In this document: positions 1 to 64,000 of the stretch, piece by piece
Position numbering within the stretch: position 1 is the first letter of the stretch
Layout: each line of letters begins with the position of its first letter
Source of the DNA: a virus
Reading direction: 5' to 3' (one strand)
DNA length: 64,000 nucleotides
UHGV virus genome: UHGV-0351052
Program-made: the position numbers and the translations under genes
The notes under the pieces: generated by a model
What the model saw: only the letters and a program-made list of their open reading frames with translations
Told to the model about the DNA's origin: nothing
Database searches by the model: none

Positions 1-49
1 TGTTATCATCAAGAGCCTTCAGCTCTGCAATATAATCTTTATCTATCAT
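1..49 (-). CDS. hypothetical protein, N-terminal 16 codons only (gene runs off window start)
   Basis: ATG at 49 on minus strand preceded by GAGGAAA Shine-Dalgarno; reading frame open to window edge. Confidence 0.3.
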   Translation of the reverse strand, partial: MIDKDYIAELKALDDN

Positions 50-62
50 AATATTTCCTCAG

Positions 63-70
63 TATAAATA
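63..70 (+). promoter_or_regulatory. T4-type late promoter (TATAAATA) upstream of uvsW
   Basis: exact TATAAATA 30 nt upstream of uvsW ATG. Confidence 0.5.
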
Positions 71-99
71 TAGATATATTTATTACATGGTATTTAGAC

Positions 100-1611
100 A
101 TGACTGACATTAAAGTACATTTTTATGATTTTAGTCACGTGAGAATTGATTGTGAAGAAAGTACATTTCATGAACTCCGTGATTTCTTTAGCTTTGAAGC
201 TGATGGGTATCGTTTTAATCCGAAATACAGATATGGCCACTGGGATGGACGAATCCGTCTTTTAGATTATAATCGTCTTCTTCCATTCGGCTTAGTCGGG
301 CAAATTAAAAAGTTCTGTGATAACTTTGGCTATAAAGCCTGGATTGACCCACAAATTAACGAAAAAGAAGAATTATCAAGAAAAGATTTTGATGAATGGC
401 TTTCTAAGTTAGAAATCTATTCAGGAAATAAAAGAATTGAACCACACTGGTATCAAAAAGATGCAGTGTTCGAAGGATTAGTTAATCGTCGTAGAATTCT
501 TAATCTTCCAACATCCGCTGGTAAATCGTTAATTCAAGCTTTGCTTGCGCGATATTATTTGGAAAATTATGAAGGTAAAATTCTTATCATTGTTCCAACA
601 ACTGCTCTGACAACTCAGATGGCTGATGACTTTGTTGACTATCGTTTATTCAGTCATGCAATGATAAAGAAAATCGGTGGCGGAGCATCAAAAGATGATA
701 AATATAAAAATGATGCACCAGTCGTTGTTGGTACATGGCAAACTGTAGTTAAACAACCGAAAGAATGGTTCTCACAGTTTGGAATGATGATGAATGATGA
801 ATGTCATCTTGCTACAGGAAAAAGTATTTCATCTATCATATCAGGTTTAAATAACTGCATGTTTAAATTTGGTTTGTCTGGTTCATTACGTGATGGCAAA
901 GCTAATATCATGCAGTATGTTGGAATGTTCGGTGAAATATTTAAGCCAGTAACGACTTCTAAATTAATGGAAGATGGACAAGTAACTGAGCTAAAAATTA
1001 ATAGTATTTTTCTTCGCTATCCAGATGAGTTCACTACTAAATTAAAGGGAAAAACTTATCAAGAAGAAATAAAAATTATTACTGGGCTCAGTAAAAGAAA
1101 TAAATGGATCGCTAAATTAGCTATTAAGCTTGCGCAAAAAGATGAAAACGCTTTTGTCATGTTTAAACATGTATCGCATGGTAAAGCTATTTTCGATTTA
1201 ATTAAAAATGAATACGATAAAGTTTATTACGTATCAGGGGAAGTTGATACCGAAACCCGCAACGTAATGAAAACCTTAGCTGAAAATGGTAAAGGAATAA
1301 TTATAGTAGCGAGTTATGGTGTATTTTCTACTGGTATTTCAGTTAAAAATCTGCATCATGTTGTTTTAGCGCACGGCGTTAAATCAAAAATCATTGTATT
1401 ACAAACAATCGGTCGTGTATTACGTAAGCATGGTTCTAAAACAGTCGCAACAGTCTGGGACCTCATAGATGATTGTGGCGTTAAGCCAAAATCTGCTAAT
1501 ACGAAAAAGAAATATGTCCATTTGAACTATCTTTTAAAACACGGCATTGATCGTATTCAGCGCTACGCAGATGAAAAATTTAATTACGTAATGAAAACAG
1601 TTAATTTATAA
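100..1611 (+). CDS. uvsW: UvsW SF2 helicase (RNA-DNA and DNA-DNA helicase)
   Basis: 503 aa ORF; Walker A PTSAGKS and DECH box; matches T4 UvsW as recalled. Confidence 0.95.
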   Translation: MTDIKVHFYDFSHVRIDCEESTFHELRDFFSFEADGYRFNPKYRYGHWDGRIRLLDYNRLLPFGLVGQIKKFCDNFGYKAWIDPQINEKEELSRKDFDEWLSKLEIYSGNKRIEPHWYQKDAVFEGLVNRRRILNLPTSAGKSLIQALLARYYLENYEGKILIIVPTTALTTQMADDFVDYRLFSHAMIKKIGGGASKDDKYKNDAPVVVGTWQTVVKQPKEWFSQFGMMMNDECHLATGKSISSIISGLNNCMFKFGLSGSLRDGKANIMQYVGMFGEIFKPVTTSKLMEDGQVTELKINSIFLRYPDEFTTKLKGKTYQEEIKIITGLSKRNKWIAKLAIKLAQKDENAFVMFKHVSHGKAIFDLIKNEYDKVYYVSGEVDTETRNVMKTLAENGKGIIIVASYGVFSTGISVKNLHHVVLAHGVKSKIIVLQTIGRVLRKHGSKTVATVWDLIDDCGVKPKSANTKKKYVHLNYLLKHGIDRIQRYADEKFNYVMKTVNL

Positions 1612-1624
1612 GGGCTTCGGCCCT
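1611..1624 (+). other. GC stem-loop with UUCG tetraloop between uvsW and uvsW.1
   Basis: AGGGC-TTCG-GCCCT immediately after uvsW stop; weak T-tract, so not a confident terminator. Confidence 0.35.
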
Positions 1625-1636
1625 TTGGAGAAAAAG

Positions 1637-1867
1637 ATGTTACTAGGATTTAAACAATTTCTTTATGAAGCTTCTATTGATGAATTTATGGGTAAAATTG
1701 CCTCTTGCCAAACATTAGAAGGTCTAGAAGAACTTGAAGCTTATTATAAGAAAAGAGTCAAAGAAACTGAATTAAAAGATACTGATGACATCTCTGTGAG
1801 AGATGCTTTGGCAGGAAAAAGAGCTGAATTAGAAGATTCAGACGATGAAGTAGAAGAAAGCTTTTAA
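1637..1867 (+). CDS. uvsW.1: UvsW.1 small acidic protein
   Basis: ATG at 1637 with GGAG SD (track ORF begins at upstream TTG 1625); 76 aa. Confidence 0.75.
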   Translation: MLLGFKQFLYEASIDEFMGKIASCQTLEGLEELEAYYKKRVKETELKDTDDISVRDALAGKRAELEDSDDEVEESF

Positions 1868-1922
1868 ATTAAAAAAGGCCCAACCAAAAAGGAAGGGCCA
1901 AAACTATAGACTAAAGGTCACA

Positions 1923-2090
1923 CTATAGCAAAAGTTGTGTTTCATTTAATTGTTCTTCCGAACTTTCTGAAACTGGTAGTTCTTTAATGTAATTATAGCA
2001 AGGCCCAGGATGTACAGGACCTTTGTCTGTTTCAACAACCAATGCAGAATCGATTGGAGTTTTACAGACAACACAAATCTTATCTGACAT
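1923..2090 (-). CDS. small cysteine-motif protein (55 aa, CxxC...C)
   Basis: hand-translated ORF MSDKICVVCKTP...; below track size cut-off; lies downstream of late promoter at 2116-2123. Confidence 0.4.
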   Translation of the reverse strand: MSDKICVVCKTPIDSALVVETDKGPVHPGPCYNYIKELPVSESSEEQLNETQLLL

Positions 2091-2115
2091 GATTGTCTCC
2101 TCTGAATTATATATC

Positions 2116-2123
2116 TATTTATA
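2116..2123 (-). promoter_or_regulatory. T4-type late promoter (TATAAATA on minus strand)
   Basis: plus-strand TATTTATA 26 nt upstream of minus-strand ATG at 2090. Confidence 0.4.
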
Positions 2124-2343
2124 CAACTCTCATATGCATATCAATGCCCATATCTTTAGAATAAAAATATTCATCAAGATATCCAGCAAATTTTCCTTTA
2201 ACATAAAGTACATCTTCACCGCATGGGTGGTCGGCCAGGATACGAATATCCTGACGCTTGAGATTATACTTTTTCATTAAGAATTGAATTTCCGTTTCGA
2301 ATTCTTCTTCATAATTAAAAGCATCATCAATGCTATATCTCAT
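2119..2343 (-). CDS. hypothetical protein (74 aa) immediately downstream of uvsY
   Basis: ORF start overlaps uvsY stop (ATGA); T4-like synteny. Confidence 0.6.
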   Translation of the reverse strand: MRYSIDDAFNYEEEFETEIQFLMKKYNLKRQDIRILADHPCGEDVLYVKGKFAGYLDEYFYSKDMGIDMHMRVV

Positions 2344-2756
2344 TATTTTCCAGCCTCAAATGCTCGCATGTCTTGAATATGCTTAATGGCAAATCCACGT
2401 GATTTAATAGCATCAAGAGCTCCGCTACAGAAATCCAATAAAATCCCCCAATACTGTAACGAGGTATCAACCTTTAAAACATCCTTATCAGCTGATAGAA
2501 CTGTCTTCATTTCTGATTTCTCGTAACGATCCATACTAAATTCATCACCATCTCCTCGTCCCGAGTAGTAGTCTAATCTAGCTTTAAGAGCAACTTTTTT
2601 CTGTGCGTCAATTCTAAGCATTTCCTTTTTAATACTTGAATGCTTATTAAGCCATTTACTATATAACATCACATTATTAGCTGCTTCATACTGTAATTTA
2701 GTCGAATCTATAAACACATCTTTCTTCAATTCTTCTTGAAGATCTTCTAATCTCAT
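2343..2756 (-). CDS. uvsY: UvsY recombination mediator protein
   Basis: 137 aa; matches T4 UvsY as recalled. Confidence 0.95.
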   Translation of the reverse strand: MRLEDLQEELKKDVFIDSTKLQYEAANNVMLYSKWLNKHSSIKKEMLRIDAQKKVALKARLDYYSGRGDGDEFSMDRYEKSEMKTVLSADKDVLKVDTSLQYWGILLDFCSGALDAIKSRGFAIKHIQDMRAFEAGK

Positions 2757-2822
2757 ATTGTTCTCTATTCAATTGTTATTGGATGGACTTAGATTCATTA
2801 TACCACGTTTTAACGTGAAGCA

Positions 2823-3221
2823 TTATACCCTATTACTCGAAGCCAGTTGCAGTTTTATCTGCTCAATATCATCAGGGTTATCGATGACCGAAAAGCGTAT
2901 TTCTACTATCAGAGTATAATCATCATAAACTGGTATCACATTAACTGATAATTTATCAATACGTGGCTCATAGTTTCTTACTGCGCTTTCAATATTGCGC
3001 TCAACTGTGTCAGCAGTAAGAGGAGTCATATTTTCAAAAAGCTGGTCTGATAAATCACATCCAAATTCAGGGTCAAACGGTCTTGAACCTTTTCTTGTTG
3101 TAATAATTCCCAAAAGACTGTTTTTAATTGACCTTAATCCAAGTGATCTGGAAACATCTTTGTTCCAATCCATTTTCATTTCCGGGTCAATATCAGAATA
3201 AAGCTTATTAATATTTGCCAT
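2823..3221 (-). CDS. 25: baseplate wedge protein gp25
   Basis: 132 aa; T4 gp25 length and sequence. Confidence 0.95.
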   Translation of the reverse strand: MANINKLYSDIDPEMKMDWNKDVSRSLGLRSIKNSLLGIITTRKGSRPFDPEFGCDLSDQLFENMTPLTADTVERNIESAVRNYEPRIDKLSVNVIPVYDDYTLIVEIRFSVIDNPDDIEQIKLQLASSNRV

Positions 3222-3847
3222 TATAGTAACTCAAAGAACTCTTTGAGGCCTCTTATTACATGAGCATGGGTTTTTCCACACTCTGGACATTTAATTGGAA
3301 CAGCCAAATAAACGGTAGGTTTTAAAAGCATATCTTTTATAGCTACAATATCTGACTCTGTGATGATAGAATATAAATCTTCTAGTTCCTTTTCATTTAA
3401 GTCTTCAACTGGAATGCTTTCCCCGTTAGCATGAATCGTTTCTATGCATGATACTATCATGTGGGCTATATTTTTATCATCAAAAATTTTAGGGTATCGG
3501 AATTTAATTTTAATGTCACCCAGTGTATACCAGAGGTCTTCTGGTGCATCTATTTGTGTATGTAATAGATTTATATGGGTTGGTATTTCAGTTCCACAGG
3601 TGCACTTCCAGGAGTTTTCGTGATTAACTTCGCCGAGAGAATGTGCCCATAAATGAATCAGCAGTAGTTCTGATTCTTGGCGGTTTAAATCTTTTGCATT
3701 TGTGCAGTCTTTGATTAGCTTTTTAACAATTACTTCTACAGAACCATTATTTTTGGCAGTAATAAGTTCTAGATATTCTTTAAGCGTGAATGCGCGACAA
3801 TTGATTATTTTAGAACCAACTCTCACATCAAATTTGTATTCATACAT
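3221..3847 (-). CDS. 26: baseplate hub protein gp26
   Basis: 208 aa; synteny 25-26-51-27. Confidence 0.9.
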
Positions 3848-3868
3848 ATTTAGCTCCTTTATTTATCA

Positions 3869-3876
3869 TATTTATA
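3869..3876 (-). promoter_or_regulatory. late promoter TATAAATA (minus strand) for genes 26/25
   Basis: plus-strand TATTTATA 22 nt upstream of gene 26 start; overlaps divergent promoter. Confidence 0.5.
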
Positions 3877-3880
3877 AATA
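3873..3880 (+). promoter_or_regulatory. late promoter TATAAATA for gene 51
   Basis: TATAAATA 18 nt upstream of gene 51 ATG; shares palindrome TATTTATAAATA with minus-strand promoter. Confidence 0.5.
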
Positions 3881-3897
3881 GAATAAAAGGAGCATCT

Positions 3898-4647
3898 ATG
3901 GCAAACATTATTCGTTGTAAATTACCAGATGGTGTTCATCGTTTTAAACCATTTACGGTAGAAGATTATCGAGATTTTTTGTTAGTTCGAAACGATATAG
4001 AACATCGGTCACCACAAGAACAAAAAGAAATAATTACTGATTTAATTGATGATTATTTTGGAGACTATCCGAAGACTTGGCAACCATTTATATTTTTGCA
4101 GGTATTTGTAGGGTCAATAGGTAAAACTAAAGTACCGGTCACATTTGTATGTCCAAAATGTAAAAAAGAAAAGACAGTTCCATTTGAAATATATCAAAAA
4201 GAATTAAAGGAACCTGTTTTTGATGTAGCTAATGTTAAAATTAAATTAAAGTTTCCTTCTGAGTTTTATGAAAATAAAGCAAAGATGATTACTGAAAATA
4301 TTCATTCTGTTCAAGTAGATGAAACTTGGTATGATTGGAAGGAAATTAGTGAATCAAGCCAAATAGAACTTGTTGATGCCATCGAGATAGAAACATTAGA
4401 AAAAATTCTCGATGCAATGAATCCTATTAATTTAACTCTACATATGTCATGCTGTAATAAGTACATTAAAAAATACACTGATATAGTAGACGTGTTTAAG
4501 CTATTAGTTAACCCAGATGAGATATTTACTTTTTATCAAATTAATCACACACTCGTAAAAAGTAATTATAGCTTAAATTCAATAATGAAAATGATTCCTG
4601 CTGAACGTGGATTCGTATTAAAACTGATTGAGAAGGATAAACAATAA
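3898..4647 (+). CDS. 51: baseplate hub assembly protein gp51
   Basis: 249 aa; synteny. Confidence 0.9.
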
Positions 4648-5822
4648 TGAGTATGTTGCAACGCCCCGGATATCCAAATCTCAGCGTTAAATTATTTGAT
4701 AGCTACGACGCTTGGAGTAATAATAGATTTGTTGAATTAGCTGCTACTATTACCACATTAACTATGCGGGATTCTCTTTATGGACGAAATGAAGGAATGC
4801 TGCAGTTTTATGATTCTAAAAACATCCATACAAAAATGGATGGAAATGAAATAATTCAGATTTCTGTAGCTAATGCAAATGATATTAATAATGTTAAAAC
4901 ACGAATTTATGGATGTAAGCATTTTTCCGTGTCAGTAGATTCAAAAGGTGATAACATCATTGCTATTGAATTGGGAACTATTCATTCTATAGAAAATCTT
5001 AAATTTGGTAGACCATTTTTCCCTGATGCAGGTGAATCTATAAAAGAAATGCTTGGTGTCATTTATCAGGATCGCACATTATTAACTCCAGCAATAAATG
5101 CTATAAATGCTTATGTTCCTGATATTCCATGGACTAGCACATTTGAAAACTATTTGTCATATGTAAGAGAAGTTGCTCTAGCTGTAGGAAGCGACAAATT
5201 TGTATTTGTGTGGCAAGACATCATGGGAGTTAACATGATGGACTATGATATGATGATAAATCAAGAACCATATCCAATGATTGTCGGTGAGCCATCTTTA
5301 ATAGGTCAATTCATCCAAGAATTAAAATATCCATTAGCATATGATTTTGTTTGGTTGACTAAATCGAATCCTCACAAACGTGACCCAATGAAAAATGCTA
5401 CTATCTATGCTCATTCATTTTTAGATTCTTCATTGCCAATGATTACTACAGGAAAGGGCGAAAACTCTATTGTAGTGTCAAGGTCAGGTGCTTATTCTGA
5501 AATGACTTATAGGAATGGATATGAAGAAGCTATTCGTCTTCAAACTATGGCACAATATGACGGTTATGCTAAATGTTCTACTGTCGGTAATTTTAACTTG
5601 ACTCCTGGTGTTAAAATTATTTTTAATGATAGTAAAAACCAATTTAAAACAGAATTTTACGTTGATGAAGTTATCCATGAATTATCCAATAATAATTCAG
5701 TAACTCATCTATATATGTTCACTAATGCAACGAAACTGGAAACAATAGACCCAGTTAAGGTTAAAAATGAATTTAAATCTGATACTACCACTGAAGAAAG
5801 TAGTTCTTCCAATAAGCAATAA
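4647..5822 (+). CDS. 27: baseplate hub protein gp27
   Basis: 391 aa; T4 gp27 length. Confidence 0.95.
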
Positions 5823-6300
5823 AGAAGTTTCTATTCCTAAAATGGGTCTTAAACATTATAACATTTTAAAGGATGTTAAAGGTCCTGATGAAAATTTAAA
5901 ACTTCTTATTGATTCTATTTGTCCGAATTTATCACCAGCAGAAGTTGATTTCGTTTCTATTCATTTATTGGAATTTAATGGAAAGATTAAATCTCGTAAA
6001 GAAATAGATGGCTATACTTATGACATTAACGATGTTTATGTATGCCAAAGATTAGAATTTCAATACCAAGGAAATACATTTTATTTTAGACCTCCTGGAA
6101 AATTTGAACAATTTTTAACAGTGAGCGATATGTTATCTAAATGCTTGCTTAAGGTCAACGATGAAGTTAAAGAAATTAATTTTCTTGAGATGCCAGCATT
6201 CGTTTTAAAATGGGCAAATGATATTTTTACAACTTTAGCAATTCCTGGCCCTAATGGTCCAATAACTGGAATTGGCAATATTATTGGATTATTTGAATGA
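5767..6300 (+). CDS. 28: baseplate hub distal protein gp28
   Basis: 177 aa; ATG start overlaps 3' end of gene 27 by 56 nt. Confidence 0.8.
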
Positions 6301-8069
6301 AAAAGCCACAAGAAATGCAAACGATGCGTAGAAAAGTTATTTCAGATAATAAACCAACACAGGAAGCGGCTAAATCCGCTTCCAACACTTTATCTGGACT
6401 TAATGATATATCTACGAAATTGGATGATGCTCAAGCTGCTTCTGAATTAATTGCTCAAACTGTCGAAGAAAAATCGAATGAAATAGTTGGAGCAATTGGT
6501 AACGTAGAAAGCGCAGTGAGTGATACTACTGCCGGTTCTGAGTTAATTGCTGAAACTGTCGAAATTGGCAATAATATTAATAAAGAAATCGGTGAATCAC
6601 TCGGAAGCAAATTAGATAAATTAACGAGTTTATTAGAACAAAAAATTCAGACAGCTGGAATTCAACAAACAGGAACCAGTTTAGCCACAGTTGAAAGCGC
6701 TATTCCTGTTAAAGTCGTTGAGGATGATACTGCTGAATCTGTGGGTCCTTTATTACCGGCTCCCAAAGCAGTTAATAATGATCCTGACGCTGATTTTTTC
6801 CCTACCCCTCAGCCAGTTGAACCCAAACAAGAATCACCAGAAGAAAAACAGAAAAAAGAAGCATTTAACTTAAAATTATCTCAAGCTTTAGATAAATTAA
6901 CAAAGACTGTTGATTTTGGATTTAAGAAATCCATTTCAATTAGTGATAAAATATCAAGCATGCTATTTAAGTACACCGTCAGTGCTGCTATTGAAGCCGC
7001 TAAAATGACTGCAATGATATTGGCTGTTGTTGTTGGAATAGATCTTCTGATGGTTCACTTTAAATATTGGTCAGATAAATTTTCGCAGGCTTGGGATTTG
7101 TTTAATACTGACTTTACTAAATTCTCTAGCGAAACCGGAACATGGGGTCCTTTATTACAGAGCATCTTTAGTTCTATTGATGAAATTAAAAAGTTCTGGG
7201 AAGCAGGAGATTGGGGTGGATTAACAGTAGCTATTGTTGAAGGGCTTGGAAAGGTTCTTTTTAATTTAGGAGAGCTTATTCAATTAGGTATGGCTAAATT
7301 ATCTGCGGCAATTCTTCGAGTTATTCCTGGCATGAAGGATACTGCTGATGAAGTAGAAGGAAGAGCATTAGAAAATTTCCAAAATTCTACTGGAGCATCT
7401 CTCAATAAAGAAGACCAAGAAAAAGTAGCAAATTATCAAGATAAACGAATGAATGACGATCTTGGTCCAATAGCAAAAGGATTAGATAAAATTGCTAATT
7501 GGAAAACCCGTGCATCTAACTGGATTCGTGGTGTTGATAATAAAGAAGCATTGACAACCGATGAAGAACGCGCAGCAGAAGAAGAAAAATTAAAGCAACT
7601 TTCACCAGAAGAAAGAAAAAACGCTTTAATGAAGGCTAATGAAGCTCGTGCTGCGATGATTCGTTTTGAAAAATATGCCGATTCAGCTGATATGAGTAAA
7701 GACTCAACAGTTAAATCAATTGAAGCCGCTCATGAAGACCTTAAAAAACGGATGAATGACCCGGATTTAAATAATTCACCTGCAGTTAAAAAGGAGCTTG
7801 CTTCTAGATTTGCTAAAATTGATGCTACTTATCAAGAGCTTAAGAAAAATCAACCTGAGGCCAAACCTGAAACTTCTGCTAAATCGCCAGAAGCAAAACA
7901 AGTCCAGGTAATAGAAAAGAACAAAGCGCAACAAGCTCCTGTTCAACAAGCATCTCCTTCAATCAATAATACTAATAATGTTATTAAGAAAAATACTGTC
8001 GTTCATAATATGACACCTGTTACGAGTACAACTGCTCCTGGTGTATTTGGCGCGACTGGAGTTAATTAA
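6297..8069 (+). CDS. 29: baseplate hub / tail-length determining protein gp29
   Basis: 590 aa; ATGA overlap with gene 28. Confidence 0.9.
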   Translation: MKKPQEMQTMRRKVISDNKPTQEAAKSASNTLSGLNDISTKLDDAQAASELIAQTVEEKSNEIVGAIGNVESAVSDTTAGSELIAETVEIGNNINKEIGESLGSKLDKLTSLLEQKIQTAGIQQTGTSLATVESAIPVKVVEDDTAESVGPLLPAPKAVNNDPDADFFPTPQPVEPKQESPEEKQKKEAFNLKLSQALDKLTKTVDFGFKKSISISDKISSMLFKYTVSAAIEAAKMTAMILAVVVGIDLLMVHFKYWSDKFSQAWDLFNTDFTKFSSETGTWGPLLQSIFSSIDEIKKFWEAGDWGGLTVAIVEGLGKVLFNLGELIQLGMAKLSAAILRVIPGMKDTADEVEGRALENFQNSTGASLNKEDQEKVANYQDKRMNDDLGPIAKGLDKIANWKTRASNWIRGVDNKEALTTDEERAAEEEKLKQLSPEERKNALMKANEARAAMIRFEKYADSADMSKDSTVKSIEAAHEDLKKRMNDPDLNNSPAVKKELASRFAKIDATYQELKKNQPEAKPETSAKSPEAKQVQVIEKNKAQQAPVQQASPSINNTNNVIKKNTVVHNMTPVTSTTAPGVFGATGVN

Positions 8070-8077
8070 GGAATAAT

Positions 8078-9172
8078 ATGGCAATTGTTAAAGAAATAAC
8101 TGCTGATTTAATTAAAAAGTCTGGCGAGACAATTTCAGCTGGACAGAGTACTAAATCAGAAGTAGGAACTAAAACATACACAGCCCAGTTTCCAACTGGG
8201 CGTGCTAGTGGGAATGACACTACAGGGGACTTCCAGGTAACAGATCTATATAAGAATGGATTATTATTTACTGCATACAATATGTCATCTAGGGATTCTG
8301 GAAGTCTCAGAACGATGAGATCTAACTACTCTTCTTCATCTTCTAGTATTTTACGTACAGCCAGAAACACTATCAGTAATACAGTATCAAAACTGTCAAA
8401 TGGATTAATATCAGATAATAATTCAGGAACAATAAGTAAAGTTCCTGTTGCAAATATTCTTTTACCGAGATCTAAATCCGATGTTGATACATCATCACAT
8501 AGATTTAACGATGTTCAAGATAGTCTTATTACAAAAGGTGGAGGTACTGCTACTGGTGTGTTAAGCAATATGGCTTCAACTGCAGTATTTGGAGCACTGG
8601 AAAGTATAACACAAGGTATAATGGCTGATAATAATGAACAGATTTATACGACAGCCAGAAGTATGTATGGTGGTGCTGAGAATAGAACTAAAGTGTTCAC
8701 TTGGGATTTGACTCCGCGTTCCACGGAAGATTTAATGGCTATTATTAATATCTATCAATATTTTAACTATTTTTCTTATGGTGAAACGGGTAAATCTCAA
8801 TATGCTGCTGAAATAAAAGGATATCTAGATGAGTGGTATCGCTCTACTTTTATTGAGCCATTAACTCCAGAAGATGCAGTTAAAAATAAGACGTTATTTG
8901 AGAAAATGACATCGAGTTTAACTAACGTTCTTGTAGTTTCAAACCCGACAATTTGGATGGTTAAAAACTTTGGCGCAACTTCTAAATTTGACGGAAAAAC
9001 AGAAGTGTTTGGACCGTGTCAAATTCAAAGTATTAGATTTGATAAAACTCCGAATGGTAATTTTAACGGATTAGCTATTGCTCCTAACCTTCCAAGTTCT
9101 TTTACACTCGAGATTACTATGAGAGAGATTATCACGTTAAACCGTGCTTCTTTATATACGGGGACTTTCTAA
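8078..9172 (+). CDS. 48: baseplate tail-tube junction protein gp48
   Basis: 364 aa; synteny. Confidence 0.9.
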   Translation: MAIVKEITADLIKKSGETISAGQSTKSEVGTKTYTAQFPTGRASGNDTTGDFQVTDLYKNGLLFTAYNMSSRDSGSLRTMRSNYSSSSSSILRTARNTISNTVSKLSNGLISDNNSGTISKVPVANILLPRSKSDVDTSSHRFNDVQDSLITKGGGTATGVLSNMASTAVFGALESITQGIMADNNEQIYTTARSMYGGAENRTKVFTWDLTPRSTEDLMAIINIYQYFNYFSYGETGKSQYAAEIKGYLDEWYRSTFIEPLTPEDAVKNKTLFEKMTSSLTNVLVVSNPTIWMVKNFGATSKFDGKTEVFGPCQIQSIRFDKTPNGNFNGLAIAPNLPSSFTLEITMREIITLNRASLYTGTF

Positions 9173-10137
9173 TGTATTCTTTAGAGGAATTTAATAACCA
9201 AGCAATAAACGCAGACTTCCAACGTAATAATATGTTTAGCTGCGTTTTTGCAACAACTCCATCAACTAAAAGCTCTTCGTTGATAAGTTCAATTAGCAAC
9301 TTTTCTTATAATAACTTGGGCCTAAATTCAAATTGGTTAGGATTAACTCAAGGTGATATTAATCAGGGAATTACCACGCTAATTACAGCTGGCACACAAA
9401 AACTGATAAGAAAATCAGGGGTTAGTAAATATCTTATTGGTGCCATGAGTCAACGTACAGTTCAAAGTTTATTAGGCTCATTCACAGTTGGTACATATTT
9501 AATTGACTTCTTTAACATGGCATATAACTCATCTGGATTGATGATATATTCTGTAAAAATGCCAGAGAACAGATTATCCTATGAAACTGACTGGAACTAT
9601 AATTCTCCTAATATTCGTATAACCGGAAGAGAATTAGATCCTTTGGTTATTTCATTTAGAATGGATTCAGAAGCTTGTAACTATCGTGCAATGCAAGACT
9701 GGGTTAACGCTGTTCAAGACCCAGTAACTGGACTGCGTGCTTTGCCACAAGATGTCGAGGCAGATATTCAGGTTAATCTTCATGCTCGTAATGGATTACC
9801 TCATACTGCAGTGATGTTCACCGGATGCATTCCAATGTCAGTGAGCGCTCCTGAGTTATCATATGATGGAGATAACCAAATAACTACGTTTGATGTTACT
9901 TTTGCGTATAGAGTCATGCAGGCTGGAGCAGTTGATAGACAAGCTGCGCTTGAGTGGCTTGAATCTGCTGCTATAAATGGCATTCAAAGCGTTCTCGGAA
10001 ATAGTGGAGGTGTTACTGGATTATCTAATTCGCTTTCACGACTTAGTAGATTAGGTGGAACTGCTGGAAGCATTTCAAACATTAATACTATGACGGGAAT
10101 TGTCAATTCGCAAAGTAAAATATTAGGAGCAATATAA
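9172..10137 (+). CDS. 54: baseplate tail-tube initiator gp54
   Basis: 321 aa; synteny. Confidence 0.9.
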   Translation: MYSLEEFNNQAINADFQRNNMFSCVFATTPSTKSSSLISSISNFSYNNLGLNSNWLGLTQGDINQGITTLITAGTQKLIRKSGVSKYLIGAMSQRTVQSLLGSFTVGTYLIDFFNMAYNSSGLMIYSVKMPENRLSYETDWNYNSPNIRITGRELDPLVISFRMDSEACNYRAMQDWVNAVQDPVTGLRALPQDVEADIQVNLHARNGLPHTAVMFTGCIPMSVSAPELSYDGDNQITTFDVTFAYRVMQAGAVDRQAALEWLESAAINGIQSVLGNSGGVTGLSNSLSRLSRLGGTAGSISNINTMTGIVNSQSKILGAI

Positions 10138-10141
10138 CAAT

Positions 10142-10170
10142 GGGGACCGAAAGGTCCCCATATTTTTATT
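10142..10170 (+). terminator. rho-independent terminator after gene 54
   Basis: GGGGACC-GAAA-GGTCCCC hairpin followed by ATATTTTTATTT. Confidence 0.6.
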
Positions 10171-10456
10171 TGCGGAATGAAATGAAAGCAGAAACTGAAG
10201 CAACTAAACTATCTTCAATATAAACTTCAATTTTTACCGGAGCTTCTGACTCAAATTTACCTGTTACTACACCCTGAAAAATACTTTCAGTCTGTTCTGG
10301 CTTTGAAAAATTTTCAGAAGGAAAAATTCCAAACTTTTTATCTGTTCCGAAAATTTTGATAAATTCATCATAAACTGCTTCATTAAAAGCATTATCAGCA
10401 GGAATAACGCCTTCAACTACAAGTTCTTGACCTAAAAAGCGTAAAGAAGATTTCAT
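10166..10456 (-). CDS. hypothetical protein (96 aa)
   Basis: ORF with GAGGAA SD; driven by duplicated early promoter cassette. Confidence 0.6.
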   Translation of the reverse strand: MKSSLRFLGQELVVEGVIPADNAFNEAVYDEFIKIFGTDKKFGIFPSENFSKPEQTESIFQGVVTGKFESEAPVKIEVYIEDSLVASVSAFISFRK

Positions 10457-10487
10457 TTTGTGTTCCTCATGTTATGTCAGTAAGACT

Positions 10488-10517
10488 ACTATAACACAAC
10501 ACGAGGGACTTGTAAAC
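10488..10517 (-). promoter_or_regulatory. sigma70-type early promoter (-35 GTTTACA, 17-bp spacer, -10 TATAGT)
   Basis: motif on minus strand; part of 54-bp cassette identical to 25900-25953. Confidence 0.5.
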
Positions 10518-12574
10518 TACATTTTGAACTTTTTAGACATTCCATTGATGTTAACCAAAGAAGCTAAGATTTGAGAAACTTCATTTTCCTCTTCTTTTGA
10601 TTCTTCTACAAGGAATTGATTAAATCCAGCCATTGGACGAACTTCACCAGTTTCCATTAGATGGTCGCCATCATATACTGATTCTTCTAATTGTTCAGAA
10701 GGAGGAACGATTGTACCTTCGATTAGATACTTGTTATAAGCAGTTTCTTTCATAAAGTACGTACTTACTTTATTAATCTTCAGTAAAATTCCACGCGGTA
10801 GAATAACTTCAGCTTCTGATGGAAATCCTGATAAATGACCTGGAACGATAACTTTGATTCGCTCAGCTCCTTTAATTACCATACCCACGCTAGTTTCAGC
10901 ATCTTCATTAGCATATGTAGAATGACTACCCATATGCATCAAATCTTCTGCATCAACAGAACCTTCTCCTTCGCCAGAAAATACTGCACCGGAATCATCT
11001 AGAGCCATATAGTTTTTACCATGCTCACCGAAGATATTTGGTTTAAGCGATGTGGATACGAAGTTCTTGAAATAGAACATTTTGTTTTCAATGTTATGAC
11101 GCAAAGTTTTAAAGGTAACTTCTTGTCCACGATAAAGCGTAGTTCCTGGAGGAAGAACTGAACCTTTAGCGAATGCAGAATCCAACGTCTCGATGTGCTT
11201 AATGGCACGTTCCATATATTCTTCACGGGTAGAATCTGGTTTACCCAAGAGGAACGAGTTCATTTCAACATATGAATCTGCACAATAATCTTCAATTACA
11301 TCAGACTCAGCCTGAGTCAGTCCTTTTGGAGTTACTTCGGTGCTTGCGTATTCATATGCCTGAGCAGCAGATTCATTAATCAATTTATAAATGCCATTCA
11401 TGACAAATTGAATAATAGCTACCTTTTCGTCTGGTGTGGCTTTAGAACCTTTAACTAAATCATTGATAATTTTCTTAATAACATCAAAGCTATTAGAAAT
11501 ATTAATGTCAGCGAGATCGCTTAAAATTTTATCGGTTTTATAATCAAAGAATTCTTTATTCTTTAAATATTCTTGAGAACCTTGATGTGTTATATCGCTC
11601 TGCAGCCTGATAGACGGATCACGTAAACGCGCATGGGCCAATGCAATATGATTTCGGAAGCTTTCTAGTTCATAATCGTTAGATTTAAAACGAGAGGCAC
11701 TTCTCATACCACCGATAGCTCCTTTGCCGAAGTTTGAACCAATCTGGATAACGCCAGAATTCATTGGTCCTTCTGCTTTATATACCGGAACTTTAGATTC
11801 AAACTCTTGATATTTCTTGGCAGCGAAGCTATCACCCTGAAGTGAAGCATCGACAGTAGAATATTGAGCTTGTGCTGCTAATCGACGACTAATTTTAGTT
11901 TTCTGAATAACCGCTTGGTCAGTACGTTTATCATTTTCTAAAGCAATAGAAGCAGCAACAGCGACAGCTTTAGGAACAGCATTACCTGTTTTAACGTCTA
12001 CATAAACATCACCGACCTTCGATTCAACTTTTGTGAATAACTCAGTTGAAATAGGAGGTACACCTGGAATGTCTTCTAAATTGGCATTTTTACGGTAAAC
12101 CATAATATATGCATACTTTTTATCATAGTCCCAGATTTCCTTTAAAAGAACATAACGACCTGCTCCTTTAGTACGTACTAAACGGTCAGCAATAACTTGC
12201 ATTTGACGAGCAGCTCCATTTGTTTTACTTTTTAGTACGCGGAATAAGCATGCGTCAATTTTATACTGTTTCATTGTTTGAAGAGCAGTATCAAAAACCG
12301 CATTAATGACACCAATTGGATTTCCACCCAAGTTTTTAAGTTTAACTAATGATAGTTTCTCATTAACACCTATCATTACGATATGCATCATTTTATCGCC
12401 TGGCTTAACGTTTTTATTTGTATCACCGCCAGAGGTGTATGTACAAAATCTAAATCCAGGAAGCACGCTTTCTTCACCGGCTTGAATAGCAAAAATTTGA
12501 GGTATTTTATGCTTAGGATTTAAGTTAACAACCGGCGCCGAAGCGCCGTCAAATAATTCTGTAATAAGTTCCAT
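10517..12574 (-). CDS. Alt-like ADP-ribosyltransferase paralog (685 aa)
   Basis: N-terminus MELITELFD and first ~230 aa similar to adjacent Alt; ART motifs R (TTLYRGQ), STS (FVSTSL), ExE (EAEVILPRG); divergent central region. Confidence 0.85.
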   Translation of the reverse strand: MELITELFDGASAPVVNLNPKHKIPQIFAIQAGEESVLPGFRFCTYTSGGDTNKNVKPGDKMMHIVMIGVNEKLSLVKLKNLGGNPIGVINAVFDTALQTMKQYKIDACLFRVLKSKTNGAARQMQVIADRLVRTKGAGRYVLLKEIWDYDKKYAYIMVYRKNANLEDIPGVPPISTELFTKVESKVGDVYVDVKTGNAVPKAVAVAASIALENDKRTDQAVIQKTKISRRLAAQAQYSTVDASLQGDSFAAKKYQEFESKVPVYKAEGPMNSGVIQIGSNFGKGAIGGMRSASRFKSNDYELESFRNHIALAHARLRDPSIRLQSDITHQGSQEYLKNKEFFDYKTDKILSDLADINISNSFDVIKKIINDLVKGSKATPDEKVAIIQFVMNGIYKLINESAAQAYEYASTEVTPKGLTQAESDVIEDYCADSYVEMNSFLLGKPDSTREEYMERAIKHIETLDSAFAKGSVLPPGTTLYRGQEVTFKTLRHNIENKMFYFKNFVSTSLKPNIFGEHGKNYMALDDSGAVFSGEGEGSVDAEDLMHMGSHSTYANEDAETSVGMVIKGAERIKVIVPGHLSGFPSEAEVILPRGILLKINKVSTYFMKETAYNKYLIEGTIVPPSEQLEESVYDGDHLMETGEVRPMAGFNQFLVEESKEEENEVSQILASLVNINGMSKKFKM

Positions 12575-12577
12575 GAT

Positions 12578-14635
12578 TTATCCTTGAACGAACTTGTAAG
12601 GCATGTTTGCAATATCTATGCAAGATGCAATAATTCCAAGAGATGATTCTACTTTTTGTTTAACATTTGATGAAACAAATGATGCAAAATCAACTCTGTC
12701 TTCTATTTCAATATCACCTGTCATTGCAACTACTTCACCGGTTTCCATTAGACGGTCACCGTCATAAATTACTGATTCGGTGAGTTCTTCTGTAGTCATA
12801 ACTTCAGCTTGAATAAGCTTGTTGTTAGTTTTAGCTGTTCCATCATTGTAAGATGCGTCGGTTATTTTATTGACTTTGACCATCAATCCACGCGGCAAAA
12901 TGACTTCCATTTCATTTGAAGGCGCTAAACTTCCACCTGGTAAAACAACGTTGACTTTATCAGCCCCAGTAATAACCCATCCAATTCCAACTAAATTATC
13001 GCTAGAATTAACAAGTCCTTCATCGTTTTTATCGATAGAAATGTTTAGACGCTTTTCGTCTGGTAAAACACCCACAGCTGAATCAGTCATCCAAGTACCA
13101 AAAATGTTTGGATATAATGATGTTGATACAAAATTTCTAAAATAAAAAACTCGATTTTTTACCAATGCTTCATATATTGAAGGTAACATTCGCTGTGAAC
13201 GATATAAAGTAATACCTTTTGGCAGTCGATCACCATTTTTAAAGGCTGAATCTAAATTATCGATGGCTTGTTCTATTTCTGGTGCTGTTAAAATACTTGT
13301 ACGCTCATCTGGATTATATAATCCCAAAAGAGCATTATTCATGTCTACATATCCTGAACCTACGTATTCACGAATTCCGCGTTTTTGTGCCGGTGTGTAT
13401 TTAGATGAATCTTTATTTTCGACTATAGAATGCAATGACCATCCAACGGTAAGAGCATATCCACGTAATTCTCTTCGAATAATCTTTGTTTTTATTGCGT
13501 TCCAAGAATTTTGCACTAACTCATTCGCAGCATCTTGATTTAAATGCGAATGCTTGTTAATATTTCTTTCTAACCAAGCACCTTTATATTTTTCTAAAGT
13601 ATCATCAACTATAGAAGCAATAGTTTCTAAAGTTTTTATTGAAGTAATAGATTCTTTTCGTAATCTTTCTAAAGCTTTATTTTTTATTTCTGCATTAACA
13701 TCAGATTCTTTATCTTCAGGAATTATAGAAGCTTCTCTGAATGCCATTCCAGCTGTAACACTATTAAGAGCATTCTCTAATGCAAATCCTGAAGTAGAAA
13801 TAACAGTTAATTCGTTAGCATCAGAAATTAAAGGCGCGTCAGCGGGTTTATTTAATTCTGCTGCTGAAGCCTCAAATTTTTGAAACATTGGTGTTTCAAA
13901 TCTAGAAGATTCTAACGATTGACTTTGTGCAATTGCTCTACGGGAAATTTTAACTTTAACGATTACAGCTTGGTCAGAACGTTTATCATTTTCTTGCGCA
14001 ATAGATGCTGCAATTGCCTCGTTTTTAGTTACTTGAGCTCCAGTATCTTTATTGATATAAACATCACCGACCTTCGATTCAACCTTAGTAAAGAGCTCGG
14101 TACTAATTTCCGGAACTCCTGGAATGTCTTCTAGTGATACATTTTTGCGATGTATAAGAATATATGCATACTTTTTATCATAATCCCAGAGTTCCTTAAG
14201 AAGGACGTATCTGCCACCTGAACGACTACGGATAAGTCTATCAGCAATAACTTGAATCTGTCGAGCTTGACCAGCGGTTTTAGACTTAAGAATACGGAGC
14301 ATACAGGCATCAATTTTATACTGACGCATTGTTTGCATTGCAACAGTAAAAACTGAATTGATATAATTAATTGGGCTTGGACCGAGACCTTTTAATTTAG
14401 CAATTGAACCTTTAGCAGTTAATGTAAAAGGAACAATATGCATCATTTTATCGCCCATCTTTAAATCACGATTAGTATCACCTCCAGATGTATAGGTACA
14501 TAAACGAAAGCCTGGTTGTTCAATTGCGTCATCAACATGAACTGAAAAAATTTGCGGTATTTTCTTCTTTGGATTTAAGTTTGTAATTGGAAGAGTAGTA
14601 TCTTCGTCAAATAGTTCTGTAATTAGTTCCATCAT
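12578..14635 (-). CDS. alt: Alt ADP-ribosyltransferase (685 aa)
   Basis: matches T4 Alt as recalled; ART motifs R (ITLYRSQ), STS, ExE (EMEVILPRG). Confidence 0.9.
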   Translation of the reverse strand: MMELITELFDEDTTLPITNLNPKKKIPQIFSVHVDDAIEQPGFRLCTYTSGGDTNRDLKMGDKMMHIVPFTLTAKGSIAKLKGLGPSPINYINSVFTVAMQTMRQYKIDACMLRILKSKTAGQARQIQVIADRLIRSRSGGRYVLLKELWDYDKKYAYILIHRKNVSLEDIPGVPEISTELFTKVESKVGDVYINKDTGAQVTKNEAIAASIAQENDKRSDQAVIVKVKISRRAIAQSQSLESSRFETPMFQKFEASAAELNKPADAPLISDANELTVISTSGFALENALNSVTAGMAFREASIIPEDKESDVNAEIKNKALERLRKESITSIKTLETIASIVDDTLEKYKGAWLERNINKHSHLNQDAANELVQNSWNAIKTKIIRRELRGYALTVGWSLHSIVENKDSSKYTPAQKRGIREYVGSGYVDMNNALLGLYNPDERTSILTAPEIEQAIDNLDSAFKNGDRLPKGITLYRSQRMLPSIYEALVKNRVFYFRNFVSTSLYPNIFGTWMTDSAVGVLPDEKRLNISIDKNDEGLVNSSDNLVGIGWVITGADKVNVVLPGGSLAPSNEMEVILPRGLMVKVNKITDASYNDGTAKTNNKLIQAEVMTTEELTESVIYDGDRLMETGEVVAMTGDIEIEDRVDFASFVSSNVKQKVESSLGIIASCIDIANMPYKFVQG

Positions 14636-14655
14636 ATCCTCTCTAGTGTTTATTC

Positions 14656-14663
14656 TATTTATA
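14656..14663 (-). promoter_or_regulatory. late promoter TATAAATA (minus strand) upstream of alt
   Basis: plus-strand TATTTATA 21 nt upstream of alt ATG. Confidence 0.45.
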
Positions 14664-14668
14664 AAATT

Positions 14669-14686
14669 AAAGGCCCGAAGGCCTTT
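14669..14686 (-). terminator. stem-loop AAAGGCC-CGAA-GGCCTTT, putative terminator
   Basis: perfect 7-bp GC-rich stem with GNRA-like loop between upstream small ORF and alt promoter. Confidence 0.4.
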
Positions 14687-14873
14687 AGTAATCTAGTGGT
14701 AAGAGAGTACGATATATTTCAAACTTTGGACCTTTTTCATAGGCATCAAATGTTTCTGTGAATTTATTATAAGCATATGCATCTACAAATTCGAGAATGA
14801 CTTGTGATACAGAAGTAGAAACATCTCCACCTTCTTTTTGAGCAATGACAATTGTTTCTAAGTAAGCTTTCAT
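14685..14873 (-). CDS. hypothetical protein (62 aa)
   Basis: ORF overlapping ligase stop (ATGA). Confidence 0.55.
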   Translation of the reverse strand: MKAYLETIVIAQKEGGDVSTSVSQVILEFVDAYAYNKFTETFDAYEKGPKFEIYRTLLPLDY

Positions 14874-16333
14874 AAACCAGTTACCTCATGAAAATCACCA
14901 AATACATCTTCGAACGTATTAGCTTTAGTTTTATCTTCGCGTAAACGAATCGCAATCGGAAGAAATAATTTAACGTAATCAGTGCGGCCATCAGATTTTA
15001 ACCAACCGTTGCATTCGCACTCTAGAATTTTTCCAATATAATAATTTTGGTTTTCCATAATGCGAGTACGGTCAAGTTCATGCGATTTTACACCGGCTTT
15101 ATCTTTTAAGCCTGAACCAGCATTTACTTTAATTTTTCCACATTCTGATTCAAGAATAAATCCACCCGCTTTAGTAGGGTCTTTGCGGTGAGGATAAATT
15201 CCTACAATTTTTAAATCAACATCAATTACTTCTTTAAATTTATAGAGATTTTTTGAACGAGCATTTTCCCATAATCCATCGATATTTTTGAGAATAATAC
15301 CTTCAAGACCTTGGTCAATATACTTTTTATAAATTACCTTAGCTTCATCTAGGTTATTTACTACCTGGTTTTCAATTAAAATTACTTTATCATATCCTGA
15401 TGTCATTTGTTCTAGTTTAGAAAAACGTACATCATATTTTAAACGAAACGCTGGAAGACCGTATATTTCTACCAACGGGACATAATCCCAGACCTGAAAC
15501 TTCATGCATTGAGCTTCTTTTTCAGAAATGGTTCCCTTTAAAGATTTATTGGCGATTCCATTAGAAGTAGTACGAGATTCCGCTACTTCGGCGAATTCTT
15601 TAGCTTTACTAATTTCAGGATAAGCATCAAAAAGAAAATCTAGGCCTTCTGGTTCCTTTTTAACTTGCTCATGGTATACCAATTCGCCATCAATTAACAC
15701 ACCTTCTGGATGAATCTGGCGGGCTTCAGCAGTCATTTTGATTAATTCTTCCTTAAGAAGATCTAATCCTAGATATTCATTACCAGCTCGTGATAAAAGA
15801 CGAACATCATCTAATTCATCGCCTCGGACTTCAGCAAAACACCGGGCTCCATCTGCTTTTAACTGTGCAAAGGCTGGAAATTTGATATTCTTACTAATGC
15901 CTTTTTCATCATAAGAACTTGCCAGCATTTGAGGTTGTTCAGGAATTAAACCTGGCCAAACTTTGTTTGCAATAGATACTGAAGCACCGCATTCAAGATC
16001 TCGCATCATCACTCGACGCAAAACTTCAACATCATCCTTTTTACCATCAGTGATATATCCAGTTAATTCCTCAATTGCAGCATTTCCAGTCAATTTCCGA
16101 GTAGCTAACGTGAATTCAATGAAGTCAAGCATATCGGTAATAGTCAGCATTCCAAAACTCTGGGTAGCAATACCAGGTTTAGGCCATTTCTTGATATAAT
16201 ACTGCAACCCACGAGAATAAGTTAGACGATATACTCGTTTAAGCAATTCATTATCTTTATTCTTTTCAAGAATTGCTTGCTTCTGCTTAGTTGAACCAAT
16301 AGATGCTATTTCGTTCAGAATTTTAAGAATCAT
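14870..16333 (-). CDS. 30: ATP-dependent DNA ligase
   Basis: 487 aa; adenylation motif KADGAR; matches T4 DNA ligase as recalled. Confidence 0.97.
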   Translation of the reverse strand: MILKILNEIASIGSTKQKQAILEKNKDNELLKRVYRLTYSRGLQYYIKKWPKPGIATQSFGMLTITDMLDFIEFTLATRKLTGNAAIEELTGYITDGKKDDVEVLRRVMMRDLECGASVSIANKVWPGLIPEQPQMLASSYDEKGISKNIKFPAFAQLKADGARCFAEVRGDELDDVRLLSRAGNEYLGLDLLKEELIKMTAEARQIHPEGVLIDGELVYHEQVKKEPEGLDFLFDAYPEISKAKEFAEVAESRTTSNGIANKSLKGTISEKEAQCMKFQVWDYVPLVEIYGLPAFRLKYDVRFSKLEQMTSGYDKVILIENQVVNNLDEAKVIYKKYIDQGLEGIILKNIDGLWENARSKNLYKFKEVIDVDLKIVGIYPHRKDPTKAGGFILESECGKIKVNAGSGLKDKAGVKSHELDRTRIMENQNYYIGKILECECNGWLKSDGRTDYVKLFLPIAIRLREDKTKANTFEDVFGDFHEVTGL

Positions 16334-16599
16334 TATTCATCCTTCAGAGTTTGGTTTACAGCTCTATTATAAATCAATTCATCATTAAGCTCAGTCAAAG
16401 ACTTATGATATGTGGTTCTAACTTTATTTCCTTGCATCCAGTGCTTGATATAAATGAAACCTTGCTCTACACATTTTTTAAAAATTCGTTCATCTTTTTG
16501 AGCTCGGAATTCTGGATTGCATCTAAAAAATTGATTTACGTGACCGTAATCACGTGTAGTATTACCTTCATTTTCATAAATAGTGTGAACGACAAACAT
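16333..16599 (-). CDS. hypothetical protein (88 aa)
   Basis: ORF in gene 30 downstream cluster. Confidence 0.6.
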   Translation of the reverse strand: MFVVHTIYENEGNTTRDYGHVNQFFRCNPEFRAQKDERIFKKCVEQGFIYIKHWMQGNKVRTTYHKSLTELNDELIYNRAVNQTLKDE

Positions 16600-17438
16600 T
16601 AGAATGCTCCTTGGAAAATATTATTAGCACCAGTAGGTCTATTATACAAATACTCTATGCCACCGGGTTTAATATAGTTCCATGTCTGAAACGGATGCGT
16701 CTGATATGGATGATATAGATGATTATAAGGATTAAATCCAGGAGTTCTCCAGGTAGTGTTCCAAGGAAAAGAATTGTTTTTGATCATCTTTTCAATTACA
16801 TCTTTTATAGCTTTTTCACTATCAAAACTTTCTTTATTTTCCTTCGATGGAAAAAGCTTATTCTCTACATCGTTCCATGTATAAACTCGCTGAGCAGTTT
16901 TTGGAATACTGTCACGTTCCCCTCGAGCCATCCAATAAACAGGAACACTTAATATTTCACTCGCGTGATCGCAGTGGTGAGCGAGATCGTCAATATAACA
17001 AATTACGTTATATTTCTCTTTTGCCTTTTTGAACAACTCTTCTTTTGAAGAATCATGACCACACATCATTACTTCTGAGAAGGCACCAGGAAAAAGAGCA
17101 TTCAAATTAAATTGACGATTCAACAGAGCGTCAATAGAATCACCCAATGCTGTAACAGCAACAAAATTATAATCTTCTTTTAATTTGTTAATTACACATA
17201 GAGCATCTTTATACGGAGACAAGTAACGAATAAAATCTGAACGATTGTATTTTTCAATTAACTTGACGCCAAGTTCTTCATCACAATTAAAGAGTTTACC
17301 AGGAGAAATAAATTTCTCATCTTGGATCATTTTTAAAATATGTTCTAATGGAAGATTATATTTCTGAGCAAAATAAGGAAGGCCTGATTGCCAGCTTAAA
17401 CATACTCCATCAATATCAGTTAAAATAGTAGGCTTCAT
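16599..17438 (-). CDS. hypothetical protein with HAD-phosphatase-like N-terminal motif (279 aa)
   Basis: N-terminal LTDIDGV (DxDG) motif typical of HAD / 5'-nucleotidase fold. Confidence 0.6.
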   Translation of the reverse strand: MKPTILTDIDGVCLSWQSGLPYFAQKYNLPLEHILKMIQDEKFISPGKLFNCDEELGVKLIEKYNRSDFIRYLSPYKDALCVINKLKEDYNFVAVTALGDSIDALLNRQFNLNALFPGAFSEVMMCGHDSSKEELFKKAKEKYNVICYIDDLAHHCDHASEILSVPVYWMARGERDSIPKTAQRVYTWNDVENKLFPSKENKESFDSEKAIKDVIEKMIKNNSFPWNTTWRTPGFNPYNHLYHPYQTHPFQTWNYIKPGGIEYLYNRPTGANNIFQGAF

Positions 17439-17899
17439 AGAGAGTCTCTTAATAGGTTTAACACATCAATAAATTCAGCTTCGGTTAGTATTGTATCATC
17501 TTTTGTTAGACCACTAGCCATGCTGTGCTTCAAAACTTTTCCTTTCGAGGCTTGTAATGCATCACGAAAGCCCTTGTTTTGGATCGCTGCTTCAAAATAT
17601 GCATTTGTGTATAATTCTTTCCACGCCGGGGAGTATCTTGAAAACGGAACTCCAAGCCAGAAGAGGGTCCCACGGTCCTGAGCTCTAGCATAAGACCTTC
17701 CAGCTTGTTGGGCGGCAATCCCGGATAACCCAAATATACGACGTTGTTGTTCAGCATTTTTCACCTTACATCCTTGAAGGAATCCTTCGAGACCTCCAAA
17801 TTGGATACCATCCATAACGAAAGGCCATTGGGCGAAATTGCTTAATGCACATGATGGCCATCTAAAATTGCTTCTTATTTCTAGCTCAGACATTTTCAA
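17435..17899 (-). CDS. hypothetical protein (154 aa)
   Basis: ORF, stop/start overlap with neighbours. Confidence 0.6.
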   Translation of the reverse strand: MKMSELEIRSNFRWPSCALSNFAQWPFVMDGIQFGGLEGFLQGCKVKNAEQQRRIFGLSGIAAQQAGRSYARAQDRGTLFWLGVPFSRYSPAWKELYTNAYFEAAIQNKGFRDALQASKGKVLKHSMASGLTKDDTILTEAEFIDVLNLLRDSL

Positions 17900-18092
17900 T
17901 ACTTATAATTTCAACATCAGCCCAATGACCATAGCAAGGAAGACGAAATTCAACTGGCCAGTTAGGGTCCTTTTCTAATATAATAGACTTAACTTGTGGT
18001 TCTTCATGTTCATCGGTATATGGATTTTTATCTGTTACTTTATATGTGACCTTAATGTACTGAATTCCAAAAATCTTATTAATTATATTCAT
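17886..18092 (-). CDS. hypothetical protein (68 aa)
   Basis: ORF in compact operon. Confidence 0.5.
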   Translation of the reverse strand: MNIINKIFGIQYIKVTYKVTDKNPYTDEHEEPQVKSIILEKDPNWPVEFRLPCYGHWADVEIISIENV

Positions 18093-18286
18093 ACTAATTC
18101 CTTTAATCCGTAGATAGGAGATAATTCATCACCCATACGAAGGTCTTCATTTCCATCTACCCAGGAAACAATATAAGCCTCTTTTATTTGAATACCACTC
18201 CATTTAAATGGAGGTAGAACCTTAGAAATTAATCCAGGTATACCAACTCCCTTTAATTCAACAGTTTGACCTAAAAAGAATTTCAT
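18089..18286 (-). CDS. hypothetical protein (65 aa)
   Basis: ORF in compact operon. Confidence 0.5.
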   Translation of the reverse strand: MKFFLGQTVELKGVGIPGLISKVLPPFKWSGIQIKEAYIVSWVDGNEDLRMGDELSPIYGLKELV

Positions 18287-18573
18287 TAGAACCTCATCTG
18301 AAAACCGTGCGATTTAACATTACCGCCGCCAATATCAGAAATGTTAATTTCACGCGCAATTGAAGGGTCAATGTCAATTTCGCGATTGAGTTTAGTGATA
18401 GCTAAAGTATCACGCCCATTTACAGTACGAAACTCTAAAGGACAAACCACATCAACGTAGTTTTTAATCGATTCGCTAGTAGGTTGCAAATGTGCAGGAA
18501 GGTCTTTAGGCGACTTTGAGAAAACTACTTCGCAGAAGTTTTTACGGGTATCAAAATAAGTAGTCATAAACAT
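18286..18573 (-). CDS. hypothetical protein (95 aa)
   Basis: ORF in compact operon. Confidence 0.55.
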   Translation of the reverse strand: MFMTTYFDTRKNFCEVVFSKSPKDLPAHLQPTSESIKNYVDVVCPLEFRTVNGRDTLAITKLNREIDIDPSIAREINISDIGGGNVKSHGFQMRF

Positions 18574-18614
18574 AACATTTTCCTCAGTAAGGGGCCAAAG
18601 CCCCTCATTTTATT

Positions 18615-18980
18615 TTAAATATCAAATTCATTAAGAACTACATCAAAGATTGCTTCAAGATGCTCAGGTTTGGCTTTGTTACTCAGAATATGACGAATCC
18701 AAGTTTTAACTAAGAGTTTACGATTAACACCATTCCAGCAAGGATGAGTCCCTAAATCGCGTTGACGAAAATCATCATCCAGAGCGATTTTAAAGTTGGA
18801 ACCTTCCATCGTGATTGAAACCGTGATGCCATTTTCAAATCGCATATAAACGTAATTAGGAGTCATATACTGTTCAATTTCGCATACTGATCCATTTTGA
18901 TGTTTCCAAAGGCAAATAGTATCAATAGAACCTGCAATACCATTAGAAACATATTTACGTTCAAAGTTGATGTAGTTCAT
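18615..18980 (-). CDS. hypothetical protein (121 aa)
   Basis: ORF. Confidence 0.6.
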   Translation of the reverse strand: MNYINFERKYVSNGIAGSIDTICLWKHQNGSVCEIEQYMTPNYVYMRFENGITVSITMEGSNFKIALDDDFRQRDLGTHPCWNGVNRKLLVKTWIRHILSNKAKPEHLEAIFDVVLNEFDI

Positions 18981-19048
18981 TTTTATTCTCCGGGATGTTT
19001 AATTGCGGTACAGGTATATAATATCATATTCTGTACCAAAGTAAACAA

Positions 19049-19381
19049 TTATTTTACTACTTTCCAGTGCTTCATGTCAAGTTTACCAACTTTTTTCATC
19101 TTCTCAATTAAGCGTTCGGCACGTTGGCGAGCTGTAACATAATGCCATTCACCTAATTCATTTTGTTCAATTTTTCCAACGATTACTGTATTCAATTCAT
19201 AAATCCAACCAGTAAAGAAATTATGAACTTGAATTGTAAAGGTGAAATCTGTTCCCATACCTTCTGCTGTTTCTACTTCAATAATATCACCTTCAACTGC
19301 CATTAAGAACCACATAGTTTCATCATATTTACCATTGAAGCATTTAGTTTTAACTGTAGCGTTCAGATTAATCGTTTTCAT
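19049..19381 (-). CDS. hypothetical protein (110 aa)
   Basis: ORF. Confidence 0.6.
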   Translation of the reverse strand: MKTINLNATVKTKCFNGKYDETMWFLMAVEGDIIEVETAEGMGTDFTFTIQVHNFFTGWIYELNTVIVGKIEQNELGEWHYVTARQRAERLIEKMKKVGKLDMKHWKVVK

Positions 19382-19459
19382 TTTATTCTCCTTTGTTTGT
19401 GTAAGATAATACTATCACAAAGGAACCATACTGTAAACAACTTTGTGCAATCTTTGGAA

Positions 19460-19487
19460 AATAAAAAAGGACTCCCGAAGGAGTCCT
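19460..19487 (-). terminator. rho-independent terminator (minus strand)
   Basis: AGGACTCC-CGAA-GGAGTCCT hairpin followed on minus strand by TTTTTTATTTT. Confidence 0.55.
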
Positions 19488-19491
19488 CAAC

Positions 19492-19668
19492 TTATGCTTT
19501 CTGCTTACCAAAACGAGAAGCATCATCTCGAAGAACCGCACGTGCTCGGCGCATGATCTTCTCAACAGTTTGATTGATACGAGAGTTCGACCCACGCTTG
19601 TAACCAGCGCGTTTAGAATCACCAACTTTCTTTTCAACTGCTTTCTTTGCTTTAGCTTGTTTTGCCAT
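19492..19668 (-). CDS. small highly basic protein (58 aa, MAKQAKAKK...)
   Basis: ATG at 19668 with SD; track ORF extends upstream to an alternative start. Confidence 0.5.
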   Translation of the reverse strand: MAKQAKAKKAVEKKVGDSKRAGYKRGSNSRINQTVEKIMRRARAVLRDDASRFGKQKA

Positions 19669-19912
19669 TATAAATTCTCTTTTAAATGAAAATGCAGGAC
19701 TTATTGGCATTGCCTGCGCAAGCCCTCAAGGGGAACATAGGTTTTTGGATATTTAACGACCAGGATAACCATAAACCCGTCATCATTCACATTCAAGAGG
19801 TACACCGTAAAACTGCCGGGGTCTTAAAACTATAATGATTCGCAAATCATTAATCAGACAGTTCGACGGCTCCTCGATTTAGCTCACACTAAGGCAGTGA
19901 ATCTCCAATGAA

Positions 19913-20161
19913 TTACTTCAGTGTTACCACAAAGTGACGAACTGCTTTTCGTGCAGCAGAAGCCAGAGGCTTAGCATATTTAAGTTCATCTTTTTCCTGA
20001 AGCTCAGCAGCTAATGCAGTTTGAGCAGGATTCAGATGTTTGAAATAACGCAGGATTTCAAGAGCTTCGGCTTCAACATCAATAGATGCGCCATAGTTTT
20101 CGTGACCATTATTCCATGCGTTTCGTTGCAGTTCAAGAGCGTGTTGTAATTGTTTAATCAT
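19913..20161 (-). CDS. rIII: rIII lysis inhibition accessory protein
   Basis: 82 aa; matches T4 rIII as recalled. Confidence 0.9.
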   Translation of the reverse strand: MIKQLQHALELQRNAWNNGHENYGASIDVEAEALEILRYFKHLNPAQTALAAELQEKDELKYAKPLASAARKAVRHFVVTLK

Positions 20162-20308
20162 TTAAAAATTCTCGTTAGAGATTAAAACTCGGTAGTCACG
20201 TTCTTCTGAATTTCATCTTCTTTCGACAGATCTCTCAGTTGTAGACTACCACGTAGAATTGTTCGGTTAACTTATTATTCCGACACCCAATTCATATTAT
20301 TATTTATA

Positions 20309-20644
20309 TCACTTATAAAGACACGGAATAGCTTTATAGTGACAGGTAACAAATTTTTGTTTAATTTCTTTTGGCTGCTTAAGACCCAGAGCTACAAAAG
20401 GATGCGGAACGTTTCGAATTTGACCAACTGGAAGAGAAGTCAAATCACCAACTTCGCAAAAACCTTCAGGAACATCAGGACCGACAGAGTGAACTACACA
20501 CAGTTCAGGAACTTCACCTTGAACACGTTTACCGATAATAAGTCCTGATTCTGTGACTTCTTCATCACCAGCCTGTGCAGGTTCAGAAACTAAAATAACA
20601 TATTCACCGACAGCACGAATTGGTAGCTGTTGTACTTCAGACAT
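20309..20644 (-). CDS. 31: gp31 co-chaperonin (GroES analogue)
   Basis: 111 aa; matches T4 gp31. Confidence 0.95.
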
Positions 20645-20700
20645 CGTTTTTCCTTTTTGTTAACAGATGAATTAATAATAACAAATAATTCTTAAAGCAT

Positions 20701-21009
20701 TTATTTACCAATAAATTGAAGCAAATGCTCAACTTTCATACCATTAACGGAAATCAATTTGTCAATAGAAAAACCTCGCCATGCACCAAGCTCAACATCA
20801 AATACTGGAATCATATCCGTAGATTCTTTCCGAGTAGATTCAGTCAATTTACCAGTTTGCATGGTTGGCATAAAGTCTGCATCACGAGTACCTTTCATAA
20901 CACGAATAGTACCATCAGACTTTTCAAAAACTACGTTTGAAACACCCATGGACAATTTAGTTTTCAAAATTTCGCGAATTGCTACTTTTTGTTCAGTCGT
21001 CAGTTTCAT
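20701..21009 (-). CDS. hypothetical protein (102 aa)
   Basis: ORF. Confidence 0.6.
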   Translation of the reverse strand: MKLTTEQKVAIREILKTKLSMGVSNVVFEKSDGTIRVMKGTRDADFMPTMQTGKLTESTRKESTDMIPVFDVELGAWRGFSIDKLISVNGMKVEHLLQFIGK

Positions 21010-21246
21010 TTATTTACCTATTACAGTTTTAATATGAGTTGTTCCACGTTCTTTAAGGGTGGAAAGTAATTTTTGGCATTTTTCTAAATCAGATTTCCAA
21101 CTATATGGTCTATCAATACTAGTCCAACCAGTTTTATAATACTGTTTCCATTTAGAGAAAAAATATTTCTTATACTCTACAGCAAATGAGATGTTCTCGT
21201 TAGAATAAGAACTAATTGCTGTGAGCTTTACCAAACGAAATTTCAT
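21010..21246 (-). CDS. hypothetical protein (78 aa)
   Basis: ORF. Confidence 0.55.
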   Translation of the reverse strand: MKFRLVKLTAISSYSNENISFAVEYKKYFFSKWKQYYKTGWTSIDRPYSWKSDLEKCQKLLSTLKERGTTHIKTVIGK

Positions 21247-21827
21247 TATTCACCGCAGAATTCGTTGATATTTTTCCAGTTTAACTTATTCAAGTTTTTC
21301 TTAGGAACATTAAACACTTCAATACCTGCATTTCGCAGAATATCATCCCAACCAGGTTTATTTTTGTCGTATGTTTCACAATAAACCAGCTTTTTAATAC
21401 CAGATTGAGCTATCGCTTTTGCACAATCTGGGCAAGGAGAAAGTGTTACATACATAGTAGCACCTTCAATAGAAGAACCATTTCGTGCAGCAAACAAAAT
21501 TGCATTTAGTTCAGCATGAATTTCATTTTTAGACGACCATTCAGAGTGAGCGCTCCGGTGTTCTTTTGCCAAGACAAAACGATCAGTTGAACCAAATGAT
21601 ATGCATTCAGGCTTATGACTTTGAATGATAGTATGTTTAGGCTTATTCAACAACCAACCTTGCTCAGCAGCATAATCACAACAGTTCACACCCCCTGCGG
21701 GTGAACCATTATACCCAGTAGAAATAATACGTCCATTCTTTTCAATTACTGCTCCTACCTTCCAGGAGCAACACTTTGATTCTTGTGATACTAAATACGC
21801 AATTTGAAGTACTGTACTCGCTTTCAT
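21246..21827 (-). CDS. cd: dCMP deaminase
   Basis: 193 aa; zinc motifs HAE...PCPDC. Confidence 0.95.
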   Translation of the reverse strand: MKASTVLQIAYLVSQESKCCSWKVGAVIEKNGRIISTGYNGSPAGGVNCCDYAAEQGWLLNKPKHTIIQSHKPECISFGSTDRFVLAKEHRSAHSEWSSKNEIHAELNAILFAARNGSSIEGATMYVTLSPCPDCAKAIAQSGIKKLVYCETYDKNKPGWDDILRNAGIEVFNVPKKNLNKLNWKNINEFCGE

Positions 21828-22162
21828 TTCATAATCACCAGATAAGCAGATTTAGCAGTTTCAACACGATAAATTTCGTGACGAAGTTTAGTTATACTTT
21901 TAACAACAGAAGTAATTATATTCAGCCCATCTTTAAAGCGGTTTTTCTTATCAATAAAAACTGCGCCAGTCATCTTTTTGTGAAGCTCAACTGGATACTT
22001 CGTCACAATAATAGCATCATACACAGAAGGATGAATACTATTCACCAGAGTATCATTCATTAAAGTTATTCTAATGAACTTTGCTGTTTCAGAGTCAAGC
22101 GCTCTATGATCACCAGTATCGTTTTCAAGACAATTATCAATTATATCAGTTAAATTCATCAT
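21824..22162 (-). CDS. hypothetical protein (112 aa)
   Basis: ORF. Confidence 0.6.
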   Translation of the reverse strand: MMNLTDIIDNCLENDTGDHRALDSETAKFIRITLMNDTLVNSIHPSVYDAIIVTKYPVELHKKMTGAVFIDKKNRFKDGLNIITSVVKSITKLRHEIYRVETAKSAYLVIMK

Positions 22163-22395
22163 AGTACGCCATACACCCTTTGTGCTTCAACTAATCCATC
22201 AAAATCCAATTTGAGATGTGTTATTTGATCGCCATCACCTGGATTCACAATTACTAATACTGAACGAGAAGTTTCGGTAATAACACGAACCGATGTTTCA
22301 GGAAATCGTTCAGAAACCTTATTTACCAATTCCTGAGCAAATAGTTTAACTTTTTCTTGGAATTCTTTAACAGTAATTGGTTTTTCGCTTAGCAT
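22159..22395 (-). CDS. hypothetical protein (78 aa)
   Basis: ORF. Confidence 0.55.
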   Translation of the reverse strand: MLSEKPITVKEFQEKVKLFAQELVNKVSERFPETSVRVITETSRSVLVIVNPGDGDQITHLKLDFDGLVEAQRVYGVL

Positions 22396-22559
22396 GTTGA
22401 TCCTAGCTCCTTACTTTCAACATTTTTAACTAATTTGACAGAAACTAATTCAGCATCTTGAGTAATCATTACCGGACCTTCTTCATACTCTTCAAGATAT
22501 TCTAGAGCTTTCTTTTTAGCTTCTTCCTTCGTATCAGTTTGAGCATAGATATAAAACAT
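22389..22559 (-). CDS. hypothetical protein (56 aa)
   Basis: hand-translated ORF MFYIYAQTDTKEE... filling gap between track ORFs; below track size cut-off. Confidence 0.4.
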   Translation of the reverse strand: MFYIYAQTDTKEEAKKKALEYLEEYEEGPVMITQDAELVSVKLVKNVESKELGSTC

Positions 22560-22576
22560 ACAACCAGTAATACCTA

Positions 22577-22918
22577 CTACTTTCCACTTAATTTCTTTAT
22601 CAGTTTTAATTTCAAATTTACTGACAGAATCATCTTTTTGAACTTCTTCGAAAAAAGAATATATTCTAACATATAAGCAATTGAAAATAACGGGCTATCT
22701 TTATAGGATTCGCCCATTACATCAATAGCTTTATACCAGCAGTCATCAATTTCGCGTTTAATGCTAATAACATTTTTCGCAGGATCTATTTTTACTTTAA
22801 ATGAATTTTCCCCAATAAACTGGGTGATTCGTTTATTAGCCCCGCAAGTTTCATTAAAAATATCTTTATATCCAGTTTTAAAGCGATAAACCTTATCTTC
22901 TTCAAACCATTCGCTCAT
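22577..22918 (-). CDS. hypothetical protein (113 aa)
   Basis: ORF preceded by early promoter-like motif. Confidence 0.6.
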   Translation of the reverse strand: MSEWFEEDKVYRFKTGYKDIFNETCGANKRITQFIGENSFKVKIDPAKNVISIKREIDDCWYKAIDVMGESYKDSPLFSIAYMLEYILFSKKFKKMILSVNLKLKLIKKLSGK

Positions 22919-22980
22919 TTCAATTTCCTCACTTGTTTTGGTAGAGCTATAATATCACAACTCTACCGTAAAGTAAACTA

Positions 22981-23256
22981 TTAAATCGCTTTGAATTCCG
23001 CAGTTTGAGATTCAAAACGAATGTCGCCTTTGATAACTAGCTCAGCATCAAGACCGAATACGACAATGATATGCGCTGACCCAGGATACAGTTGAATAAC
23101 AACAGAATCCACCTGGTCTGGAAGCAAAGTGTTTAATACATGAGTCACTTGAGCATGGATTCGAAGTTCGGCTGCGTTATCAAGCTTTTCAAACATATTA
23201 TTAGCGATAATTTGACTAAACACTACTTCTACGATTTTAGAATAAGTCGGAAACAT
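22981..23256 (-). CDS. hypothetical protein (91 aa)
   Basis: ORF. Confidence 0.6.
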   Translation of the reverse strand: MFPTYSKIVEVVFSQIIANNMFEKLDNAAELRIHAQVTHVLNTLLPDQVDSVVIQLYPGSAHIIVVFGLDAELVIKGDIRFESQTAEFKAI

Positions 23257-23320
23257 ATTTACCTCACATAATTTTCTTCAAGCCAATTAATAATATCCCA
23301 AGTTTCATGATGCTACGCCA

Positions 23321-24521
<1,201 letters not shown>

Positions 24522-24525
<4 letters not shown>

Positions 24526-24752
24526 TTATTTTTCTCAACCAATGATTGAATATAATCATGCAAGTCTTTAGATGCTTTACCCCACTTATTTTGATATTCA
24601 TTTTTGAGATTAGCACGTGATTGAGCTAATAAAACATCATTAGTTGGAGGTAAAGATTCTAACCGCTGAATCTGGCGTCCATAAATCATTGCAGCCATCT
24701 CGGATTCATAAATCAATCCTTTGAGATGTTCAAATTGATGCCATGAAATCAT
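24522..24752 (-). CDS. hypothetical protein (76 aa)
   Basis: ORF. Confidence 0.55.
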
Positions 24753-25048
24753 TTACATTTATCCTCTTTTAACTCTTGACGATAATAACATATCATAGTT
24801 TTCTGGTCATGTACATATCGTTTTACATCATTAAGCCAAATACGAAATTCCTGGGAATCTTCAAATGGCATACCGACCCAAGCTTTACCATCGATAACTT
24901 TAACTTGCCAAGATAGTTTAGCTTCATCATATGACTTTATTTGTACAGGCCAATTAGGATGAACTGTTTCTTTCTTTACTTCTAGAGGCTTTGTCGAACA
25001 ACCAACTAAAAGACCAATAGATAATATTACTGCTGATAGTTTAATCAT
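24749..25048 (-). CDS. o-spanin-like outer-membrane lipoprotein (Rz1 equivalent)
   Basis: lipobox LLVGC after signal peptide; C-terminal cysteine; immediately downstream of i-spanin-like gene. Confidence 0.6.
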   Translation of the reverse strand: MIKLSAVILSIGLLVGCSTKPLEVKKETVHPNWPVQIKSYDEAKLSWQVKVIDGKAWVGMPFEDSQEFRIWLNDVKRYVHDQKTMICYYRQELKEDKCK

Positions 25049-25398
25049 TTAGAAAGGTCCTGGATGTCTTCTGCGAACTTGTTGAAGGAGTTGTTGATTT
25101 GTTTTTCAACCAATCCTGGCTTATGAGCCACCACATCCGCCTTCTTTGCATCTTTGCGCAGTTTTTCATTTTCACGCTCAATAGCAGCAATTGCCTCACG
25201 ATTTTTATTATTCATCGCATCAATATAATTATACTGAATTCGCAAATTATTTAATGCTAAAGCGTTTTCATTGGCTGTTTTTGTAATTTCAGTAACTGAT
25301 GTTTCTAGTCTTTCTACCTTATTTTTTAAAATAATAGATGTTCCGCCAAATGCTATTACAAGTAATAGCAATCCAGCTGTAAAATTACTTACATGCAT
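25045..25398 (-). CDS. i-spanin-like protein (Rz equivalent)
   Basis: N-terminal transmembrane helix followed by coiled-coil-prone charged region; paired with lipoprotein gene. Confidence 0.6.
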   Translation of the reverse strand: MHVSNFTAGLLLLVIAFGGTSIILKNKVERLETSVTEITKTANENALALNNLRIQYNYIDAMNNKNREAIAAIERENEKLRKDAKKADVVAHKPGLVEKQINNSFNKFAEDIQDLSK

Positions 25399-25895
25399 AA
25401 AGTTTTAATAACCTCTATAATATCGTCTTGAGAAAGACCGTTAATTAAAATATGATGTTCAGCTGGAGATTTAGAAATTTTAAAGCATGCCTCAACATCT
25501 TCTGCCATATCCGATGCACTACGATTTGGATTACTAATACCAAGGCGGTGTTTTCCCGTCAAAGGATTAACGATGATATAGCATTTGCAGCTATTGATAT
25601 GAACATTAGGTTGAGTCTGATTAATGAACACTTCACAATCATACTTAGCGAGTTGATTTTCTAAAAAGACTTTCATCTCTTCAACCGCATCAGGAAGCAT
25701 ATCACGGGCTTTCTCAAGACGACGATTTCGATATTCTTTAATGGTCGTTTTCCGCTTGACTTGCTTAGCTAAATCTTTCTTAAGATCGGTGATATATCCA
25801 ACTCGACGATTTCCTTTGAATACAGAAATCCCATCTGTAGTATCACCGTATGCTTCAACGACCATTTCAGTAGTAATAAGTTGTAAATCCATCAT
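25389..25895 (-). CDS. alc: Alc transcription termination factor (host transcription shut-off)
   Basis: 168 aa; matches T4 Alc as recalled. Confidence 0.9.
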   Translation of the reverse strand: MMDLQLITTEMVVEAYGDTTDGISVFKGNRRVGYITDLKKDLAKQVKRKTTIKEYRNRRLEKARDMLPDAVEEMKVFLENQLAKYDCEVFINQTQPNVHINSCKCYIIVNPLTGKHRLGISNPNRSASDMAEDVEACFKISKSPAEHHILINGLSQDDIIEVIKTLCM

Positions 25896-25923
25896 AAAGT
25901 CCTCATGTTATGTCAGTAAGACT

Positions 25924-25953
25924 ACTATAACACAACACGAGGGACTTGTAAAC
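25924..25953 (-). promoter_or_regulatory. sigma70-type early promoter (-35 GTTTACA, -10 TATAGT) upstream of alc
   Basis: second copy of the 54-bp promoter/leader cassette. Confidence 0.5.
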
Positions 25954-25956
25954 AGC

Positions 25957-27544
<1,588 letters not shown>

Positions 27545-27571
27545 AATAAAATGGGCCTTGCGGCCCACTCC

Positions 27572-28074
27572 TTAAAAGTATTTTTTAAAACTCATCATAA
27601 CTTTATCATCAACATCATTATCAATCTGTGCAACAAGGTAAGATGACAGTTCTACTTCTTGTGGCGCGGATTGAACATTATCAGAATTAAGATATTCACG
27701 AATCCAAGGATACGGATGTTTAACCGGAGCATCGGTAATTGGGCATGGAAGACCACACTGTTTCATACGAGATACAGTTAAGTAATCAATAAAGCTCCAC
27801 ATGCTATTTGTATTTAATCCAGGAACATCGCCATCTTTAAATAAATGAACTGCCCAATCTTTTTCTTGGCGGTTAACTTCCATGAAAATATCAACTGCTT
27901 CTTGTTCACACTCTTGAGCAATTTTAACCCATTCATCACCATCAGTGCCAAGTTGAAGTTGACGAATAATATATTGAGTGCCTTTAAGGTGAAGCTGCTC
28001 ATCACGTGCAATGAACTTCATAATCTTGGCATTACCTTCCATGATTTCCATGTTCTTATGGAAGTTAAAGGTAC
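27572..28074 (-). CDS. nrdB: ribonucleotide reductase small subunit NrdB, exon 2
   Basis: frame continues upstream of track ATG to ...TFNFHKNMEIMEGNAK; conserved R2 motif MEGNAK; boundary approximate. Confidence 0.8.
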
Positions 28075-28668
28075 CGTTATGTTCAATTGAGCTCGCTAAT
28101 TCTCAACCCGTTCTCTTATGAACTGCTACATATTACTATGCAGACCAGACTATATCACAATCCCAGAGGGATTCTCCCCATTTCGAGTCGCTTGACCCTA
28201 CGTCCGAAGACTAGTCGTTGAACCTTGCTTTGCAATTGTCGCCGTGCCATCGTTTATATGTTGATGGTGATAAATCTTTCTTATCACAATATGGACAATT
28301 CAATTGAATTCTATTTGGATTTAATTTGCATCTGTCATTATGTTTTAAATAAAATCCAGGACCTTTACCAATGTGACCGCAGAAATCACATGTGATTTCT
28401 TTTTGTGCAGGATGGGTCCCGTTCTTAACCATTTCTAATGTTTTTGCTGATGTTCTTTTCTTATGGTCTTCCATCAGAATCTTTAGGTATAGGTCCGTTA
28501 GCATCTATCCAAATTTTTCTATAGTTCAATTGTGCATCCTCTTAAAAGTATAATCATATTATACTAATTAAAGGTGCAAGCAAAACCTTGGCTGCTAGTT
28601 TTCCTATAAAGGACTTTCCAGCAATTAAAGGAGTTTTCGATAAACGTTACCGTTTAAAGGCGCATTTT
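28075..28668 (-). mobile_element. group I self-splicing intron in nrdB (about 594 nt)
   Basis: exon 1 frame terminates after YVSFA; intron splits a Cys codon (T|GT); shares core elements (CAGACTATATC..., CGAGTC-CTTGACCCTAC, GTCGTT) with td intron; ends in G. Confidence 0.75.
28211..28504 (-). pseudogene. truncated intron endonuclease ORF (I-TevIII-like zinc-finger remnant, 97 aa)
   Basis: ORF inside nrdB intron with CxxC/CxxC zinc-finger motifs but no HNH catalytic motif. Confidence 0.6.
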
Positions 28669-29344
28669 ACGCAAAAGATACATAAAAACGAATAGCTTCT
28701 AAGGCATTAATAACGTGCAAACAGAGGTAAAGAGATTTCATTAAAGCACGTTTAGCTTCGGCTTCTTGTTTAATAGCTCGGTTTAAACGAAAGACAGCAT
28801 CAGGAGATTCTTTAGCTAGTTCTACAAATTCTTTAGCATTTTCCCATTCACGGGTTTTAATCAGAACATCATCATAATAGCGTCCAATAGATTCGGCTCG
28901 TTTCATGATTGCTTCATCTAATACAATCTCATCAAATACCTTTGACGGATCAGTATAAAGATTTCGCATGATATGTGTATATGAACGGCTGTGAATAGTT
29001 TCACTAAAAGTCCACGTAGCAACCCATGTATCAAGGCTTGGGTCTGAAATTAATGACATAAGTACAGCAGACGGCGCACGACCCTGAATGCTATCCAAAA
29101 GTGATTGATACTTCAGATTATTAGTAAAAATATTTTGCTGATACTGAGGAAGCTTATTAAACTGTGCAGCATCCATCATTAAGTTTACTTCTTCGGGACG
29201 CCAGAAAAAACTGATCTGTCGCTCAATGAGTTCTTCAAATACTCGATGTCGTTGAATATCATATCGAGCTAAACCTAATCCAGAACCAAAGAACATCGGT
29301 TCATTCAAAACATCAACTGGATTTGTATTAAAAACTGTGCTCAT
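28669..29344 (-). CDS. nrdB: ribonucleotide reductase small subunit NrdB, exon 1
   Basis: 225-codon frame ending ...AIRFYVSFA followed by in-frame stop at intron start. Confidence 0.85.
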
Positions 29345-29395
29345 AATTTTTCCTCTTAGTTAATAGATAGTGACTCGTCCGTGAGTCAAATTATA

Positions 29396-31660
29396 TCATA
29401 ATTTACAGGATGAACAGTCTTCAGCTTTTGGAGTTTCTATTTCATAATCATCAGTACCAGAACCATCACGGGTATTATGATAATAGAAATTTTTAATGCC
29501 ATAATACCATCCGTATAGCATGTCATCAATCATTATTGACATTGGAACCTTTCCTTTTGGAAAAATCTGCGGGTCATAATATGTATTCGCTGAAGCCGAT
29601 TGACATATCCATTTCAGCATAATAGCTACCTGCGTAAGATAAGGTTTATTACCTTTCTTAGCTAATTTCCATGTATAATCATAGAGGTCTATGTTATGCT
29701 CAATATTGGGCACGACTTGATTAAAGGAGCCCTCTTTTGATTCTTTAACAGAGACTGGTCCACGTGGAGGCTCGATACCGTTTGTACTGTTAGAAACTTG
29801 GGAAGATGACTCACACGGCATAAGTGCTGATAATGTGCTATTACGGATGCCAAAGAGCTTAAGGTCTTCCCGCAGCGACGACCAGTCACAAACGTATTTT
29901 GGAGCTGCGATTTGGTCAATCTTTTTATTGTACCAGTCGATAGGTAATTCGCCTCGAGACCAACGAGTGTCTGAATAATATTCGCAAGGTCCTTTTTCTT
30001 TGGCGAGCTTAATGGATGCTTTAATGAGTCCATACTGTAATCTCTCAAATAGTTCATGTGTTAAATCGTTAGCATCTTCATAAGAAGCAAAGTTACTTGC
30101 CAGCCAAGCTGCATAGTTAGTAACACCTACACCAAGGTTACGACGCTTTTTAGCTTTTTCTGCTTCAGGAACTGGATATCCTTGGTAATCCAAAAGATTA
30201 TCAAGAGCACGAACCTGGACTTCTGCCAATTCATTAATTTTATCTTGGTCTTGCCAGTCAAAATTATCCAGTACGAAGGCAGAGAGAGTACAGAGCCCAA
30301 TTTCAGCATCAGGACTATTCACATCATTTGTTGGAATAGCAATTTCACAGCACAAGTTACTCTGACGAATAGGTGCCTTTTCACGAATAAACGGAGTATA
30401 GTTATTCGTATTATCAATGAACTGCACATAAATCCTTGCTGTTCCTGAACGTTCAGTCATGAGCAATTCAAATAGTTCACGGGCTTTAATACGCTTTTTA
30501 CGAATATTAGGGTCTTTTTCTGCTGCTTCGTATAATTCACGGAAACGGTCTTGGTCTTTAAAATAAGAATAATAAAGCTCTCCGCCCATTTCATGGGGAC
30601 TGAACAAAGTAATGTAATCGTTCTTTCCAAAACGTTCCATCATCAAATCATTCAGTTGAACACCATAATCCATATGACGAATGCGGTTTTCTTCTACGCC
30701 TTTGTTATTTTTCAAAACAAGAAGATTTTCAACTTCCAAATGCCAAATAGGATAATAAGCAGTAGCAGCGCCGCCACGAATTCCACCCTGTGAGCATGAT
30801 TTAACAGCAGTCTGAAAATGTTTCCAAAAAGGAATAACACCAGTATGGCGTACTTCACCCATGCCAATCTTAGAACCTTCGGCACGAATCATACCAACGT
30901 TAATACCGATTCCAGCTCGTTTGGAAATATATTCAACAATTGAAGCAGAAGCCTTATTGATAGACTTCAGTGAATCGCCTGCCTCAATAACAACGCATGA
31001 ACTAAACTGCCGAGTTGGAGTACGGCAACCAGCCATAATAGGAGTTGGTAATGAAATCTGTCGAGTAGATACTGCTTCATAAAAACGGATAACATGTTTT
31101 AATCTATCAACAGGTTCATCTTGATGCAGTGCCATTCCAATAGCCATAAATGCAAACTGTGGAGTTTCATAAATTTGACCAGTGGTTTTATCTTTAACTA
31201 AATATTTTTCTTTTAATTGCATCGCCCCGGAATAAGTAAATTCCATATCCCGTTCGTGCTTAATTTTTGATTCTAAAAATGTAATTTCTTCTGCTGAATA
31301 TTTTGACAATAATTCAGGGTCATATTTACCTTCATTTACACAGTAAGAAATATGGTCAATAAATGAACGTGGTTCATACTGCCCATAAACATGCTTACGA
31401 AGAGCGAACATTAAACAGCGTGCAGCTACATATTGATAATCAGGTTCTTCAACCGAAATAGAATTCGCAGCGGCCTTAATGACAATAGTCTGAATATCAT
31501 CAGTTGTCATTCCATCACGGAGATAAGATTTAATATTTTCATATAATTCATAAGGATCTACTGATGTTCCTTCAGCTGCCCAAGATAAAACTTTAATAAT
31601 TTTTTGTGGGTCAAAGCTCTGAGAAACACCACTACTTTTGATAACATTAATTAATTGCAT
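29396..31660 (-). CDS. nrdA: ribonucleotide reductase large subunit NrdA
   Basis: 754 aa from MQLINVIKSSG (ATG 31660 with GAGGA SD); track ORF extends 32 codons upstream. Confidence 0.95.
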   Translation of the reverse strand: MQLINVIKSSGVSQSFDPQKIIKVLSWAAEGTSVDPYELYENIKSYLRDGMTTDDIQTIVIKAAANSISVEEPDYQYVAARCLMFALRKHVYGQYEPRSFIDHISYCVNEGKYDPELLSKYSAEEITFLESKIKHERDMEFTYSGAMQLKEKYLVKDKTTGQIYETPQFAFMAIGMALHQDEPVDRLKHVIRFYEAVSTRQISLPTPIMAGCRTPTRQFSSCVVIEAGDSLKSINKASASIVEYISKRAGIGINVGMIRAEGSKIGMGEVRHTGVIPFWKHFQTAVKSCSQGGIRGGAATAYYPIWHLEVENLLVLKNNKGVEENRIRHMDYGVQLNDLMMERFGKNDYITLFSPHEMGGELYYSYFKDQDRFRELYEAAEKDPNIRKKRIKARELFELLMTERSGTARIYVQFIDNTNNYTPFIREKAPIRQSNLCCEIAIPTNDVNSPDAEIGLCTLSAFVLDNFDWQDQDKINELAEVQVRALDNLLDYQGYPVPEAEKAKKRRNLGVGVTNYAAWLASNFASYEDANDLTHELFERLQYGLIKASIKLAKEKGPCEYYSDTRWSRGELPIDWYNKKIDQIAAPKYVCDWSSLREDLKLFGIRNSTLSALMPCESSSQVSNSTNGIEPPRGPVSVKESKEGSFNQVVPNIEHNIDLYDYTWKLAKKGNKPYLTQVAIMLKWICQSASANTYYDPQIFPKGKVPMSIMIDDMLYGWYYGIKNFYYHNTRDGSGTDDYEIETPKAEDCSSCKL

Positions 31661-31685
31661 AAGTCCTCTGTAGTAAGTTACCCCA

Positions 31686-31693
31686 TATAAATA
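31686..31693 (+). promoter_or_regulatory. late promoter TATAAATA for free-standing GIY-YIG endonuclease
   Basis: exact TATAAATA 23 nt upstream of ATG 31716; AGGAGA SD between. Confidence 0.5.
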
Positions 31694-31715
31694 TAATTTT
31701 ATATAGGAGAATATA

Positions 31716-32447
31716 ATGAAATCTGGAATATATGCTATTATAAACACTAAAACCAATAAGCACTATATAGGAAGTGCAATTAATTTTGAAGAACGATGGA
31801 AACGACACTTTAAAGATTTAGATAATGGAAATCATCATTCAATAAAGCTGCAGCGTTCTTATAATAAGCATGGGAAAGATGCTTTCGTATGTAAAATCAT
31901 AGAAGAACTTCCATACGAAAAATCTATCATTATTGAACGTGAAAATTATTGGATACATGAATATGACTCAAAGGAAAATGGGTATAATATAGCAGACGCA
32001 TCGTTTGGGGATACCTTATCTCATCACCCAAGAAAGCAAGAAATCCTTAATAAAATTTCAAATGCAATTAAAAATAATAATTCAAAATTATCACCAGAAG
32101 AACTTAAGCAAAAACATGGTAGACCTAAAGATATCAAAGGTAAAACTATAGAAGAACACTATGGGTTAGATCGTGCTATAGAACTAAGCAAAAAGTTCCA
32201 AGAAAGAAACGCTGCGCTTAATATGAAAGGCATCAATAATCCATATTATGGACAGACACATACCAATGAAGTTAGAAAACGAATTTCTGACTCACAAAGA
32301 GGTAAAAAGAAACCCCATCTAAGAGTAAGTATAGATGGGGTAGAATATCCAACAATAGCAGAAGCTGTGCGTCAAACCGGAATAAGCAGAAAACTTATAT
32401 CTAAAAGATGTGCTCTAGATTGTTGGGAATCATATTTATACTGCTAA
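31716..32447 (+). CDS. free-standing GIY-YIG homing endonuclease, I-TevI paralog (243 aa)
   Basis: N-terminal ~100 aa about 70% identical to I-TevI catalytic domain (GIY...YIG, RWKRHFK, NGYNIAD); divergent C-terminal domain; opposite strand to flanking nrdA and td. Confidence 0.85.
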
Positions 32448-32681
32448 AGTTCTACATTCTTCATATTGTTTTTCCGTTAAAACAGTAATATCATAATAAC
32501 AGTCAGAAGAAGTTTTAACTGTAGAAATTTTATTATCAAAATACTCACGAGTCATTTTATGAGTATAATATTTTTTGCCATAAATGATAATAGGCTGATT
32601 TGGTCCTGGAACTTCTAACTCGCTTGGGTTAGGAAGTGTAAAAAGAACTACACCAGAAGTATCTTTAAATCGTAAAATCAT
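32436..32681 (-). CDS. hypothetical protein (81 aa) downstream of td
   Basis: ORF; 3' end overlaps convergent endonuclease gene by 12 nt. Confidence 0.5.
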
Positions 32682-32989
32682 ATTGCCATTTTCCCTTTAA
32701 TTGCTGGATGCGATTCATAATTTTCAAGGATAAAATCTTTCGGTTTCATGTATTCAGTTAACCAGTAAAGCTGTGTTTCGGTGTCACAATTTCCAAACTC
32801 TATAGGCCAATCAATTTTAAGTTCACACAGTTCTTTAGGCTCACGACGTAAAATTTCTTTACATTGCTCAGTATGATTCATATAGATGTGAGTATTACCG
32901 CCAGAAAATATCAAATCTCCTGGGATAAGATTACACATCTTAGCTACAATATGAACTAACGCAGCGTATGATGCAATATTAAATGGTAG
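32678..32989 (-). CDS. td: thymidylate synthase, exon 2
   Basis: starts LPFNIASY directly after intron-terminal ATG; exon 1 + exon 2 = 286 aa. Confidence 0.9.
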
Positions 32990-33435
32990 CATTATGTTCA
33001 GATAAGGTCGTTAATCTTACCCCGGAATTATATCCAGCTGCATGTCACCATGCAGATCAGACTATATCTCCAACTTGTTAAAGCAAGTTGTCTATCGTTT
33101 CGAGTCACTTGACCCTACTCCCCAAAGGGATAGTCGTTAGGCATTTATGTAGAACCAATTCCATTTATCAGATTTTACACGATAAGTAACTAATCCAGAC
33201 GAAATTTTAAAATGCCTCTTCCATCTCTTTTCAAAATCTTTAGCACTTCCTACATATACTTTATTGTTTAAAGTATTTTTAATCTGATAAATTCCGCTTT
33301 TCATAAATACCTCTTTAAATATAGAAGTATTTATGAAAGGGCAGTCCTACAATTTAGCACGGGATTGTCTACTAGAGAGGTTCCCCGTTTAGATAGATTA
33401 CAAGTATAAGTCACCTTATACTCAGGCCTCAATTA
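32990..33435 (-). mobile_element. group I self-splicing intron in td (446 nt) with deleted endonuclease ORF
   Basis: exon 1 ends ...VDVFLG before in-frame TAA; intron 5' TAATTGAGGCCTGAGTATAAGGTG and 3' ...ATG match T4 td intron as recalled; 446 = 1016 - 570. Confidence 0.85.
33137..33304 (-). pseudogene. I-TevI remnant (55 codons; in-frame internal deletion)
   Basis: hand translation MKSGIYQIKNTLNNKVYVGSAKDFEKRWKRHFK|ISSGLVTYRVKSDKWNWFYINA: I-TevI N-terminal 33 aa fused to C-terminal 22 aa at an RHFK repeat. Confidence 0.75.
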
Positions 33436-34807
<1,372 letters not shown>

Positions 34808-34817
34808 ATTATTTTCC

Positions 34818-35117
34818 TTAAACAGACTTTTTCACAATTTTCCAATCAGCTTTAAACTGTTCAACGTCAGAATGGTAAATCCAGAATCCTGCGCTTTCTC
34901 CGTCTTCATAAAGCGGACACCCATCGCATTCATCTTCCCATCCCATGCCACGTAAAAGGTGTTCAGCTTTTTCAACAAGTTCAGAATCTTTACCGATGAT
35001 ATTAAAATACCATTTACCTCTAACTTCCGAATCTTTGATGCTCTGACGTTGTAATCTCATTTTATTCTCCTTAGTTGATAAGGCTATAGTATCACTACCA
35101 TAGCCTGTTGTAAACAA
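34818..35117 (-). CDS. hypothetical protein (99 aa)
   Basis: ORF with early promoter-like motif upstream. Confidence 0.6.
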   Translation of the reverse strand: MFTTGYGSDTIALSTKENKMRLQRQSIKDSEVRGKWYFNIIGKDSELVEKAEHLLRGMGWEDECDGCPLYEDGESAGFWIYHSDVEQFKADWKIVKKSV

Positions 35118-35411
35118 TTATTTTTGAATTTTATCGAGCCACTTACCGAGCTTAATCATTTCTTTAGTAGCCTTTTCCATACTTCTGAACTTAACCAATA
35201 GAGGATAGGTATCGACACCCATAACTAAATTGGTTACAAGACTGTGTTCACCCACAAGCCATAACGAATACGTTTGAATATCGAGCCCGTAATTTCTGTC
35301 TTTATGGACCCGTACACCCATCACTTCAAATTTCTCACTAGCTTTTTCTACCGCATCCAGGAAATCATCTTTAGTCATATTAGGCCTTAAAAGTTTTTCG
35401 CAAAAGTTCAA
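35118..35411 (-). CDS. hypothetical protein (97 aa)
   Basis: ORF. Confidence 0.6.
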   Translation of the reverse strand: MNFCEKLLRPNMTKDDFLDAVEKASEKFEVMGVRVHKDRNYGLDIQTYSLWLVGEHSLVTNLVMGVDTYPLLVKFRSMEKATKEMIKLGKWLDKIQK

Positions 35412-35766
35412 TGATTTCGTCTACATTGTTTTCATCTACAATGCAGTGAATTTTTGTTACGCCAGAAACTATACCTTCATTAGCGGATTGAGGCTTTTCT
35501 AAAGTTACCTCAGTAAAGTATTTGAATTCTTCAGGGTAAATCTCAAAATACGTCTCAAGTGGGCCACCCGCCATGTATTCAGTGCCATCTTCCATAGTTA
35601 CACGTACCACACATTCACCAGCACAATCATCACTTTCCATTTCATCTACAACAAAACTAGGTCCATGCTTCTCTATTAAATTTAGCATCATCACATTGCA
35701 ACGGCACTCGTTAGCAAAGTCATTTTTAAATAAAGGGTTAATGATATAAGTTTTTCCGATTTTCAT
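35380..35766 (-). CDS. hypothetical protein (128 aa)
   Basis: ORF. Confidence 0.6.
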   Translation of the reverse strand: MKIGKTYIINPLFKNDFANECRCNVMMLNLIEKHGPSFVVDEMESDDCAGECVVRVTMEDGTEYMAGGPLETYFEIYPEEFKYFTEVTLEKPQSANEGIVSGVTKIHCIVDENNVDEIIELLRKTFKA

Positions 35767-35810
35767 TTATTTTCTCTCATTTTGATAGGGGCTTAATAGC
35801 CCCTTGATAA

Positions 35811-36038
35811 TTATTGTTCAATCAGTCCCATGTAAAATTCTGCGTCTTCAGAATCCATGCCATCACAATATTCATTAGCCATAAAGCGGGTAAGGTCTTC
35901 AAGAGGACCTTCAATAACGATTTGAATACTCCAAAACTTAGAATCTTGCACGCTTGTGATACTAAGTTCAGGATAACGATTACGAATAATCTCTTCAATA
36001 TATTCAAAATCAACGATGTCAATATCAACTTTAGCCAT
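35811..36038 (-). CDS. hypothetical protein (75 aa)
   Basis: ATG 36038 with GAGAGGAAA SD; track ORF start lies upstream of the promoter, so the shorter form is used. Confidence 0.5.
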
Positions 36039-36081
36039 ATTATTTTCCTCTCTAATCATCAGCAGTATTGCCGATAGTTGT

Positions 36082-36111
36082 ATAGTACCATGGAAGAACA
36101 AGGATGTAAAC
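36082..36111 (-). promoter_or_regulatory. sigma70-type early promoter (-35 GTTTACA, 17 bp, -10 TACTAT)
   Basis: member of repeated promoter family with shared leader ACAACTATC. Confidence 0.5.
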
Positions 36112-36120
36112 AGTTTTGTG

Positions 36121-36161
36121 AAAAAATTTTTGAAATAAAAAAGGGGACCTCTAGGGTCCCC
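36121..36161 (-). terminator. rho-independent terminator downstream of gene 32
   Basis: GGGGACC-loop-GGTCCCC hairpin followed on minus strand by TTTTTTATTTC. Confidence 0.6.
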
Positions 36162-36183
36162 AATTAATTAGTAATATAATCTA

Positions 36184-37092
36184 TTAAAGGTCATTCAAAA
36201 GGTCATCCAGGTCCGTGTCATCAGCACTAGATGAACTGCCAGAGCTTGAGCTCATAAAATCATCTTCAGTTTTTGTTTTGAAGTCATCAACATTGAATGC
36301 ATCCAAATCATCAGCAACTTTATCAGCTTTCTTAGCAGCAGTCGCTGCGGCACCACCCATAGCAGCAGTTCCCATAACTTGACTGAACTTAGTGCTCAGT
36401 TCTTCAAATGATTTGAATTTATCTTTAGAAGTCATTTCAGAAAGGTCAACCATTTGTTCGAACAGTTCTTTCTGGAAAGATTCATCATCAATGTTTGGAA
36501 TCGCAGATTGATTCAGGAATTTAGATTCATCGTAGTTACTAAATCCAGAAACCTGTTTAACTTTCAGTACAAAGTTAGCACCTTCCCACGGACAAGTTAC
36601 ATCAACCGGAGTTTCACCCATTTCAACATCAACTGCAATCATTGCATTGATTTTATCCCAGATTTTCTTACCGAAACGATATTTAAATACTTTACCTTCG
36701 TTTTCTGGAGCAGCTGGGTCTTTTACTACAAGAATGTTAGCCCAATAAGAAGTTTTACGTTTAACAAGACTGTACTCTTTATTGTCAGTGTTGTACAGAT
36801 CATTTTTACTGATGTACTGACATACTGGACAAGAATCGTAATCACCGTGGGTAGATGAACAGTTTTCAATATACCATTTACCATTTTTCTTGAAGCCGTG
36901 ATTTACAAGAATTGCGAATGGTGCTTGTTCATCATTTTTAGACGGAAGAAAACGAATTACTGCTTGACCGTTACCCGCATTATCGAGTTTCAGTTTCCAC
37001 TCGCCTTTATCTTCAGAAGAAAAACCACCTTTATTTCCAGCCAGTTTAGCCATTTGTGCAGCGAGTTCAGCAGTAGATTTACGTTTAAACAT
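36184..37092 (-). CDS. 32: gp32 single-stranded DNA-binding protein
   Basis: 302 aa; matches T4 gp32 incl. acidic C-terminal tail. Confidence 0.97.
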
Positions 37093-37175
37093 TTTTATTT
37101 CCTTTTTAATTTAATTTAATTTAATTTAATTAACAGTTGGTGCTATGACGATGTATGACCTCATAGCTGGTCAGT
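37093..37175 (-). promoter_or_regulatory. gene 32 translational operator (5' leader with AU-rich pentamer repeats)
   Basis: (TAATT)n / mRNA UUAAAUUAAAUUAAA repeats directly upstream of gene 32 ATG, preceded by structured region. Confidence 0.6.
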
Positions 37176-37190
37176 GAGATAATTATAATC

Positions 37191-37198
37191 TATTTATA
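37191..37198 (-). promoter_or_regulatory. late promoter TATAAATA (minus strand) upstream of gene 32
   Basis: plus-strand TATTTATA about 100 nt upstream of gene 32 ATG. Confidence 0.4.
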
Positions 37199-37206
37199 AT
37201 AAGCAA

Positions 37207-37860
37207 TTAATATTTGCAAGATTTCACAGTTTCAATGAAAACATTTTTAGCTTTCTGTGAATCAATATTTAAAATTTTTCTATAAGCCTTTAACTTTATA
37301 GAATAATTATTCCAGACTAAATTATCAGTCTGTTCATCATGTTTATCAATTATATTTAAAAACGAATCAAGCAAGATAAACGTCTCAAACGAAATTATGT
37401 TCGATTGCAGAAGTTTAAAAATATAACTTGACTGAACCTTTGGATTATATTCAAAGATTTCTTTAAAAGCAGAAACTTCAACTTTCTTACTAAAATAATA
37501 AATGTTGCGAATATCTTCTTCAAACTTAAATTTAATTTGCTTTAAGCGTCCGATATATTCACGATAAAACACAAGTGCATCAGCGTCAGAGATGTCACCA
37601 ATCCAAGCATCTTGGTTAGCAACCAAATTGCTTATAAAGATTAAAGCAAGTTCCTTTAATTTATATTTTTCTGATAACTTCTGGAAAAAATACTTATCCC
37701 TTCGCTTTTGATAAGCGGCATCAGACACCCGCATGCACCAATTATACTTAATAACATCATACTTTCCATTCATATGTTGTTTTATCATTAAGTATAATTT
37801 ATAAACTGATTTACCATCAATGTATCTTTCACCACCAGCAGGCATGCGGAGTTTAATCAT
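37207..37860 (-). CDS. 59: gp59 helicase loader
   Basis: 217 aa; synteny. Confidence 0.9.
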   Translation of the reverse strand: MIKLRMPAGGERYIDGKSVYKLYLMIKQHMNGKYDVIKYNWCMRVSDAAYQKRRDKYFFQKLSEKYKLKELALIFISNLVANQDAWIGDISDADALVFYREYIGRLKQIKFKFEEDIRNIYYFSKKVEVSAFKEIFEYNPKVQSSYIFKLLQSNIISFETFILLDSFLNIIDKHDEQTDNLVWNNYSIKLKAYRKILNIDSQKAKNVFIETVKSCKY

Positions 37861-38195
37861 AGCAGAAAATCTAATGTATTAGTTTTTTCACAACGAACAA
37901 CAGAAGGACGTAAAAGATTTTCGTCAATGGCTTCTGACTGAATTTTTTCAATTATACCCGAAGGAATAAATTTAGCAAATTGAGTTTCAGGAATAGAATT
38001 TTCTTCTAAGAATGCTGTTGTAGCTTCAAGATAACTCATTCCAAACTCTTCTACCATTTTTTCAATAATAAATCCATTTTCTTGACGATCAAGAAGCTTT
38101 GCTATTTCATCCTTTTCTTTCTTAATTGAAAGTTCTTTTTCTGAAAGACCGGTCTCATCGACCGGACGAATATCATTTAGAGAAAACTGTGTCAT
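37857..38195 (-). CDS. 33: gp33 late transcription co-activator
   Basis: 112 aa from MTQFSLN (track ORF starts 3 codons upstream). Confidence 0.8.
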   Translation of the reverse strand: MTQFSLNDIRPVDETGLSEKELSIKKEKDEIAKLLDRQENGFIIEKMVEEFGMSYLEATTAFLEENSIPETQFAKFIPSGIIEKIQSEAIDENLLRPSVVRCEKTNTLDFLL

Positions 38196-38442
38196 AAAGT
38201 TCAACTACCTCTTCAGTTTCAGCTTCAAACACATCACGGTTATCTTTATGATACAAAGCTAATAGACGATTAAACATCTTACCATCAACGCCAAGTTCAT
38301 CTTTGGCACGAATTCGAATATCTTTAATCAGTTCATTATAACCGGAAATTTTCAGTTTATGATCAGATGCTTCTTTAATAAATTTAGCCAAGTCTTCGCC
38401 ATGGATAGCTTCATCAAATTCAACCATTTCTTTTTTAGCCAT
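38173..38442 (-). CDS. dsbA: DsbA double-stranded DNA-binding protein
   Basis: 89 aa; synteny. Confidence 0.8.
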   Translation of the reverse strand: MAKKEMVEFDEAIHGEDLAKFIKEASDHKLKISGYNELIKDIRIRAKDELGVDGKMFNRLLALYHKDNRDVFEAETEEVVELYDTVFSK

Positions 38443-38450
38443 TATTCACC

Positions 38451-39368
38451 TCAAAATTCATTAATGCTATTAGTTAATTTAGAAAGACCCGCTTTTACAA
38501 AATATGAATAAATTTTGCCACGCGGTGGTAATTTATATGAATTATAGTAATTCACAATGTTTGAAGCAATATTATCAGGAATATAATCAAAATCAATTAG
38601 AACTAAATTTTCTTTATAACGATTATATTCAGATTCAGTGAGAAGCACCTTAGCTTGCTCACGGTCATTAGCAATAGCTTCAACGATTGAAGTTTTCATT
38701 GAAGGAGTTCGTTCACCTTCAACTCTGGTAAACCAAAAGTCAGATCGTACTTTAACTGAAGCAACGTTATCCTTTTTGTCGCCTTTAAGGATTTTAGTCA
38801 TACAGTCAATTTCAGCAGAACCGCTTTTAATTTTAACCCATTTCTTGTGCATCGGTGACCATTGCTTAACATTTGGGTATTTGTGAAGCTGTGTAAAGTC
38901 ACCATCCGACGAAATGATTAAAATTTTATGTCCTTCTAAAGAGAACTTTTTAACAAGAACAGCAATGTGGTCATCTGCTTCATACTTATCAATATCCATA
39001 ACAATGTATGGCATATAAGCTTTCAATTCATCTATAACTTTATGACTGGATTCAAAATAACCTTCCCAGTCCCAAGTAGATTCTTCTCGTGCTTTTCCGC
39101 GGTTTTTCTTGTAATAGTAAGCAAAATCACGACGCCAATATCCAGATTTCGCGTTATCAATACACAGCACAATTTTAGTGTATCCAAGCGTTTTTGCTTT
39201 TTTGACATTAAACTTAATTGAGTTCAATATCAAATGACGAACCATTGATAAATTAATTTTTTCTTTATCTGGGAAGTTTACTAAAGCAGTTGAAAGCGCG
39301 ATTTGACTAAAGTCAATTAAGCAGATTCCTTCTTTGTAATCTTCATCCAACATCATTTCTAAATCCAT
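38451..39368 (-). CDS. rnh: RNase H (5'-3' exonuclease, FEN family)
   Basis: 305 aa from MDLEMM (track ORF starts 5 codons upstream). Confidence 0.9.
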   Translation of the reverse strand: MDLEMMLDEDYKEGICLIDFSQIALSTALVNFPDKEKINLSMVRHLILNSIKFNVKKAKTLGYTKIVLCIDNAKSGYWRRDFAYYYKKNRGKAREESTWDWEGYFESSHKVIDELKAYMPYIVMDIDKYEADDHIAVLVKKFSLEGHKILIISSDGDFTQLHKYPNVKQWSPMHKKWVKIKSGSAEIDCMTKILKGDKKDNVASVKVRSDFWFTRVEGERTPSMKTSIVEAIANDREQAKVLLTESEYNRYKENLVLIDFDYIPDNIASNIVNYYNSYKLPPRGKIYSYFVKAGLSKLTNSINEF

Positions 39369-39428
39369 ATGAACCTCGTTCAATTAGTGAGATTTCTATT
39401 ATACCATCCAAATCTTAAAGTAAATAAG

Positions 39429-39436
39429 TATAAATA
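39429..39436 (+). promoter_or_regulatory. late promoter TATAAATA for gene 34
   Basis: exact TATAAATA 35 nt upstream of gene 34 ATG. Confidence 0.5.
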
Positions 39437-39470
39437 CTTATTATTGAAAACACAATAGGAGCCCGGGAGA

Positions 39471-42400
39471 ATGGCCGAGATTAAAAGAAAGTTCAGAGCA
39501 GAAGATGGTCTGGACGCAGGTGGTGATAAAATAATCAACGTAGCTTTAGCTGATCGTACCGTAGGAACTGACGGTGTTAACGTTGATTACTTAATTCAAG
39601 AAAACACAGTTCAACAATATGATCCAACTCGTGGATATTTAAAAGATTTTGTAATCATTTATAATAATCGTTTTTGGGCAGCAACGGATGATATTCCAAA
39701 ACCTGCTGGAAATTTTAATAGAATTCGTTGGAAAGCATTACGTACTGATGCTGTATATACAACCGTATCATCTGGACCATATCAATTAAAATCCGGAGAA
39801 GCAATTTCAGTAGATACATCAGTTGGCAATGACATTGAGTTTAATTTACCACCTTCTCCTCTTGATGGAGAAACCGTAATAATTCAAGATATTGGTGGAA
39901 AACCTGGTATAAATCAGGTTAAAATAAATTCTTCAAATCAGAGTATTGTTAATTTTAGAGGTGAACAGGTACGTTCAGTTCTAATGACTCATCCAAAGTC
40001 ACAAATGATATTCATTTTTAATAATCGTTTGTGGCAAATGTATGTTGCTGATTATAGCAGAGAAGCTGCGATTGTTACTCCATCGACTGCATATCAAGCA
40101 CAATCTAATGATTTTATCGTGCGTAGATTTACTTCTGCTTCAGCAATTAATATTAAACTTCCAAGATTTGCTAATCATGGCGATATTATTAATTTCGTTG
40201 ATTTGGATAAATTAAATCCTCTTTATCACACAATTGTTACTACATATGATGAAACAACTTCAGTACAAGAAGTTGGAACTCATTCCATTGAAGGTCGTAC
40301 ATCGATTGACGGTTTCTTGATGTTTGATGATAATGAGAAATTGTGGAGATTGTTTGACGGGGATAGTAAAGCACGTTTACGCATTATAACAACTAATTCT
40401 AATATTCGTCCAAATGAAGAAGTCATGGTGTTTGGTGCGAATAATGGAGCAACCCAAACAATTGAACTTCAGCTTCCGACTGATATTTCTGTTGGTGATA
40501 CTGTTAAAATTTCTATGAATTACATGAGAAAAGGACAAACAGTTAAAATCAAAGCTGCAGGTGAAGATAAAATTGCTTCCTCAGTTCAATTGCTGCAATT
40601 CCCAAAACGTTCAGAATATCCACCTGAAGCTGAGTGGGTTACAGTTCAAGAATTAGTTTTTAACGGTGAAACTAATTATGTTCCAGTTTTGGAGCTTGCT
40701 TATATAGAAGATTCTGATGGAAAATATTGGGTTGTACAGCAAAACGTTCCAACCGTAGAAAGAGTAGATTCTTTAAATGATTCTACTAGAGCAAGATTAG
40801 GCGTAATTGCTTTAGCTACACAAGCTCAAGCTAACGTCGATTTAGAAAATTCTCCACAAAAAGAATTAGCAATTACTCCAGAAACATTAGCTAACCGTAC
40901 TGCTACAGAAACTCGTAGAGGTATCGCAAGAATAGCAACTACTGCTCAAGTAAATCAGAACACTACATTCTCTTTTGCTGATGACCTTATCATCACTCCT
41001 AAAAAACTGAATGAAAGAACTGCCACAGAAACTCGTAGAGGCGTTGCTGAAATTGCCACACAGCAAGAAACTAACGCAGGTACTGATGATACTGCAATCA
41101 TCACTCCTAAAAAGCTTCAAGCTCGACAAGGTTCTGAATCATTATCGGGTATTGTAACCTTTGTATCTACCGCAGGAGCTACTCCAGCTTCTAGTCGTGA
41201 ATTAAATGGTACAAACGTTTATAATAAAAACACTAATAATTTAGTTGTTTCGCCTAAAGCTCTGGATCAGTATAAAGCTACTCCAACACAACAAGGTGCA
41301 GTAATTTTAGCAGTTGAAAGTGAAGTAATTGCTGGGCAAAGCCAAGAAGGATGGGCAAATGCGGTTGTAACGCCAGAAACGTTACATAAAAAGACATCAA
41401 CTGATGGAAGAATTGGTTTAATTGAAATTGCTACGCAAAGTGAAGTTAATACAGGAACTGATTACACTCGTGCAGTCACTCCGAAAACTTTAAATGACCG
41501 TATAGCAACTGAAAGTTTAAGTGGTATAGCTGAAATTGCTACACAAGTTGAATTCGACGCAGGCGTCGACGATACTCGTATCTCTACACCATTAAAAATT
41601 AAAACCAGATTTAATAGTACTGATCGTACTTCTGTTGTTGCTCTATCTGGATTAGTTGAATCAGGAACTCTCTGGGACCATTATACCCTTAATATTCTTG
41701 AAGCAAACGAGGCACAACGTGGTACACTTCGTGTAGCTACACAAGTTGAAGCTGCTGCAGGAACATTAGATAATGTTTTGATAACTCCTAAAAAGCTTTT
41801 AGGTACTAAATCTACTGAAGCACAAGAAGGTGTTATTAAAGTTGCAACTCAGTCTGAAACTGTGACTGGAACGTCAGCAAATACTGCTGTATCTCCAAAA
41901 AATTTAAAATGGATTGTGCAGAGTGAACCTACTTGGGCAGCAACTACTCTGATAAGAGGGTTTGTTAAAACTTCATCTGGTTCAATTACATTCGTTGGTA
42001 ATGATACCGTTGGTTCAACGCAGTCATTAGAATTATACGAGAAAAATGGTTATGCAGTATCACCATATGAATTAAATCGCGTATTAGCAAATTATTTGCC
42101 ATTAAAAGCAAAAGCTGTAGATAGTAATTTATTAGATGGTCTAGATTCGCTCCAGTTCATTCGTAGGGACATTGCACAAACAGTTAATGGTTCACTAACC
42201 TTAACCCAACAAACGAATCTGAGTGCCCCTCTTGTATCATCTAGTACTGCTACATTCGGTGGATCAGTTTCAGCAAATAGTACATTAACTATTTCTAATA
42301 CTGGAACGGCAACTCGTCTGATTTTTGAGAAAGGACCTCAAACTGGAACAAACCCGGCTCAAACGATGACTGTCAGAGTGTGGGGAAATCAATTTAGTGG

Positions 42401-43340
42401 GGAATCAGACACAACACGTTCTACCGTATTTGAAGTTAGTGATGAAACGTCTAGTCATTTTTATTCTCAGCGTAATAAAGCTGGAAATATAACATTTAAT
42501 ATCAACGGTACAGTAACACCGATAAATGTTAATGCTTCAGGAACATTGAATGCAAATGGTGTAGCAACATTTGGTAATTCAGTCACTGCAACTGGTGAAA
42601 TTATTTCTCGAAGCGCAAATGCTTTCCGTGCTATTAACGGAAATTATGGTTTCATTATTCGTAATGACGGGTCAGTAACGAATTTTATGCTTACTGCATC
42701 AGGCAATCAAACTGGTGGATTTAATGGATTACGTCCATTGTCCATTAATAATCAATCTGGGCAGGTCACAATTGGTGAAAGCTTGATCATTGCTAAAGGT
42801 GCTACTATAAATTCAGGTGGTTTAACTGTTAACTCGAGAATTCGTTCTCAAGGTGTTAAAACATCTGATTTATATACTCGTGCGCCGACATCTGATACTG
42901 TAGGATTCTGGTCAATCGATATTAATGATTCAGCCACTTATAACCAGTTCCCGGGTTATTTTAAAATGGTTGAAAAAACTAATGAAGTTACTGGACTTCC
43001 ATACTTAGAACGTGGCGAAGAAGTTAAATCTCCTGGTACATTGACTCAGTTTGGTAACACACTTGATTCACTTTACCAAGATTGGATTACTTATCCAACG
43101 ACTCCAGAAGCACGTACCACTCGCTGGACACGTACATGGCAAAAAACTAAAAACTCTTGGTCAAGTTTTGTTCAGGTATTTGATGGAGGTAACCCTCCTC
43201 AACCTTCGGATATAGGAGCAATCCCATCTGATAATGGAATAATAGGTAATCTTACTATTCGTGATTTCTTACGAATTGGTAATGTTCGCATTATTCCTGA
43301 CCCAGTGAATAAAACTGTTAAATTTGAATGGGTTGAATAA
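39471..43340 (+). CDS. 34: long tail fibre proximal subunit gp34
   Basis: 1289 aa; repeated TPK(T/K)L...T motifs; synteny. Confidence 0.95.
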   Translation: MAEIKRKFRAEDGLDAGGDKIINVALADRTVGTDGVNVDYLIQENTVQQYDPTRGYLKDFVIIYNNRFWAATDDIPKPAGNFNRIRWKALRTDAVYTTVSSGPYQLKSGEAISVDTSVGNDIEFNLPPSPLDGETVIIQDIGGKPGINQVKINSSNQSIVNFRGEQVRSVLMTHPKSQMIFIFNNRLWQMYVADYSREAAIVTPSTAYQAQSNDFIVRRFTSASAINIKLPRFANHGDIINFVDLDKLNPLYHTIVTTYDETTSVQEVGTHSIEGRTSIDGFLMFDDNEKLWRLFDGDSKARLRIITTNSNIRPNEEVMVFGANNGATQTIELQLPTDISVGDTVKISMNYMRKGQTVKIKAAGEDKIASSVQLLQFPKRSEYPPEAEWVTVQELVFNGETNYVPVLELAYIEDSDGKYWVVQQNVPTVERVDSLNDSTRARLGVIALATQAQANVDLENSPQKELAITPETLANRTATETRRGIARIATTAQVNQNTTFSFADDLIITPKKLNERTATETRRGVAEIATQQETNAGTDDTAIITPKKLQARQGSESLSGIVTFVSTAGATPASSRELNGTNVYNKNTNNLVVSPKALDQYKATPTQQGAVILAVESEVIAGQSQEGWANAVVTPETLHKKTSTDGRIGLIEIATQSEVNTGTDYTRAVTPKTLNDRIATESLSGIAEIATQVEFDAGVDDTRISTPLKIKTRFNSTDRTSVVALSGLVESGTLWDHYTLNILEANEAQRGTLRVATQVEAAAGTLDNVLITPKKLLGTKSTEAQEGVIKVATQSETVTGTSANTAVSPKNLKWIVQSEPTWAATTLIRGFVKTSSGSITFVGNDTVGSTQSLELYEKNGYAVSPYELNRVLANYLPLKAKAVDSNLLDGLDSLQFIRRDIAQTVNGSLTLTQQTNLSAPLVSSSTATFGGSVSANSTLTISNTGTATRLIFEKGPQTGTNPAQTMTVRVWGNQFSGESDTTRSTVFEVSDETSSHFYSQRNKAGNITFNINGTVTPINVNASGTLNANGVATFGNSVTATGEIISRSANAFRAINGNYGFIIRNDGSVTNFMLTASGNQTGGFNGLRPLSINNQSGQVTIGESLIIAKGATINSGGLTVNSRIRSQGVKTSDLYTRAPTSDTVGFWSIDINDSATYNQFPGYFKMVEKTNEVTGLPYLERGEEVKSPGTLTQFGNTLDSLYQDWITYPTTPEARTTRWTRTWQKTKNSWSSFVQVFDGGNPPQPSDIGAIPSDNGIIGNLTIRDFLRIGNVRIIPDPVNKTVKFEWVE

Positions 43341-43351
43341 GAGGAGATATT

Positions 43352-44467
43352 ATGGAAAAATTTATGGCAGAGTTTGGACAGGGATATGTCCAAACGCCAT
43401 TTTTATCGGAAAGCAATTCAGTAAGATATAAAATAAGCATAGCGGGCTCTTGCCCGCTTTCTACTGCAGGGCCATATGTTAAATTTCAGGATAATCCCGT
43501 TGGAAATCAAACATTTAGTGCAGGTCTTCATTTAAGAGTTTTTGACCCTTCTACGGGAGCATTAGTTGATAGTAAGTCATATGCTTTTTCTGCTTCAAAC
43601 AATACAACATCTGCCGCTTTTGTCAGTTTCATGAATTCTTTGTCAAACAATAAACTTGTTGCTATATTAACTAGCGGAAAGGTTAATTTTCCTCCTGAAG
43701 TGGTATCTTGGTTAAGGAGAGCAGGAACTTCAGTTTTTCCATCAGATTCAGTATTGTCAAGATTTGACGTATCATATGCTGCTTTTTATACTTCTTCTAA
43801 AAGAGCTATCGCATTAGAGCATGTTAAACTAAGTAATAGAAAAAGCACAGATGACTATCAAACTATGCTAGATGTTGTATTTGATAGTTTAGAAGACGTT
43901 GGAGCGACAGGATTTCCAAAAAGAACTTATGAAAGCGTTGAACAATTTATGTCTGCGGTTGGAGGAACTAATAATGAAATTGCGCGATTGCCAACTTCAG
44001 CTGCTATAAGTAAACTTTCTGACTACAATTTAATTCCTGGTGATGTTCTTTATCTTAAAGCACAGTTATATGCTGATGCTGATTTACTTGATCTTGGAAC
44101 TGCAAATATATCTATTCGTTTTTATGATGCATCAAATGGATATATTTCCTCGACCCAAGCTGAGTTTACTGGGCAAGCTGGGTCTTGGGAATTAAAAGAA
44201 GATTATGTAGTTGTTCCTGAAAATGCAGTAGGATTTACGATATATGCACAAAGAACTGCCCAAGCAGGTCAAGGCGGCATGAGAAATTTAAGCTTTTCTG
44301 AAGTATCAAGAAATGGCGGAATTTCGAAACCTGCTGAATTTGGTGTCAATGGTATTCGTGTTAATTATATCGGTGAATCCTCTTCACCTCCAGATATAAT
44401 GGTACTTCCTACACAGGCATCGTCTAAAACTGGTAAAGTGTTTGGACAGGAATTTAGAGAAGTTTAA
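43352..44467 (+). CDS. 35: long tail fibre hinge protein gp35
   Basis: 371 aa; synteny. Confidence 0.9.
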   Translation: MEKFMAEFGQGYVQTPFLSESNSVRYKISIAGSCPLSTAGPYVKFQDNPVGNQTFSAGLHLRVFDPSTGALVDSKSYAFSASNNTTSAAFVSFMNSLSNNKLVAILTSGKVNFPPEVVSWLRRAGTSVFPSDSVLSRFDVSYAAFYTSSKRAIALEHVKLSNRKSTDDYQTMLDVVFDSLEDVGATGFPKRTYESVEQFMSAVGGTNNEIARLPTSAAISKLSDYNLIPGDVLYLKAQLYADADLLDLGTANISIRFYDASNGYISSTQAEFTGQAGSWELKEDYVVVPENAVGFTIYAQRTAQAGQGGMRNLSFSEVSRNGGISKPAEFGVNGIRVNYIGESSSPPDIMVLPTQASSKTGKVFGQEFREV

Positions 44468-44473
44468 ACTGAG

Positions 44474-44495
44474 GGAGCCTTCGGGTTCCTTTTTT
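44474..44495 (+). terminator. rho-independent terminator after gene 35
   Basis: GGAGCC-TTCG-GGTTCC hairpin followed by TTTTTT. Confidence 0.55.
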
Positions 44496-44498
44496 CTT

Positions 44499-44506
44499 TA
44501 TAAATA
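44499..44506 (+). promoter_or_regulatory. late promoter TATAAATA for gene 36
   Basis: exact TATAAATA 24 nt upstream of gene 36 ATG. Confidence 0.5.
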
Positions 44507-44529
44507 ATATTAAAATAAAGGGGCATACA

Positions 44530-45180
44530 ATGGCTGATTTAAAAGTAGGTTCAACTGTAGGTGGATCTGTCATTTGGCATCAAGGAAATTTTCCGTTGAA
44601 TTCAGCCGGTGACGATGTACTCTACAAATCATTTAAAATATATTCAGAATATAATAAACCACAGGCATCTGATAATGATTTCGTTTCTAAATCTACTGGT
44701 GGTACTTACACTGGTCCAATTACTATTAATTACGGGGTAAATAGTTATCTTCAATTAAGTAATAATGAAACCCCAATTCGAATTCGTTCCGGTGGCGGTA
44801 CCGGTAATACTCTTGTAATTGGCGGCTCTTCTGGCGGTATTAGTTTTAGACCTGCGGGTAGTGAAATCACTACTGGACAAATTACTATTACGCCAGAAGG
44901 TTTGACAACATTTACTAGGGCTGTAACGGCTCCATCTGTAACTGTTACATCTACTCCTTCCGCAGCATCAGATGCTACTCGTAAAGATTATGTTGATGGA
45001 GCAATAAATACTGTTACAGCAAATGCAAACTCTAGGGTATTACGCTCTGGAGACACTATGACAGGAAATTTAACTGCGCCAAACCTTTTTTCACAGAATC
45101 CTGCATCTCAACCTTCACACGTTCCACGATTTGACCAAATCGTAATTAAGGATTCTGTTCAAGATTTCGGCTATTATTAA
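44530..45180 (+). CDS. 36: long tail fibre distal connector gp36
   Basis: 216 aa; synteny. Confidence 0.85.
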
Positions 45181-45188
45181 GAGGACTT

Positions 45189-48100
45189 ATGGCTACTTTA
45201 AAACAAATACAATTTAAAAGAAGCAAAACTGCAGGTCAACTTCCTGCTGCTTCAGTATTAGCCGAAGGTGAATTGGCTATTAATTTAAAAGATAAAACAA
45301 TTTTCACAAAAGATGACTCAGGCAATGTTATAGAATTAGGTTTAAAATATGGAGGAACAATTGATGGTTCTTTAACTGTTAATGGAAATATAATTGGAAA
45401 TTTAACAGGTAACGCTGCAACTGCAACGAAATTAAAAACAGCACGAAAAATTAATGGTATATCCTTTGATGGGTCAAAGGATATCACGCTAACTCCATCT
45501 GACATAAATGTCAATAGCACAACATTTATAAAAAATAATGGCGAATTACCTGTTGATGCTAATTTAGATGAGTATGGGCCTGTTGAAGAATATCTTGGAG
45601 TTTGGTCGAAAGCAACTTCAACCAACGCTCAACCAGCAAATAAATTTCCAGAACAAAATGCTGTAGGTGTGCTAGAAGTATTTGTGGCCGGTCAATTTGC
45701 TGGTACTCAGAGATATACAACTAGATACGGAAATGTTTATATTCGTTCCTTGACTGCTACATGGAACGGAGTAAATGGTCCGTGGAGTGTGTGGCGAAAT
45801 ATTCAATCCGGTACTCGTTCACTGTCAACAACAATTGATCTTAATGATCTAGGAGGCGCTGAACACTTGGGTTTGTGGCGAAATAGTTCAAATTCCATTG
45901 CTACCTTTGACAGAAATTTCCCAGAAGAAGGATCGTCAGCTCAAGGACTTTTAGAAGTATATGAAGGTGGAAACTATTCTCGCACACAGAGATATACGAC
46001 CAGATTTGGTGTTGTTTATACTCGCTGTCTTACTGCTGCGTGGGATGCTTCTGCGCCTAAATGGGGACCGTGGCAACAAGTCGGTAATGTCACACCAGCG
46101 ACTTTTTATGATGGAGATCTGAATGATTTTAAAACTCCTGGGTTATATAATATTTTAGGCACTGATGCCGTTATTAACTGTCCTACAGGTGAAGGTTTGC
46201 CGACTGTTATTGTTGGTTTGCTGGAAGTTAAACAGCGTGCTTCTGGCGGTGCTATTTTCCAAAAATTTACTACTGCCGGAACGGGTTCAACTACTCGCGA
46301 TCGTATTTTTGAGCGCGCATATACCGGCGGTGTTTGGGGTACATGGAACGAAGTATACACATCCTATTCTCTACCAATTACTTTGGGTATGGGCGGTATT
46401 AAATCTAACTTAGCTGAGTTAGACTGGCAAACCTTTGATTTTGTCCCTGGTAGTATGTTTAGTGTTCCTTTGAACAAAATAAAGAATATGCCAGCAAATA
46501 TGGATTGGGGTACGATTGACGGAAACTTGGTTATGTTTTCTGTCGGTCCTAGCGAACACACTAGCACAGGGCGTACTGTTCAGGTTTGGCGTGGTACTGT
46601 ATCCCAGACAAACTACCGTTATTTTGTCGTTCGTGTGTTCGGTAATTCTGGAAATAGAACTTGTACAGTTCGACGCGTTGTTCTTGAAGATGGTCGCCAC
46701 AAATGGACAGCGCAACAAGATTTTAATGGTGCAGTTAACTTCGGTGCTCCTACCAATTTTAACTCTACTGTTAACCTTAATAACACTACCACATTTAAAA
46801 CAGAAGTTAAATTCCGCTCATTGAATGCATTTAAAATGTATGGTGGTAATTTTGGTACAATTTTCCGTAATGATGGTGAAAGTCTTTATATTCTTTCCAC
46901 CAACGAAAATGATCAAGATGGAAACTTTAACACCAATAGACCTTTCCGGTATCAGTTTAGAACTGGTGATGTTACTTTGGGTGGAACTAGTGGTGCTAAT
47001 ATTTTAAGATTAAAAAGTAGTTCTCTTGCTGCTACCTTTGGTGGTGATGTTAACTTAAGTAAAGGTACATTGACGTTTGAGGCGGGTGGTAAGCAATCAC
47101 GAGATTACTTCCGGTTTAACCATTGGGGTGATAGCAATAACGCTCGTGATAACATTATTCAGTTAGAAGACAGCAAAGGCGCTCATTTTTCCACTGAACG
47201 TACTTTAGCGACAGGTGCAATTAAAACTCGTTTCTTTGGCGAAACATTCACTGATGGTACATTATACCTAAATCAGATGAATAATAGCTCTGAACGATTC
47301 TCTATCAACAATTGGGGAAATTCAGAAGCTGGACGCGCGGCAGTATTGGAAGTCGGCGATTCCAAAGGTTATCACTTCTATACGGAACGCAGGACAGATA
47401 ACAGTTTGATGTTTGATGTTGCTGGCGCTTTTACTGTGCATGGACCTTCCGGGATTACTATCAAAAACTCAGCTGGCGCACGCCATATCTGGTTTAGAGA
47501 TGATAGCGATGCAGAAAAGGCTGTTATCTGGGCTACAGATGATGGTCTTTTACATATACGAAATAATAATGGGGGTTCATTTAGTCATCACTTCCAGGGT
47601 GCAATGATTAAAGTGGGAGAGCGTGTTCCTTATGCCGGAGATCGAGGGCTTATTCGCGGTGAAGTTTCTGGTGGTGCTTATGTGGATTGGAGAGGCCGCC
47701 CTGCTGGTTTGTTGCTTGACTGTCAACAAAGCGTTAATAGTGCTCATGCTATTTGGAAAGCGGTTGATTGGGGGCGTAACTACATCGCTGCTCTGGACGT
47801 TCATTGTCCCGGCGATAGTAATAATACTGCAGCAGCGGTTCTCCATGTTCAGTCTGCTGATTATCAATTCCATGCAAATGGGAGCTTTGATGCCAGTGGC
47901 AACGGAAACTTTAACGATGTTTATATTCGATCAGACCGTCGCCTTAAAGACAATATAGAAGATTATACCGGAAATGCGTTAAGTTTGATTGGTAAACTGA
48001 AAGTGAAAACTTACGATAAAGTTAAATCTCTTAAGGACCGTGAAATTATCGGTCATGAGATCGGCATTATCGCACAGGATTTACAAGAAATATTACCAGA

Positions 48101-48284
48101 AGCGATTAATATTTCGAAAATTGGCAATCTTGATAAACCAGACGAAGTTCTGACAATTTCTAACTCTGCTGTGAATGCTCTTTTAATTAAGGCCATTCAG
48201 GAAATGAGTGAAGAAATTAAAGAATTGAAAACGCCTTTCTTCACTAAAATTGCTCGCAAAATTGGTAAATATTTTAAATTCTAA
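45189..48284 (+). CDS. 37: long tail fibre distal subunit gp37 with C-terminal intramolecular-chaperone-like domain
   Basis: 1031 aa; C-terminal ~110 aa (..[13 protein letters not shown]..) resembles autocleaving IMC domains. Confidence 0.95.
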
Positions 48285-48288
48285 CAAC

Positions 48289-48308
48289 AAGGGGGAAATT
48301 TCCCCCTT
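48289..48308 (+). other. perfect 20-bp palindrome AAGGGGGAAATTTCCCCCTT between genes 37 and 38
   Basis: hairpin-forming palindrome; short T-tract only. Confidence 0.4.
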
Positions 48309-48321
48309 TGGAGTATAAATT

Positions 48322-49104
48322 ATGGCAGTAGTTGGAGTTCCTGGCTGGATTGGAAGTTCAGCCGTAAATGAAACGGGACAGCGCTGGATGAGTCAAGCGG
48401 CTGGTCAACTAAGATTGGGTGTTCCTTGCTGGATGAGTCAATTTTCAGGTCGCTCGCGAGAAATTATTCATACACTTGGCGCAGACCATAACTTCAATGG
48501 TCAATGGTTCCGTGATAGATGCTTTGAGGCGGGTAGTACACCTATAGTGTTTAATATTACAGGTGATTTAGTATCATATTCTAAAGATGTTCCTTTATTC
48601 TTCATGTACGGGGATACACCTAATGAATATGTTCAGTTAAATATACACGGCGTAACGATGTATGGTCGTGGTGGTAATGGCGGTAGCAATGGTCCTGGCT
48701 CATCTGGTGGTCATTGTATTCAAAATGATATTGGTGGAAGACTAAGAATTAATAATGGAGGTGCTATCGCAGGCGGTGGCGGTGGTGGCGGTGGTGGGTA
48801 TTATTCTCCCACGAAACCAATGAAATTAACCTTTGGTGGTGGTGGCGGTCGTCCGTTTGGTGCTGCTGGTGGATCTGCCAACATGCAATCAGGCGCAACT
48901 GCTGGTACTCTTTATGCGCCTGGCGCAGGGTCTGTAAACGGTGTCTATAGCGGCGGTGGCGGTGGTGAGGTAGGCGCCGCAGGAGGTAGATGCAATATTC
49001 GCGGTCAAGGATCTGAATATAATGGCGGCGCTGCTGGTTATGCTGTCATAGGGTCCGCTCCAACATGGCAAAATGTTGGAGCAATATATGGTCCAAGAGT
49101 ATAA
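48322..49104 (+). CDS. 38: T2-type gp38 receptor-binding adhesin with glycine-rich motifs
   Basis: 260 aa; conserved N-terminus [15 protein letters not shown]; poly-Gly tracts GGGGGGGGG separating variable segments. Confidence 0.85.
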
Positions 49105-49134
49105 TTTGAATAAATATCCTTAAAAGGAGGGTCT

Positions 49135-49791
49135 ATGGCAGCACCTAGAATATCATTTTCGCCCTCTGATATTCTGTTGGGTGTTCTAGATCGCTTGTTC
49201 AAAGATAATGCTACCGGGAAAGTTCTTGCTTCCCGGGTAGCTGTCGTAATTCTTTTGTTTATAATGGCGATTGTTTGGTATAGGGGAGATAGTTTCTTTG
49301 AGTACTATAAGCAATCAAAGTATGAAACATACCGTGAAATTGTTGAAAAGGAAAGAAATGCACGCTTTGAATCTGTCGCCCTGGAACAACTCCAGATAGT
49401 TCATATATCATCTGAGGCAGACTTTAGTGCGGTGTATTCTTTCCGCCCTAAAAACTTAAACTATTTTGTTGATATTATAGCATATGAAGGAAGATTACCT
49501 TCAACAATAACTGAAAAATCACTTGGAGGATATCCTGTTGATAAAACTATGGATGAATATACAGTTCATTTAAATGGACGCCATTATTATTCCAACTCAA
49601 AATTTGCTTTTTTACCAACTAAAAAGCCTACTCCCGAAATAAACTACATGTACAGTTGTCCATATTTTAATTTGGATAATATCTATGCTGGAACAATAAC
49701 TATGTACTGGTATAGAAATGATCATATAAGTAATGACCGCCTTGAATCAATATGTGCTCAGGCGGCCAGAATATTAGGAAGGGCTAAATAA
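49135..49791 (+). CDS. t: holin T
   Basis: 218 aa; matches T4 holin as recalled. Confidence 0.95.
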   Translation: MAAPRISFSPSDILLGVLDRLFKDNATGKVLASRVAVVILLFIMAIVWYRGDSFFEYYKQSKYETYREIVEKERNARFESVALEQLQIVHISSEADFSAVYSFRPKNLNYFVDIIAYEGRLPSTITEKSLGGYPVDKTMDEYTVHLNGRHYYSNSKFAFLPTKKPTPEINYMYSCPYFNLDNIYAGTITMYWYRNDHISNDRLESICAQAARILGRAK

Positions 49792-50064
49792 TTATTTGTT
49801 CGTATACATCTCTAGATACCGATATACACCCTCAAAACCCTCGTTGAATTCGTCGATGAGGGTTTTCTTATCTTCTTGAGTTAATTCAGAAACAATTTTA
49901 CGGAATGAATTCTGATTTAACTTTCTACCTTCATGCGTTACTCCAATCTCATTCAGAAATGCAATAAAATTAGCACGATTCTCAACAATATCTTCTCTGG
50001 AAAATTTAATCAAAATAGACGCAACAGTAATAATTTCACGAACTGTATCAATATTTTTATTCAT
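49792..50064 (-). CDS. asiA: AsiA anti-sigma70 factor
   Basis: 90 aa; matches T4 AsiA as recalled. Confidence 0.95.
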   Translation of the reverse strand: MNKNIDTVREIITVASILIKFSREDIVENRANFIAFLNEIGVTHEGRKLNQNSFRKIVSELTQEDKKTLIDEFNEGFEGVYRYLEMYTNK

Positions 50065-50076
50065 TAACTATACCAC

Positions 50077-50229
50077 TCAATTAGTTGACTTTGTTATAAT
50101 ATCATCAGACGCTTGATTTGTAAACTGGTCTGTGTTATTTTCTTCAAAAATTTTTTCTACGAATTCCTTGAACGATTCACGTTCCTGAGCTACATTATGC
50201 TCGATTACTTTTTCAAGATTATGACTCAT
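50077..50229 (-). CDS. hypothetical small acidic protein (50 aa)
   Basis: hand-translated ORF MSHNLEKVIEHN...; ATGA overlap with upstream gene; below track size cut-off. Confidence 0.35.
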   Translation of the reverse strand: MSHNLEKVIEHNVAQERESFKEFVEKIFEENNTDQFTNQASDDIITKSTN

Positions 50230-50504
50230 TCGAAATAATCTTCAATTTCATAATCATGGACATAAATCATTATAGTTTTTAATACATCATCAATACTTTT
50301 TCCTGGAGCTGGAATTACGTAGAAATGTCCCGCCTTTGAGCTATCTTTATAAGTTCCAATCAAGAAATCATTATTCTCGCGATGCAGTTCTTCAACTAAT
50401 TCATTAACAATTGAGTGGTATAAATTTGGTAGAAACTTATATAGCTTTTCTAGAATATCAATTTTGATTGTGTATTGAACCACAGATTGAGAATTAATAA
50501 TCAT
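50226..50504 (-). CDS. arn: Arn anti-restriction nuclease (McrBC inhibitor)-like protein
   Basis: 92 aa; position between asiA and motA as in T4. Confidence 0.65.
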   Translation of the reverse strand: MIINSQSVVQYTIKIDILEKLYKFLPNLYHSIVNELVEELHRENNDFLIGTYKDSSKAGHFYVIPAPGKSIDDVLKTIMIYVHDYEIEDYFE

Positions 50505-50587
50505 AGACCTTCCCCTTATGTTTCTGTTTGCGATTAGATTCTTTAAACGCTTTCTTTTTATCTTTATGGACAGAAGCTTTATTAAAA

Positions 50588-50806
50588 TTATGTTTTGCGA
50601 CTAAATTGTTCATAGTGCTGAATTACCTCTCTTAAACATTTGCATGTGAATGAAAACTTTTTAGCTACACCACATTCAAATATATGTTCTCTTAAATCGC
50701 GTGTGTCAGTATATCCCATCTCAACAATAAAATGTCGTATTAGATTTTTATCTTTATCATTGAGAGAATTAAAATAATCGGATTTTGAATTAATTTCCCT
50801 GGCCAA
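50588..50806 (-). CDS. hypothetical protein (72 aa)
   Basis: ORF. Confidence 0.55.
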   Translation of the reverse strand: MAREINSKSDYFNSLNDKDKNLIRHFIVEMGYTDTRDLREHIFECGVAKKFSFTCKCLREVIQHYEQFSRKT

Positions 50807-51086
50807 ATTGAATAACCTTTAGTTGACGTTTTAGTTCTTTTATCATTTCTTCGTTCATCGCAATATAAAGATCGCGTAAAGCAGGTTTTAGCATTCCATT
50901 TACTGGAGAACTAAATGGGCACACATAATCTTTTCCTACGAGCTTTTTAGTGAATTCCATATTACAGAACTGAAATGCCGGTTCATTGACATAAATTCCC
51001 CATTTTGTTGACATCATTTTATTGGCATATTCCAGTGCCTTAATTTGATTCGTAATTCCGTCAATTTGAAACTTTTTAATATTCAT
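50790..51086 (-). CDS. hypothetical protein (98 aa)
   Basis: ORF. Confidence 0.55.
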   Translation of the reverse strand: MNIKKFQIDGITNQIKALEYANKMMSTKWGIYVNEPAFQFCNMEFTKKLVGKDYVCPFSSPVNGMLKPALRDLYIAMNEEMIKELKRQLKVIQFGQGN

Positions 51087-51547
51087 TAGTAAAGGTCCTC
51101 AGAGTAAAGTTCTTTTTCACTACCACCGCGTTCAATACGTACTTGTCCAGCATAAGTTGCAATAATCATTGCTTCTTCGCGTGTCCAATAATTACTATAT
51201 TGGTCAATAAACCCTTGGTCATCATCACAAACTTGCTGAGTAACTAATTGAGGTTTAACTACATCTAAAACTTCTGCCATATCTTTAGAATAATGACGAG
51301 CACCTGGAATAATAAGAGTTCGTCCATCTTTTAATTTAAAACGGTTGGCTGCGCAGACAATTCGTCGTTGATACTTTTGGTTTTCATCCCAATACGCAGT
51401 CTGCCAACAGATTTCAGGAACTTCTTTCAGAATATCTTCTTCTGTGCATTTATAACCATGTGCTTTAAATTTTTCAACAAGACTTTCTGGAGTTTCACGA
51501 GATAAAGGAACATTCAGCATTTTTAAACGATTAATAAATGGGTTCAT
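51086..51547 (-). CDS. hypothetical protein (153 aa)
   Basis: ORF. Confidence 0.6.
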
Positions 51548-51888
51548 TTAAACCATCCTTTAATACGCTGCCACAAAGTTTTCTGTTGAGCTTTGTTAAC
51601 ACCAATTGAGCGAATAACTGGTTGAGATTCCTGGAATTCTTTATAATCAGCAAGGTAAATTTCGTAAGCCGATTGAACAAAGGTACTAATCGCTGCCATG
51701 AAGTTTTTACGTACACCGCCAGGAGCTACTCCGTTAGGTAATTCAGAATTTTCACGAATAATTAAATATAGCCCAGTTCTAACTTTAACAATAGTTCCAA
51801 GATAAGCTCCGTGGTACCAGATGTCCCACCCCTCTTGAGTGGGTTCTGCACAACGACGAAGTTCATTGATAATTTCTAACTTGTTCAT
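51544..51888 (-). CDS. hypothetical protein (114 aa)
   Basis: ORF. Confidence 0.6.
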
Positions 51889-51898
51889 TATTTATTCC

Positions 51899-52534
51899 TC
51901 ACAGTTCAGACGCTACGGTGATTACTGCTTCAATGTTTTCTGCCGAGCGTTTAATGTCAAGATACACATTACCGTTTTTAGCGATTTTACATGACATTCC
52001 GATGTCAGTAAATTTCTGAATATGATGTTCCATCATTTTGTATCCAAAAATTCGCATATTTCCATTGTTGTTAATTTCAAAATTGCGAATTCCGTGAGTG
52101 CGTTTTTCTAAAATAGCAAGATAGTTACTACGATAAGTTTCAACCTTTTTAAGAACAAATCCATTTTCATCTAAAAGTTTTAACATGAAGTCTTTATCTT
52201 CTTCCATATCGGAAGTAATCTCGCGAGCTTTACGAGTTGCTCGTTTTTTCAGCAGTTCCGGAGCATTTTCCTGTGCGTATAAAGTTGCTGCATTTGAAAT
52301 AATATCCTGAGCTTCACCAGTAATGATTAATCCATCACCAGATTTCTCCACCAGGCCTTTTTTAATCAATACCCCAATATTACTATTAACTACTGCATTA
52401 CCTAAATCTGGATGCACCTCACGAACTTCTGCAGCTGTAATGAAATCTTTCTTAGCAATAGTAATTAAAATCGCAGCAGTTTTTTCGTTCAGAACATCGT
52501 TAGAAGCTTTGATGATGTAAGTTACTTTAGACAT
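51899..52534 (-). CDS. motA: MotA middle-transcription activator
   Basis: 211 aa; matches T4 MotA as recalled. Confidence 0.95.
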   Translation of the reverse strand: MSKVTYIIKASNDVLNEKTAAILITIAKKDFITAAEVREVHPDLGNAVVNSNIGVLIKKGLVEKSGDGLIITGEAQDIISNAATLYAQENAPELLKKRATRKAREITSDMEEDKDFMLKLLDENGFVLKKVETYRSNYLAILEKRTHGIRNFEINNNGNMRIFGYKMMEHHIQKFTDIGMSCKIAKNGNVYLDIKRSAENIEAVITVASEL

Positions 52535-52575
52535 TTTCTAATCTCCGTAATTCTGTATCAGTAGTTGATAGTTGT

Positions 52576-52605
52576 ATAGTACCACAGTATGCTTTGGTTG
52601 TAAAC
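52576..52605 (-). promoter_or_regulatory. sigma70-type early promoter upstream of motA (-35 GTTTACA, 17 bp, -10 TACTAT)
   Basis: repeated promoter family; shared leader ACAACTATCAAC. Confidence 0.55.
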
Positions 52606-52626
52606 CGTTTTGTGAAAAAATTTTGA

Positions 52627-52656
52627 AATAAAAAAGGGAGAGCCTCGGCTCTCCCT
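52627..52656 (-). terminator. rho-independent terminator (minus strand)
   Basis: GGGAGAGCC-TCG-GGCTCTCCC hairpin followed on minus strand by TTTTTTATTTC. Confidence 0.55.
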
Positions 52657-52660
52657 AAAA

Positions 52661-52864
52661 TTACTTCTCGATCGCGATAACTATCGTGATAATACGTTGA
52701 ATTCCGAACGCAAGAAGACCTCCTGCTACGGCTGAAACAACACCTAAACCCGCCAGTAAAATGCCACCAGATACTAATGCAGCGCTTGTAATACCTATGA
52801 ATGGACTCATTTGATTTCCTCTAAATCTTTGGTGTATTCTGTAACTACACCAGTAGTTTTCCAA
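52661..52864 (-). CDS. small membrane protein (Gly/Ala-rich TM segment)
   Basis: track ORF starts at TTG; likely true start is internal ATG (MSPFIGITSAAL...) overlapping gene 52 stop. Confidence 0.45.
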   Translation of the reverse strand: MENYWCSYRIHQRFRGNQMSPFIGITSAALVSGGILLAGLGVVSAVAGGLLAFGIQRIITIVIAIEK

Positions 52865-54135
52865 TATTCGTTTTCTTCTTTTTTAGCTTTAGCTTCTTCA
52901 GCAAGTTTCTTTGCTTCATCGGAGGTCATATGAAAAATATTCATTCCAACTAATTTATCAACATAAGAAGAATACATATCGATTTTCGAAAGTTCTTCGG
53001 TCAGTTCTTTACGAGTTTTACCCTGTACAACAATTTCACCTGAAATTACTTTCTTAATGAAATGTGCCTTGGCAAAGGCTAAACGAAAAGCTGACTCAGT
53101 TTCTTTAATTTTGTTATCAATTCGTTTTTGGACATAAGTTTTACGAACTTCAACGAAGTCTTTAATTAAATCAACTACGTTATCGTAAACTTGTAGCTTT
53201 CCTTTCTCATTAATGACAGTAATATTCTGAGAACGACGCTCAATCAGTCCGAAGTCTTTCATAATTTTTGCATGGCGTTCTTCTTCATTATCGCTCAAAG
53301 AGTATTCTTTTCGGAATTTAACTTTGAATCCAAAACCATGCTCACCACAAGCATCATCCCATGTAATGAAGCCTTTATCTTCAAGCGGGTCTAAGATTTT
53401 ACTCACATAAGTTTCACGATCATACTTATATGGAATCTCGGTGATATGCATTTGAGTTCGTGAAGTAAACTTATATGTTCCACGAATTTCATATTGCCCA
53501 TCAATTTCAACGACTTCACCACGAAATTCTGGGAATTCTACCTTCGGTTTAGTTACTTTCTTTCCTTGAAGAGCTTGCAATACAGCTTTCTTAACAGAAG
53601 AAACACTATGAGGAAGAATGTAAGTTGCATAACCAGTTGCAATACCGGAAACGCCATTAAGAAGAACAGTAGGAATAACAGGCAAATAGAAAGCAGGCGG
53701 AATGTGTTCTTTATCTTGATGTACCGGAGCATATTCAGTATCTTTATATACGTTATAGAAATTTTTACTTACACGAGCAAAAATATAACGACTTGCCGCT
53801 GCCTTTTGGACAGTACGAGAACCAAAGTTTCCTTGACCATCTAACAGAGGAAAGTTATTATTCCAAGTGTTCGCCATCAAAGCACCCGCATCTTGTGCAG
53901 AGTTTTCACCATGGTGATATCCAAGGTCCGCTACACCACCTGCGATAGAAGCGAGCTTATGAAACTTATCTTTATTTCCTCGTGCCAAATCAAGAGCTCG
54001 AGCAATAACAAATCGTTGAACTGGCTTAAATCCATCAATCATATTTGGAATGGCACGATTTTCAACCGTGTACATAGCATAAGCCAATGCTTCATTATCA
54101 ATGATACTTTTTAAATCACGATTATTCAGTTGCAT
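52807..54135 (-). CDS. 52: DNA topoisomerase II medium subunit gp52
   Basis: 442 aa; GyrA-like breakage-reunion domain; synteny. Confidence 0.95.
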   Translation of the reverse strand: MQLNNRDLKSIIDNEALAYAMYTVENRAIPNMIDGFKPVQRFVIARALDLARGNKDKFHKLASIAGGVADLGYHHGENSAQDAGALMANTWNNNFPLLDGQGNFGSRTVQKAAASRYIFARVSKNFYNVYKDTEYAPVHQDKEHIPPAFYLPVIPTVLLNGVSGIATGYATYILPHSVSSVKKAVLQALQGKKVTKPKVEFPEFRGEVVEIDGQYEIRGTYKFTSRTQMHITEIPYKYDRETYVSKILDPLEDKGFITWDDACGEHGFGFKVKFRKEYSLSDNEEERHAKIMKDFGLIERRSQNITVINEKGKLQVYDNVVDLIKDFVEVRKTYVQKRIDNKIKETESAFRLAFAKAHFIKKVISGEIVVQGKTRKELTEELSKIDMYSSYVDKLVGMNIFHMTSDEAKKLAEEAKAKKEENEYWKTTGVVTEYTKDLEEIK

Positions 54136-54139
54136 AAAT

Positions 54140-54280
54140 TTACCATACTAGTGAATGTAGTGCCATAATAACATCAGAAATGAAAAGCACGACTTGAATT
54201 AATCCGAACATTATTCCGTAATATAATGCTATCAATAAAATAGCAAGGGCTAATGAATAGCCCAAGATTTTCTTAATCAT
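54140..54280 (-). CDS. small hydrophobic membrane protein (46 aa)
   Basis: hand-translated ORF MIKKILGYSLALAILLIALYYG...; position of T4 ac region. Confidence 0.4.
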   Translation of the reverse strand: MIKKILGYSLALAILLIALYYGIMFGLIQVVLFISDVIMALHSLVW

Positions 54281-54431
54281 TAGTAGATAACAACACAAAT
54301 GTTAAACATGCACACATACCCTGGGCTAAAGCCTGTGAAAACACACTGCTAGAATCGATACAGATAGTTAAAACACATGCTACTATCCAACAAATAAATG
54401 AAATAACTCCTAATAATTTTGCGATATTCAT
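54273..54431 (-). CDS. small hydrophobic membrane protein (52 aa)
   Basis: hand-translated ORF MNIAKLLGVISFICWIVACVL...; candidate ac homolog. Confidence 0.4.
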   Translation of the reverse strand: MNIAKLLGVISFICWIVACVLTICIDSSSVFSQALAQGMCACLTFVLLSTND

Positions 54432-54438
54432 ATTTTCC

Positions 54439-54519
54439 TCACTGGCGTCCGAAGACGCCTTTGGTTTTAAGATTGTTACGATAGAACTGCATCACATGTT
54501 CGTTATGGAAATTACTCAT
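54439..54519 (-). CDS. stp: Stp peptide (26 aa), host anticodon-nuclease/restriction modulator
   Basis: hand translation [26 protein letters not shown] matches T4 Stp as recalled; start overlaps ndd stop. Confidence 0.75.
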
Positions 54520-54971
54520 TAATATGCCTGCAAAACAAATTTAAAGTTATCAGCCAACATACGGTTCATTTCTTCAAGTGTTTGATACTCAGAATGATGA
54601 TTACGAGTAAATGCCAAAGCTAACTGACCTTTACCAAATCCCGTCGTCAGAGGTTTCATCTTAGAAGCAGGCAAATAAAATACTGCGTATGGAACATTAT
54701 TATTTGCAATAGTGCGCGCGAGCTGAGACCGACGTTGACGAATATGACTTAGAACTGCACTGAATCCTTGTTTAGAACGCTGATTACCTACATAAAATCG
54801 TGCAGATACGCATGAACCATATGAACCATCGAATTCACTTACTAAAAAGTAAAATCCAGGTTTAGATAAAATATCTTTGTGTGGAGTTCCCAAAAACCAC
54901 TCACCACCCTTGATTGTACCAATAACAGTAGCGCCTGCGTTGTTCAGATCAGTAACAGTCATATATTTCAT
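54519..54971 (-). CDS. ndd: Ndd nucleoid disruption protein
   Basis: 150 aa from [13 protein letters not shown] (track ORF extends 16 codons upstream); matches T4 Ndd as recalled. Confidence 0.9.
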
Positions 54972-55031
54972 ATTAATTTCCTCTAAATTATTTTCTACTC
55001 CAAGGCCGCATGAATACACACGGCCATTAAA

Positions 55032-55247
55032 TTAATCGTCGCAGTCGACGCTCAATTCCCAAAACTCTTCTACAGTATAAGTTTCAGTATCATTTTCAAT
55101 ACAGAAACGTTCATTACTATTATTTTCTAAAGTAGCGTTAACTGTCGGTTTCTCGCTAGTGCTCTTAAGAGGTGAAATACGAATTAACTGATCACCGTTA
55201 TCTAAACAGAAAATTTCACCAACTTTTACATCTTTAAAAATTTTCAT
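55032..55247 (-). CDS. hypothetical protein (71 aa)
   Basis: ORF. Confidence 0.55.
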   Translation of the reverse strand: MKIFKDVKVGEIFCLDNGDQLIRISPLKSTSEKPTVNATLENNSNERFCIENDTETYTVEEFWELSVDCDD

Positions 55248-55362
55248 AATTCACCTCAAGGAGTATAAAATCCGAATGCAGTTGTTGACCATCCCATCCA
55301 ATATGGAAAATTTGCACCAATGTAAAACATAAGAATATAAAACCAACCGCTCAGCAAATTCA

Positions 55363-55581
55363 TCATTTTACACCGTTCCAAATTGTTTCAACCACGGGTT
55401 TTAAACCATTTTGATGAATATCCATTCCGACTACTGCCATCAAATAGATTCCAACTACAACTGAACCTAAGGCAAAAATCAGCATGAAAATGAATAAAGC
55501 CGGAAAAATATTATCGAAAAACCATTCAATAAATGTAAAAGCACTGCGTTTACGCTTCATATTTTCCTCACATAAATCCAA
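55363..55581 (-). CDS. small membrane protein
   Basis: track ORF from TTG; probable ATG start at 55560; two predicted TM helices. Confidence 0.45.
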   Translation of the reverse strand: MDLCEENMKRKRSAFTFIEWFFDNIFPALFIFMLIFALGSVVVGIYLMAVVGMDIHQNGLKPVVETIWNGVK

Positions 55582-55816
55582 AGTAAACGTTTAATACATC
55601 AATCATTAAAACGATTGGGAATATACTCAAAACTATTAGTATTATAACTACATTCCATATAGCTTTAACAATCTTTTTCATTTTCTGTTCCTCCGTAGTT
55701 GATAGTTGTATAGTACCACAGAAGAACAGTCTTGTAAACAACTTTTTTAAAAATATTCGTAATAAATGTGAATACCAACTACTACCGCTGAAACCTGTGC
55801 AACCCACCACGCACAA
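55568..55816 (-). CDS. small membrane protein (true start probably internal MKKIVK)
   Basis: track ORF spans an early promoter, so only the distal ~37 codons are likely translated. Confidence 0.35.
   Translation of the reverse strand: MCVVGCTGFSGSSWYSHLLRIFLKKLFTRLFFCGTIQLSTTEEQKMKKIVKAIWNVVIILIVLSIFPIVLMIDVLNVYFGFM
55710..55739 (-). promoter_or_regulatory. sigma70-type early promoter (-35 GTTTACA, 17 bp, -10 TACTAT)
   Basis: repeated promoter family. Confidence 0.5.
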
Positions 55817-55985
55817 GCAATAAGTACAGAATTCAAAATTTTCATAATAACCTCATCACAAAAGTAAATGTTAAACAAATTACTGGAATACTAATTAACC
55901 AAACAAAACACCACCATAATGAACTCATAGCTCAATCTCAGCGATTTTCATTTTATTCTCCAAATCCGTATCAGTTGATAGTTGT

Positions 55986-56015
55986 ATAGTACCACGGTCC
56001 TTGTGGTATGTAAAC
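55986..56015 (-). promoter_or_regulatory. sigma70-type early promoter (-35 GTTTACA, 17 bp, -10 TACTAT)
   Basis: repeated promoter family, immediately downstream of denB. Confidence 0.5.
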
Positions 56016-56031
56016 TGTTTTGTGAATTTTT

Positions 56032-56589
56032 TTAAATGGAAAGATACCATCCGTTGTAGTTGCTTTTTCTTACAACCTTACGAAGGTCTTCTCTGTCACC
56101 GATGAACTTCGGAGTGTACTGGATGACACCTGGATGAATTTCTTTAGTGTTGAATATAATTATACAGTCAGCGACCTGATGATTCAGAATGGGTCCTAGA
56201 TTTATTCCAGAACCATATGGATACTCTCCGCTGCATCCTGTTGTTACAGAAATCCAACGTGAGTCAGTTTGATGTGTCTTAACTTCTACACGAAGCCCGC
56301 AGTATTTTGGATGTGCTAAAACATCCCATGCATACGTGTACGGATCATCGACATCTTCTTGACCTTTGTTAACATAGCCGCTCAACCAATCTGCTACAAA
56401 AAACTCTGCGTACACCGCGATACGGCATCTTTCGATAACTTCTGCTTTATCCTGGTTCGGGTTTTGTTTTAAAGAGTATCTTGCTGTATCAGCAATTTTG
56501 ACCTTCATTTCACTAGTTAAGTCACTGTTCGATAGGGTAAATGTCGGAATCTGAAATAGTCTCTGTAAACCCGGATTCGTTTTCTGCAT
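56032..56589 (-). CDS. denB: endonuclease IV
   Basis: 185 aa; position between ndd and rIIB as in T4. Confidence 0.8.
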   Translation of the reverse strand: MQKTNPGLQRLFQIPTFTLSNSDLTSEMKVKIADTARYSLKQNPNQDKAEVIERCRIAVYAEFFVADWLSGYVNKGQEDVDDPYTYAWDVLAHPKYCGLRVEVKTHQTDSRWISVTTGCSGEYPYGSGINLGPILNHQVADCIIIFNTKEIHPGVIQYTPKFIGDREDLRKVVRKSNYNGWYLSI

Positions 56590-56851
56590 TTAAACTTTCC
56601 TTTTTACCGCTGAGATAGGCGTTATATACTTTAAGAGTGCCATAATAAATTCGATCATTTTCATCTAAAGAATTACGATCAAGTTCATCGAGATTCTTTT
56701 TGTCCATGACTATAACATCATTGCAGTAAAGAACTCCAAGTTTTTCATGCCCAAATTCGAATTTATTGCAGTACACAATATTAGCATAATGATTACCATG
56801 TAGAGAAATTTCTTTAATTCCGGGATCACCAACATTCATAAAGTGAATCAT
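56522..56851 (-). CDS. hypothetical protein (109 aa)
   Basis: ORF overlapping denB start. Confidence 0.5.
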   Translation of the reverse strand: MIHFMNVGDPGIKEISLHGNHYANIVYCNKFEFGHEKLGVLYCNDVIVMDKKNLDELDRNSLDENDRIYYGTLKVYNAYLSGKKESLNAENESGFTETISDSDIYPIEQ

Positions 56852-56887
56852 AATTTCCTCTTAAAACAAAAGGGCCGAAGCCCTTAT

Positions 56888-57082
56888 TTATTTAAATTGT
56901 GCAATTCTTTTCTCTAAACAGTCAGCATAAGATTTCATTGAGATGAACTGTGAAAGTAGCAGTTCTTGCTCAACTGCACTAACCGTTAGAAACTTTGCGC
57001 TTTCTAAAAATTTGCTCAGTGCATTAATTTTGAGCATTAATTGATCGTATTCTTCTTTTACTCGTGCTTGATAACCTAACAT
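56888..57082 (-). CDS. hypothetical protein (64 aa)
   Basis: ORF flanked by GC hairpins. Confidence 0.5.
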   Translation of the reverse strand: MLGYQARVKEEYDQLMLKINALSKFLESAKFLTVSAVEQELLLSQFISMKSYADCLEKRIAQFK

Positions 57083-57110
57083 AATTTTCCTTAGTTAAGG
57101 GTCGAAGCCC

Positions 57111-58049
57111 TTATTTAAATTGTTCAGTAACGTCTTCAACTACTTCGTATTGGCAGGTACGCATTTTAGCATCGTTGTAATCAATCGGAATTGATACTAC
57201 ATCGCGAGGATGTACTTTAACTTTTACAACTCGACTAGTTGAACTGCCAAAGTGACGAATATAAGATTTAGAACACACATGCAGACCATGAGAACAAGTT
57301 TGTGTATCATCGTCATTCACACGAGTACGTGGCATTTTAACTACTTTACCCGGACTGTTATCAAAGGTGTTTGAGTGACAGTCAAAGTAGTTGTCACGAA
57401 CTACTTTCCAAGCATAGAAGTAACCATCTTCTGTAATTTCAATATCATTTGCTACCAAGAAATCAAAGAGTCGAGATACCGCTTTTTGGCTTGGGTTTTC
57501 CAACAGATTTTCCAAGAACGGAAAATAAAATTCAAAGTTTTCGCCTTTTTCCATCGAGTCAAGAATACGATCAACCAAACCAGACCGCAATTCAATATTT
57601 TGATAGAACAAGCTTCCACCTTCAATTCGAACATCGCCGGAAATATATTTTTCAACAGCGCGACGAACATTAATTTTTTGCGCAGCTTCTTCCAGCTTAT
57701 CCGCTACAAGCAGATTAAGAATTTCCTGGAAGTTTGAATGAGTATTAGGAGTTGCGTTATAAGTTACACCGTCAACAGTAATTGAAATGAATTTTTTAGA
57801 AGCATTCCAAATAATATCAGATTTAGCAACTGGAGCAATAGCTACATCGCTATTAACTTTAACTGTAATATCACCGCTAATAGTAACTTTAGGATGTTTA
57901 GCTTCTTCAGCATTTTTCAAAACACGACGGATTGTGTCAACCGATACACCTTGCCAATCAGCCAATTCCTGCTGGGTGTAATTACCACTTGAATACAGTT
58001 TAACAATTTCAGCTTGTTCGTTTTTGGTCAGGCATTTAATATTGTACAT
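57111..58049 (-). CDS. rIIB: rIIB membrane-associated protein
   Basis: 312 aa; synteny with rIIA. Confidence 0.9.
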   Translation of the reverse strand: MYNIKCLTKNEQAEIVKLYSSGNYTQQELADWQGVSVDTIRRVLKNAEEAKHPKVTISGDITVKVNSDVAIAPVAKSDIIWNASKKFISITVDGVTYNATPNTHSNFQEILNLLVADKLEEAAQKINVRRAVEKYISGDVRIEGGSLFYQNIELRSGLVDRILDSMEKGENFEFYFPFLENLLENPSQKAVSRLFDFLVANDIEITEDGYFYAWKVVRDNYFDCHSNTFDNSPGKVVKMPRTRVNDDDTQTCSHGLHVCSKSYIRHFGSSTSRVVKVKVHPRDVVSIPIDYNDAKMRTCQYEVVEDVTEQFK

Positions 58050-58060
58050 AATTTTCCTTA

Positions 58061-60238
58061 TTAGGCCGCAAGGGCCTTCATAGTTTTAGCGATTTGGGAA
58101 ACTTCATCATCACTTAAAGAGCTGCGATAACCGATGAAGTCAGAAACAATACGGAATTTCTTGGTAAACTCAGCAACCATTTTATCACTGTTTTTTGAAG
58201 CATTATTTGATAATACATCAAAAAGATTAGTTACTGTCCAGATGTCATGACCGATGGTATCTCTTCCACCATTAAAATATACACCCTGTAATGAACTAAC
58301 CATATTAGCAAGTCGTGTATATTCTTCAGAAACTTCATCTACACTGAAGTACTTCATCATAAAATCTAACTCAGGATACTTGATAATTTTATCAATATAT
58401 CGTTTAGCTGAACTTGAATAACCTACATACTTATCATAATCTACATCATCAAAAGCATCTACATATAAATCACGCAAAGCTTCAAAAATACATTGGCACT
58501 GACCGAGTTCTTTTATCTTTTTCTGCAAAAGCGGACGAATAACATAAAATTCATTAATGCCAATAAGATTAGCCATACGAATCAAAATATTCATAGATGG
58601 ATGACAAAGAGATGTAGTACCATCCATAGAGAAAATATCAGAACGATGCATATACGCTACATAACCAGTAATTTCATCTGCTTCTGATGTGAGCGTAAAT
58701 AATTCCTCTTTTTCCCAGCGCCCGTCTTTAATTTCAAACTTAAATGCTGTAGCAGCTTTAGGACGAGGAGCTTTACTTTTAACTACCTTTGGAATATAGC
58801 TTTTAACTAAAGCTTCAATTTCTGACAAATAATGAATGTTAACTTCATCACTTTCAAACATCGCCATAATATCAGGGAGTAAATCAATTTGCGATTCTAC
58901 TTCTGGATTAATAAACAGAAGGCGTTCGTTGTGATGAATATTCAAAGTGTTATTAAATTCACTATCATCTAACGCATGTGCTAATCCACGGACAATATTA
59001 ACACGATTTTTAATATTATCAATAACGATATTAATTTTTGTTGTATTAATACCAAACAGACGATAGCTTGATGCAACGGCTGAAGTTTCATGACTTTGCT
59101 TAATGCGCTTCAGTCGAGGGTCAAGATTTACTTCATACACAACCCCTGCATTACATAACTTACTGTCAGGTTCAAACATGCTCTGCATCTTTTTATATGA
59201 CAGATTTTTAGTCGTGAATTTGACTGAATTACTAATCATATAATCTCGAGCAGAATACCCCATCTTCATCAATTCACGATATGTGTGACGAGGAGATGTA
59301 GATTCTTTAAATCGTTTTACATCTTCATTAAATGCTTTCTCACTAAGCTCTTTAACTCGTTCAATAATATTTTTACGAGTACGATCATCCAGTGAAAGAG
59401 CCTCGCGAGATGGAGCAATATCAAGTGAACCCATTGGAAACTTAATGTAATTCACTTCATTGCGAATGCTTAGCCAGTTACGATCTCTAATAACACCATC
59501 GATAGGATAAACAATACCGCCATAGATAGCATATAATCCACCACGATCAGGCCAGTATCTTTCTGGATTTACGCCATAATAATCATCAAAATCCGGAAAA
59601 TAATCAATTTCGCGGTCAAGACCATTAATGATAGCCAAATCTTTGAATGGTCGCATGATATAAGAAACTTCATAAGCAAAGTTTCTAAAGTCTTTTTCTT
59701 CAACTGGAACTACGATTTCAATACCAGTTTTATCATCTGGACCCATTTCTTTTACGAATGTAGGTTTAATCTGTGGACCATCACCATCCATGTAAGCTAC
59801 ATAACCACGAATTTCACCTTTATGATACGAAGTAATACTAAACGTATCAGTATAACTAAATGGAGATTTAGAACCTAAACCAAATCCGCCAATGAAATCG
59901 TTAGATTCAGCCTTAGATGAACTGAAGTATGAATTATACAGACCAGGAGAATTATCATCACCCTGAATATCAAAATCACTCATACCCGGACCAAAATCTC
60001 GACAAACAAATCGCGGGTCTAAACGTCCTGGAACTTGTATGATAAATTTTTCAGGATTTCCATTGAGAGCATGGGCATCAATCATGTTAGTAATCAATTC
60101 ACGGACTACTGCGCGAATCTTGTTTGTATACAAATCAGATGACAGAATTTTAAATACTTTAGGAGATGCAGTAATACTAAATGCTTTTGATTTAGAACCA
60201 TTACCAAGAATTGTTTCTTTTTCAGTGGTGATAATCAT
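58061..60238 (-). CDS. rIIA: rIIA protein
   Basis: 725 aa; synteny. Confidence 0.9.
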
Positions 60239-60248
60239 AATTTCCTCA

Positions 60249-60452
60249 TTAATTCATATTACGCTTAATAACTTCAGCAACTTCTAGTAGCTCATCTTTA
60301 GTTGCGGTGTCGGATTGAATTTTATCTCTAATATCTTTAAAGCGGTTTTTAAATTCTTCGGCTTCTCCCATATCGAAAAAGCGTTGAATGATTCTATATT
60401 CTCGATGAACTGCTTTATCAAAAAGTTCTAAATTTACTTTATATGATTTCAT
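60249..60452 (-). CDS. hypothetical protein (67 aa)
   Basis: ORF with early promoter upstream. Confidence 0.55.
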
Positions 60453-60477
60453 TTCAATATCCTCATTTGCCCAATTA

Positions 60478-60507
60478 ATTATACCACATCCTTGTGGTAA
60501 AGTAAAC
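60478..60507 (-). promoter_or_regulatory. sigma70-type early promoter (-35 GTTTACT, 17 bp, -10 TATAAT)
   Basis: consensus -10; overlaps 3' end of gene 60. Confidence 0.5.
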
Positions 60508-60851
60508 TACTGACTCATCCATTCTTTACGAAGGTCAGCATTATCTCCCATGAGCATTTCAAAAAGCTCTTTCCAGTTCTCAGGAAGTTTAACAACATCA
60601 TATACTGGATTTTGAATCATCTCACGATATTCAGATTTTTCCAAAGAGCCAAGTCCTTTAATATAACGGATGCTATGTTTAGGTAGAGCATCTTTGGCAC
60701 TCTCATATTCAGCGACTGTATAAAACCATTCTTGTTTTTTACCGACCTGAGCGATGATTACAGGAGTTTTGACAAAGCGAATTCGTCCTTGCTCAAACAA
60801 TTCTGGCCAATTACTAAAAAACCCGAGCAGAGAAGGATAAATAGAACCTAA
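60507..60851 (-). CDS. 60: topoisomerase II subunit gp60, codons 47-160 (after translational bypass)
   Basis: frame LGSIYPSLLGFFSNWPELFEQGRIRF... continues from landing site; matches T4 gp60 as recalled. Confidence 0.85.
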   Translation of the reverse strand, partial: LGSIYPSLLGFFSNWPELFEQGRIRFVKTPVIIAQVGKKQEWFYTVAEYESAKDALPKHSIRYIKGLGSLEKSEYREMIQNPVYDVVKLPENWKELFEMLMGDNADLRKEWMSQ

Positions 60852-60901
60852 TCCAATAATCTCTTAATTATGAGGTATTTCTATAGATAGCCCGAAGGCT
60901 A
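60852..60901 (-). promoter_or_regulatory. 50-nt translational bypass (coding gap) element of gene 60
   Basis: take-off GGA, in-frame UAG, hairpin UAGCCUUCGGGCUA, 50-nt gap ending in landing GGA. Confidence 0.8.
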
Positions 60902-61039
60902 TCCATCGTGATCTGCGTCTGTCATAATAGCGACATTCGCATAGTTCATTGAAGAGGATTTAATAGAACGACGAACATTGTTCTGCAATTTATATTTTTT
61001 CATATCAACGCTAGAAGAATCAATTTTTACAAATTTCAT
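60902..61039 (-). CDS. 60: topoisomerase II subunit gp60, codons 1-46 (before bypass)
   Basis: MKFVKIDSSSVDMKKYKLQNNVRRSIKSSSMNYANVAIMTDADHDG then UAG. Confidence 0.85.
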
Positions 61040-61838
61040 TATACACCTCATAGAACTTTTCATCAGGAATCCAACCGCGTTTAAATTCATTAAATGCTCG
61101 GCCGAATAATTTTGAATTCACAGTTATATTATTAACTGATTTCCATTTAGCAACTCCCGTTCGTTTATAATGATCGGGGTCATATTTCGTGACGTACCAT
61201 TCATATAAATTTGGTATTAATTTTACAGCCTCTGGATTTGTCGCTGATTTATTATACCATGGTTTCGCTTTTTCAAGTTCAGCTGCTTTTGCAGTAGCAG
61301 CAACAGTATTTCCAATACCAACTAATTTTTCAGCTTTAATGCGTGGATCATTAACATGAAGACGAAAAACTTCGCCTTTTTCATTTTTAAAGCATGTCAT
61401 GCCTTTAATTCCAGGAAGCTTAACACCTTTATTAACACCGCACCATTCCTTTGGGTTAAATGATCCTTTAATTAATAAGGCGCATTTACCCGATTTAATA
61501 CTTCTCATTAAAACTTTATCTTTCATAAAGTTTTTTGACCATTCAGATACTGCTCTTTGATGGTAAATTCTAGCAATTTCATATAATTTACTAGAACGTA
61601 AATATTTTTCAGTGTTTAACATTCTATTCATCGCATATGCCATTTCACGATTACGATGAATTTTATATAGTAGAAAATGTGCTAAAAAGTGTTCACGAAA
61701 AGTCAGTTTCACCAAATTTTCTTTATCATCAGAACCTCCCATTGATCTTGGAAGGATATGATGAATTTCACCCTTAAATTTAGAAACGCGGGTTTTACCC
61801 CGCACTATTAAGTCATTATAGATTTTTTCGTAATTCAC
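61020..61838 (-). CDS. mobA: HNH homing endonuclease (mobA-like)
   Basis: 272 aa; HNH motif EIHHILPRSMGGSDDKENLVKLTFREH; inserted between genes 39 and 60, overlapping both. Confidence 0.8.
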   Translation of the reverse strand: MNYEKIYNDLIVRGKTRVSKFKGEIHHILPRSMGGSDDKENLVKLTFREHFLAHFLLYKIHRNREMAYAMNRMLNTEKYLRSSKLYEIARIYHQRAVSEWSKNFMKDKVLMRSIKSGKCALLIKGSFNPKEWCGVNKGVKLPGIKGMTCFKNEKGEVFRLHVNDPRIKAEKLVGIGNTVAATAKAAELEKAKPWYNKSATNPEAVKLIPNLYEWYVTKYDPDHYKRTGVAKWKSVNNITVNSKLFGRAFNEFKRGWIPDEKFYEVYNEICKN

Positions 61839-63366
61839 CTACTGTTATCCATTTACCATTAATCTGTACCTCATCATTTTCATTTACGATAATTGTATCG
61901 CCATTTAGTTCGAAAGTAAACCACTCGCCATCTTCTTTTTCTTCAAACGCCTTTTCACCAAGAACTAGACCAGTGATTGCGCAAATATCAAATAGTTCTT
62001 TGTTTTTAAGCATATCTGCATAAGACATACCCCAACTGTTGAGAACTTTACCACGCAATGGATAACCACCATGAAGTTCTTTATCGCGAACATCAATAAG
62101 ATATCCGATAGCAGAATCACCCTCAGTCAAGAAAAGAGTAGTATCAGCATCTTTACCACAAAGGTTCGCTTTGATATGTTTATGAACCTTAGCTTTAGAA
62201 GCCTTTTTAGCTGCTTTAGTTTCTGCTGCTTTTTCTGCCGCCAATTTACGAGCTAATGCTGCTTCAATGATTGGCATCAGAATTGCTTCATTATTTAGAA
62301 TAGCACGTGAAATCTTTTTAGCGTCAAGTTGAATATGACTACGAATTTCGCCAAATGGAGAAGTCAAACGCTCTTTAGTCTGAGAATCAAATCGCATGTT
62401 TTTCATATCACGAACAAACATAACGATAGTCAAACATTCTTTGACACGTGCTTTAGTCACATCAATTTTGAACTTACGTTTGATTTGTGGAATAAGGTCT
62501 TCACAAATATCATCCATAACACAGTCAATGTGATGGCCACCATTCTTAGTATGAATGTTATTAACGTATGTTAATTGACGAAAACCATCCGGTGAACGAC
62601 CAACTGCAATAGAACAATTTTCTTGTTCTTGAACAATAGCATGCTCATCATATTGGCGTGCATATTTCTTAAAATTGCCCTGAACCTTTTTACCATTAAA
62701 GGTAAATTGAATATCAGGATAAACTACTGCAAGTGTCTGGAGACGATCTAGTGTAATGTCAAGATAAACTTGGGACAGCTCATTAGTTTCAAATGACATA
62801 AAATCAGGAATGAAAGTAACACGAGTTCCTTTCCATTTTCCAGGAATATCTTCCCATGATTTATTTTCCATGCCATTTGAACAACGAACTACAATATTAT
62901 TTTGACCATCGCCAGTTTCACCAACAAACATCACAGAAAAAATGTTTGTCAAACTAGAACCAACACCATTCATACCGCCAGTGACGCGTTCTTTATCATC
63001 ACCAAAGTTACCACCTGCTTTTGGAATAGTCCAGGCAGCAACAGGACCAGGAATTTCTTCACCGGTAGGTGTTTTAACCATCGCTTGTGGAATACCGCGA
63101 CCGTTATCTTCAACTGTTACTTGATTGTTTTTAATAGTAACATTAATTTTATTTGCGAATTTAAACTTAGTACGAATACCTTCATCTACTGAGTTATCGA
63201 TAATTTCATCAATAAGCTTAACAAGACCAGGTACATACTGAACACTTTCCCATTTACCAAACAGAAAGCGCTCATGCATTTCATTAGCGGAAGAGCCAAT
63301 GTACATGCCGCTACGCTTTTTGATATGTTCAATATCGCTCAGAATTTTAATTTCATTCTTAATCAT
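61816..63366 (-). CDS. 39: DNA topoisomerase II large subunit gp39 (GyrB-like ATPase)
   Basis: 516 aa; ATPase N-box EIIDNSVDE and G-loop GGMNGVG. Confidence 0.95.
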   Translation of the reverse strand: MIKNEIKILSDIEHIKKRSGMYIGSSANEMHERFLFGKWESVQYVPGLVKLIDEIIDNSVDEGIRTKFKFANKINVTIKNNQVTVEDNGRGIPQAMVKTPTGEEIPGPVAAWTIPKAGGNFGDDKERVTGGMNGVGSSLTNIFSVMFVGETGDGQNNIVVRCSNGMENKSWEDIPGKWKGTRVTFIPDFMSFETNELSQVYLDITLDRLQTLAVVYPDIQFTFNGKKVQGNFKKYARQYDEHAIVQEQENCSIAVGRSPDGFRQLTYVNNIHTKNGGHHIDCVMDDICEDLIPQIKRKFKIDVTKARVKECLTIVMFVRDMKNMRFDSQTKERLTSPFGEIRSHIQLDAKKISRAILNNEAILMPIIEAALARKLAAEKAAETKAAKKASKAKVHKHIKANLCGKDADTTLFLTEGDSAIGYLIDVRDKELHGGYPLRGKVLNSWGMSYADMLKNKELFDICAITGLVLGEKAFEEKEDGEWFTFELNGDTIIVNENDEVQINGKWITVGELRKNL

Positions 63367-63435
63367 CACTTATCCTCGTTTGGTTTCGGGAATATTATAC
63401 TCCGGTAATCATAAAGCTAAAGGCCCGAAGGCCTT

Positions 63436-63696
63436 TTATTTAAAACGAATAGTCGAATCCTTGAAGAATAGTCCAGAACATACTGTTCCTTCTACTTTCT
63501 GTCCAGTAGGTCCAATAGCACGAAATCCAGTATGCTGGAAATCATTTTCAGAGCAACCGAACCAGTTATATCCAGTGATTTCAATATTAGTAAAACCACT
63601 TGAAGACAAAACTTTGGTTGCATTATCAGCATCAGTACATCCTATTAAAGACACTGCTAATACTAATGCTGCAATAGAACGATTAACATATTTCAT
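63436..63696 (-). CDS. putative lipoprotein (86 aa)
   Basis: signal peptide with lipobox LIGC. Confidence 0.55.
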   Translation of the reverse strand: MKYVNRSIAALVLAVSLIGCTDADNATKVLSSSGFTNIEITGYNWFGCSENDFQHTGFRAIGPTGQKVEGTVCSGLFFKDSTIRFK

Positions 63697-63698
63697 AA

Positions 63699-63875
63699 TT
63701 ACCCTTTAAGCAAGTCGTAAAATCCACCGTTCACATGCTTAGGAGCGGAAACTAACCGAATAGCAATCCGATGACAATCAGGACATACATCAGTATCCCT
63801 TTCAGAAATTTTCTTGATTTTTTCGTATTCTTTTGCACAGTCTTTGGATTGACATTTATAATCATAAAGAGGCAT
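63699..63875 (-). CDS. zinc-ribbon protein (58 aa, CxxC...CxxC)
   Basis: hand-translated ORF MPLYDYKCQSKDCAKEYE...VCPDCHRIAIRL; below track size cut-off. Confidence 0.45.
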   Translation of the reverse strand: MPLYDYKCQSKDCAKEYEKIKKISERDTDVCPDCHRIAIRLVSAPKHVNGGFYDLLKG

Positions 63876-63877
63876 AA

Positions 63878-64000
63878 TTATTCCTTAAAGTGAGCTTTCA
63901 ACATCTGATACAAGGACCATGCCTGTTCATTATTTTCAATAGTAACTTTCATTACCGGGAATTCTGTGAAATCTTCTATTTGTTCTTGCTCTTGCTCTTC
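63878..64000 (-). CDS. hypothetical protein, C-terminal 40 codons only (gene runs off window end)
   Basis: open frame on minus strand from window edge to TAA at 63878-63880. Confidence 0.3.

Follow-up and report, generated by a model that had tools for sequence, protein, structure and literature searches.

The 64,000-nt viral sequence analysed here (UHGV-0351052, referred to as the window) carries a GC-rich hairpin and, just beyond it, a promoter-like sequence downstream of gene 32 (36061-36161), and nearly the same arrangement recurs upstream of motA (52561-52656). The locus raises the question of what these widely separated modules are and why they are so alike. The original prediction was that they belong to a dispersed family of near-identical early promoters that could also serve as recombination substrates. 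The feature is real, was correctly read and has already been published, in part as the T4 early promoters (Hinton 2010) and in part as PeSLs (Comeau, Arbiol & Krisch 2014). The window is assigned to Tequatrovirus, at ~96-97% identity to T4-like phages. Its gene 32 region is ~97% identical to phages such as Geo and HY03, and across most long collinear blocks it is 92-97% identical to T4. An Rfam scan of the whole 64-kb window gave no family at its gathering score, in keeping with the window's lack of the group I introns found in T4 td and nrdB. The four sites described below are very probably immediate-early promoters of a T4-type phage, two of them coupled to terminators, and their copies are related by descent and exchange.

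The early promoters of T4 have reportedly been catalogued by Liebig and Rueger in 1989, Wilkens and Rueger in 1996 and Miller et al. in 2003, and observations on the internal-protein (IP) locus are said to have been made by Repoila in 1994. T4 early promoters have been described as 'uber' UP/-35/TGn/-10 promoters with additional consensus regions; they are stimulated further by Alt, and are modulated by Alt/ModA ADP-ribosylation of alpha Arg265 (PMC2988021, Hinton 2010). PeSLs were defined in RB49 and phi1 as promoter plus stem-loop cassettes with promoter and terminator activity, and mini-circles were described (PMC2839356, Arbiol et al. 2010). The PeSLs of T4 and PST have the form TTTACW-N17-TAYWAT with a stem-loop just upstream and lie near indels (PMC4122927, Comeau, Arbiol & Krisch 2014). 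The ndd.4/.5 exchange, a worked example in that paper (Fig. 6A), took place at the locus of two of the promoters studied here, those at 55.7 and 56.0 kb.

Four copies of an early promoter core

A motif search of the window with GTTTACA-N17-TACTATACAACTATC found four copies with 0 mismatches, all on the minus strand, at 36111-36073, 52605-52567, 55739-55701 and 56015-55977; 100 dinucleotide-preserving shuffles gave 0. The 17-mer GGTACTATACAACTATC is likewise present in four exact copies, with 0.11 expected, and the window holds no further copies with ≤3 mismatches. The last two sites had originally been listed as promoters sharing -35, -10 and leader with the first two, and as exact composite matches they belong with them. 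A multiple alignment of the four copies has two invariant blocks, GTTTACA and TGGTACTATACAACTATC; the 17-nt spacers differ, and the leaders diverge beyond about +6. A TG precedes the -10 in all four sites (at -15/-14), and the combination of TTTACA, 17 bp and TACTAT with this TG is read as an extended -10 sigma-70 promoter of optimal spacing.

The frd.3 promoter core (36082..36111) consists of the -35 GTTTACA at 36111-36105, TGG at 36090-36088 and the -10 TACTAT at 36087-36082. Upstream is gene 32 (ORF 36184-37092, ending at 36184), and downstream is frd.3 (35811-36038, ATG at 36038), the translation of which is identical to T4 Frd.3 at 75/75 residues; we take frd.3 to be the gene with which the transcription unit of the predicted 36-kb promoter opens. 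The coding strand for this part of the window is the minus strand, and all promoter and terminator elements there lie on it too. The motA promoter core (52576..52605), also on the minus strand, has GTTTACA, 17 bp ending in TGG, and TACTAT, and precedes motA (51899-52534, minus), the ORF of which encodes MotA. The ndd.4 promoter (55701..55739, predicted start 55703) reads GTTTACA-N17-TACTAT-ACAACTATC, and lies between the 3' end of ndd.5 and the ndd.4 homologue (55568-55681, minus). The ndd.6 promoter (55977..56015, predicted start 55979) is 276 bp from the ndd.4 promoter, and the stop codon of denB (ORF 56032-56589, minus) falls within its UP region. A Shine-Dalgarno sequence and an ATG are found 28-43 nt past the -10 at all four sites. 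At 56.0 kb this ATG opens only an 8-codon remnant ORF (MKIAEIEL, 55925-55951, minus) directly after the promoter leader, and ndd.6 itself (55842-55928, minus) starts ~57 nt past the -10.

Start positions were placed by the usual 7-nt distance to the -10. The predicted start is the A in CT-A-TCAA, and ACAACT would be the discriminator (-6 to -1). At 36 kb the segment 36039..36081 comprises the putative discriminator ACAACT (36081-36076), the predicted start A (36075), the 5' leader and the Shine-Dalgarno sequence GAGAGGA; the corresponding motA segment (52535..52575) has its discriminator, a predicted start A at 52569, the motA leader and the Shine-Dalgarno sequence GGAG. With ACAACT as discriminator, of the 'shared leader' ACAACTATCAAC only ATCAAC..., roughly its final 6 nt, is predicted to be transcribed. 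The claim that this leader is shared holds for its core but not in full at 36 kb, where the leader is ACAACTATCGGC and ends in GGC rather than in ...CAAC/AAC. Shine-Dalgarno sequences of the form GGAG are present at motA and ndd.4, and it is at GGAG that the RegB nuclease of T4 cleaves early mRNAs (PMC3014915).

Terminators and UP elements

Reading along the minus strand from 36161 to 36036, the order of elements is the hairpin, TTTTTTATTT, CAAAAATTTTTTCACAAAACT, GTTTACA, the 17-nt spacer (..TGG), TACTAT and ACAACTATCGGC...GAGAGGAAAATAATATG; from 52656 to 52532 the order is as at 36 kb, with a different hairpin. The original description of both places as a GC hairpin followed by GTTTACA, 17 bp and TACTAT was thus accurate in coordinates and in elements. 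The 36-kb hairpin, GGGGACC-CTAGA-GGTCCCC (GGGGACCCTAGAGGTCCCC, 36143..36161), begins 22 nt past the gene 32 stop codon, and its T-run TTTTTTATTT (36133..36142) abuts the UP element, so that hairpin and T-run together span 36161-36133. The 52-kb hairpin AGGGAGAGCCGAGGCTCTCCCT, with arms and loop AGGGAGAGC-CGAG-GCTCTCCCT (52635..52656), begins 5 nt past the stop codon of the motA.1 homologue (which ends at 52661, minus), and with its T-run TTTTTATTT spans 52656-52626. RNA folding gave -14.3 kcal/mol (z = -2.0) for the 36-kb hairpin and -23.7 kcal/mol (z = -5.7) for the 52-kb hairpin. A terminator scan listed both for the minus strand alone; read from the plus strand, the hairpins have no T-run, and the scan does not list them. 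In sequence, both hairpins with their T-runs have what is expected of Rho-independent terminators, and activity is predicted for both. In T4 the gene 32 terminator has the same hairpin as at 36 kb. That terminator is reportedly a classical working one, used in the Omega interposon of Prentki and Krisch in 1984.

The UP element at 36 kb, AAAAATTTTTTCACAAAACT (36112..36131, minus), matches AAAWWTWTTTTNNNAAA-N3 directly before GTTTAC with 0 mismatches. The consensus AAAWWTWTTTTNNNAAA itself is reportedly that of Estrem et al. from 1998. At 52 kb the T-run TTTTTATTT is followed by the UP element CAAAATTTTTTCACAAAACG (together 52606..52634, minus), with 1 mismatch to consensus. The window thus has 2 matches to the UP consensus, with 0.08 expected, and no other sites within two mismatches. 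It had been claimed that the A/T-rich string is the same in both modules; the string is common to both, but between 36 kb and 52 kb there are a 1-nt indel and one substitution. A C/T polymorphism, ATTT(C/T)AAAA, is found in the UP regions of the frd.3 and motA modules (window 36112-36142 and 52606-52634). T4 has T at both modules, the window has C at both, and other phages are mixed. A variant common to the two modules hints at exchange between these two as well; recurrent mutation is a possible source too, and it could formally account for shared variants of a single nucleotide.

No terminator hairpin accompanies the promoters at 55.7 and 56.0 kb (fold z = -1.1 and -0.5, respectively), and in place of a full UP consensus they have only partial A/T tracts. 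The partial tracts are explained by the coding sequence upstream: denB ends within the UP region of the 56.0-kb promoter and ndd.5 within that of the 55.7-kb promoter, so there is no terminator and little upstream similarity there. Given the lack of a stem-loop, these two are plain early promoters and not full PeSLs.

A third composite of terminator and early promoter is located at 19409..19488 (minus), where the hairpin GAGGACTCC-TTCG-GGAGTCCTT is followed by a T-run, 28 nt, and GTTTAC-N18-TAGTAT. This composite belongs to a different sequence subfamily, has a CUUCGG-loop hairpin, and has its T4 orthologue at 130310. The distance from hairpin end to -35 is 29-31 nt at 36 and 52 kb, and a distance of 28-31 nt is found for 3 of the 13 window promoters and for 4 of the 6 hairpin-bearing promoters among the 40 of T4. 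A T-run and one UP element together fill this distance. The whole module, from hairpin through T-run and UP element to core, occupies ~90 bp at a fixed spacing.

The early promoter family in the window and in T4

The original prediction had named a genome-wide motif search as its check. The class was scanned for as GTTTAC-N17/18-TA...T, allowing ≤1 mismatch to TACTAT or TATAAT, with second-order Markov simulations as the null. The T4 genome, pieced together from four parts for the scan, gave 40 sites, all of them on the minus strand (0 on the plus strand), against ~1.9 expected, so the motif is enriched on the early-gene strand; 37 of the 40 have a Shine-Dalgarno sequence and an ORF start downstream. 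The 13 sites in the window were likewise all on the minus strand, with 0 on the plus strand. A consensus built from 38 T4 sites, aaaa..ttt.a.aaA.t.GTTTACat...tgTGgTAttATa...ctatcaa, is graded in its conservation, and since it includes ctatcaa, the 'shared leader' is a subfamily version of a start-region motif found throughout the class.

The four window promoters have T4 orthologues at 146875 (frd.3), 163673 (motA), 166807 (ndd.4) and 167086 (ndd.6), and the T4 motA promoter at 163673 is identical to the window's in spacer and leader. In architecture, in strand and in orthology to T4 promoters, the sites bear out the dispersed family of near-identical early promoters that had been proposed. 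The strict subfamily (TGG TACTAT ACAACTATC) is found in T4 at 167086, 163673, 146875, 70696, 55384, 53943 and 27080. The T4 paralogue at 55384 is annotated in GenBank U76612 as the terminator, -35 and -10 of 'early promoter 54.4'. At the frd.3 and motA sites a promoter annotation is missing from the T4 genome record and from the other records examined, only the nrdC.10 paralogue being annotated; 'Pe144.6' (PMC6024815) is probably the frd.3 promoter, by the old map offset.

A second subfamily was also seen, as a 54-nt exact repeat GTTTACAAGTCCCTCGTGTTGTGTTATAGTAGTCTTACTGACATAACATGAGGA at 25953-25900 and 10517-10464 (both minus, 15 kb apart). This repeat spans the -35 through the Shine-Dalgarno sequence, and its T4 orthologues, which lie before alc (136336) and before alt.-3 (123093), share an exact tract of 39 nt. 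In addition, a perfect spacer/leader inverted repeat of 7-14 nt, with the -10 in the loop, occurs in 12 of the 40 T4 promoters and in 3 of the 13 window promoters (22978, 19438 and 19046); mismatched spacer/leader pairs, used as a control, reach 7 nt in only 1.3%. These repeats resemble the PeSL classes with a stem-loop around the -10. The four focal promoters are without them, their longest spacer/leader stem being 3-4 nt.

Relation to known promoters and cassettes

All four sites are like T4 early promoters in having the -35 GTTTAC, 17 bp, TGn, the -10 TAyWAT and a conserved start region; strand and downstream genes are the same, each site lying on the early-gene strand upstream of a Shine-Dalgarno sequence and a prereplicative gene start. 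The UP element of the T4 class (about -40 to -60) is present as the full consensus at 36 and 52 kb and in part at 55.7 and 56.0 kb. Differences from T4 are allelic only, namely the window frd.3 spacer, ACAAC vs TACCC at ndd.4, an indel of 3 nt (ACT) in the leader of ndd.6 and one nucleotide in the A-tract of the UP element. As in rrnB P1, T7 A1 and lambda PL, the UP region has an A-tract/T-tract distal and an AAA proximal subsite for contact by the alpha C-terminal domain. Unlike the E. coli UP promoters, the phage promoters combine all four elements.

The modules share with PeSLs an intergenic stem-loop terminator, an AT-rich region, a sigma-70-type early promoter, a Shine-Dalgarno sequence and an ATG, with ORF indels nearby. 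The TTTACW-N17-TAYWAT motif is there, with the Shine-Dalgarno sequence and ATG at its 3' end, and ORF insertions are found among close relatives; the stem-loop is present at 36, 52 and 19.4 kb but not at 55.7 and 56.0 kb. They depart from published PeSLs in that the 36-kb and 52-kb modules lie beside core genes (32 and motA) and not in the most plastic regions, and in that mini-circles were shown for RB49 and phi1 only. Lambdoid 'morons' and integron gene cassettes offer a looser parallel, as small accessory genes that travel between resident genes with their own promoter and/or terminator. In the T4-like phages, unlike morons and integrons, the regulatory sequences supply the homology for exchange, and there is no integrase or attC-type site.

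Patch exchange between paralogous promoters

Between pairs of T4 promoters, the background of spacer identity is 3-9 of 17, and the 36-kb and 52-kb spacers, at 7/17, are at this background. Some non-orthologous pairs are nevertheless identical at 17/17 or 18/18, and the leaders of some paralogues are identical over 30-43 nt. The orthologue survey was done with INPHARED phage records; a scan of IMG/VR for the gene 32 terminator plus T-run yielded one locus. A spacer like ATCCTTGTyCTTCCrTGG is present in seven phages (the window, SHFML-26, T2, ACG-C40, PYps32T, SG1 and Sf24), and the window's spacer is 18/18 identical to that of the T4 e.8 promoter at 70696. In T4 alone the frd.3 spacer is AAGCATAAAGCTTTATGG, 18/18 identical to the spacer of the nrdC.10 promoter, and AAGCATAAAGCTTTATGG is native at nrdC.10 in T4, T6, R5505 and SG1. 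Because of this identity T4 has a 58-nt exact repeat, the copies of which are 91 kb apart. Only T4 and its nearest relatives have the T4-type frd.3 region, which 14 of 507 records match at ≥99% identity.

The ndd.4 promoter differs in a similar way at -6 to -2, where the window alone has ACAAC and T4 and six relatives have TACCC, TACTC or TATCC. The window version has four changes packed into 5 nt, the sequence on either side being nearly identical, and it matches the paralogues. The frd.3 and ndd.4 patches support a reading as signatures of short-patch exchange between dispersed copies. The suggestion that the repeats could serve as recombination substrates has this patchwise exchange between paralogues in its favour, along with cassette polymorphisms, and has been published for T4 and PST (PMC4122927). 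The exact tracts common to the four window copies are only 18-27 nt, which is short for T4 homologous recombination. Further, a crossover between the 36-kb and 52-kb modules would delete essential genes, so that only conversion-type or inter-phage exchange is plausible there.

Origin of the near-identity

In the reading we prefer, unmodified host sigma-70 RNA polymerase would read the four promoters in the first seconds of infection, recognizing the combination of GTTTACA, a 17-bp spacer ending in TGn, TACTAT and the initiation region CT-A(+1)-TCAA, with a full consensus UP element available to the alpha C-terminal domains at the 36-kb and 52-kb sites. At these two sites the upstream intrinsic terminator would end the preceding transcripts, those of gene 32 and of gene 52 to motA.1, and the next unit (frd.3-frd-td or motA) would start from its own strong promoter. 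Near-identity would then have two causes. Selection for maximal polymerase binding would hold the consensus positions, and common descent with continuing recombination or gene conversion would produce the identical non-consensus spacers and leaders and the mosaic among orthologues. The same homology would let small cassettes of an ORF plus its promoter move in and out, as in the published PeSL model. Early promoters of this type would allow T4 to capture host RNA polymerase within seconds, pairing with a terminator would insulate transcription units, and the repeated promoter sequence would provide built-in crossover points for swapping small accessory genes in T4-like genomes.

It is very unlikely that the copies are alike solely by independent evolution towards the best polymerase-binding sequence, with no exchange. 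Convergence of this kind would fit the alignment, where invariance coincides exactly with the functional elements (-35, TGn, -10 and start region), as well as the background-level identity of the 36-kb and 52-kb spacers and the grading of the family consensus, which selection predicts. It does not account for unconstrained spacers that are fully identical between non-orthologous promoters against the background of 3-9 of 17, for orthologous promoters that differ by whole patches matching a paralogue, or for the 30-43-nt identity of paralogue leaders. Nor is there much to suggest that the sites are middle (MotA/AsiA-dependent) or late (gp55) promoters, the probability of which we regard as negligible. 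Many T4 prereplicative genes do have middle promoters in addition, and about one middle promoter in two carries TGn (PMC2988021), but GTTTACA occupies the -35 here in place of a MotA box (TGCTT, centred on -30), TACTAT occupies the -10 in place of the late TATAAATA, and motA must be expressed before MotA exists, motA mRNA being present 1 min after T4 infection (PMC9697503).

The remaining alternative concerns mechanism, and holds that the modules are actively mobile, the hairpin or core being targeted by a dedicated site- or structure-specific recombinase or nuclease. Active mobility was raised by the authors of the PeSL work, who found mini-circles in RB49 and phi1 (PMC2839356), and cassette junctions do recur at the ...CTATCAA start region. 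Set against this, the hairpin stems are wholly different (GGGGACC, GGGAGAGCC and GGACTCC), so that they offer no obvious shared site for a protein; a hairpin is missing from two of the four copies; and no recombinase is associated with the modules. General recombination in T4 is very active, moreover, and the patches are bounded by identity, as homologous conversion predicts. We consider dedicated mobility highly improbable, and favour exchange by homology on a background of common descent.

A broader form of the exchange reading is that T-even early promoters evolve in concert, through frequent, gene-free, short-patch gene conversion between paralogues tens of kb apart. This is conceivable, but we hold it only tentatively and are inclined to doubt it; the evidence compatible with it (the frd.3 spacer, the ndd.4 ACAAC and the C/T variants of the UP regions) comes from ~8 genomes. 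Taken furthest, the idea would make a structure-specific nuclease that acts on the hairpins or the start region the driver, in place of chance homology. If concerted conversion were true, promoter strength and responsiveness to Alt/ModA would be reshuffled as a set. The published PeSL work deals with cassette movement and not with gene-free patch conversion. The modest addition made here is one clear and datable case in which a patch was converted between paralogous promoters; ~500 Tequatrovirus genomes are available for a wider survey. A reading from the letters of the DNA had in this instance recovered a real regulatory class.

Cassettes, indels and synteny breaks

Cassette polymorphisms were found at two terminator-promoter modules. 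In ACG-C40 (L009 17834-18180) and PYps32T (L010 16932-17278) motA is separated from the motA.1 terminator-promoter module by an additional 75-codon ORF that has an early promoter of its own, with 23-nt direct repeats CTATCAAATAAATGAACTGAAAC, one in each of the two leaders, on either side of it. This ORF is absent from the motA module of the window, T4, T2, SG1, Sf24 and SHFML-26. In SG1 and R5505 there are one or two extra ORFs and a second promoter between the nrdC.11 terminator-promoter module and nrdC.10, with the upstream junction of the cassette just past ...ACAACTATCAA. A two-promoter arrangement similar to that before motA was noticed in Mosigvirus G53 (L013 17633 and 17954).

Of ~12 synteny breaks between the window and T4, 3 touch an early promoter, a proportion that is suggestive only; several other breaks are differences in homing endonucleases or introns (segG, mobE and I-TevI). 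A promoter-bounded cassette downstream of the ndd.6 promoter was considered and rejected, the difference being an in-frame deletion of ~237 bp between two ATGAAA microhomologies. This deletion, which left the 8-codon remnant, is common to the window and T4, and the full 264-nt ORF (~87 codons) is present in SHFML-26, Sf24 and others. The window is without mobE/nrdB.1, the I-TevI region of td, and segG (breaks at 29344/29400, 33202-33217 and 37170/37206), and at 44708-49110 its distal tail-fibre region (genes 36-38) is divergent from T4. Compared with T4 it also has a 1.7-kb insert at 10537-12226 that holds an alt-like paralogue, beside the 10.5-kb promoter, and a 0.5-kb insert at 22395-22915 that begins ~27 nt into the leader of the 22978 promoter.

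Follow-up and report, generated by a model that had tools for sequence, protein, structure and literature searches.

The minus-strand segment 37093-37175, which directly precedes gene 32, is almost certainly the autogenous translational operator of this gene in a T2-type Tequatrovirus. The element is already known, and the window, by which we mean the whole stretch of 64,000 nucleotides that was analysed, carries a rare length allele of it. As mRNA the leader (reverse complement of 37175-37090) reads ACUGACCAGCUAUGAGGUCAUACAUCGUCAUAGCACCAACUG UUAA(UUAAA)5 AAGGAAAUAAAA AUG, its end being UUAA(UUAAA)5AAGGAAAUAAAAAUG. The original prediction, a gene 32 leader with tandem AU-rich pentamers just 5' of the gp32 AUG, had given both the string and its coordinates exactly, and 37093-37175 correctly takes in the pseudoknot, the repeat, and the Shine-Dalgarno region, all on the minus strand. 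Its match to the unstructured operator that is bound by gp32 probably holds as well, with gp32 encoded downstream and a leader that is that of T2 save for n, the number of UUAAA units. The prediction was understated in that the fold upstream of the repeat is a specific, conserved pseudoknot, and in that the array comprises five units versus three in T4. The features of the region, all on the minus strand, are as follows.

36143-36161, minus: terminator-like hairpin GGGGACC...GGUCCCC plus U run, 22 nt past the gene 32 stop
36184-37092, minus: gene 32 (gp32, 302 aa), repressor and regulated gene; Pfam PF08804, E=6.7e-67
37093-37104, minus: AAGGAAAUAAAA, Shine-Dalgarno AAGGA (37104-37100) and spacer to the AUG; identical in T2, T4, and RB32
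37105-37133, minus: UUAA + (UUAAA)5, length-polymorphic A/U lattice, proposed site of cooperative gp32 binding
37133-37138, minus: hexamer AACUGU, conserved in T4-like gene 32 leaders
37134-37141, minus: linker ACCAACUG between pseudoknot and array
37142-37173, minus: H-type pseudoknot of 32 nt, proposed gp32 nucleation site; identical to T2, with covariation
37156-37160 and 37169-37173, minus: stem 1 of the pseudoknot, UGACC (37173-37169) paired with GGUCA (37160-37156); loop 1 is A 37168
37142-37148 and 37161-37167, minus: stem 2, GCUAUGA (37167-37161) paired with UCAUAGC (37148-37142); loop 2 is UACAUCG (37155-37149)
37179-37184, minus: AAUUAU, ending 5 nt ahead of stem 1; counterpart of the sequence at which RNase E processes the T4 transcript
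37182-37205, minus: predicted MotA-type middle promoter with TGCTT (37205-37201), an 11-bp spacer region, and the -10 TATAAT (37187-37182)
37191-37198, minus: T4 late-promoter motif TATAAATA, 13 nt past the gp59 stop; a positional match only

Gene neighbourhood and transcription unit

The window is a T4-like (Tequatrovirus) phage of the T2 type. On the minus strand the genes are arranged as rnh, dsbA, 33, 59, 32, and frd.3, which is the T4 order. The gp32 translation contains KRKST in its N-terminus (residues 3-7), a second motif, KRKTS, and the zinc site Cys-X3-His-X5-Cys-X2-Cys; the same KRKST/KRKTS motifs and a zinc-binding core are listed for T4 gp32 (PMC535899). Its start codon AUG is located at 37092-37090 (minus). 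The ORF at 37207-37860 (gene 59) matches both gp59 domains, and gp59, gp33, and DsbA are found upstream of gene 32 in T4 order. About 500 Tequatrovirus records span the 59-32 junction in BLAST searches, and in the window the intergenic region comprises 114 nt (37206-37093, minus). The homing-endonuclease gene segG is absent between genes 59 and 32 in the window, and the arrangement is therefore that of T2 and RB32 and not that of T4. A plus-strand ORF of 73 aa (36898-37119), which runs antisense to gp32, was dismissed as spurious.

Over positions 30000-45000 of the window, the best GenBank phage match has 96.7% identity over 92% of the query and is split into 7 pieces, which makes the window a mosaic Tequatrovirus without a near-identical genome in the GenBank phage collection searched over this range. 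The late-promoter motif TATAAATA is also present at 39429-39436 (+), 35 nt upstream of a 1289-aa ORF (39471-43340, +) whose BLAST neighbours are annotated as long tail fiber proximal subunit. Motif and tail fiber ORF are arranged as is usual for T4 late genes and run divergently from the 59-32 cluster.

Along the intergenic mRNA the order of elements is UUGCUUAU (MotA-box-like), UAUAAAUA (37198-37191), GAU UAUAAU (37187-37182), UAUCUCAC, the pseudoknot (37173-37142), ACCAACUG, UUAA(UUAAA)5 (37133-37105), AAGGAAAUAAAA, and the AUG. The start implied by the predicted middle promoter is at about 37176-37174 and coincides with the 5' edge of the pseudoknot, and the identical 23-mer GCTTATTATAAATAGATTATAAT is annotated as "predicted middle promoter" in Yersinia phage fPS-2. 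The late-promoter motif is treated as positional only because it is not enriched in the window (12 found versus 8.9 expected); phage SA20RB also carries it upstream of gene 32, annotated as a T4-late promoter but placed differently, inside segG. A scan for sigma-70 promoters remained at chance level (14 versus 10.8). The hairpin at 36143-36161 is the sole terminator-like site within 35700-38300, none being found between gene 59 and gene 32, and it probably marks the end of the transcription unit. Given the promoter motifs upstream and no terminator between genes 59 and 32, the repeat should, by sequence, form part of the gene 32 mRNA.

In T4 all gene 32 transcripts are cut by RNase E at position -71, and this site is conserved in five T4-related phages (PMC3014915). 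We located position -71 on the T4 locus within GA/AUUAUGCC and infer by analogy that RNase E would cleave at AAUUAU in the window. Another reading of the UAA-rich array would make it the target of a RegA-like regulator, or a collection of RNase E/G sites, and not a gp32 lattice. RB69 RegA selects UAA triplets in vitro, as the title of a study cited in PMC3014915 states, and RNase E prefers AU-rich single strands and does process the gene 32 mRNA (PMC3014915). However, the mapped RNase E sites of gene 32 at -71, -1340, and +831 are outside the array (PMC3014915), the literature used presents gene 32 as autoregulated and not as a RegA target, and the T4 gp32 footprints cover the segment (PMC535899). 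This explanation is very improbable.

The pseudoknot

Minimum free energy folding of the leader recovers the 7-bp hairpin GCUAUGA/UCAUAGC, and UGACC/GGUCA interleaves with it so that an H-type pseudoknot results. The region upstream of the repeat had been proposed to be able to fold, which is borne out by the hairpin and, with respect to the pseudoknot, by covariation. For the latter we aligned eight distinct leaders of several T4-like lineages, namely those of the window, of T4, and of six distant T4-like phages whose gp32 proteins are 65-83% identical. All informative cells (90 of 90) form standard pairs, and compensatory changes on both sides are present in seven of the twelve pseudoknot pairs. 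There are 23 double-change cells compared to 8.3±2.2 in shuffles, and none of 500 shuffles reaches 23. As a control the 3' partners were slid by 1-3 columns, upon which pairing falls to 20-50% with at most one compensatory pair.

Of 26 enterobacterial-type loci scanned for the topology, 11 have the compact pseudoknot at -61 to -75; in shuffled 150-mers the frequency is 4.3% even when any position is allowed. In addition, a covariance model (R1) built from the six non-Tequatrovirus leaders only, with stem 2 as pairs, has a single significant match in the 64-kb window, which is 37139-37176 on the minus strand (24.3 bits, E=3e-5; the next best match has E=0.52). The Rfam scan of 36000-38500 (E<=10) yielded nothing on the leader and chance snoRNA-like matches inside the gp32 coding region. 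Because there is no Rfam family for the element, its absence from Rfam says nothing against the operator assignment. The minimum free energy of the whole leader is no better than that of shuffles (z=-0.91), which is expected because ViennaRNA cannot score pseudoknots and because little of the leader is supposed to have any structure.

Two loci (L026 and L027), whose gp32 is 63% identical, are without the compact pseudoknot. By eye, CAAUGAA/UUCAUUG may interleave with GGUGUAG/CUACAUC at about -100 to -55 from their gp32 AUG, giving a larger fold with longer loops that is followed by (UUAAA)2 and the Shine-Dalgarno sequence. It could represent a variant pseudoknot topology at the same position.

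The UUAAA array and the ribosome-binding site

Tandem Repeats Finder reports 37105-37131 as a repeat of period 5 with 5.4 copies, 100% matches, and a score of 54, the second-highest in the window. No other array there combines more than five copies with a unit of over 3 nt. The 25-mer (TTAAA)5 has no occurrence in 100 dinucleotide-preserving shuffles of the window. Scanning IMG/VR for (TTAAA)5, in turn, gave at least 120 stretches, mostly in very AT-rich contigs including giant-virus MAGs, and of the contigs with these stretches 80 were fetched, none of which has a gp32 gene. Thus, the repeat alone is not diagnostic and it is the context that identifies the element. The earlier caution that the array could be mistaken for a simple repeat was fair, given that it is a length-polymorphic microsatellite of a kind frequent in unrelated AT-rich contigs.

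Because UUAA is self-complementary, the self-folding of the array was checked. The n=5 array alone folds at just -1.5 kcal/mol, with A-U pairs exclusively, and the mean unpaired probability of the Shine-Dalgarno/AUG region is about 0.81 and steady for n=1-7. According to these predictions the array is essentially unstructured. The spacer between pseudoknot and AUG comprises 49 nt in the window (37141-37093) and 33-45 nt in the other pseudoknot-bearing leaders that were examined, and the quantitative behaviour of the window's operator may therefore differ. The Shine-Dalgarno region itself shows 1-nt polymorphisms. HY03 (L085) and SG1 (L093) have a run of A5 versus A4 before the GG, and SG1 and two IMG/VR loci (L004 and L005) have AAAAAUG versus AAAAUG between the Shine-Dalgarno sequence and the start codon. 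These A-run differences in HY03, SG1, L004, and L005 shift the Shine-Dalgarno-AUG spacing by one base.

It might be supposed that the array serves mainly as an S1-dependent translational enhancer or mRNA stabiliser, in which more units lead to more translation and repression by gp32 is secondary. In E. coli, translation is enhanced by AU-rich tracts that lie 5' of the Shine-Dalgarno sequence and are targeted by S1 (summary in PMC4408793). The phage also requires much gp32, and the gene 32 mRNA is unusually stable (PMC3014915). However, the need for UUAAA/UAAA in T4 has been ascribed to repression (PMC535899). We regard such a primary role as rather unlikely. An enhancer would also be compatible with the operator, with gp32 competing against the 30S subunit/S1 for one and the same lattice.

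Comparison with known operators

The operator of T4 consists of a pseudoknot of about 28 nt starting at -67, followed by an unstructured segment of more than 40 nt in which UUAAA/UAAA repeats and the ribosome-binding site are located. Repression requires pseudoknot and segment alike, and gp32 nucleates at the pseudoknot and spreads cooperatively over the ribosome-binding site (PMC535899; PMC3014915). The sources for the T4 operator are McPheeters 1988 and Shamoo 1993, as cited in PMC535899, and the gp32 footprints cover the segment. For the operator of phages T2/T6, an NMR structure of the T2 gene 32 pseudoknot exists (entry 2TPK, cited through PMC3014915), and the site size of gp32 is 7 nt (PMC10484735).

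Apart from the array, the window equals T2 over the last ~108 nt of the 114-nt 59-32 region. The shared parts are the promoter motifs, AAUUAU, the 32-nt pseudoknot, the ACCAACUG linker, the Shine-Dalgarno sequence, and the AUG. The RB32 leader, too, differs from that of the window in n alone. T2 has two UUAAA units and a spacer of 34 nt whereas the window has five units and 49 nt, corresponding to about five gp32 sites in T2 and about seven in the window. The T4 leader has the same architecture and the same stem 2, and the alignment with the T4 operator, which had been proposed as a check, gave identity in everything but n between the 3' arm of stem 2 and the AUG. It differs in having a 4-bp stem 1 (UGCC/GGUA), a 5-nt loop 2, and n=3 (39 nt) against n=5 in the window. 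In T4 the 5' half of the pseudoknot overlaps the end of segG, whereas the window is without segG. This overlap has already been described (PMC535899). The segG stop codon of T4 (L001 2326-2328) is inside the 5' arm of stem 2, GCUAUGA (37161-37167 in the window), and stem 1 and loop 2 of T4 depart from the T2 type exactly up to the segG junction.

RB69 gp32 is also autoregulated via an A/U-rich leader upstream of the Shine-Dalgarno sequence (PMC535899). In the RB69-like loci (L007-L013), however, the leader is located inside the 3' end of gene 59 and the repeat is AAAACUGU (three copies) and not UUAAA; the scan found no compact pseudoknot with a 1-nt loop in these loci. The S15 pseudoknot of E. 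coli rpsO and the hairpin operator of T4 gene 43 are likewise structured elements adjoining the ribosome-binding site, to which a protein binds and so represses its own mRNA (PMC3014915), but by a single specific binding event. Unlike these, the T-even gene 32 operator relies on a single-strand-binding protein that polymerises cooperatively, without regard to sequence, on an unstructured lattice.

Proposed mechanism

The leader combines the features by which we recognise an operator of this type. It is the same-strand 5' leader of a PF08804 gene without an intervening terminator, and the encoded gp32 has the N-terminal cooperativity motif and the zinc-binding core. Such operators have a compact H-type pseudoknot (4-5-bp stem 1, 1-nt loop 1, 7-bp stem 2) that precedes the AUG by about 30-45 nt, and the one in the window is of this form with a spacer, 49 nt, slightly beyond this range. 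Between the pseudoknot and the ribosome-binding site there is an unstructured A/U segment with UUAAA/UAAA. Given the near-identity with T2 and T4, binding, nucleation, spreading, and repression are transferred here from the experiments on T4, T2, and RB69. The gene 32 mRNA would be produced from the promoters in the 59-32 intergenic region and presumably also from longer upstream transcripts that are processed by RNase E. Once the single-stranded DNA is saturated and free gp32 rises, gp32 would first bind at the 32-nt pseudoknot (37142-37173) and then polymerise cooperatively, with about 7 nt per monomer, along the A/U-rich stretch 37141-37093. By covering the Shine-Dalgarno sequence and the AUG it would block ribosome binding. 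With five UUAAA units, the 49-nt lattice could accommodate about seven monomers.

Copy-number variation among relatives

The operator thus proposed is textbook translational autoregulation by a single-strand-binding protein, and the element itself adds nothing new. The only point that is not in the textbook is the variation of the repeat number among near-identical phages. For determining its extent, synthetic queries differing in n only were BLASTed against 50,697 GenBank phage records. The counts are lower bounds because megablast wants exact words of 28 nt and the repeat is masked; for example, SG1 (n=5) was missed by the n-variant queries and found by a separate search. The n=2 query matched 314 records at >=99%, two of which are split alignments of n=4 phages, leaving about 312. 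In an evenly spaced sample of the junction records, the spans of 27 of the 28 one-piece alignments imply n=2. The n=3 query matched 17 records at >=99%, which are T4 strains, RB55, RB59, P922, and SP1, and with the n=5 query end-to-end alignments were obtained only for Geo, SA20RB, and HY03, the last of which is one base short and represented by two records. All four matches of a metagenome scan have n=2, and a gapped-pattern scan for the operator in IMG/VR gave two contigs, which are too few for a distribution. About 17 leaders were read directly, with the following repeat numbers on the two pseudoknot backgrounds.

T2-type pseudoknot, n=2: T2, RB32, fPS-2, and others
T2-type pseudoknot, n=3: SP1
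T2-type pseudoknot, n=4: Geo
T2-type pseudoknot, n=5: window, HY03, SG1
T4/segG-type pseudoknot, n=2: one IMG/VR genome
T4/segG-type pseudoknot, n=3: T4
T4/segG-type pseudoknot, n=4: SA20RB
T4/segG-type pseudoknot, n=5: none seen among the fetched leaders

The lattice lengths for n=2, 3, 4, and 5 are 34, 39, 44, and 49 nt, respectively, on otherwise identical leaders. Over the first 330 nt from the Shine-Dalgarno sequence into gene 32, the sequences closest to the window are SP1 (n=3) with 99.1% and RB32 (n=2) with 98.8% identity, and HY03 follows with 98.2%; these values are from indel-free rows, with SG1, T4, and two IMG/VR loci left out for their 1-nt indels. HY03 is missing from the best matches when 15 kb of the window are compared. 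Repeat number therefore varies on both pseudoknot backgrounds and does not track the flanking haplotype, which suggests that recurrent slippage, or recombination, fits better than a single inherited expansion. The extra UUAAA units of the window most likely arose by replication slippage. Because n differs among near-identical phages, the exact number of units is not strongly constrained.

These data also bear on the possibility that units three to five are a neutral, slippage-prone microsatellite and that the operator works with two units. Two units are by far the usual state in the phage records and the metagenome matches, n ranges from 2 to 5 on identical flanks irrespective of background and haplotype, and many unrelated AT-rich viral contigs contain (TTAAA)5 microsatellites. 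However, each added unit is placed between the nucleation site and the Shine-Dalgarno sequence and must therefore alter the number of gp32 monomers needed to reach the latter, and no allele with n>5 or n<2 was seen, which, in an incomplete survey, hints at bounds. We regard neutrality of these units as quite possible, just short of probable. It concerns the increment alone and is compatible with the operator.

If the units were not neutral, the array could mutate fast and thereby tune the operator. Alleles produced by slippage (n=2-5 on the two backgrounds) would then shift the concentration of free gp32 at which translation is switched off, or the derepressed yield, and T-even phages would adjust the gp32 supply to hosts or replication conditions, the five-unit allele of the window, HY03, and SG1 representing the high end of the range. 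We consider this reading rather unlikely, and likewise a second one in which the hexamer AACUGU determines operator recognition in a sequence-specific way so far undescribed. The modest value of the variation for the operator is that it provides a natural allelic series of 2, 3, 4, and 5 UUAAA units on otherwise identical leaders. If the advantage comes from nucleation at the pseudoknot, the repression set-point is predicted to shift in one direction as the lattice lengthens; if it comes from how long a finite cooperative lattice is, the shift would go the other way. Therefore, the natural n=2-5 series would make an old quantitative question testable with reporter fusions.

The AACUGU hexamer

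The hexamer AACUGU at the junction of linker and array may, to judge from its distribution, be an undescribed sequence-specific determinant of operator recognition. It is without mention in the operator accounts PMC535899 and PMC3014915. Counted within 70 nt upstream of the gp32 AUG, no other hexamer is as widespread among gene 32 leaders; AACUGU is present in 24 of 26 T4-like loci (L003-L028), which are related to each other and in which some copies are under coding constraint. Its density is 25.8 per kb in the leaders versus 0.72 per kb across the remainder of the same loci. Pseudoknot-bearing leaders have one AACUGU directly 3' of the pseudoknot, and leaders without a compact pseudoknot (RB69-like) have three to four copies at a spacing of 10/13 nt inside the last codons of gene 59.

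Follow-up and report, generated by a model that had tools for sequence, protein, structure and literature searches.

A highly probable T2/T6-type long tail fibre tip module with an apparently chimeric gp38 adhesin in a Tequatrovirus genome

The distal tip of the T-even long tail fibre is well studied, and the architecture of both of its genes is textbook biology (Drexler 1986; Tetart 1998; Trojet 2011, PMC3157838; Dunne 2018; PMC7917993). A cleavable chaperone, a glycine-rich adhesin and recombination between conserved motifs have been described since the 1980s-1990s and structures have been solved; the locus described here adds no new principle. T2, which uses FadL as its receptor (PMC3157838), was reported to process gp37 proteolytically and to lose its C-terminus in morphogenesis (Drexler 1986, as cited in PMC3157838). 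S16 and PP01 bind OmpC, and PP01 gp38 functioned on T2 gp37 only after its N-terminal 113 aa were swapped for those of T2 gp38, which gave this region a role in gp37 compatibility (PMC12892980). Among phages with T6-like adhesins, the nucleoside channel Tsx is used by RB3, RB5 and RB27 (PMC3157838) and by FL04, FL15 and FL23 (PMC12032242). T4 differs from all of these; its gp38 is an assembly chaperone that is absent from the virion, and its gp37 has its own receptor-binding tip, without an S74 domain.

The window, a stretch of 64,000 nucleotides, is of Tequatrovirus origin, and the gene order g34-g35-g36-g37-g38-t-asiA is that of T2, T6 and T4. The locus was very probably a T-even distal tip module of T2/T6 type, consisting of gp37 and a gp38 adhesin. 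The locus itself gave the identities of the domains, the catalytic residues, the arrangement of the motifs, the fold predictions and the mosaicism, and the following features were delimited:

45189..47930, plus strand: predicted mature part of g37 (aa 1-914), the distal half-fibre with the DVYIR tip strand at its end (ORF and homology)
47931..48284, plus strand: intramolecular chaperone of g37, Peptidase_S74 (aa 915-1031, 117 aa) and stop codon (Pfam, profile, model)
48290..48309, plus strand: putative stem-loop AAGGGGGAAATTTCCCCCTT in the g37-g38 spacer (sequence; RNA fold of -14.8 kcal/mol)
48322..48660, plus strand: attachment domain of g38 (aa 1-113), with linker and start of the beta-helix (Pfam Gp38_N, conservation)
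48661..49104, plus strand: receptor-specificity domain of g38 (aa 114-260) (Pfam GP38, entropy, segment identities, model)
48760..48981, plus strand: phiS-like patch in g38 (aa ~147-220; HVS1, HVS2 and part of HVS3) (informative sites)

The g37 ORF extended from 45189 to 48284 (1031 aa, ending in KIGKYFKF before the stop codon), and g38 from 48322 to 49104, exactly 260 aa, where 49104 is the end of the stop codon. [quoted passage not shown] It had placed the module at 47950-49104, which is exact at the g38 stop; however, the chaperone domain begins at S915 (nt 47931), and therefore 47950 lies 19 nt inside the domain. The gp37 motif that it had quoted begins at N909 (nt 47913).

In the spacer, the stem of the putative hairpin was maintained by compensatory changes in T6 and T2 in the alignment, while an exact search for the hairpin in seven comparison loci found nothing. 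A ribosome-binding site for g38, GGAG, follows the stem-loop at 48310-48313. The g38 leader also carries TATAAATT. The late promoter motif TATAAATA was not enriched in the window (12 matches against 8.9 expected); two of these, at 39429 and 44499, precede g34 and g36 and were the only ones placed like T4 late promoters, and none of the 12 matches was directly upstream of g37 or g38. Scanned over its full length, the window gave no tRNA hit and no Rfam hit.

The N-terminal 66 aa of gp37 were 76-79% identical to T2 and T4 gp37, and a Gp34_trimer domain was identified by Pfam at aa 521-587. No internal repeat appeared when gp37 was compared with itself by BLAST at a cut-off of E 1e-3; direct comparison of two segments gave E 2e-20, and comparison with a third repeat unit was not significant. 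A receptor-binding tip of T4 type was considered for gp37 and rejected, as T4 gp37 aligned only over the N-terminus and generic fibre repeats. The protein is shorter than that of T2 (1031 against 1341 aa), with which the C-terminal region aligns (T2 aa 1147-1341; 33% identity, including YIRSD.RLK). Phages of the T6/RB3 group have the same gp37 cleavage motif, chaperone domain and gene order, but their central gp37 differs in patches from the one described here. Upstream of the cleavage site S16 gp37 was unrelated, except for the last five residues.

The original prediction had suggested that the gp37 C-terminus resembled a chaperone domain, and each line of analysis corroborated this. Peptidase_S74 (PF13884) matched aa 915-972 with E 1.4e-14 and 54.6 bits, where the Pfam cut-off is 22. 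The profile of the C-terminus matched S16 gp37, MyRF and the GA-1 neck appendage chaperone, and against the PDB it gave 6f45_A (2e-17), 8jov (3e-15), 7dc3 (6e-10) and 3gud (9e-4). An AF2 model of the domain (pLDDT 84) matched 7dc3 (E 2e-6, TM 0.69), 3gud (probability 1.0) and 3gw6 (probability 0.97-1.0). Ser-Lys pair, predicted fold and Pfam family are those of endosialidase K1F (3GW6), the GA-1 neck appendage (3GUD) and MyRF (7DC3), where the S74 domain is likewise C-terminal on a trimeric fibre, although sequence identity to these domains was just 10-23%. At the start of the domain, S915 and K920, five residues apart (S-D-x-x-L-K), were invariant in alignments of 18 and 20 homologues. The domain alignment was built from a word-index search with the gp37 C-terminus, which gave short fragments only; in 20 homologues S915, D916, L919, K920, N922, G959 and I961-A962-Q963 (G-x-IAQ) were all invariant.

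By analogy with these proteins, Ser915 is the predicted nucleophile and Lys920 the predicted base of a self-cleavage between R914 and S915. The sequence DVYIR^SDRRLK aligned with the cleavage site reported for S16 and fPS phages; in the latter, DVYIR^SD(G/R)RLK was assigned through alignment to S16, whose own motif, S^SDRRIKK, aligns with R^SDRRLKD here. Cleavage of this gp37 is predicted from homologues. A domain kept in the mature fibre, as a degenerate non-cleaving remnant or a structural cap, is very improbable, given that every residue invariant in the family, including the Ser-Lys pair, is preserved, that DVYIR^SD has the same form as sites known or assigned as cleaved, that T2 gp37, which aligns over the region, loses its C-terminus, and that docking of gp38 requires an exposed tip, as in the S16 structure. 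The DVYIR strand left by cleavage is the predicted docking surface for gp38.

Two Pfam families covered gp38: Gp38_N (PF21721) at aa 1-41 (E 2e-20, 72.9 bits) and GP38 (PF05268) at aa 47-260 (E 6e-72, 242.5 bits), each with a cut-off of 25. In the attachment domain W9 and W22 were invariant and W37 was at least 90% conserved among 38 homologues; in S16 work such tryptophans plug into the gp37 tip. Residues 1-113 were 96-100% identical to RB3, SHFML-26 and phiS, and contained 11.5% glycine, against 35% for aa 114-260. The latter comprised five glycine-rich motifs (about aa 114-159, 172-180, 200-203, 211-221 and 235-260), in which GGGGGGGGG occupies aa 151-159 and GGGGG occurs twice (aa 172-176 and 211-215), and four hypervariable segments (HVS) between them (about aa 160-171, 181-199, 204-210 and 222-234). 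Because of the GGN codons, G+C rose to 0.476 at 48500-48999, against ~0.35-0.40 in the surroundings. The glycine-rich character is not a chance feature. Column entropy across 120 homologues was 0.3-1.0 in the N-terminal half and the glycine-rich blocks but 1.6-2.4 in the segments between. Similarly, the motifs were 73-100% identical in relatives whose HVSs drop to ~10-30%, although in the two most distant relatives, FL08 and T2, the motifs fell to 45-78%.

By sequence, gp38 matched 9v85 (1e-81) and 6f45_D (6e-50) in the PDB. An AF2 model (pLDDT 88) had TM of 0.75-0.87 to 9v85 and 6f45_D; in structural comparison it matched one fold only, that of 9v85_C (E 5e-26, TMt 0.87) and 6f45_D (E 8e-21). 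Structure prediction used an alignment without T2 and T6 rows. The model predicts a polyglycine-II sandwich, which superposes on the S16 gp37-gp38 tip (6F45) and the receptor-binding domain of PP01 gp38 (9V85), while the loops differ.

Since g38 occupies the position of T4 gene 38, between g37 and t, its product could be thought an assembly chaperone of T4 type, released after gp37 has folded, with gp37 bearing the receptor-binding tip. The original prediction had named alignment of gp38 with T4 gp38 as the result that would count against it; BLASTP gave a best E of 1.7 over 12 residues, i.e., no similarity, and position and name are all that the two proteins have in common. The T4-type function was rejected on this ground, and the strong family, sequence and fold matches to adhesins, together with a gp37 C-terminus that is unlike the T4 tip and ends in a removable S74 domain, make its probability practically negligible. 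The gp38 protein is thus read as an adhesin.

Identity of gp38 was 48% to T2 (E 2e-45), 88% to T6, 93% to RB3, RB5 and FL15, and 95% to phiS, and it fell in one 90% cluster with RB27 and FL23. With T2 it shares an architecture in which all glycine-rich motifs align; however, the T2 HVSs are unrelated (8-31% identity) and the N-terminal attachment region is just 40-63% identical. The adhesins of T6, RB3, RB5, RB27, FL15 and FL23 have the same length (258-261 aa), domain order and glycine-rich motifs and are 88-93% identical overall. It had been proposed that gp38 was a T2-type adhesin rather than a T4-type assembly chaperone; the architecture supported this (48% to T2), but the predicted specificity was T6-like rather than T2-like (88-93% to T6 and RB3).

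By analogy with the homologues, from which gp37 cleavage, gp38 capping with its stoichiometry, and receptor identity are all drawn, assembly may be envisaged as follows. The gp37 fibre would trimerise with the aid of its own C-terminal, 117-residue chaperone. After fibre folding, Ser915/Lys920 would cut R914-S915 and the chaperone would depart. One gp38 would then cap the exposed DVYIR tip, docking by the attachment domain at its N-terminus, in which the tryptophans lie. In the C-terminal part of gp38, the polyglycine-II sandwich formed from the glycine-rich motifs would present four hypervariable loops for binding to an outer-membrane protein. The new end of gp37 would thus be capped by a separate adhesin, unlike that of the endosialidases, whose cut end is not known to be capped.

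The original prediction had considered the locus a likely recombination hotspot, and mosaicism was directly visible in g37 and inside g38. While flanking genes were 93-100% identical to all relatives, g37 DNA was a patchwork; at its tip and chaperone domain, 125 of 139 informative sites were like those of Shigella phage SHFML-26 (Tequatrovirus). Within g38, a patch resembling the Krischvirus phiS (~48760-48981) was flanked on both sides by sequence matching SHFML-26, with 25 consecutive SHFML-26-like informative sites beyond it, and both ends of the patch fell in DNA coding for glycine motifs. HVS1 and HVS2 were 100% identical to phiS, against 67-74% to SHFML-26 and RB3. On its sequence, g38 appears to be a chimera, in which the phiS type covers HVS1, HVS2 and part of HVS3, and the SHFML-26 type covers what is left of HVS3 together with HVS4 and the C-terminus; the patch was interpreted as the trace left by an exchange.

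Diversifying selection acts on hypervariable loops, and additional point mutations were seen in the HVSs of recombinants (Trojet 2011, PMC3157838), so that locally faster point mutation under selection might produce patchy identity. This is a highly improbable explanation here; informative sites were arranged in long, unbroken blocks (125/139, the phiS run and 25 in a row), and the best patch donor comes from another genus, with almost no DNA in common beyond the locus. Given recombination, the mosaicism would have arisen because conserved glycine-motif DNA and conserved flanks serve as homology arms; the flanking arms would be the end of g36 with the start of g37, the chaperone domain with the N-terminus of g38, and gene t.

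The most likely receptor, predicted from likeness to T6, RB3, RB5, RB27, FL15 and FL23, is Tsx. However, small changes in HVSs shift specificity within the T6-like clade. PST gp38 is 3 residues from T6 and uses OmpA too (PMC3157838), while fPS-65, with a gp38 92.7% identical to this one, was assigned the LPS inner core as receptor, on Yersinia. The present allele pairs HVS1-2 of phiS type with HVS4 of SHFML-26 type, a combination without a characterised phage. Owing to this chimeric set, a receptor other than Tsx (e.g., OmpA, LPS core or a dual receptor) is conceivable: over HVS1 and HVS2, identity is just 67-74% with RB3 and T6, which use Tsx, and 100% with phiS, for which no receptor report was found, and PST and fPS-65 are close T6-like alleles with shifted receptors. 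Such a receptor is nonetheless unlikely, since the whole specificity domain was 87-92% identical to T6-clade adhesins, against 49-76% to those outside (M1, Ac3, FL18, FL08 and T2), the phylogeny of gp38 is a good predictor of receptor (PMC12032242), and the cluster mates RB27 and FL23 are Tsx users. Tsx is therefore retained as the prediction. That the chimeric gp38 could bind a receptor, or a variant of Tsx, used by neither parental type is a decidedly doubtful proposition; if true, it would be a natural case of specificity arising from loop reassortment across phage genera.

Novelty is confined to a single gp38 allele, whose identity to named sequences does not exceed 95%. The practical value of the locus lies in the prediction of Tsx as receptor and in another natural, apparently cross-genus chimeric gp38. 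The locus should determine to which bacteria the phage can adsorb, and attempts to predict host range, or to change it by engineering, should therefore start here.

The locus lies among the long-tail-fibre genes of a T4-like phage, genus Tequatrovirus. Genes were called from the ORF list and a Pfam scan, and the order of the fibre cluster was that of T4, T2 and T6:

39429-39436, T4 late-promoter consensus TATAAATA, ~35 nt 5' of the g34 start codon
39471-43340, g34
43352-44467, g35
44499-44506, T4 late-promoter consensus TATAAATA, ~24 nt 5' of the g36 start codon
44530-45180, g36
45189-48284, g37 (1031 aa)
48290-48309, perfect 20-nt palindrome AAGGGGGAAATTTCCCCCTT, inside the 37-nt g37-g38 spacer, immediately 5' of the g38 ribosome-binding site
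48322-49104, g38 (260 aa)
49135-49791, holin t
Opposite strand to the fibre genes, asiA

A search of the window found no exact copy of the late-promoter consensus before g37 or g38, which suggests that g36, g37 and g38 may be transcribed together as one late transcript. The stem of the spacer palindrome was retained in SHFML-26 (a Shigella Tequatrovirus), RB3, phiS and AV121, and was kept via compensatory changes in T6 (GGGGC/GCCCC) and T2 (GAGGGC/GCCCTC); its fold z-score on its own was unremarkable (-1.8). The fibre hinge protein, gp35, had a Pfam match over cut-off to ILEI (interleukin-like EMT inducer, PF15711; aa 58-122, E 6e-8).

The original prediction was right on all three points, and the gp37 motif, gp38 length and gp38 poly-glycine runs that it quoted were all found in the window. 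The first point, a chaperone-like gp37 C-terminus, was borne out by Pfam, profile and model alike. Peptidase_S74 ('chaperone of endosialidase') was identified at aa 915-972 (54.6 bits; cut-off 22); the sole correction needed was to the start, as the domain begins at nt 47931 (S915) and not 47950. Alignments of 18 and 20 homologues showed S915, D916, L919, K920 and N922 to be invariant, together with the motif G959-x-I961-A962-Q963; the five-residue spacing of S915 and K920 is that of the family's Ser-Lys catalytic pair. Four solved structures were matched by the domain profile: gp37 of S16 (6f45_A, E 2e-17), the tail-fibre entry 8jov (E 3e-15), the ICA domain of MyRF (7dc3, E 6e-10) and the neck-appendage chaperone of GA-1 (3gud, E 9e-4). 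An AlphaFold model of the domain (pLDDT 84) matched 7dc3 (TM 0.69) and 3gud as well as 3gw6, the endosialidase chaperone. This region aligned with the gp37 C-terminus of T2, which is known to be removed in morphogenesis (Drexler 1986, as cited in PMC3157838), but not with that of T4. The S74 domain, catalytic pair, predicted fold and T2 precedent together predict a cut between R914 and S915, which by analogy with the T2 and S16 literature would free a 117-residue fragment.

Assignment of gp38 to the T2-type adhesins was likewise upheld, through Pfam matches to GP38 adhesin (E 6e-72) and Gp38_N (E 2e-20) and identities of 48% to T2, 88% to T6, 93% to RB3, RB5 and FL15, and 95% to phiS. The alternative, an assembly chaperone of T4 type, was rejected, as no similarity to T4 gp38 was found when sought (E 1.7). 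PDB matches were to 9v85 (E 1e-81), confirmed by PMC12892980 as the receptor-binding domain of PP01 gp38, and to S16 gp38 (6f45_D, E 6e-50); the predicted model (pLDDT 88) superposed on these two and no other structure. Among 120 homologues, the N-terminal half and glycine-rich blocks were conserved, while aa ~160-171, 181-199, 204-210 and 222-234 were variable, the same arrangement of glycine-rich motifs and hypervariable segments as laid out by Trojet et al. 2011. In the attachment domain, residues W9, W22 and W37 were conserved.

The locus had also been proposed as a recombination hotspot, and a patchwork was visible both in g37 and inside g38; this mosaicism, like the domain identities, motifs and predicted folds, is a tool result. 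The 24 kb upstream of g37 showed ~95-96% identity to many Tequatrovirus genomes, and 476 of 1072 matching records covered at least 80% of it; for g37-g38, such coverage was reached by 40 of 634 matching phage records only. Sliding identity to the Tequatrovirus relatives compared was 93-100% across g34-g36 and from t onwards, and the closest relative shifted along g37: SHFML-26 up to ~46000 (99-100%), RB3 and T6 near 46450 (97-99%), and no relative above 88% at ~46750-47050. The g37 tip and chaperone domain were SHFML-26-like at 125 of 139 informative sites. Within g38, informative sites at ~48760-48981 (aa 147-220) were like phiS, a Krischvirus, before the last 110 nt became SHFML-26-like again. 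The Fisher test (p ~2e-25) overstates significance, since breakpoints were picked beforehand; the block pattern itself was plain. Both ends of the phiS-like patch lay within DNA coding glycine-rich motifs, and exchange at such DNA is the mechanism attributed to Tetart et al. 1998 in PMC3157838.

Several further features were observed. Residues ~125-298 of gp37 (45560-46085) comprised two tandem ~80-aa units, 40% identical (E 2e-20), with the motif G.LEV...TQRYTTR.G.VY.R.LTA.W; the match of a candidate third unit (aa 305-395) was not significant. This repeat region is also where g37 varies most among related phages. Identity to all six relatives covering 51550-51850 dipped to ~75-82%, against 92-98% in the flanks, inside a minus-strand ORF (51544-51888) of the arn/motA region. 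Two adjoining full-length 685-aa ORFs on the minus strand (10517-12574 and 12578-14635), 42% identical to each other, appear by synteny to correspond to AV121 genes annotated as Alt RNA-polymerase ADP-ribosyltransferase; one of the two annotated AV121 copies is short. Outside the window, phiS had an additional ORF of 79 aa separating g38 from t (locus L005, 11848-12087) that was absent from the window and Tequatrovirus relatives. A 303-aa protein labelled E. coli (P0034) combined Peptidase_S74 and GP38 domains, and is either a fusion of the g37 end to g38 or the product of a frameshift in the assembly.

The predictions of cleavage, of a gp38 cap and of receptor binding are drawn from the literature on T2, T6, S16 and PP01. 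The phylogeny of gp38 is a predictor of receptor (Lutz 2025, PMC12032242); Tsx is the reported receptor of RB3, RB5 and RB27 (Trojet 2011, PMC3157838) and of FL04, FL15 and FL23 (Lutz 2025), and the window gp38 fell in the same 90% cluster as RB27 and FL23. By homology, therefore, the best guess at the receptor would be Tsx, although PST, with a close T6-like allele three residues apart from T6, uses OmpA besides Tsx (Trojet 2011), and for fPS-65, whose allele is 92.7% identical to the window gp38, the receptor assigned on Yersinia is the LPS inner core. Exact matches to gp37 and gp38 were found in one Logan contig only, and among named gp38 proteins the highest identity was 95%; the g37-g38 tip is a standard, well-documented module, novel in its allele only.

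Follow-up and report, generated by a model that had tools for sequence, protein, structure and literature searches.

The analysed window is a stretch of 64,000 nucleotides from a virus (UHGV virus genome UHGV-0351052). Its last 24 kb show at most about 96% identity to any deposited phage record and, thus, the window represents a Tequatrovirus that is a relative of T4, not T4 itself. Three very small genes are located between the genes for the topoisomerase II medium subunit and the nucleoid disruption protein, in the following arrangement:

52807..54135, minus strand: gene 52, topoisomerase II medium subunit (442 aa), the downstream neighbour of 52.1
54140..54280, minus strand: gene 52.1, ATG start, TAA stop, 46 aa, Pfam DUF7396, product MIKKILGYSLALAILLIALYYGIMFGLIQVVLFISDVIMALHSLVW
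54273..54431, minus strand: gene ac, ATG start, TAA stop, 52 aa, product MNIAKLLGVISFICWIVACVLTICIDSSSVFSQALAQGMCACLTFVLLSTND
54439..54519, minus strand: gene stp, ATG start, TGA stop, 26 aa, a hydrophilic peptide
54519..54971, minus strand: ndd, nucleoid disruption protein (150 aa; PF06591, E = 7e-89), the upstream neighbour of stp

A preliminary description of this DNA, made from the sequence alone, had placed three ORFs of 46, 52 and 26 codons at 54140..54519, and both the coordinates and the codon counts proved to be exact. Of the four junctions, two show the overlapping starts and stops that it mentioned: the ATG of 52.1 overlaps the ac stop by 8 nt (ATGATTAA), and the start of stp has 1 nt in common with the stop of ndd (TAATG). 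By contrast, ac and stp are separated by a gap of 7 nt and do not overlap, and 4 nt lie between 52.1 and the ATG of gene 52. The ac gene is preceded by a strong Shine-Dalgarno sequence (GAGGAAAA, 54434..54441), within which the stop codon of stp sits. No Shine-Dalgarno sequence is evident upstream of the 52.1 ATG and, since this start overlaps the ac stop, translation of 52.1 is most likely coupled to that of ac. A second cluster of small ORFs, noted earlier at 55250-55930, corresponds to the counterparts of T4 ndd.2, ndd.2a, ndd.4, ndd.5 and ndd.6.

When ORFs with an ATG start and 25 or more codons are counted, the sense-strand ORF coverage of the 386-nt space between gene 52 and ndd amounts to 96.6%. 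In dinucleotide-preserving shuffles, the mean coverage was 27%, and the observed value was reached in 2 of 5000. It is hardly credible that the three ORFs are untranslated chance frames in AT-rich spacer DNA, even though they are short (26-52 codons) and fall below standard ORF cut-offs, stp or 52.1 is left unannotated in many deposited genomes, and the T4 orthologues have gone unseen in shotgun proteomics. Apart from the tiling, which shuffled sequences so seldom matched, the frames, lengths and gene order are maintained across genera, curated family profiles match the products, and mutations in T4 stp and ac give phenotypes. As for the proteomics, the shotgun approach routinely overlooks small hydrophobic peptides, and the failure to detect these ones in the T4 proteome is to be expected because of their size and hydrophobicity. 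In a time-course omics study of T4 published in 2022, the RNAs of 52.1, ac and stp were classed as early and their protein class was given as NA, and the Ndd and Ndd.1 proteins were detected (PMC9697503 supplement). Since the peptides are absent from that proteome, the case for translation rests on genetics for ac and stp, both defined in T4 by mutant phenotypes (PMC3014915; bioRxiv 10.1101/2025.06.30.662393), and on evolutionary signatures for 52.1.

The evolutionary signatures were examined by comparing the window, codon by codon, with 11-13 relatives. At high divergence, synonymous changes were found to be far above non-synonymous ones. For gp52.1, pS and pN were 0.43 and 0.08 against JS98, and 0.76 and 0.18 against RB69, which gives a whole-gene pN/pS of 0.18-0.23; from close relatives it differs by only 3-5 substitutions, and the pN/pS of 1.22 against T4 is uninformative. 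Stp shows a pS of 0.15-0.30 with a pN of 0 against close relatives, and a pS of 0.82 with a pN of 0.06 (pN/pS, 0.07) against the copy of the Kagunavirus Ro145clw. Ac appears less constrained than Stp and gp52.1 (pN/pS, 0.2-0.8). These values point to purifying selection on the peptides wherever the divergence suffices to judge. The preliminary description had made its reading depend on the translation of the ORFs and on the conservation of the peptides in related phages. The former is upheld for ac and stp by the T4 mutants, although the T4 proteome gives no protein class; the latter is fully borne out, each peptide being kept, under purifying selection, in 476-730 phage records. We consider it highly probable (about 0.93 for the explanation as a whole) that the locus comprises three genuine, separately translated micro-genes of a T4-like genome, which end an early unit running from ndd.6 to ndd and on through stp, ac and 52.1 to 52.

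The 26-aa product had been recognised as Stp, and it is indeed identical to the T4 Stp translated from NC_000866 165505..165585. Profile searches matched it over positions 1-26 of 26 to Pfam PF08133, the anticodon nuclease activator family (75.3 bits against a curated cut-off of 25; E = 2e-21), as well as to phrog_6763 (E = 4.4e-21). The peptide is hydrophilic (GRAVY, -1.03), its first 18 residues, positions 4-14 included, are intact, and its gene occupies the slot between ndd and ac. In a tblastn search, Stp was found in 614 phage records, in 423 of them with at least 99% identity; in a sample of 40 records that encode it, most carry no annotated stp feature. Residues 1-18 are constant in most of the T4-like relatives examined, the exceptions being ESh30 (one substitution) and JS98 (three), and the C-terminus exists in two forms, that of T4 (TKGVFGRQ) and that of T2 (NFGILGFKK). 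This pattern fits the published mutational data, according to which loss-of-function suppressor mutations cluster at residues 4-14 and the effect of removing the last 8 codons is no more than moderate (PMC3014915).

According to the literature, binding of T4 Stp to the type Ic restriction complex stops restriction but leaves modification unblocked, and EcoR124I, an enzyme without an anticodon nuclease, is also inhibited; moreover, mutations in T4 stp were obtained through their ability to suppress pnk and rli defects when the host is prr+ (PMC3014915). Because the two peptides are identical, the type Ic anti-restriction and PrrC-activating function can be transferred from T4 to the Stp of the window with high confidence. 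The two repair genes that had been linked to Stp in the preliminary description were confirmed at the coordinates given there, with the expected domains:

23321..24226, minus strand: pseT, polynucleotide 5'-kinase/3'-phosphatase (301 aa; HAD_PNKP, E = 2.4e-60; AAA_33, E = 2.2e-23)
25957..27081, minus strand: rnlA (gene 63), RNA ligase 1 (374 aa; T4_Rnl1_C, E = 5.4e-39; RNA_lig_T4_1, E = 2.9e-25)

PseT combines a P-loop kinase with a HAD phosphatase, and RnlA contains an adenylyltransferase together with an Rnl1-specific C-terminal domain. In the proposed mechanism, Stp would act as a soluble early peptide of 26 residues that binds the type Ic complex of the host (EcoprrI, EcoR124I), so that DNA restriction is blocked. 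In prr+ hosts, this action would free the masked PrrC anticodon nuclease, which would cut tRNA-Lys 5' of the wobble base; the cut tRNA-Lys would then be healed by PseT and resealed by RnlA, both encoded in the window. Stp, PseT and RnlA are thus all present, as had been claimed for a "whole trigger-and-repair set". The set is not self-contained, however: the primary role of Stp is to inhibit type Ic restriction, and since the activation of PrrC is a host counter-defence found in prr+ strains only, the window holds the phage half of the arms race.

It is possible, though we regard it as unlikely, that Stp is a plain type Ic anti-restriction peptide and that its link with PseT and RnlA is incidental, these enzymes serving in general RNA repair and processing. 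The inhibition of EcoR124I is in line with such a view, as are the distance of about 27-31 kb between stp and pseT/rnlA in the window, the presence of stp-like genes in small siphoviruses, and the loss of stp from the locus in RB69 and ESH35. However, the T4 stp mutations came precisely as suppressors of pnk/rli defects on prr+ hosts, and in phage Rtp the gene for the Stp homologue lies two genes from a polynucleotide kinase/phosphatase gene, a proximity that argues for a functional association of Stp with the kinase/phosphatase. Furthermore, a plain anti-restriction role would refine the accepted model of Stp as the trigger of PrrC rather than contradict it.

The two hydrophobic peptides, described earlier as uncharacterised, are in fact the products of the named T4 genes ac and 52.1, and Ac, on which genetic work dates back to the 1960s, determines acridine sensitivity, the wild-type allele being the one that confers it. 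Ac matches phrog_2501 over residues 1-51 (E = 2.3e-23). A search of the local Pfam copy gave no match for Ac; relatives that are 81-98% identical to it carry a precomputed assignment to PF26944 and go by the name of acridine resistance protein. Ac is strongly hydrophobic (GRAVY, 1.44), with two hydrophobic segments and a short polar loop, and the AF2 model, which is of moderate confidence (pLDDT, 73.7), has helices at residues 2-25 and 30-51. Hydropathy and model together support the prediction that Ac is a helical hairpin in the membrane. A published ESMFold description of T4 Ac agrees with this two-helix layout (bioRxiv 10.1101/2025.06.30.662393).

In a tblastn search, Ac was found in 476 phage records, with a best identity of 96.2%. 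The allele of the window is unlike every database copy: the best match in the protein collection (P0013) reaches 98%, S27 is absent from all of the relatives examined, and C42 is found in P0013 only. A wider search among 5.8 billion proteins gave 8 clusters, nearly all of them from T4-like phages or metagenome contigs. One Ac cluster bears the database label Enterococcus faecalis.

E. coli becomes more sensitive to acriflavine when T4 ac is expressed, and T4 deleted for ac is resistant (bioRxiv 10.1101/2025.06.30.662393; PMC13250531). Interference of Ac with AcrAB-TolC has been put forward by the authors of that work as a proposal, not as a demonstration (bioRxiv 10.1101/2025.06.30.662393). 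By analogy, the 52-residue Ac of the window, a predicted helical hairpin of the inner membrane, would in its wild-type form cause acridines to accumulate in the infected cell, and, following the hypothesis in the literature, it might do so by blocking AcrAB-TolC efflux. The idea that Ac mimics AcrZ, the AcrB-binding peptide of E. coli, finds no support at the sequence level, as BLASTP with an AcrZ query gave no alignment. Likewise, the nonsense codon in ac of a T2 "escape mutant" was considered as a defence-escape mutation and rejected: the same TAA is present in a second, independent T2 derivative and is, thus, a feature of the stock.

The product of 52.1 matches PF24129 (DUF7396) over positions 1-46 of 46 (78.3 bits against a cut-off of 27; E = 4.8e-22), and also phrog_3595. 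With a GRAVY of 1.80 and two N-terminal lysines, it is modelled by AF2 as a single unbroken helix spanning residues 2-45 (pLDDT, 96.5). The hydropathy and the predicted helices of gp52.1 and Ac are in line with the earlier suggestion that these are membrane peptides. The tblastn search retrieved gp52.1 from 730 phage records. Among the 5.8 billion proteins, it forms 12 clusters, nearly all of them from T4-like phages or metagenome contigs. The length is 46 aa in 11 of these clusters and 47 aa in the twelfth, which is a deletion fusion, and 19 columns are invariant, including the QVVLFISD core. The hydrophobic stretch contains three polar residues (Q29, S35 and D36) that are invariant. The gene is found directly upstream of gene 52 in T4, ACG-C40, JS98, RB69 and the window. 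Only T4-like phages have gp52.1 and, across the genera of this group that were sampled, it is more widely conserved than ac or stp.

As an almost wholly hydrophobic single helix, gp52.1 is likely to work in the membrane, perhaps jointly with Ac. One may go further and suppose that, instead of being an independent product, it is coupled to Ac in translation and forms with it a module of two inner-membrane peptides that acts on a host envelope function, with Q29, S35 and D36 as the functional site. We consider this more specific proposal doubtful; if true, the candidate targets would include efflux through AcrAB-TolC and the stimulation of phosphatidylglycerol synthesis that the phage induces. 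In T4, the 52.1-denB block can be deleted (saDelta9, GT7) with a yield of about half the normal, and the phage-induced stimulation of phosphatidylglycerol synthesis is lost in the saDelta9 deletion. This effect is the sole physiological lead for the membrane peptides of the region. Judging from the T4 deletions, all three genes appear to be dispensable on laboratory hosts.

Several putative transcription and RNA signals were identified in and around the cluster:

55986..56014, minus strand: T4-type early promoter, upstream of ndd.6, by consensus only
55710..55738, minus strand: T4-type early promoter, upstream of ndd.4 (TTTACA, 17 nt including TG, TACTAT), by consensus only
54444..54459, minus strand: hairpin GGCGUC-UUCG-GACGCC of the CUUCGG tetraloop type (MFE, -13.6 kcal/mol; z = -2.2)
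54165..54189, minus strand: MotA-dependent middle promoter-like element (TGCTTTT, 12 nt, TATTAT) in the 3' half of 52.1

The two early promoters have an identical 23-nt core in common, and the one at 55710..55738 probably feeds early transcription through to stp, ac and 52.1. The MotA-like element is located some 30 nt 5' of the gene 52 start codon; its box and -10 sequence are conserved in T4, T2, ACG-C40, JS98 and RB69, while the neighbouring third codon positions vary. On the strength of the consensus, we regard 54165..54189 as a candidate middle promoter for gene 52, which could add to the nucleotide conservation of the 3' half of 52.1.

The hairpin occupies the last six codons of stp (21-26, G-V-F-G-R-Q), directly 5' of the ac ribosome-binding site. 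It is found in the T4-type stp allele, as represented by T4, ACG-C40, ESh30, UFV-AREG1 and JS98 (with one G-U pair), and is lacking in the T2-type allele, as it is in the stp genes of Rtp and Ro145clw, which still encode KTKGVFG. A role as intrinsic terminator on the mRNA (minus) strand was rejected, as the stem is followed by AGUGAGGAAAAUAUG and no U-tract is present there. In a terminator scan, the hairpin was terminator-like on the plus strand only, where a T-tract is found; even so, a terminator role on that strand is unlikely, the nearest late-promoter motif (TATAAATA) being located about 10 kb upstream, at 44499. In several deposited genomes, a "terminator" is annotated at the position of the hairpin and stp is omitted. 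An Rfam search over 53500..57500 (E <= 1) returned a single sub-threshold SraG hit elsewhere in that interval, and no family over the cluster or the hairpin.

These signals raise the question of whether nucleic-acid function, not the peptides, accounts for the conservation, with 52.1 conserved for the middle promoter and leader of gene 52 embedded in it, and the last codons of stp for the CUUCGG hairpin. The TGCTTTT-12-TAT(T/A)AT sequence is unchanged in T4, T2, JS98 and RB69, and QVVLFISD, the most invariant stretch of gp52.1, is encoded exactly at this element; the codons of stp covered by the hairpin belong to the C-terminal part of the peptide, which is functionally tolerant. We nevertheless find this explanation very improbable. 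The N-terminal half of gp52.1 lies outside the element and keeps its frame and hydrophobicity, within a constant length of 46 aa, across genera; third-position changes in the spacer of the element leave the amino acids unaltered; and the low pN/pS of gp52.1 holds for the whole gene. As KTKGVFG is kept in Rtp and Ro145clw, where the hairpin is absent, the C-terminus of Stp is constrained independently of the hairpin. In addition, peptide and nucleic-acid constraints can coexist.

The locus shows that real micro-genes, which are missed by routine ORF cut-offs and in many deposited annotations, can be recovered by a tool-free reading of the sequence. It offers a classic example of a host that has come to use an anti-restriction peptide of a phage as an alarm signal, and the window carries the entire phage side of this anti-restriction and tRNA-repair arms race. 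The function of gp52.1 is the only question touched by the locus that goes beyond established T4 knowledge.

Homologues of Stp are found in siphoviruses as well. The rtp6 product of Rtp (Drexlerviridae) and its counterpart in the Kagunavirus vB_EcoS-Ro145clw belong to the same peptide family as the Stp of the window, with a conserved core that begins H-N-(E/G)-H-(V/I). The Ro145clw peptide is 92% identical to that of the window, and the Rtp peptide has an N-terminal extension of 5 residues. Unlike in the window, no ndd, ac or 52.1 is found near these stp genes, which also lack the CUUCGG hairpin, and at the nucleotide level the synonymous sites are saturated with respect to the window (pS, 0.8-0.9). 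A spread of Stp to plasmids is not supported: the single matching record, a 44-kb non-mobilizable "plasmid", is probably a phage genome.

The locus is plastic among the T4-like relatives: in some of them, an additional membrane ORF of 57 aa separates ndd from stp, and variants with fusions or deletions occur as well. In the window, the arrangement is simply that of T4. RB69, JS98, ESh30 and UFV-AREG1 carry an alternative Ac allele in the slot upstream of 52.1, and in RB69, where stp is missing upstream, ac is immediately adjacent to 52.1. The alternative protein has 48-50 aa and two hydrophobic segments, and shares with the Ac of the window the central motif (S/T)-V-F/I-x-Q-A-x-x-Q-G/F; the copy of UFV-AREG1 is 45% identical to it over 48 residues. 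The loop reads D-S-S-S in the window and T-G-E-T-S in the alternative allele.

A search with a 1.4-kb region of the locus gave matches in 583 phage records, with a best identity of 96.5%. In Escherichia phage vB_EcoM_ACG-C40 (JN986846), gp52.1 and Stp are identical to those of the window, Ac likewise has 52 aa, the spacing is alike, and a 65-aa Ndd.2a-like ORF is present in both phages. The differences from the window are two amino acids in Ac and another gene content downstream of ndd.2a. In T4 itself (NC_000866.4, 165209..165585), 52.1, ac and stp (NP_049876, NP_049877 and NP_049878) are found with the order, strand, junctions and neighbours of the window, and the T4 reference and ACG-C40 both annotate exactly these three genes in the same order. 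A comparison with the T4 ac/stp region, as had been suggested earlier, thus returned the same genes, order and spacing. At the protein level, Stp is identical to its T4 counterpart in 26 of 26 residues, and gp52.1 in 43 of 46, the three substitutions (A14I, V17I and V23I) all being conservative. The Ac of the window has 52 residues as opposed to 51 in T4, and differs by A27S, Y42C and an extra T near the C-terminus; the two-helix layout and the ribosome-binding site are alike. The locus as a whole is already known, each of its elements being a named and annotated T4 gene. A phenotype is documented for two of the three genes (ac and stp), and for one of these, stp, the mechanism has been worked out.

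The stp gene of the window carries, close to its 3' end, a hairpin that is limited to the T4-type stp allele, and two kinds of promoter-like elements were located in the same region, all on the minus strand:

54444..54459, minus strand, CUUCGG-type tetraloop hairpin GGCGUC-UUCG-GACGCC, spanning stp codons 21-26
54165..54189, minus strand, MotA-dependent middle promoter-like sequence, TGCTTTT-12 nt-TATTAT, within the 52.1 coding region
55710..55738, minus strand, T4-type early promoter (TTTACA, then TGGTACTAT), upstream of ndd.4
55986..56014, minus strand, T4-type early promoter of the same type, upstream of ndd.6

The ribosome-binding site of ac lies directly 3' of the hairpin, and no U-tract was found downstream of the latter on the mRNA strand. 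In some deposited genomes that leave stp out, the hairpin is labelled as a terminator. The MotA-like element, which is kept in T4, T2, JS98 and RB69, is followed by the start of gene 52 about 30 nt downstream, while the two early promoters share an identical 23-nt core, GTGGTACTATACAACTATCAACT.

Comparison with T4-like relatives revealed an extra hydrophobic ORF and a rearranged segment at this locus:

L003 713..886, L006 1019..1192, L008 1510..1683 and L010 444..617 (relative loci), extra 57-aa hydrophobic ORF between ndd and stp
L008 (JS98) 1148..1219, minus strand, recombination scar composed of a 52.1 N-terminal fragment and a 5'-truncated T4-type stp in a different frame

The extra ORF, which ends in CFERLCKMCG(I/V)YE, is carried by IsaacDaniel, JK23, JS98 and UFV-AREG1, whereas both the window and T4 lack it. 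In the JS98 scar, the truncated stp retains the full CUUCGG hairpin, and an intact, divergent stp is present besides it; the scar points to repeated module shuffling at the stp/52.1 locus. Among metagenome-derived proteins, P0010 joins the N-terminus of Ndd to the C-terminus of gp52.1, and is a natural deletion taking out ndd through ac; P0016 is an Stp-Ac fusion of 81 aa. An extended Stp (59 aa) is found in LF73P3.

Two T2 derivative records differ from the window in ac itself:

L004 about 497..640 and L015 599..757, T2 ac with an internal stop

In both, codon 11 of ac is TAA (GVI*FICW), which makes the T2 stocks behind these records ac-null. That the stop is a T2 escape mutation was rejected in favour of a stock feature, given that the same TAA occurs in both records.

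Homologues of Stp were also detected outside T4-like phages (matches H200-H222), in small siphoviruses, namely those of Rtpvirus, Veterinaerplatzvirus and Kagunavirus and a Raoultella phage:

L014 (Rtp) 2432..2524, Stp homologue rtp6
L013 (Ro145clw) 2501..2578, Stp homologue, not annotated

The peptide is 80-92% conserved in these homologues, with synonymous sites saturated, and in Rtp a polynucleotide kinase/phosphatase gene is located two genes from rtp6. In the sampled phage database records, most deposited T4-like genomes have no annotation of stp and 52.1, and few of the 40 rows of the Stp sample hold features beyond the overlapping ndd. A few records bear clearly wrong labels at the locus, e.g., 'naphthalene 1,2-dioxygenase' and 'sugar ABC transporter permease'.

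Two further small ORFs lie nearby:

55925..56050, minus strand, 41-aa hydrophilic ORF overlapping the denB start
55363..55560, minus strand, intact 65-aa membrane ORF (Pfam DUF7248), compared with T4 (L002) 5433..5629

The C-terminus of the former (NKMKIAEIEL) is similar to the end of an 87-aa ORF of phage ESH35 (NEMKIAEIEL), and this ORF may be what remains of a longer gene. As for the latter, one nucleotide is missing from the T4 reference shortly past the ATG (ATGAA-CGT versus ATGAAGCGT in the window), so that the annotation of T4 shows two separate pieces instead, ndd.3 (26 aa) and ndd.2a (40 aa). Because of this deletion and the split annotation, set against the intact ORF of the window, the T4 laboratory sequence appears to contain a frameshifted copy of the 65-aa DUF7248 ORF.

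Follow-up and report, generated by a model that had tools for sequence, protein, structure and literature searches.

The gene 39–mobA–gene 60 locus

In the stretch analysed here (64,000 nt of the UHGV virus genome UHGV-0351052, referred to below as the window), gene 60 lies on the minus strand behind gene 39 and mobA, and its coding sequence is divided into two open reading frames (ORFs). The gene is laid out as follows:

61045..61049, minus strand: putative Shine–Dalgarno (SD) sequence GAGGU of gene 60, within UAUGAGGU (61052..61045); read from the sequence, its function assigned from its position
61039..60902, minus strand: ORF1 of gene 60, 46 codons, MKFVKIDSSSVDMKKYKLQNNVRRSIKSSSMNYANVAIMTDADHDG, 100% identical to T4
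60904..60902, minus strand: take-off codon GGA (Gly46, the last codon of ORF1), read directly
60901..60899, minus strand: in-frame stop codon TAG/UAG right after the take-off codon, read directly
60901..60852, minus strand: coding gap (bypass cassette) of exactly 50 nt, TAGCCTTCGGGCTATCTATAGAAATACCTCATAATTAAGAGATTATTGGA, identical to the T4 misc_feature 2803..2852
60854..60852, minus strand: landing codon GGA, which closes the gap, read directly
60851..60507, minus strand: ORF2 of gene 60, 114 sense codons and a stop, resuming at TTA/UUA and encoding the remainder of Toprim plus the C-terminal region

An earlier sequence-only reading of this DNA had described two minus-strand ORFs, an in-frame UAG, and a 50-nt gap with a take-off GGA, a hairpin, and a landing GGA; all the coordinates were confirmed and all these elements are present. 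The minus strand reads ATG ACA GAC GCA GAT CAC GAT GGA TAG CCTTCGGGCTATCTATAGAAATACCTCATAATTAAGAGATTATT GGA TTA GGT TCT through the junction, with 47 nt between the take-off and landing GGA, which gives the 50-nt gap. Each frame of the gap contains a stop: TAG at offsets 0 and 18 in frame 0, TAA at 31 in frame 1, and TAA at 35 in frame 2. The first in-frame canonical start (ATG, GTG, or TTG) of ORF2 does not occur before 60800, 17 codons into the frame.

Joined together, ORF1 and ORF2 encode a gp60 of 160 aa and 18.6 kDa. The Toprim metal-binding motif IMTDADHDG is encoded in ORF1 and the remainder of the domain in ORF2, which is matched by Pfam TOPRIM_C (E = 6.4e-8). Because the split falls inside the Toprim domain and ORF2 carries TOPRIM_C, neither piece alone makes a complete domain. 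The same reading had also proposed that the two ORFs specify one contiguous gp60 of 46 + 114 codons, and this stands, since the joined 160-aa protein is identical to T4 gp60 and the junction matches unsplit gp39 of T6 and RB3. The latter protein (605 aa) is contiguous through NIAIMTDADHDGLGSIYPSLLGFF, and the predicted junction DHDG|LGSIYPSLL (peptide DADHDGLGSIYPSLL) corresponds to the uninterrupted T6/RB3 gp39 sequence MTDADHDG-LGSIYPSLL. At the DNA level, the 50 nt appear as a clean insertion in the alignment with the unsplit RB3/T6 genes. The PDB structures of T4 gp39-gp60 (8yo3 and others) were considered as proof of a contiguous gp60 and rejected, as they come from a codon-optimised fusion construct.

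A base-by-base alignment with T4 AF158101 and T4T HM137666 shows no difference in ORF1 (138 nt) or the gap (100% identity). In both records, the same 50 nt bear the label “non-coding translational bypass region in mRNA”, and the ORFs are joined as gene 60. ORF2 differs from T4 by four substitutions; each is at a third position and synonymous when read in the post-hop frame.

The ~1.6 kb around the bypass site are 99.5–99.7% identical to phage T4 and its close relatives, while the best identity of the first 25 kb of the window to any phage record is 96.4%. The window is collinear with T4 coordinates 112,680 to 5,964, a span that crosses the end of the T4 record, with 88–97% identity and several indels. 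On these alignments, the window is assigned to a Tequatrovirus relative of T4, ~96% identical to it elsewhere and distinct from T4 itself, which carries a T4-type cassette. The distal tail-fibre region (the 3′ part of gene 37 and gene 38, 45343..49110) has no megablast-level match to T4; tail-fibre divergence is expected for host-range determinants. At 10517..12574 (minus strand), the window encodes a second full-length Alt-like ADP-ribosyltransferase paralogue of 685 aa (PHROG 802, E = 6e-256), where T4 has the remnant ORFs alt.-1 and alt.-2 only.

Signals in and around the gap

The following elements are those to which roles in bypassing have been ascribed, together with one conserved motif within the gap:

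60883..60906, minus strand: take-off stem-loop, with a UUCG loop and a 10-bp stem that pairs 60906..60897 with 60892..60883; core hairpin UAGCCUUCGGGCUA
60871..60878, minus strand: motif AUACCUCA, gap nt 24–31, invariant across the four aligned clades (T4, Proteus, S16, and Thanatos types)
60861..60863, minus strand: mini Shine–Dalgarno (mini-SD) GAG, gap nt 39–41, with AU-rich flanks; read from the sequence, its role taken from the literature
60790..60829, minus strand: region of the 3′ stem-loop, a barrier to forward slippage (or forward translocation); position taken from the literature, 14 nt 3′ of the landing site
within ORF1 (60902..61039), minus strand: nascent-peptide bypass signal, consisting of KYKLQNNVRRSIKSSS with Y16, Q19, V22, R24, Y33, M39, and T40 (a residue list taken from the literature) and H44, assigned by identity to T4

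The 5′ arm of the take-off stem-loop holds both the take-off GGA and the UAG stop. The hairpin has a predicted free energy of −14.7 kcal/mol versus −4.2 ± 2.0 for shuffled sequences (z = −5.37), none of the 200 shuffles being as stable. Its 14-mer core occurs once in the window even if two mismatches are allowed, the chance expectation being 0.16. In the alignment of ten sequences from four clades described below, pairing within the stem is 100% versus 22–42% when the 3′ arm is slid by 1–3 columns. Four sequences have A-U, three G-C, and three U-A at the pair involving the take-off codon's third base, a case of compensatory covariation.

The mini-SD GAG is followed by AUUAUU and then by the landing GGA, so that it is placed 6 nt 5′ of the landing codon; the literature puts it at “GAG 39-41”, the same position as in the window. 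As for the nascent-peptide signal, ORF1 matches at every one of its 46 residues chain C of PDB entry 5np6, which is itself 46 residues long (E = 2.4e-23), and the accession 5NP6 appears in a cryo-EM paper on an E. coli ribosome that has stalled where take-off occurs in gene 60.

Two accessory stem-loops, 5′ and 3′, are counted here as present by identity; their predicted folds are no more stable than those of shuffled sequences. The published 5′ stem-loop sequence is found in the window, whose 5′ region is identical to that of T4, and its fold gives z = −0.81 against shuffles. The 3′ region folds no better than shuffles (z = +0.9), and the predicted 3′ helix, with −7.8 kcal/mol in the window versus −10.7 in T4, beats shuffles in neither phage. 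One of the four synonymous differences from T4 is located here: an A-to-G change at 60822 (minus strand), in gp60 codon 56 and at position 80 from the gap start. It removes one pair from the predicted 3′ stem-loop, which becomes ~3 kcal/mol weaker, and turns the downstream GGA 78-80 into GGG. In mutant constructs, ribosomes that overshoot have been documented to land at GGA 78-80 (literature including a 2024 preprint). According to the 2024 preprint, the role of the 3′ structure is subtle when the wild-type landing site is present, and therefore little effect is expected from the A-to-G change. A scan of the whole window against Rfam at gathering thresholds gave no match, which is uninformative, as Rfam has no family for the bypass element.

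The run A-ACCUCA within the gap is the longest invariant one outside the hairpin in the four-clade alignment. The string CCUC is absent from the text of both the 2022 and the 2024 preprints, and ACCUC is absent from the former. In cassettes of the T4 type, all 8 nt of ACCUCAUA are complementary to the gene 60 ribosome-binding site UAUGAGGU, and the predicted ensemble for the window pairs the gap ACCUC with the gene 60 SD at 4.85 out of 5. By chance, such pairing arises in 0.55% of shuffles and in one of 62 control ORFs. Elsewhere it is weak or absent (2.8 in HY01, 0.17 in Proteus, 0.001 in S16, and 0.24 in Thanatos). SD-like and anti-SD-like strings are trivially complementary; given this and the weak pairing in other clades, a regulatory role of the pairing is rated as unlikely. 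It is thus only tentatively suggested that AUACCUCA might serve a function separate from hopping efficiency, either as a partner in long-range SD pairing that would throttle initiation and space ribosomes, or as part of a DNA-level block to MobA. Ribosome spacing is reportedly needed for bypassing. According to published work, efficiency can rise when sequence separating the take-off stem-loop from the mini-SD is deleted, so conservation of the motif is not explained by efficiency.

The MobA element and its carriers

The gap is part of a larger insert, whose components and neighbours are the following:

61816..63366, minus strand: gene 39, encoding the N-terminal portion of the split large subunit of topoisomerase II (ATPase and the first half of Toprim); an ORF with Pfam HATPase_c and DNA_gyraseB
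60843..61953, minus strand: MobA element, ~1.1 kb, from a global alignment with the unsplit RB3/T6 genes; its 3′ boundary lies at about 60843–60852
61020..61838, minus strand: mobA, an intact HNH-family homing endonuclease gene, 272 aa; an ORF assigned to PHROG 655 (homing endonuclease), E = 2.5e-57
60903..60948, minus strand: homology region “homR”, 46 nt, which stands in for the deleted parental Toprim codons (NYANVAIMTDADHDG); from the RB3/T6 alignment, the concept being taken from the literature

In alignment with the unsplit genes, the 50-nt gap comes out as the 3′ end of the ~1.1 kb MobA element, which splits the topoisomerase II large-subunit gene into 39 and 60. The element comprises, in this order, a C-terminal extension of gp39, mobA, an N-terminal extension of gp60, homR, the 50-nt cassette, and 9 further diverged nt. 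Gene 39 begins in the T4 annotation at the ATG; its last ~43–45 codons (from about 61953 down) are derived from the insert, and homology to RB3/T6 gene 39 ends at 61954. Within gene 60, the first ~30 codons make up the unique N-terminal stretch inside the element. homR is 74–78% identical to the RB3/T6 parental sequence versus 97% in the flanks. mobA shares its first 23 nt with the end of gene 39 and its last 20 nt with the start of gene 60, in both cases out of frame. Its product is identical to T4T MobA in 271 of 272 residues (99.6%), and the Pfam HNH match is weak (20.1 bits, slightly under the cut-off). In the T4 reference AF158101, mobA is given as a pseudogene together with ORF 60.1, and the record is 11 nt longer over this stretch. 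The anatomy of the element is that of clade 1 as described by Manning & Atkins (bioRxiv 10.1101/2022.08.31.505936).

According to literature citing Bonocora et al. (2011), MobA nicks the unsplit gene, after which repair copies the whole region in. As related there at second hand, it is the 50-nt insert, and not the nearby polymorphisms, that blocks nicking of the carrier DNA. By this account, MobA of the window may be an active nicking endonuclease, and the insert may protect its carrier. Group I introns (for example, those in td and nrdB of the window) and inteins that house homing endonucleases likewise let a selfish, endonuclease-associated insert reside in an essential gene while sparing the protein, and they too remove the endonuclease's own target site. 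However, introns and inteins are removed by RNA or protein splicing, whereas the gap of the MobA element is predicted to remain in the mRNA and be passed over by the ribosome; in addition, the MobA element, unlike introns and inteins, splits its host gene into two polypeptides.

A search of the phage collection with the neighbourhood of the gap gave 587 matching records, of which only 48 contain ORF1 and the gap; the remaining matches begin at or just past the landing site, inside unsplit gene 39. A tighter query found 54 phage records with homologous cassettes. The T4 clade accounts for 42 of these, 29 being identical to the window over 121 nt. The others are five Proteus phages, five Salmonella S16-like phages, Escherichia phage UoN_LG358_1 (same genus, Gelderlandvirus), and Shewanella phage Thanatos-1. 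Acinetobacter and Aeromonas clades have also been described, the gap of the latter being 20 nt according to the preprint only (Manning & Atkins, bioRxiv 10.1101/2022.08.31.505936). Within this diversity, the cassette of the window falls into clade 1, the T4 type.

Ten representatives of four clades were taken for the cassette alignment. All ten have an ORF1 of 44–46 codons ending in IAIMTDAD(H/V)DG, a UAG directly after the take-off codon, the hairpin tip CC-UU(C/A)G-GG, and, shortly before the landing codon, a mini-SD rich in purines (GAG; in Thanatos-1, GAA/AAG). Their take-off/landing pairs (GGA/GGA, GGG/GGA, GGU/GGC, and GGU/GGU) are each readable by one tRNA. The set independently arrives at the published finding of selection on the take-off hairpin, the matched codons, the stop, and the mini-SD (bioRxiv 10.1101/2022.08.31.505936).

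The cassettes of other Straboviridae (Proteus, Salmonella S16, Shewanella Thanatos) share with the window the Toprim insertion site and the layout of gene 39, an upstream homing-endonuclease gene, a 44–46-codon ORF, and the gap. The upstream gene is annotated as a homing endonuclease in SJ_PmiM, PM2, and S16 and as a hypothetical protein in UoN_LG358_1 and Thanatos-1. Also in common are the UAG after the take-off codon, the CC-UUCG-GG tip, the purine-rich mini-SD, and the invariant ACCUC. They differ from the window in their codon pairs (GGG/GGA, GGU/GGC, GGU/GGU) and in gaps of 48–52 nt in the copies examined, and are 72–81% identical to it over the cassette.

Two carriers deserve separate mention. 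Salmonella phage GRNsp7 (ON720975.1), a member of the T4 clade, has a 51-nt gap owing to an extra T in GAGATTTATTGGA (~260–311 of the extracted stretch). This may be either a natural length variant, tolerated by frame-independent landing, or a homopolymer sequencing error. The cassette of Proteus phage SJ_PmiM (2549–2610 of the extracted stretch) combines take-off GGG and landing GGA with a 51-nt gap, and its hairpin has a compensating U-to-C change; the GGG/GGA pairing was described earlier by Manning & Atkins (bioRxiv 10.1101/2022.08.31.505936). An in-frame GGG of SJ_PmiM, 6 nt (two codons) past the landing codon, was considered as a conserved alternative landing site and discarded, as PM2 and Pm5461 have GGU there.

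Among the matches listed in an IMG/VR scan for the 14-mer hairpin TAGCCTTCGGGCTA there were unrelated UUCG hairpins. A pattern anchored on the Asp-Gly codons left one contig, and a T4-type copy was not found in IMG/VR by this route.

The window contains further traces of mobile elements. A ~440-nt group I intron (32993..33432, minus strand) interrupts its td gene (exons 33984..33433 and 32992..32678); it is devoid of the I-TevI ORF, ~557 nt of the T4 intron being absent. The Rfam Intron_gpI match to it, 40.5 bits, is below the gathering score of 50 and was missed by the default scan. A second sub-threshold Intron_gpI match lies in nrdB (28126..28362, minus strand; 33 bits, E = 1.5e-5), and this region aligns unbroken to T4 nrdB, intron included. 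Between nrdA and td, on the opposite strand, there is a GIY-YIG homing-endonuclease ORF of 243 aa (31716..32447, plus strand; PHROG 314, E = 4e-43) that takes the place of the nrdA.1 region of T4, where T4 has no such gene. Compared with T4, the window lacks mobE and nrdB.1 (between nrdA and nrdB, 29344..29400) and segG (between genes 32 and 59, 37121..37206). Thus, its set of homing endonucleases is unlike that of T4, though the MobA element is kept.

Predicted bypassing of the gap and the alternatives

Taken together, the locus is almost certainly an instance of the T4-type programmed translational bypass of gene 60, carried by a Tequatrovirus other than T4. No feature of the sequence speaks against this explanation. 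The sequence-only reading had recognised in it the classic T4 hopping element and had recommended an alignment with T4 gene 60. The alignment agrees with that view: ORF1 and the gap are fully identical to T4, where the gap is annotated as the bypass region, and ORF2 has the four synonymous differences described above. The window shares with the T4 system (Huang 1988; Weiss 1990; Samatova 2014; Chen 2015; Agirrezabala 2017) ORF1, the gap, and gp60, along with the GGA codons for take-off and landing, the UAG stop, the hairpin with its UUCG loop, the GAG mini-SD, and the nascent peptide. It differs in being another Tequatrovirus genome, in the four synonymous ORF2 changes, one of them in the predicted 3′ stem-loop, and in its intact mobA, a pseudogene in the T4 reference AF158101.

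That ribosomes would bypass the gap and make a single gp60 follows here from identity to T4, where this has been shown. By the mechanism established for T4, ribosomes would translate the 46 codons of ORF1, and the nascent peptide would grip the exit tunnel, slowing the ribosome at Gly46 (GGA), with the peptidyl-transferase centre held inactive. The CC-UUCG-GG top of the hairpin would fold in the A site over the UAG, keeping out RF1 and near-cognate tRNAs. EF-G with GTP would then carry out a pseudo-translocation that unpairs peptidyl-tRNA-Gly from the GGA, the tRNA staying in the P site, and the hyper-rotated ribosome would slide over ~47 nt without decoding. Refolding of the mRNA (the 5′ stem-loop and the take-off stem-loop) behind the ribosome would give the movement its direction and help to drive it forward. 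Pairing of the GAG mini-SD with the anti-SD of 16S rRNA, together with the 3′ stem-loop, would arrest the ribosome so that the tRNA re-pairs at GGA 48-50, and decoding would restart at UUA to give one 160-aa gp60. In T4, the hop is completed by about half (~50–60%) of the ribosomes, the others terminating or dropping off, which means that a 46-aa product is made as well.

The existence of this product beside full-length gp60 is one of the two points in favour of the view that the gene is simply broken, i.e., that ORF1 ends at the UAG as a 46-aa peptide and ORF2 is either not made or initiates by itself, leaving two polypeptides or a pseudogene. The other is that automatic GenBank annotations give separate CDSs, “hypothetical protein”, or “frameshift”. 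This explanation is nevertheless highly improbable. The essential Toprim motif IMTDADHDG would be cut off from the rest of its domain, while unsplit homologues are contiguous exactly across the junction; ORF2 is devoid of an in-frame ATG, GTG, or TTG before 60800; and none of the substitutions relative to T4 changes the protein once the post-hop frame is read, in agreement with the earlier view that the gene is not a pseudogene. The hairpin, the matched codons, and the mini-SD are kept across clades with covariation, and the T4 bypass product has been seen by mass spectrometry (literature).

Equally hard to defend is the explanation that the 50 nt are a tiny intron cut out of the RNA before translation. 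The group I introns in td and nrdB of the window make removal at the RNA level conceivable, but 50 nt are far too short for self-splicing, and the region has no Rfam family match. Moreover, bypassing has been reproduced by in vitro translation of the full-length gene 60 mRNA, and the gap hairpin has been seen in the ribosomal A site by cryo-EM (literature).

Still less probable is joining of the ORFs by stop-codon readthrough or a conventional +1/−1 frameshift, even though the gap, being 3n+2 nt long, changes the reading frame as a frameshift would. Since every frame of the gap contains stops, no open path is left, and neither readthrough nor a single frameshift can join the ORFs; the earlier exclusion of a frameshift thus holds. 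Besides, ~16 foreign residues would enter the invariant Toprim motif, which is contiguous in unsplit homologues, and the 51-nt gap of GRNsp7 fits frame-independent landing and not a fixed frameshift. A sequencing or assembly artefact of the window is just as remote, the same 50 nt being found in 42 independently sequenced T4-clade records and diverged versions in Proteus, Salmonella S16-like, and Shewanella phages.

A different system of translational bypassing is known from the literature in mitochondria of Magnusiomyces capitatus (Lang et al. 2014), where the “byp” elements are non-coding inserts of 27–55 nt skipped by ribosomes, as in T4. These elements are not homologous to that of T4, are present in many copies per genome, and operate in a mitochondrial translation system; an unassigned sense codon and not a stop follows the take-off site, and there is no associated homing endonuclease.

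Among cases of programmed ribosome hopping, the gene 60 bypass is the founding one and the best studied, and its mechanism, the mobile cassette, and divergent homologues have all been published, so the element itself is already known and the window adds no new kind of element. What it contributes is a further natural carrier of clade 1, in which MobA is intact and the 3′ stem-loop is a variant. In annotations, gene 60 should appear as a single joined CDS, and many records of related phages still split it. Several GenBank carrier records present the gene as two CDSs, as “hypothetical protein”, or as “frameshift”, which is a recurring annotation error.

Follow-up and report, generated by a model that had tools for sequence, protein, structure and literature searches.

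The window, i.e. the whole stretch of 64,000 nt of the UHGV virus genome UHGV-0351052 that was analysed, carries on the minus strand of its last 6 kb the genes 39.2, 39.1, 39, mobA, 60, rIIA.1 and rIIA, which is the order found at the start of the T4 map. Over 24 kb (40000-64000), the best match in the phage collection was Shigella phage SHFML-26, with 95.8% identity in four pieces, and the 3-kb topoisomerase region was 98.6% identical to T4. Its sequence identifies the phage as a T4-like mosaic member of Tequatrovirus that is distinct from T4.

Read directly from the sequence, the mobA ORF at 61020-61838 on the minus strand is intact and comprises 272 codons from a GTG start. No earlier start is possible because an in-frame TAG directly precedes this GTG, and the next in-frame methionine is aa 33, from which the protein would lose its catalytic HH pair. 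The stop codon of gene 39 at 61816-61818 gives an overlap of 23 nt with mobA, and the ATG of gene 60 at 61039 gives a second overlap of 20 nt. The annotation of T4T (HM137666) contains the same three CDSs (39, an 819-nt mobA and 60) together with the same 50-nt bypass feature. The first-pass annotation had described a 272-aa gene lying between genes 39 and 60, overlapping each by about 20 nt and open throughout; the placement and the overlaps proved true, and the intact frame is borne out by 272 codons of which 271 encode the same residue as in T4T MobA. Its position, 61020-61838, was right for the endonuclease ORF but falls short of the whole mobile element, which spans 60843-61948.

For genes 39 and 60, the starts were set by homology and by the annotation of T4T. 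The mechanical ORF list overextends both neighbours, gene 39 by one codon (upstream GTG, 63366-63369) and gene 60 to the ATG at 61090; the latter start, if accepted, would raise the overlap with mobA to 71 nt.

Boundaries and parts of the inserted element

The phage fFiEco06 possesses gene 39 as a single uninterrupted ORF of 605 aa. In the blastn comparison with this phage, an alignment of 97.5% identity ended at 61949 and resumed with 98.9% identity at 60842, and the 1106 nt between these breakpoints replace 64 nt of the uninterrupted gene (Table 1). The breakpoints were taken from blastn, as a global MAFFT alignment of carrier and empty alleles put the large gap in the wrong place. Comparison with a phage carrying a fused 39/60 gene had been proposed as a check in the first-pass annotation, and the 605-aa gene of fFiEco06 indeed gave clean breakpoints at 61949/60842.

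Table 1. Positions of the genes, gene segments and RNA features of the split topoisomerase locus
Feature	Coordinates	Strand	Basis or remark
Complete MobA mobile element, 1106 nt in place of 64 nt of uninterrupted gene 39	60843..61948	minus	blastn vs fFiEco06
Ancestral part of gene 39, gp39 residues 1-473 (ATPase, transducer, TOPRIM start)	61949..63366	minus	Collinear with fused 605-aa protein
gp39 43-aa C-terminal extension (FEEKEDGEWF...GELRKNL) and stop	61816..61947	minus	Without counterpart in fused protein
mobA, 272-aa HNH homing endonuclease	61020..61838	minus	GTG start; T4T CDS, PHROG 655
Hairpin GCGGG-GUAAAA-CCCGC, possible attenuator (inferred)	61788..61803	minus	mobA codons 12-17, 12 nt past gene 39 stop
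HNH catalytic motif, residues 24-54 (E-IHHILPRSMGGSDDKENLVKLTFREHFLAH)	61677..61769	minus	Homolog alignments, PDB sequence matches
Gene 60 Shine-Dalgarno GAGG	61046-61049	minus	Within mobA 3' end; 6 nt upstream of ATG 61039; sequence read directly
Gene 60 segment 1, 46 codons, ending with take-off GGA (60902-60904)	60902..61039	minus	Protein collinearity
50-nt untranslated bypass gap	60852..60901	minus	UAG 60899-60901, landing GGA 60852-60854; T4T 'translational bypass' position
Gene 60 segment 2, 114 codons and stop, C-terminal TOPRIM part	60507..60851	minus	Pfam TOPRIM_C match

The element supplies the 43-aa tail of gp39, the mobA gene in another frame, the 50-nt bypass gap and, for gene 60, both the ribosome-binding site and the initial 46 codons. 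Upstream of it, gene 39 matched the Pfam families HATPase_c and DNA_gyraseB. Segment 1 of gene 60 consists of a unique N-terminal extension of 30 aa followed by 16 aa that are an element-borne copy of the replaced topoisomerase segment; at the nucleotide level, 46 nt within the insert (60903-60948) are a 76% identical copy of part of that segment. The first 9 nt of gene 60 segment 2 (60843-60851) are still element sequence. For related elements, sizes of 1097-1106 nt, a 64-nt deletion, a 43-aa tail (CTE) and a 46-codon leader were described by Manning and Atkins, as well as 9 extra element nucleotides beyond the gap in the T4 clade (bioRxiv 10.1101/2022.08.31.505936), and the size and layout measured here match their values.

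Two proposals made at first reading are thus substantiated. The split of the topoisomerase II large-subunit gene by an insertion is established by the breakpoints and the protein collinearity, and the view that endonuclease and bypass form one inserted cassette agrees with a single block of 1106 nt that is missing as a unit from near-identical relatives.

The MobA endonuclease

In the profile search, the mobA product matched PHROG 655, "homing endonuclease", over residues 1-265 (E 2.5e-57), and it was identical to T4T MobA at 271/272 residues, with A169 here and T169 in T4T as the sole difference. Because of this match and this identity, the ORF at 61020-61838 is considered a genuine gene and not a chance ORF. 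Identical MobA proteins, with the GTG start counted as Met, are present in several other phages (e.g., vB_EcoM_112 and LH2). The protein database search returned about ten full-length relatives with 48-99% identity, and similarity to the PHROG 655-type MobA orthologs spans the full length, the MobA-specific C-terminal region included, whereas more than 100 proteins matched the N-terminal third only, many of these carrying NUMOD DNA-binding modules. This division of relatives reflects the modular build of homing endonucleases.

Across two alignments, with 13 and 24 homologs, residues H26, H27, N41, H50 and H54 showed no or almost no variation, and the HH...N...H...H motif of the HNH superfamily was found in MobA. 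In a sequence search against solved structures, the HNH domains that aligned with EIHHILPRSMGGSDDKENLV...H came from a group II intron maturase, Cas8f-HNH and McrA, and the PDB entries whose HNH domains aligned to the motif were 6me0, 8ydb and 6ghc. The AlphaFold model (mean pLDDT 81.7) placed a strand at 24-27, a strand at 42-45 and a helix at 47-61 around the motif, and its fold matches to HNH proteins in the PDB were weak. The gathering score of Pfam HNH (PF01844) was narrowly missed (20.1 bits vs 21.4, E 7e-4, over the 20 residues 24-43), a shortfall that in our judgement counts for less than the motif and the phage-specific profile. The HNH-type endonuclease claimed at the outset is therefore confirmed by PHROG 655, the invariant motif and the sequence matches to HNH proteins in the PDB; frameshifts or stops and a lack of HNH similarity on search had been named as findings that would speak against it, and the searches show HNH similarity while the frame is intact.

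Two minor matches were set aside. The sole NCBIfam match, to IscB, was trivial and confined to the motif. MobA residues 60-112 (61503-61661) resembled the C-terminal domain III of baseplate gp6 below threshold (Pfam E 8e-4, 19.8 bits vs a cut-off of 27; PDB 9f4a, E 0.18), and this likeness was judged spurious, being probably a chance similarity of helical segments.

Translational bypass and signals in the mobA transcript

The bypass region has the layout GGA|UAG-44 nt-GGA and interrupts the TOPRIM motif, DADHDG|LGS. Joining across it restores the topoisomerase frame and yields a gp60 of 160 aa collinear with the fused homolog, in that its last 130 residues correspond to positions 476-605 of that homolog, after a unique stretch of 30 residues at its start. 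A take-off stem-loop with a UUCG loop (60883-60906) reaches -14.7 kcal/mol and is more stable than any other local hairpin of the region, and the nascent-peptide signal KKYKLQNNVRRSIKSSS is present upstream in gene 60. The stem-loop also occurs in seven other elements; the Stupor version differs in sequence and has a GCAA loop, and the UAG-CCUUCGGGCUA take-off hairpin was seen in several distant MobA elements. The take-off, landing, stem-loop and nascent-peptide features of a gene 60-type programmed bypass are thus present, and ribosome hopping is predicted. Rfam matched no family, bypass or other, within 60400-63500.

It has been reported that mobA is promoter-less, starts with GUG and overlaps gene 39 by 23 bp (PMC2988022). 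In the present phage, the T4 late-promoter box TATAAATA was found nowhere within 45-64 kb, and scans for sigma-70 promoters and terminators returned fewer sites than shuffled sequence, with no convincing sigma-70 site before mobA. The absence of the late-promoter box in 45-64 kb and of convincing sigma-70 sites fits promoter-less expression of mobA by read-through from gene 39. The gene would have no promoter of its own, and its translation, from the gene 39 mRNA via the overlapping GUG start, would probably be weak. When the RNA around the mobA start was folded, the GUG was not enclosed in any significant structure (z -1.2 to -1.5).

Shortly behind this start lies the small hairpin listed in Table 1. 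We surveyed 2.2-kb regions of eight MobA elements with a sliding 36-nt energy scan, and in six of the eight, one of the three most stable hairpins was located 16-60 nt past the mobA start. Hairpins at the equivalent place occur in the elements of Proteus, Acinetobacter, Aeromonas and Shewanella phages, with unrelated stem sequences; in five other elements they lie at about 738-760 (L005), 731-760 (L006), 727-762 (L007), 741-776 (L008) and 761-796 (L009). The stems of fHyAci03 and AS-gz differ by one compensatory change from A-U to G-C. By the energy scan, the hairpin is absent from both Gelderlandvirus elements. Lacking a clean U-tract, the mobA hairpin does not qualify as a canonical terminator, and the terminator scan did not call it. 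Comparable structures in the 5' ends of mobE and segF have been described as weak terminators (PMC2988022); a mention of the one in mobA was not found in a literature search of partial coverage. We tentatively suggest, as a possibility that we regard as rather doubtful, that the 5' hairpin is a conserved regulatory part of MobA elements, either attenuating read-through or translation or protecting the 3' end of the gene 39 mRNA. A regulatory hairpin in mobA, if true, would parallel the 5' terminators of mobE and segF.

Distribution, spread and known counterparts

About 500 phage records matched the flanks of the element at 95% identity or more, and 42 of them cover the insert, i.e. a carriage of 8%. 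The non-carriers align in two pieces with 64% query coverage and have one continuous 605-aa gene 39, so the expectation stated at first reading that many relatives possess a fused gene was well founded, as only 42 of some 500 close relatives carry the insert. A full-length MobA ORF at 99% protein identity or more is present in about 40 records. More distant full-length homologs (37-60% identity) were found in phages of Salmonella, Escherichia, Proteus, Acinetobacter, Shewanella and Aeromonas that belong to other genera; each homolog is situated between N- and C-terminal topoisomerase fragments and followed by an ORF of about 45 codons and a gap. This layout of topoisomerase N-terminal part, endonuclease, short ORF, gap and topoisomerase C-terminal part was recorded in seven phages (Gelderlandvirus, Bragavirus, Lazarusvirus, Tulanevirus and an unclassified Shewanella phage).

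The element differs from T4T at 4 of 1106 positions, and the surrounding 3.6 kb at 81 of 3595 (Fisher p = 3.7e-6), so that its divergence from T4T is about one-sixth that of the flanks. This trough was assessed by comparing 60400-61950 with 59000-60400 and 61950-63700. For a non-essential gene, it is most simply read as recent shared ancestry via lateral transfer, and together with the 8% carriage it provides population-level support for an element that is still spreading.

Considering these results, we regard it as almost certain that the ORF is mobA, a free-standing HNH homing-endonuclease gene driving a 1.1-kb selfish cassette in the TOPRIM-coding part of the topoisomerase II large subunit, and no sequence evidence contradicting this explanation was found. 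T4 MobA introduces a nick into one strand of its target, and mixed infections lead to its high-frequency inheritance (Edgell, Gibb and Belfort 2010, PMC2988022). On the basis of the literature, a plausible model can be proposed in which MobA, during mixed infection, would nick the uninterrupted allele of a relative near the place of the donor's 50-nt site, and recombinational repair of the nicked recipient would then copy the cassette in. The carrier allele would stay uncut because the 50-nt insert breaks up the MobA target. By the account of Bonocora et al. 2011, as given in bioRxiv 10.1101/2022.08.31.505936, the insert lies about 20 bases from the nick site and protects the carrier, and nicking is blocked by this 50-nt insert and not by the substitutions in the duplicated segment. 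The added tails have been described as forming a pendant of the TOPRIM domain, with a presumed role in fragment assembly (PMC11461880); in the proposed model, the two tails would allow gp39 and gp60 to reassemble into an active enzyme with gp52. The activity of the present MobA copy, suggested at first reading from the intact frame, is itself predicted from the published work on T4 MobA and from near-identity to it.

It might be argued that an intact ORF could still encode a non-functional or domesticated endonuclease within a frozen, vertically inherited insertion. Decayed or lost endonucleases are known from some lineages that keep the bypass (Manning and Atkins, bioRxiv 10.1101/2022.08.31.505936), and mobA is labelled a pseudogene in the original T4 record. 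However, every catalytic residue is kept in the present protein, the roughly 40 full-length ORFs agree at 99% protein identity or more, the ORF is intact in all later T4 records, and the published crosses showed high-frequency inheritance (PMC2988022). The element is also far less diverged than its flanks, contrary to what a decaying vertical relic would display, and we consider a dead remnant very improbable.

That the split 39/60 arrangement is ancestral, with the single gene of the relatives produced by deletion and fusion, has a precedent in the secondary re-fusion after element loss in an Aeromonas phage clade (bioRxiv 10.1101/2022.08.31.505936). This polarity is scarcely credible here, however, because the uninterrupted allele shows no trace of either added tail, the element holds a diverged (76%) duplicate from the replaced 64-nt segment, the carriers are a minority nested among 97-99% identical non-carriers, and the split falls within DADHDG, the metal-binding motif of TOPRIM, which the fused relative has unbroken. 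The motif is also continuous in cellular GyrB/ParE.

An inserted and mobile mobA cassette, as preferred here, is already known from the reports of Edgell et al. 2010, Bonocora et al. 2011 and Manning and Atkins 2022. The closest counterpart is the T4 MobA/50-nt bypass cassette (Bonocora, Zeng, Abel and Shub, PNAS 2011), with the same gene, site and architecture; the overlaps, GTG start, take-off and landing codons and 50-nt gap are identical to those of T4T, and the differences are A169 instead of T169 and another Tequatrovirus background. The cassette is a textbook oddity, in which a selfish endonuclease splits an essential enzyme gene whose function is kept through subunit reassembly and a 50-nt ribosomal hop. 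The window reveals no new principle and adds one more natural T4-like phage with an intact, near-identical copy.

MobE of the T-even phages and Aeh1, a free-standing endonuclease associated with nrdA/nrdB, shares the same HNH module. Like MobA, it nicks one strand, is promoter-less and overlaps the upstream gene (PMC2988022), and Aeh1 MobE splits nrdA and adds tails (bioRxiv 10.1101/2022.08.31.505936; PMC2988022). In contrast to MobA, it has another C-terminal region and target gene and no bypass, and its similarity to MobA is limited to about the first 100 residues. A stretch of 57 nt at the HNH motif (61708-61764) shows 86% DNA identity to mobE of T6-like phages, which points to a putative common origin of the nuclease module in the two, or to its exchange among mob genes. 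I-HmuI and I-BasI are likewise HNH nickases that home via repair of the nicked recipient (PMC2988022), but they reside in self-splicing group I introns that keep the host gene intact; unlike them, MobA depends on split-protein reassembly and translational bypass. The sequence search gave no significant match of MobA to solved structures of the I-HmuI/I-BasI group.

The 443 nt downstream of the element contain 4 differences from T4T, and gene 39 and rIIA diverge by about 2.5%; the pattern looks like a recent transfer with co-conversion that would reach toward rIIA.1.

As for the T4 records themselves, the laboratory T4 MobA has been described as pseudogenised (bioRxiv 10.1101/2022.08.31.505936). 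This status may be an artefact of errors in the 1980s sequence, since later T4 records carry the intact ORF. The original records (AF158101, NC_000866 and X06220) have 11 extra bases and several substitutions and are annotated "mobA pseudogene" and "60.1", the compared mobA intervals being 2021-2817 in AF158101 and 2021-2839 in T4T, and at least 10 later T4 records have an intact mobA of 272 codons.
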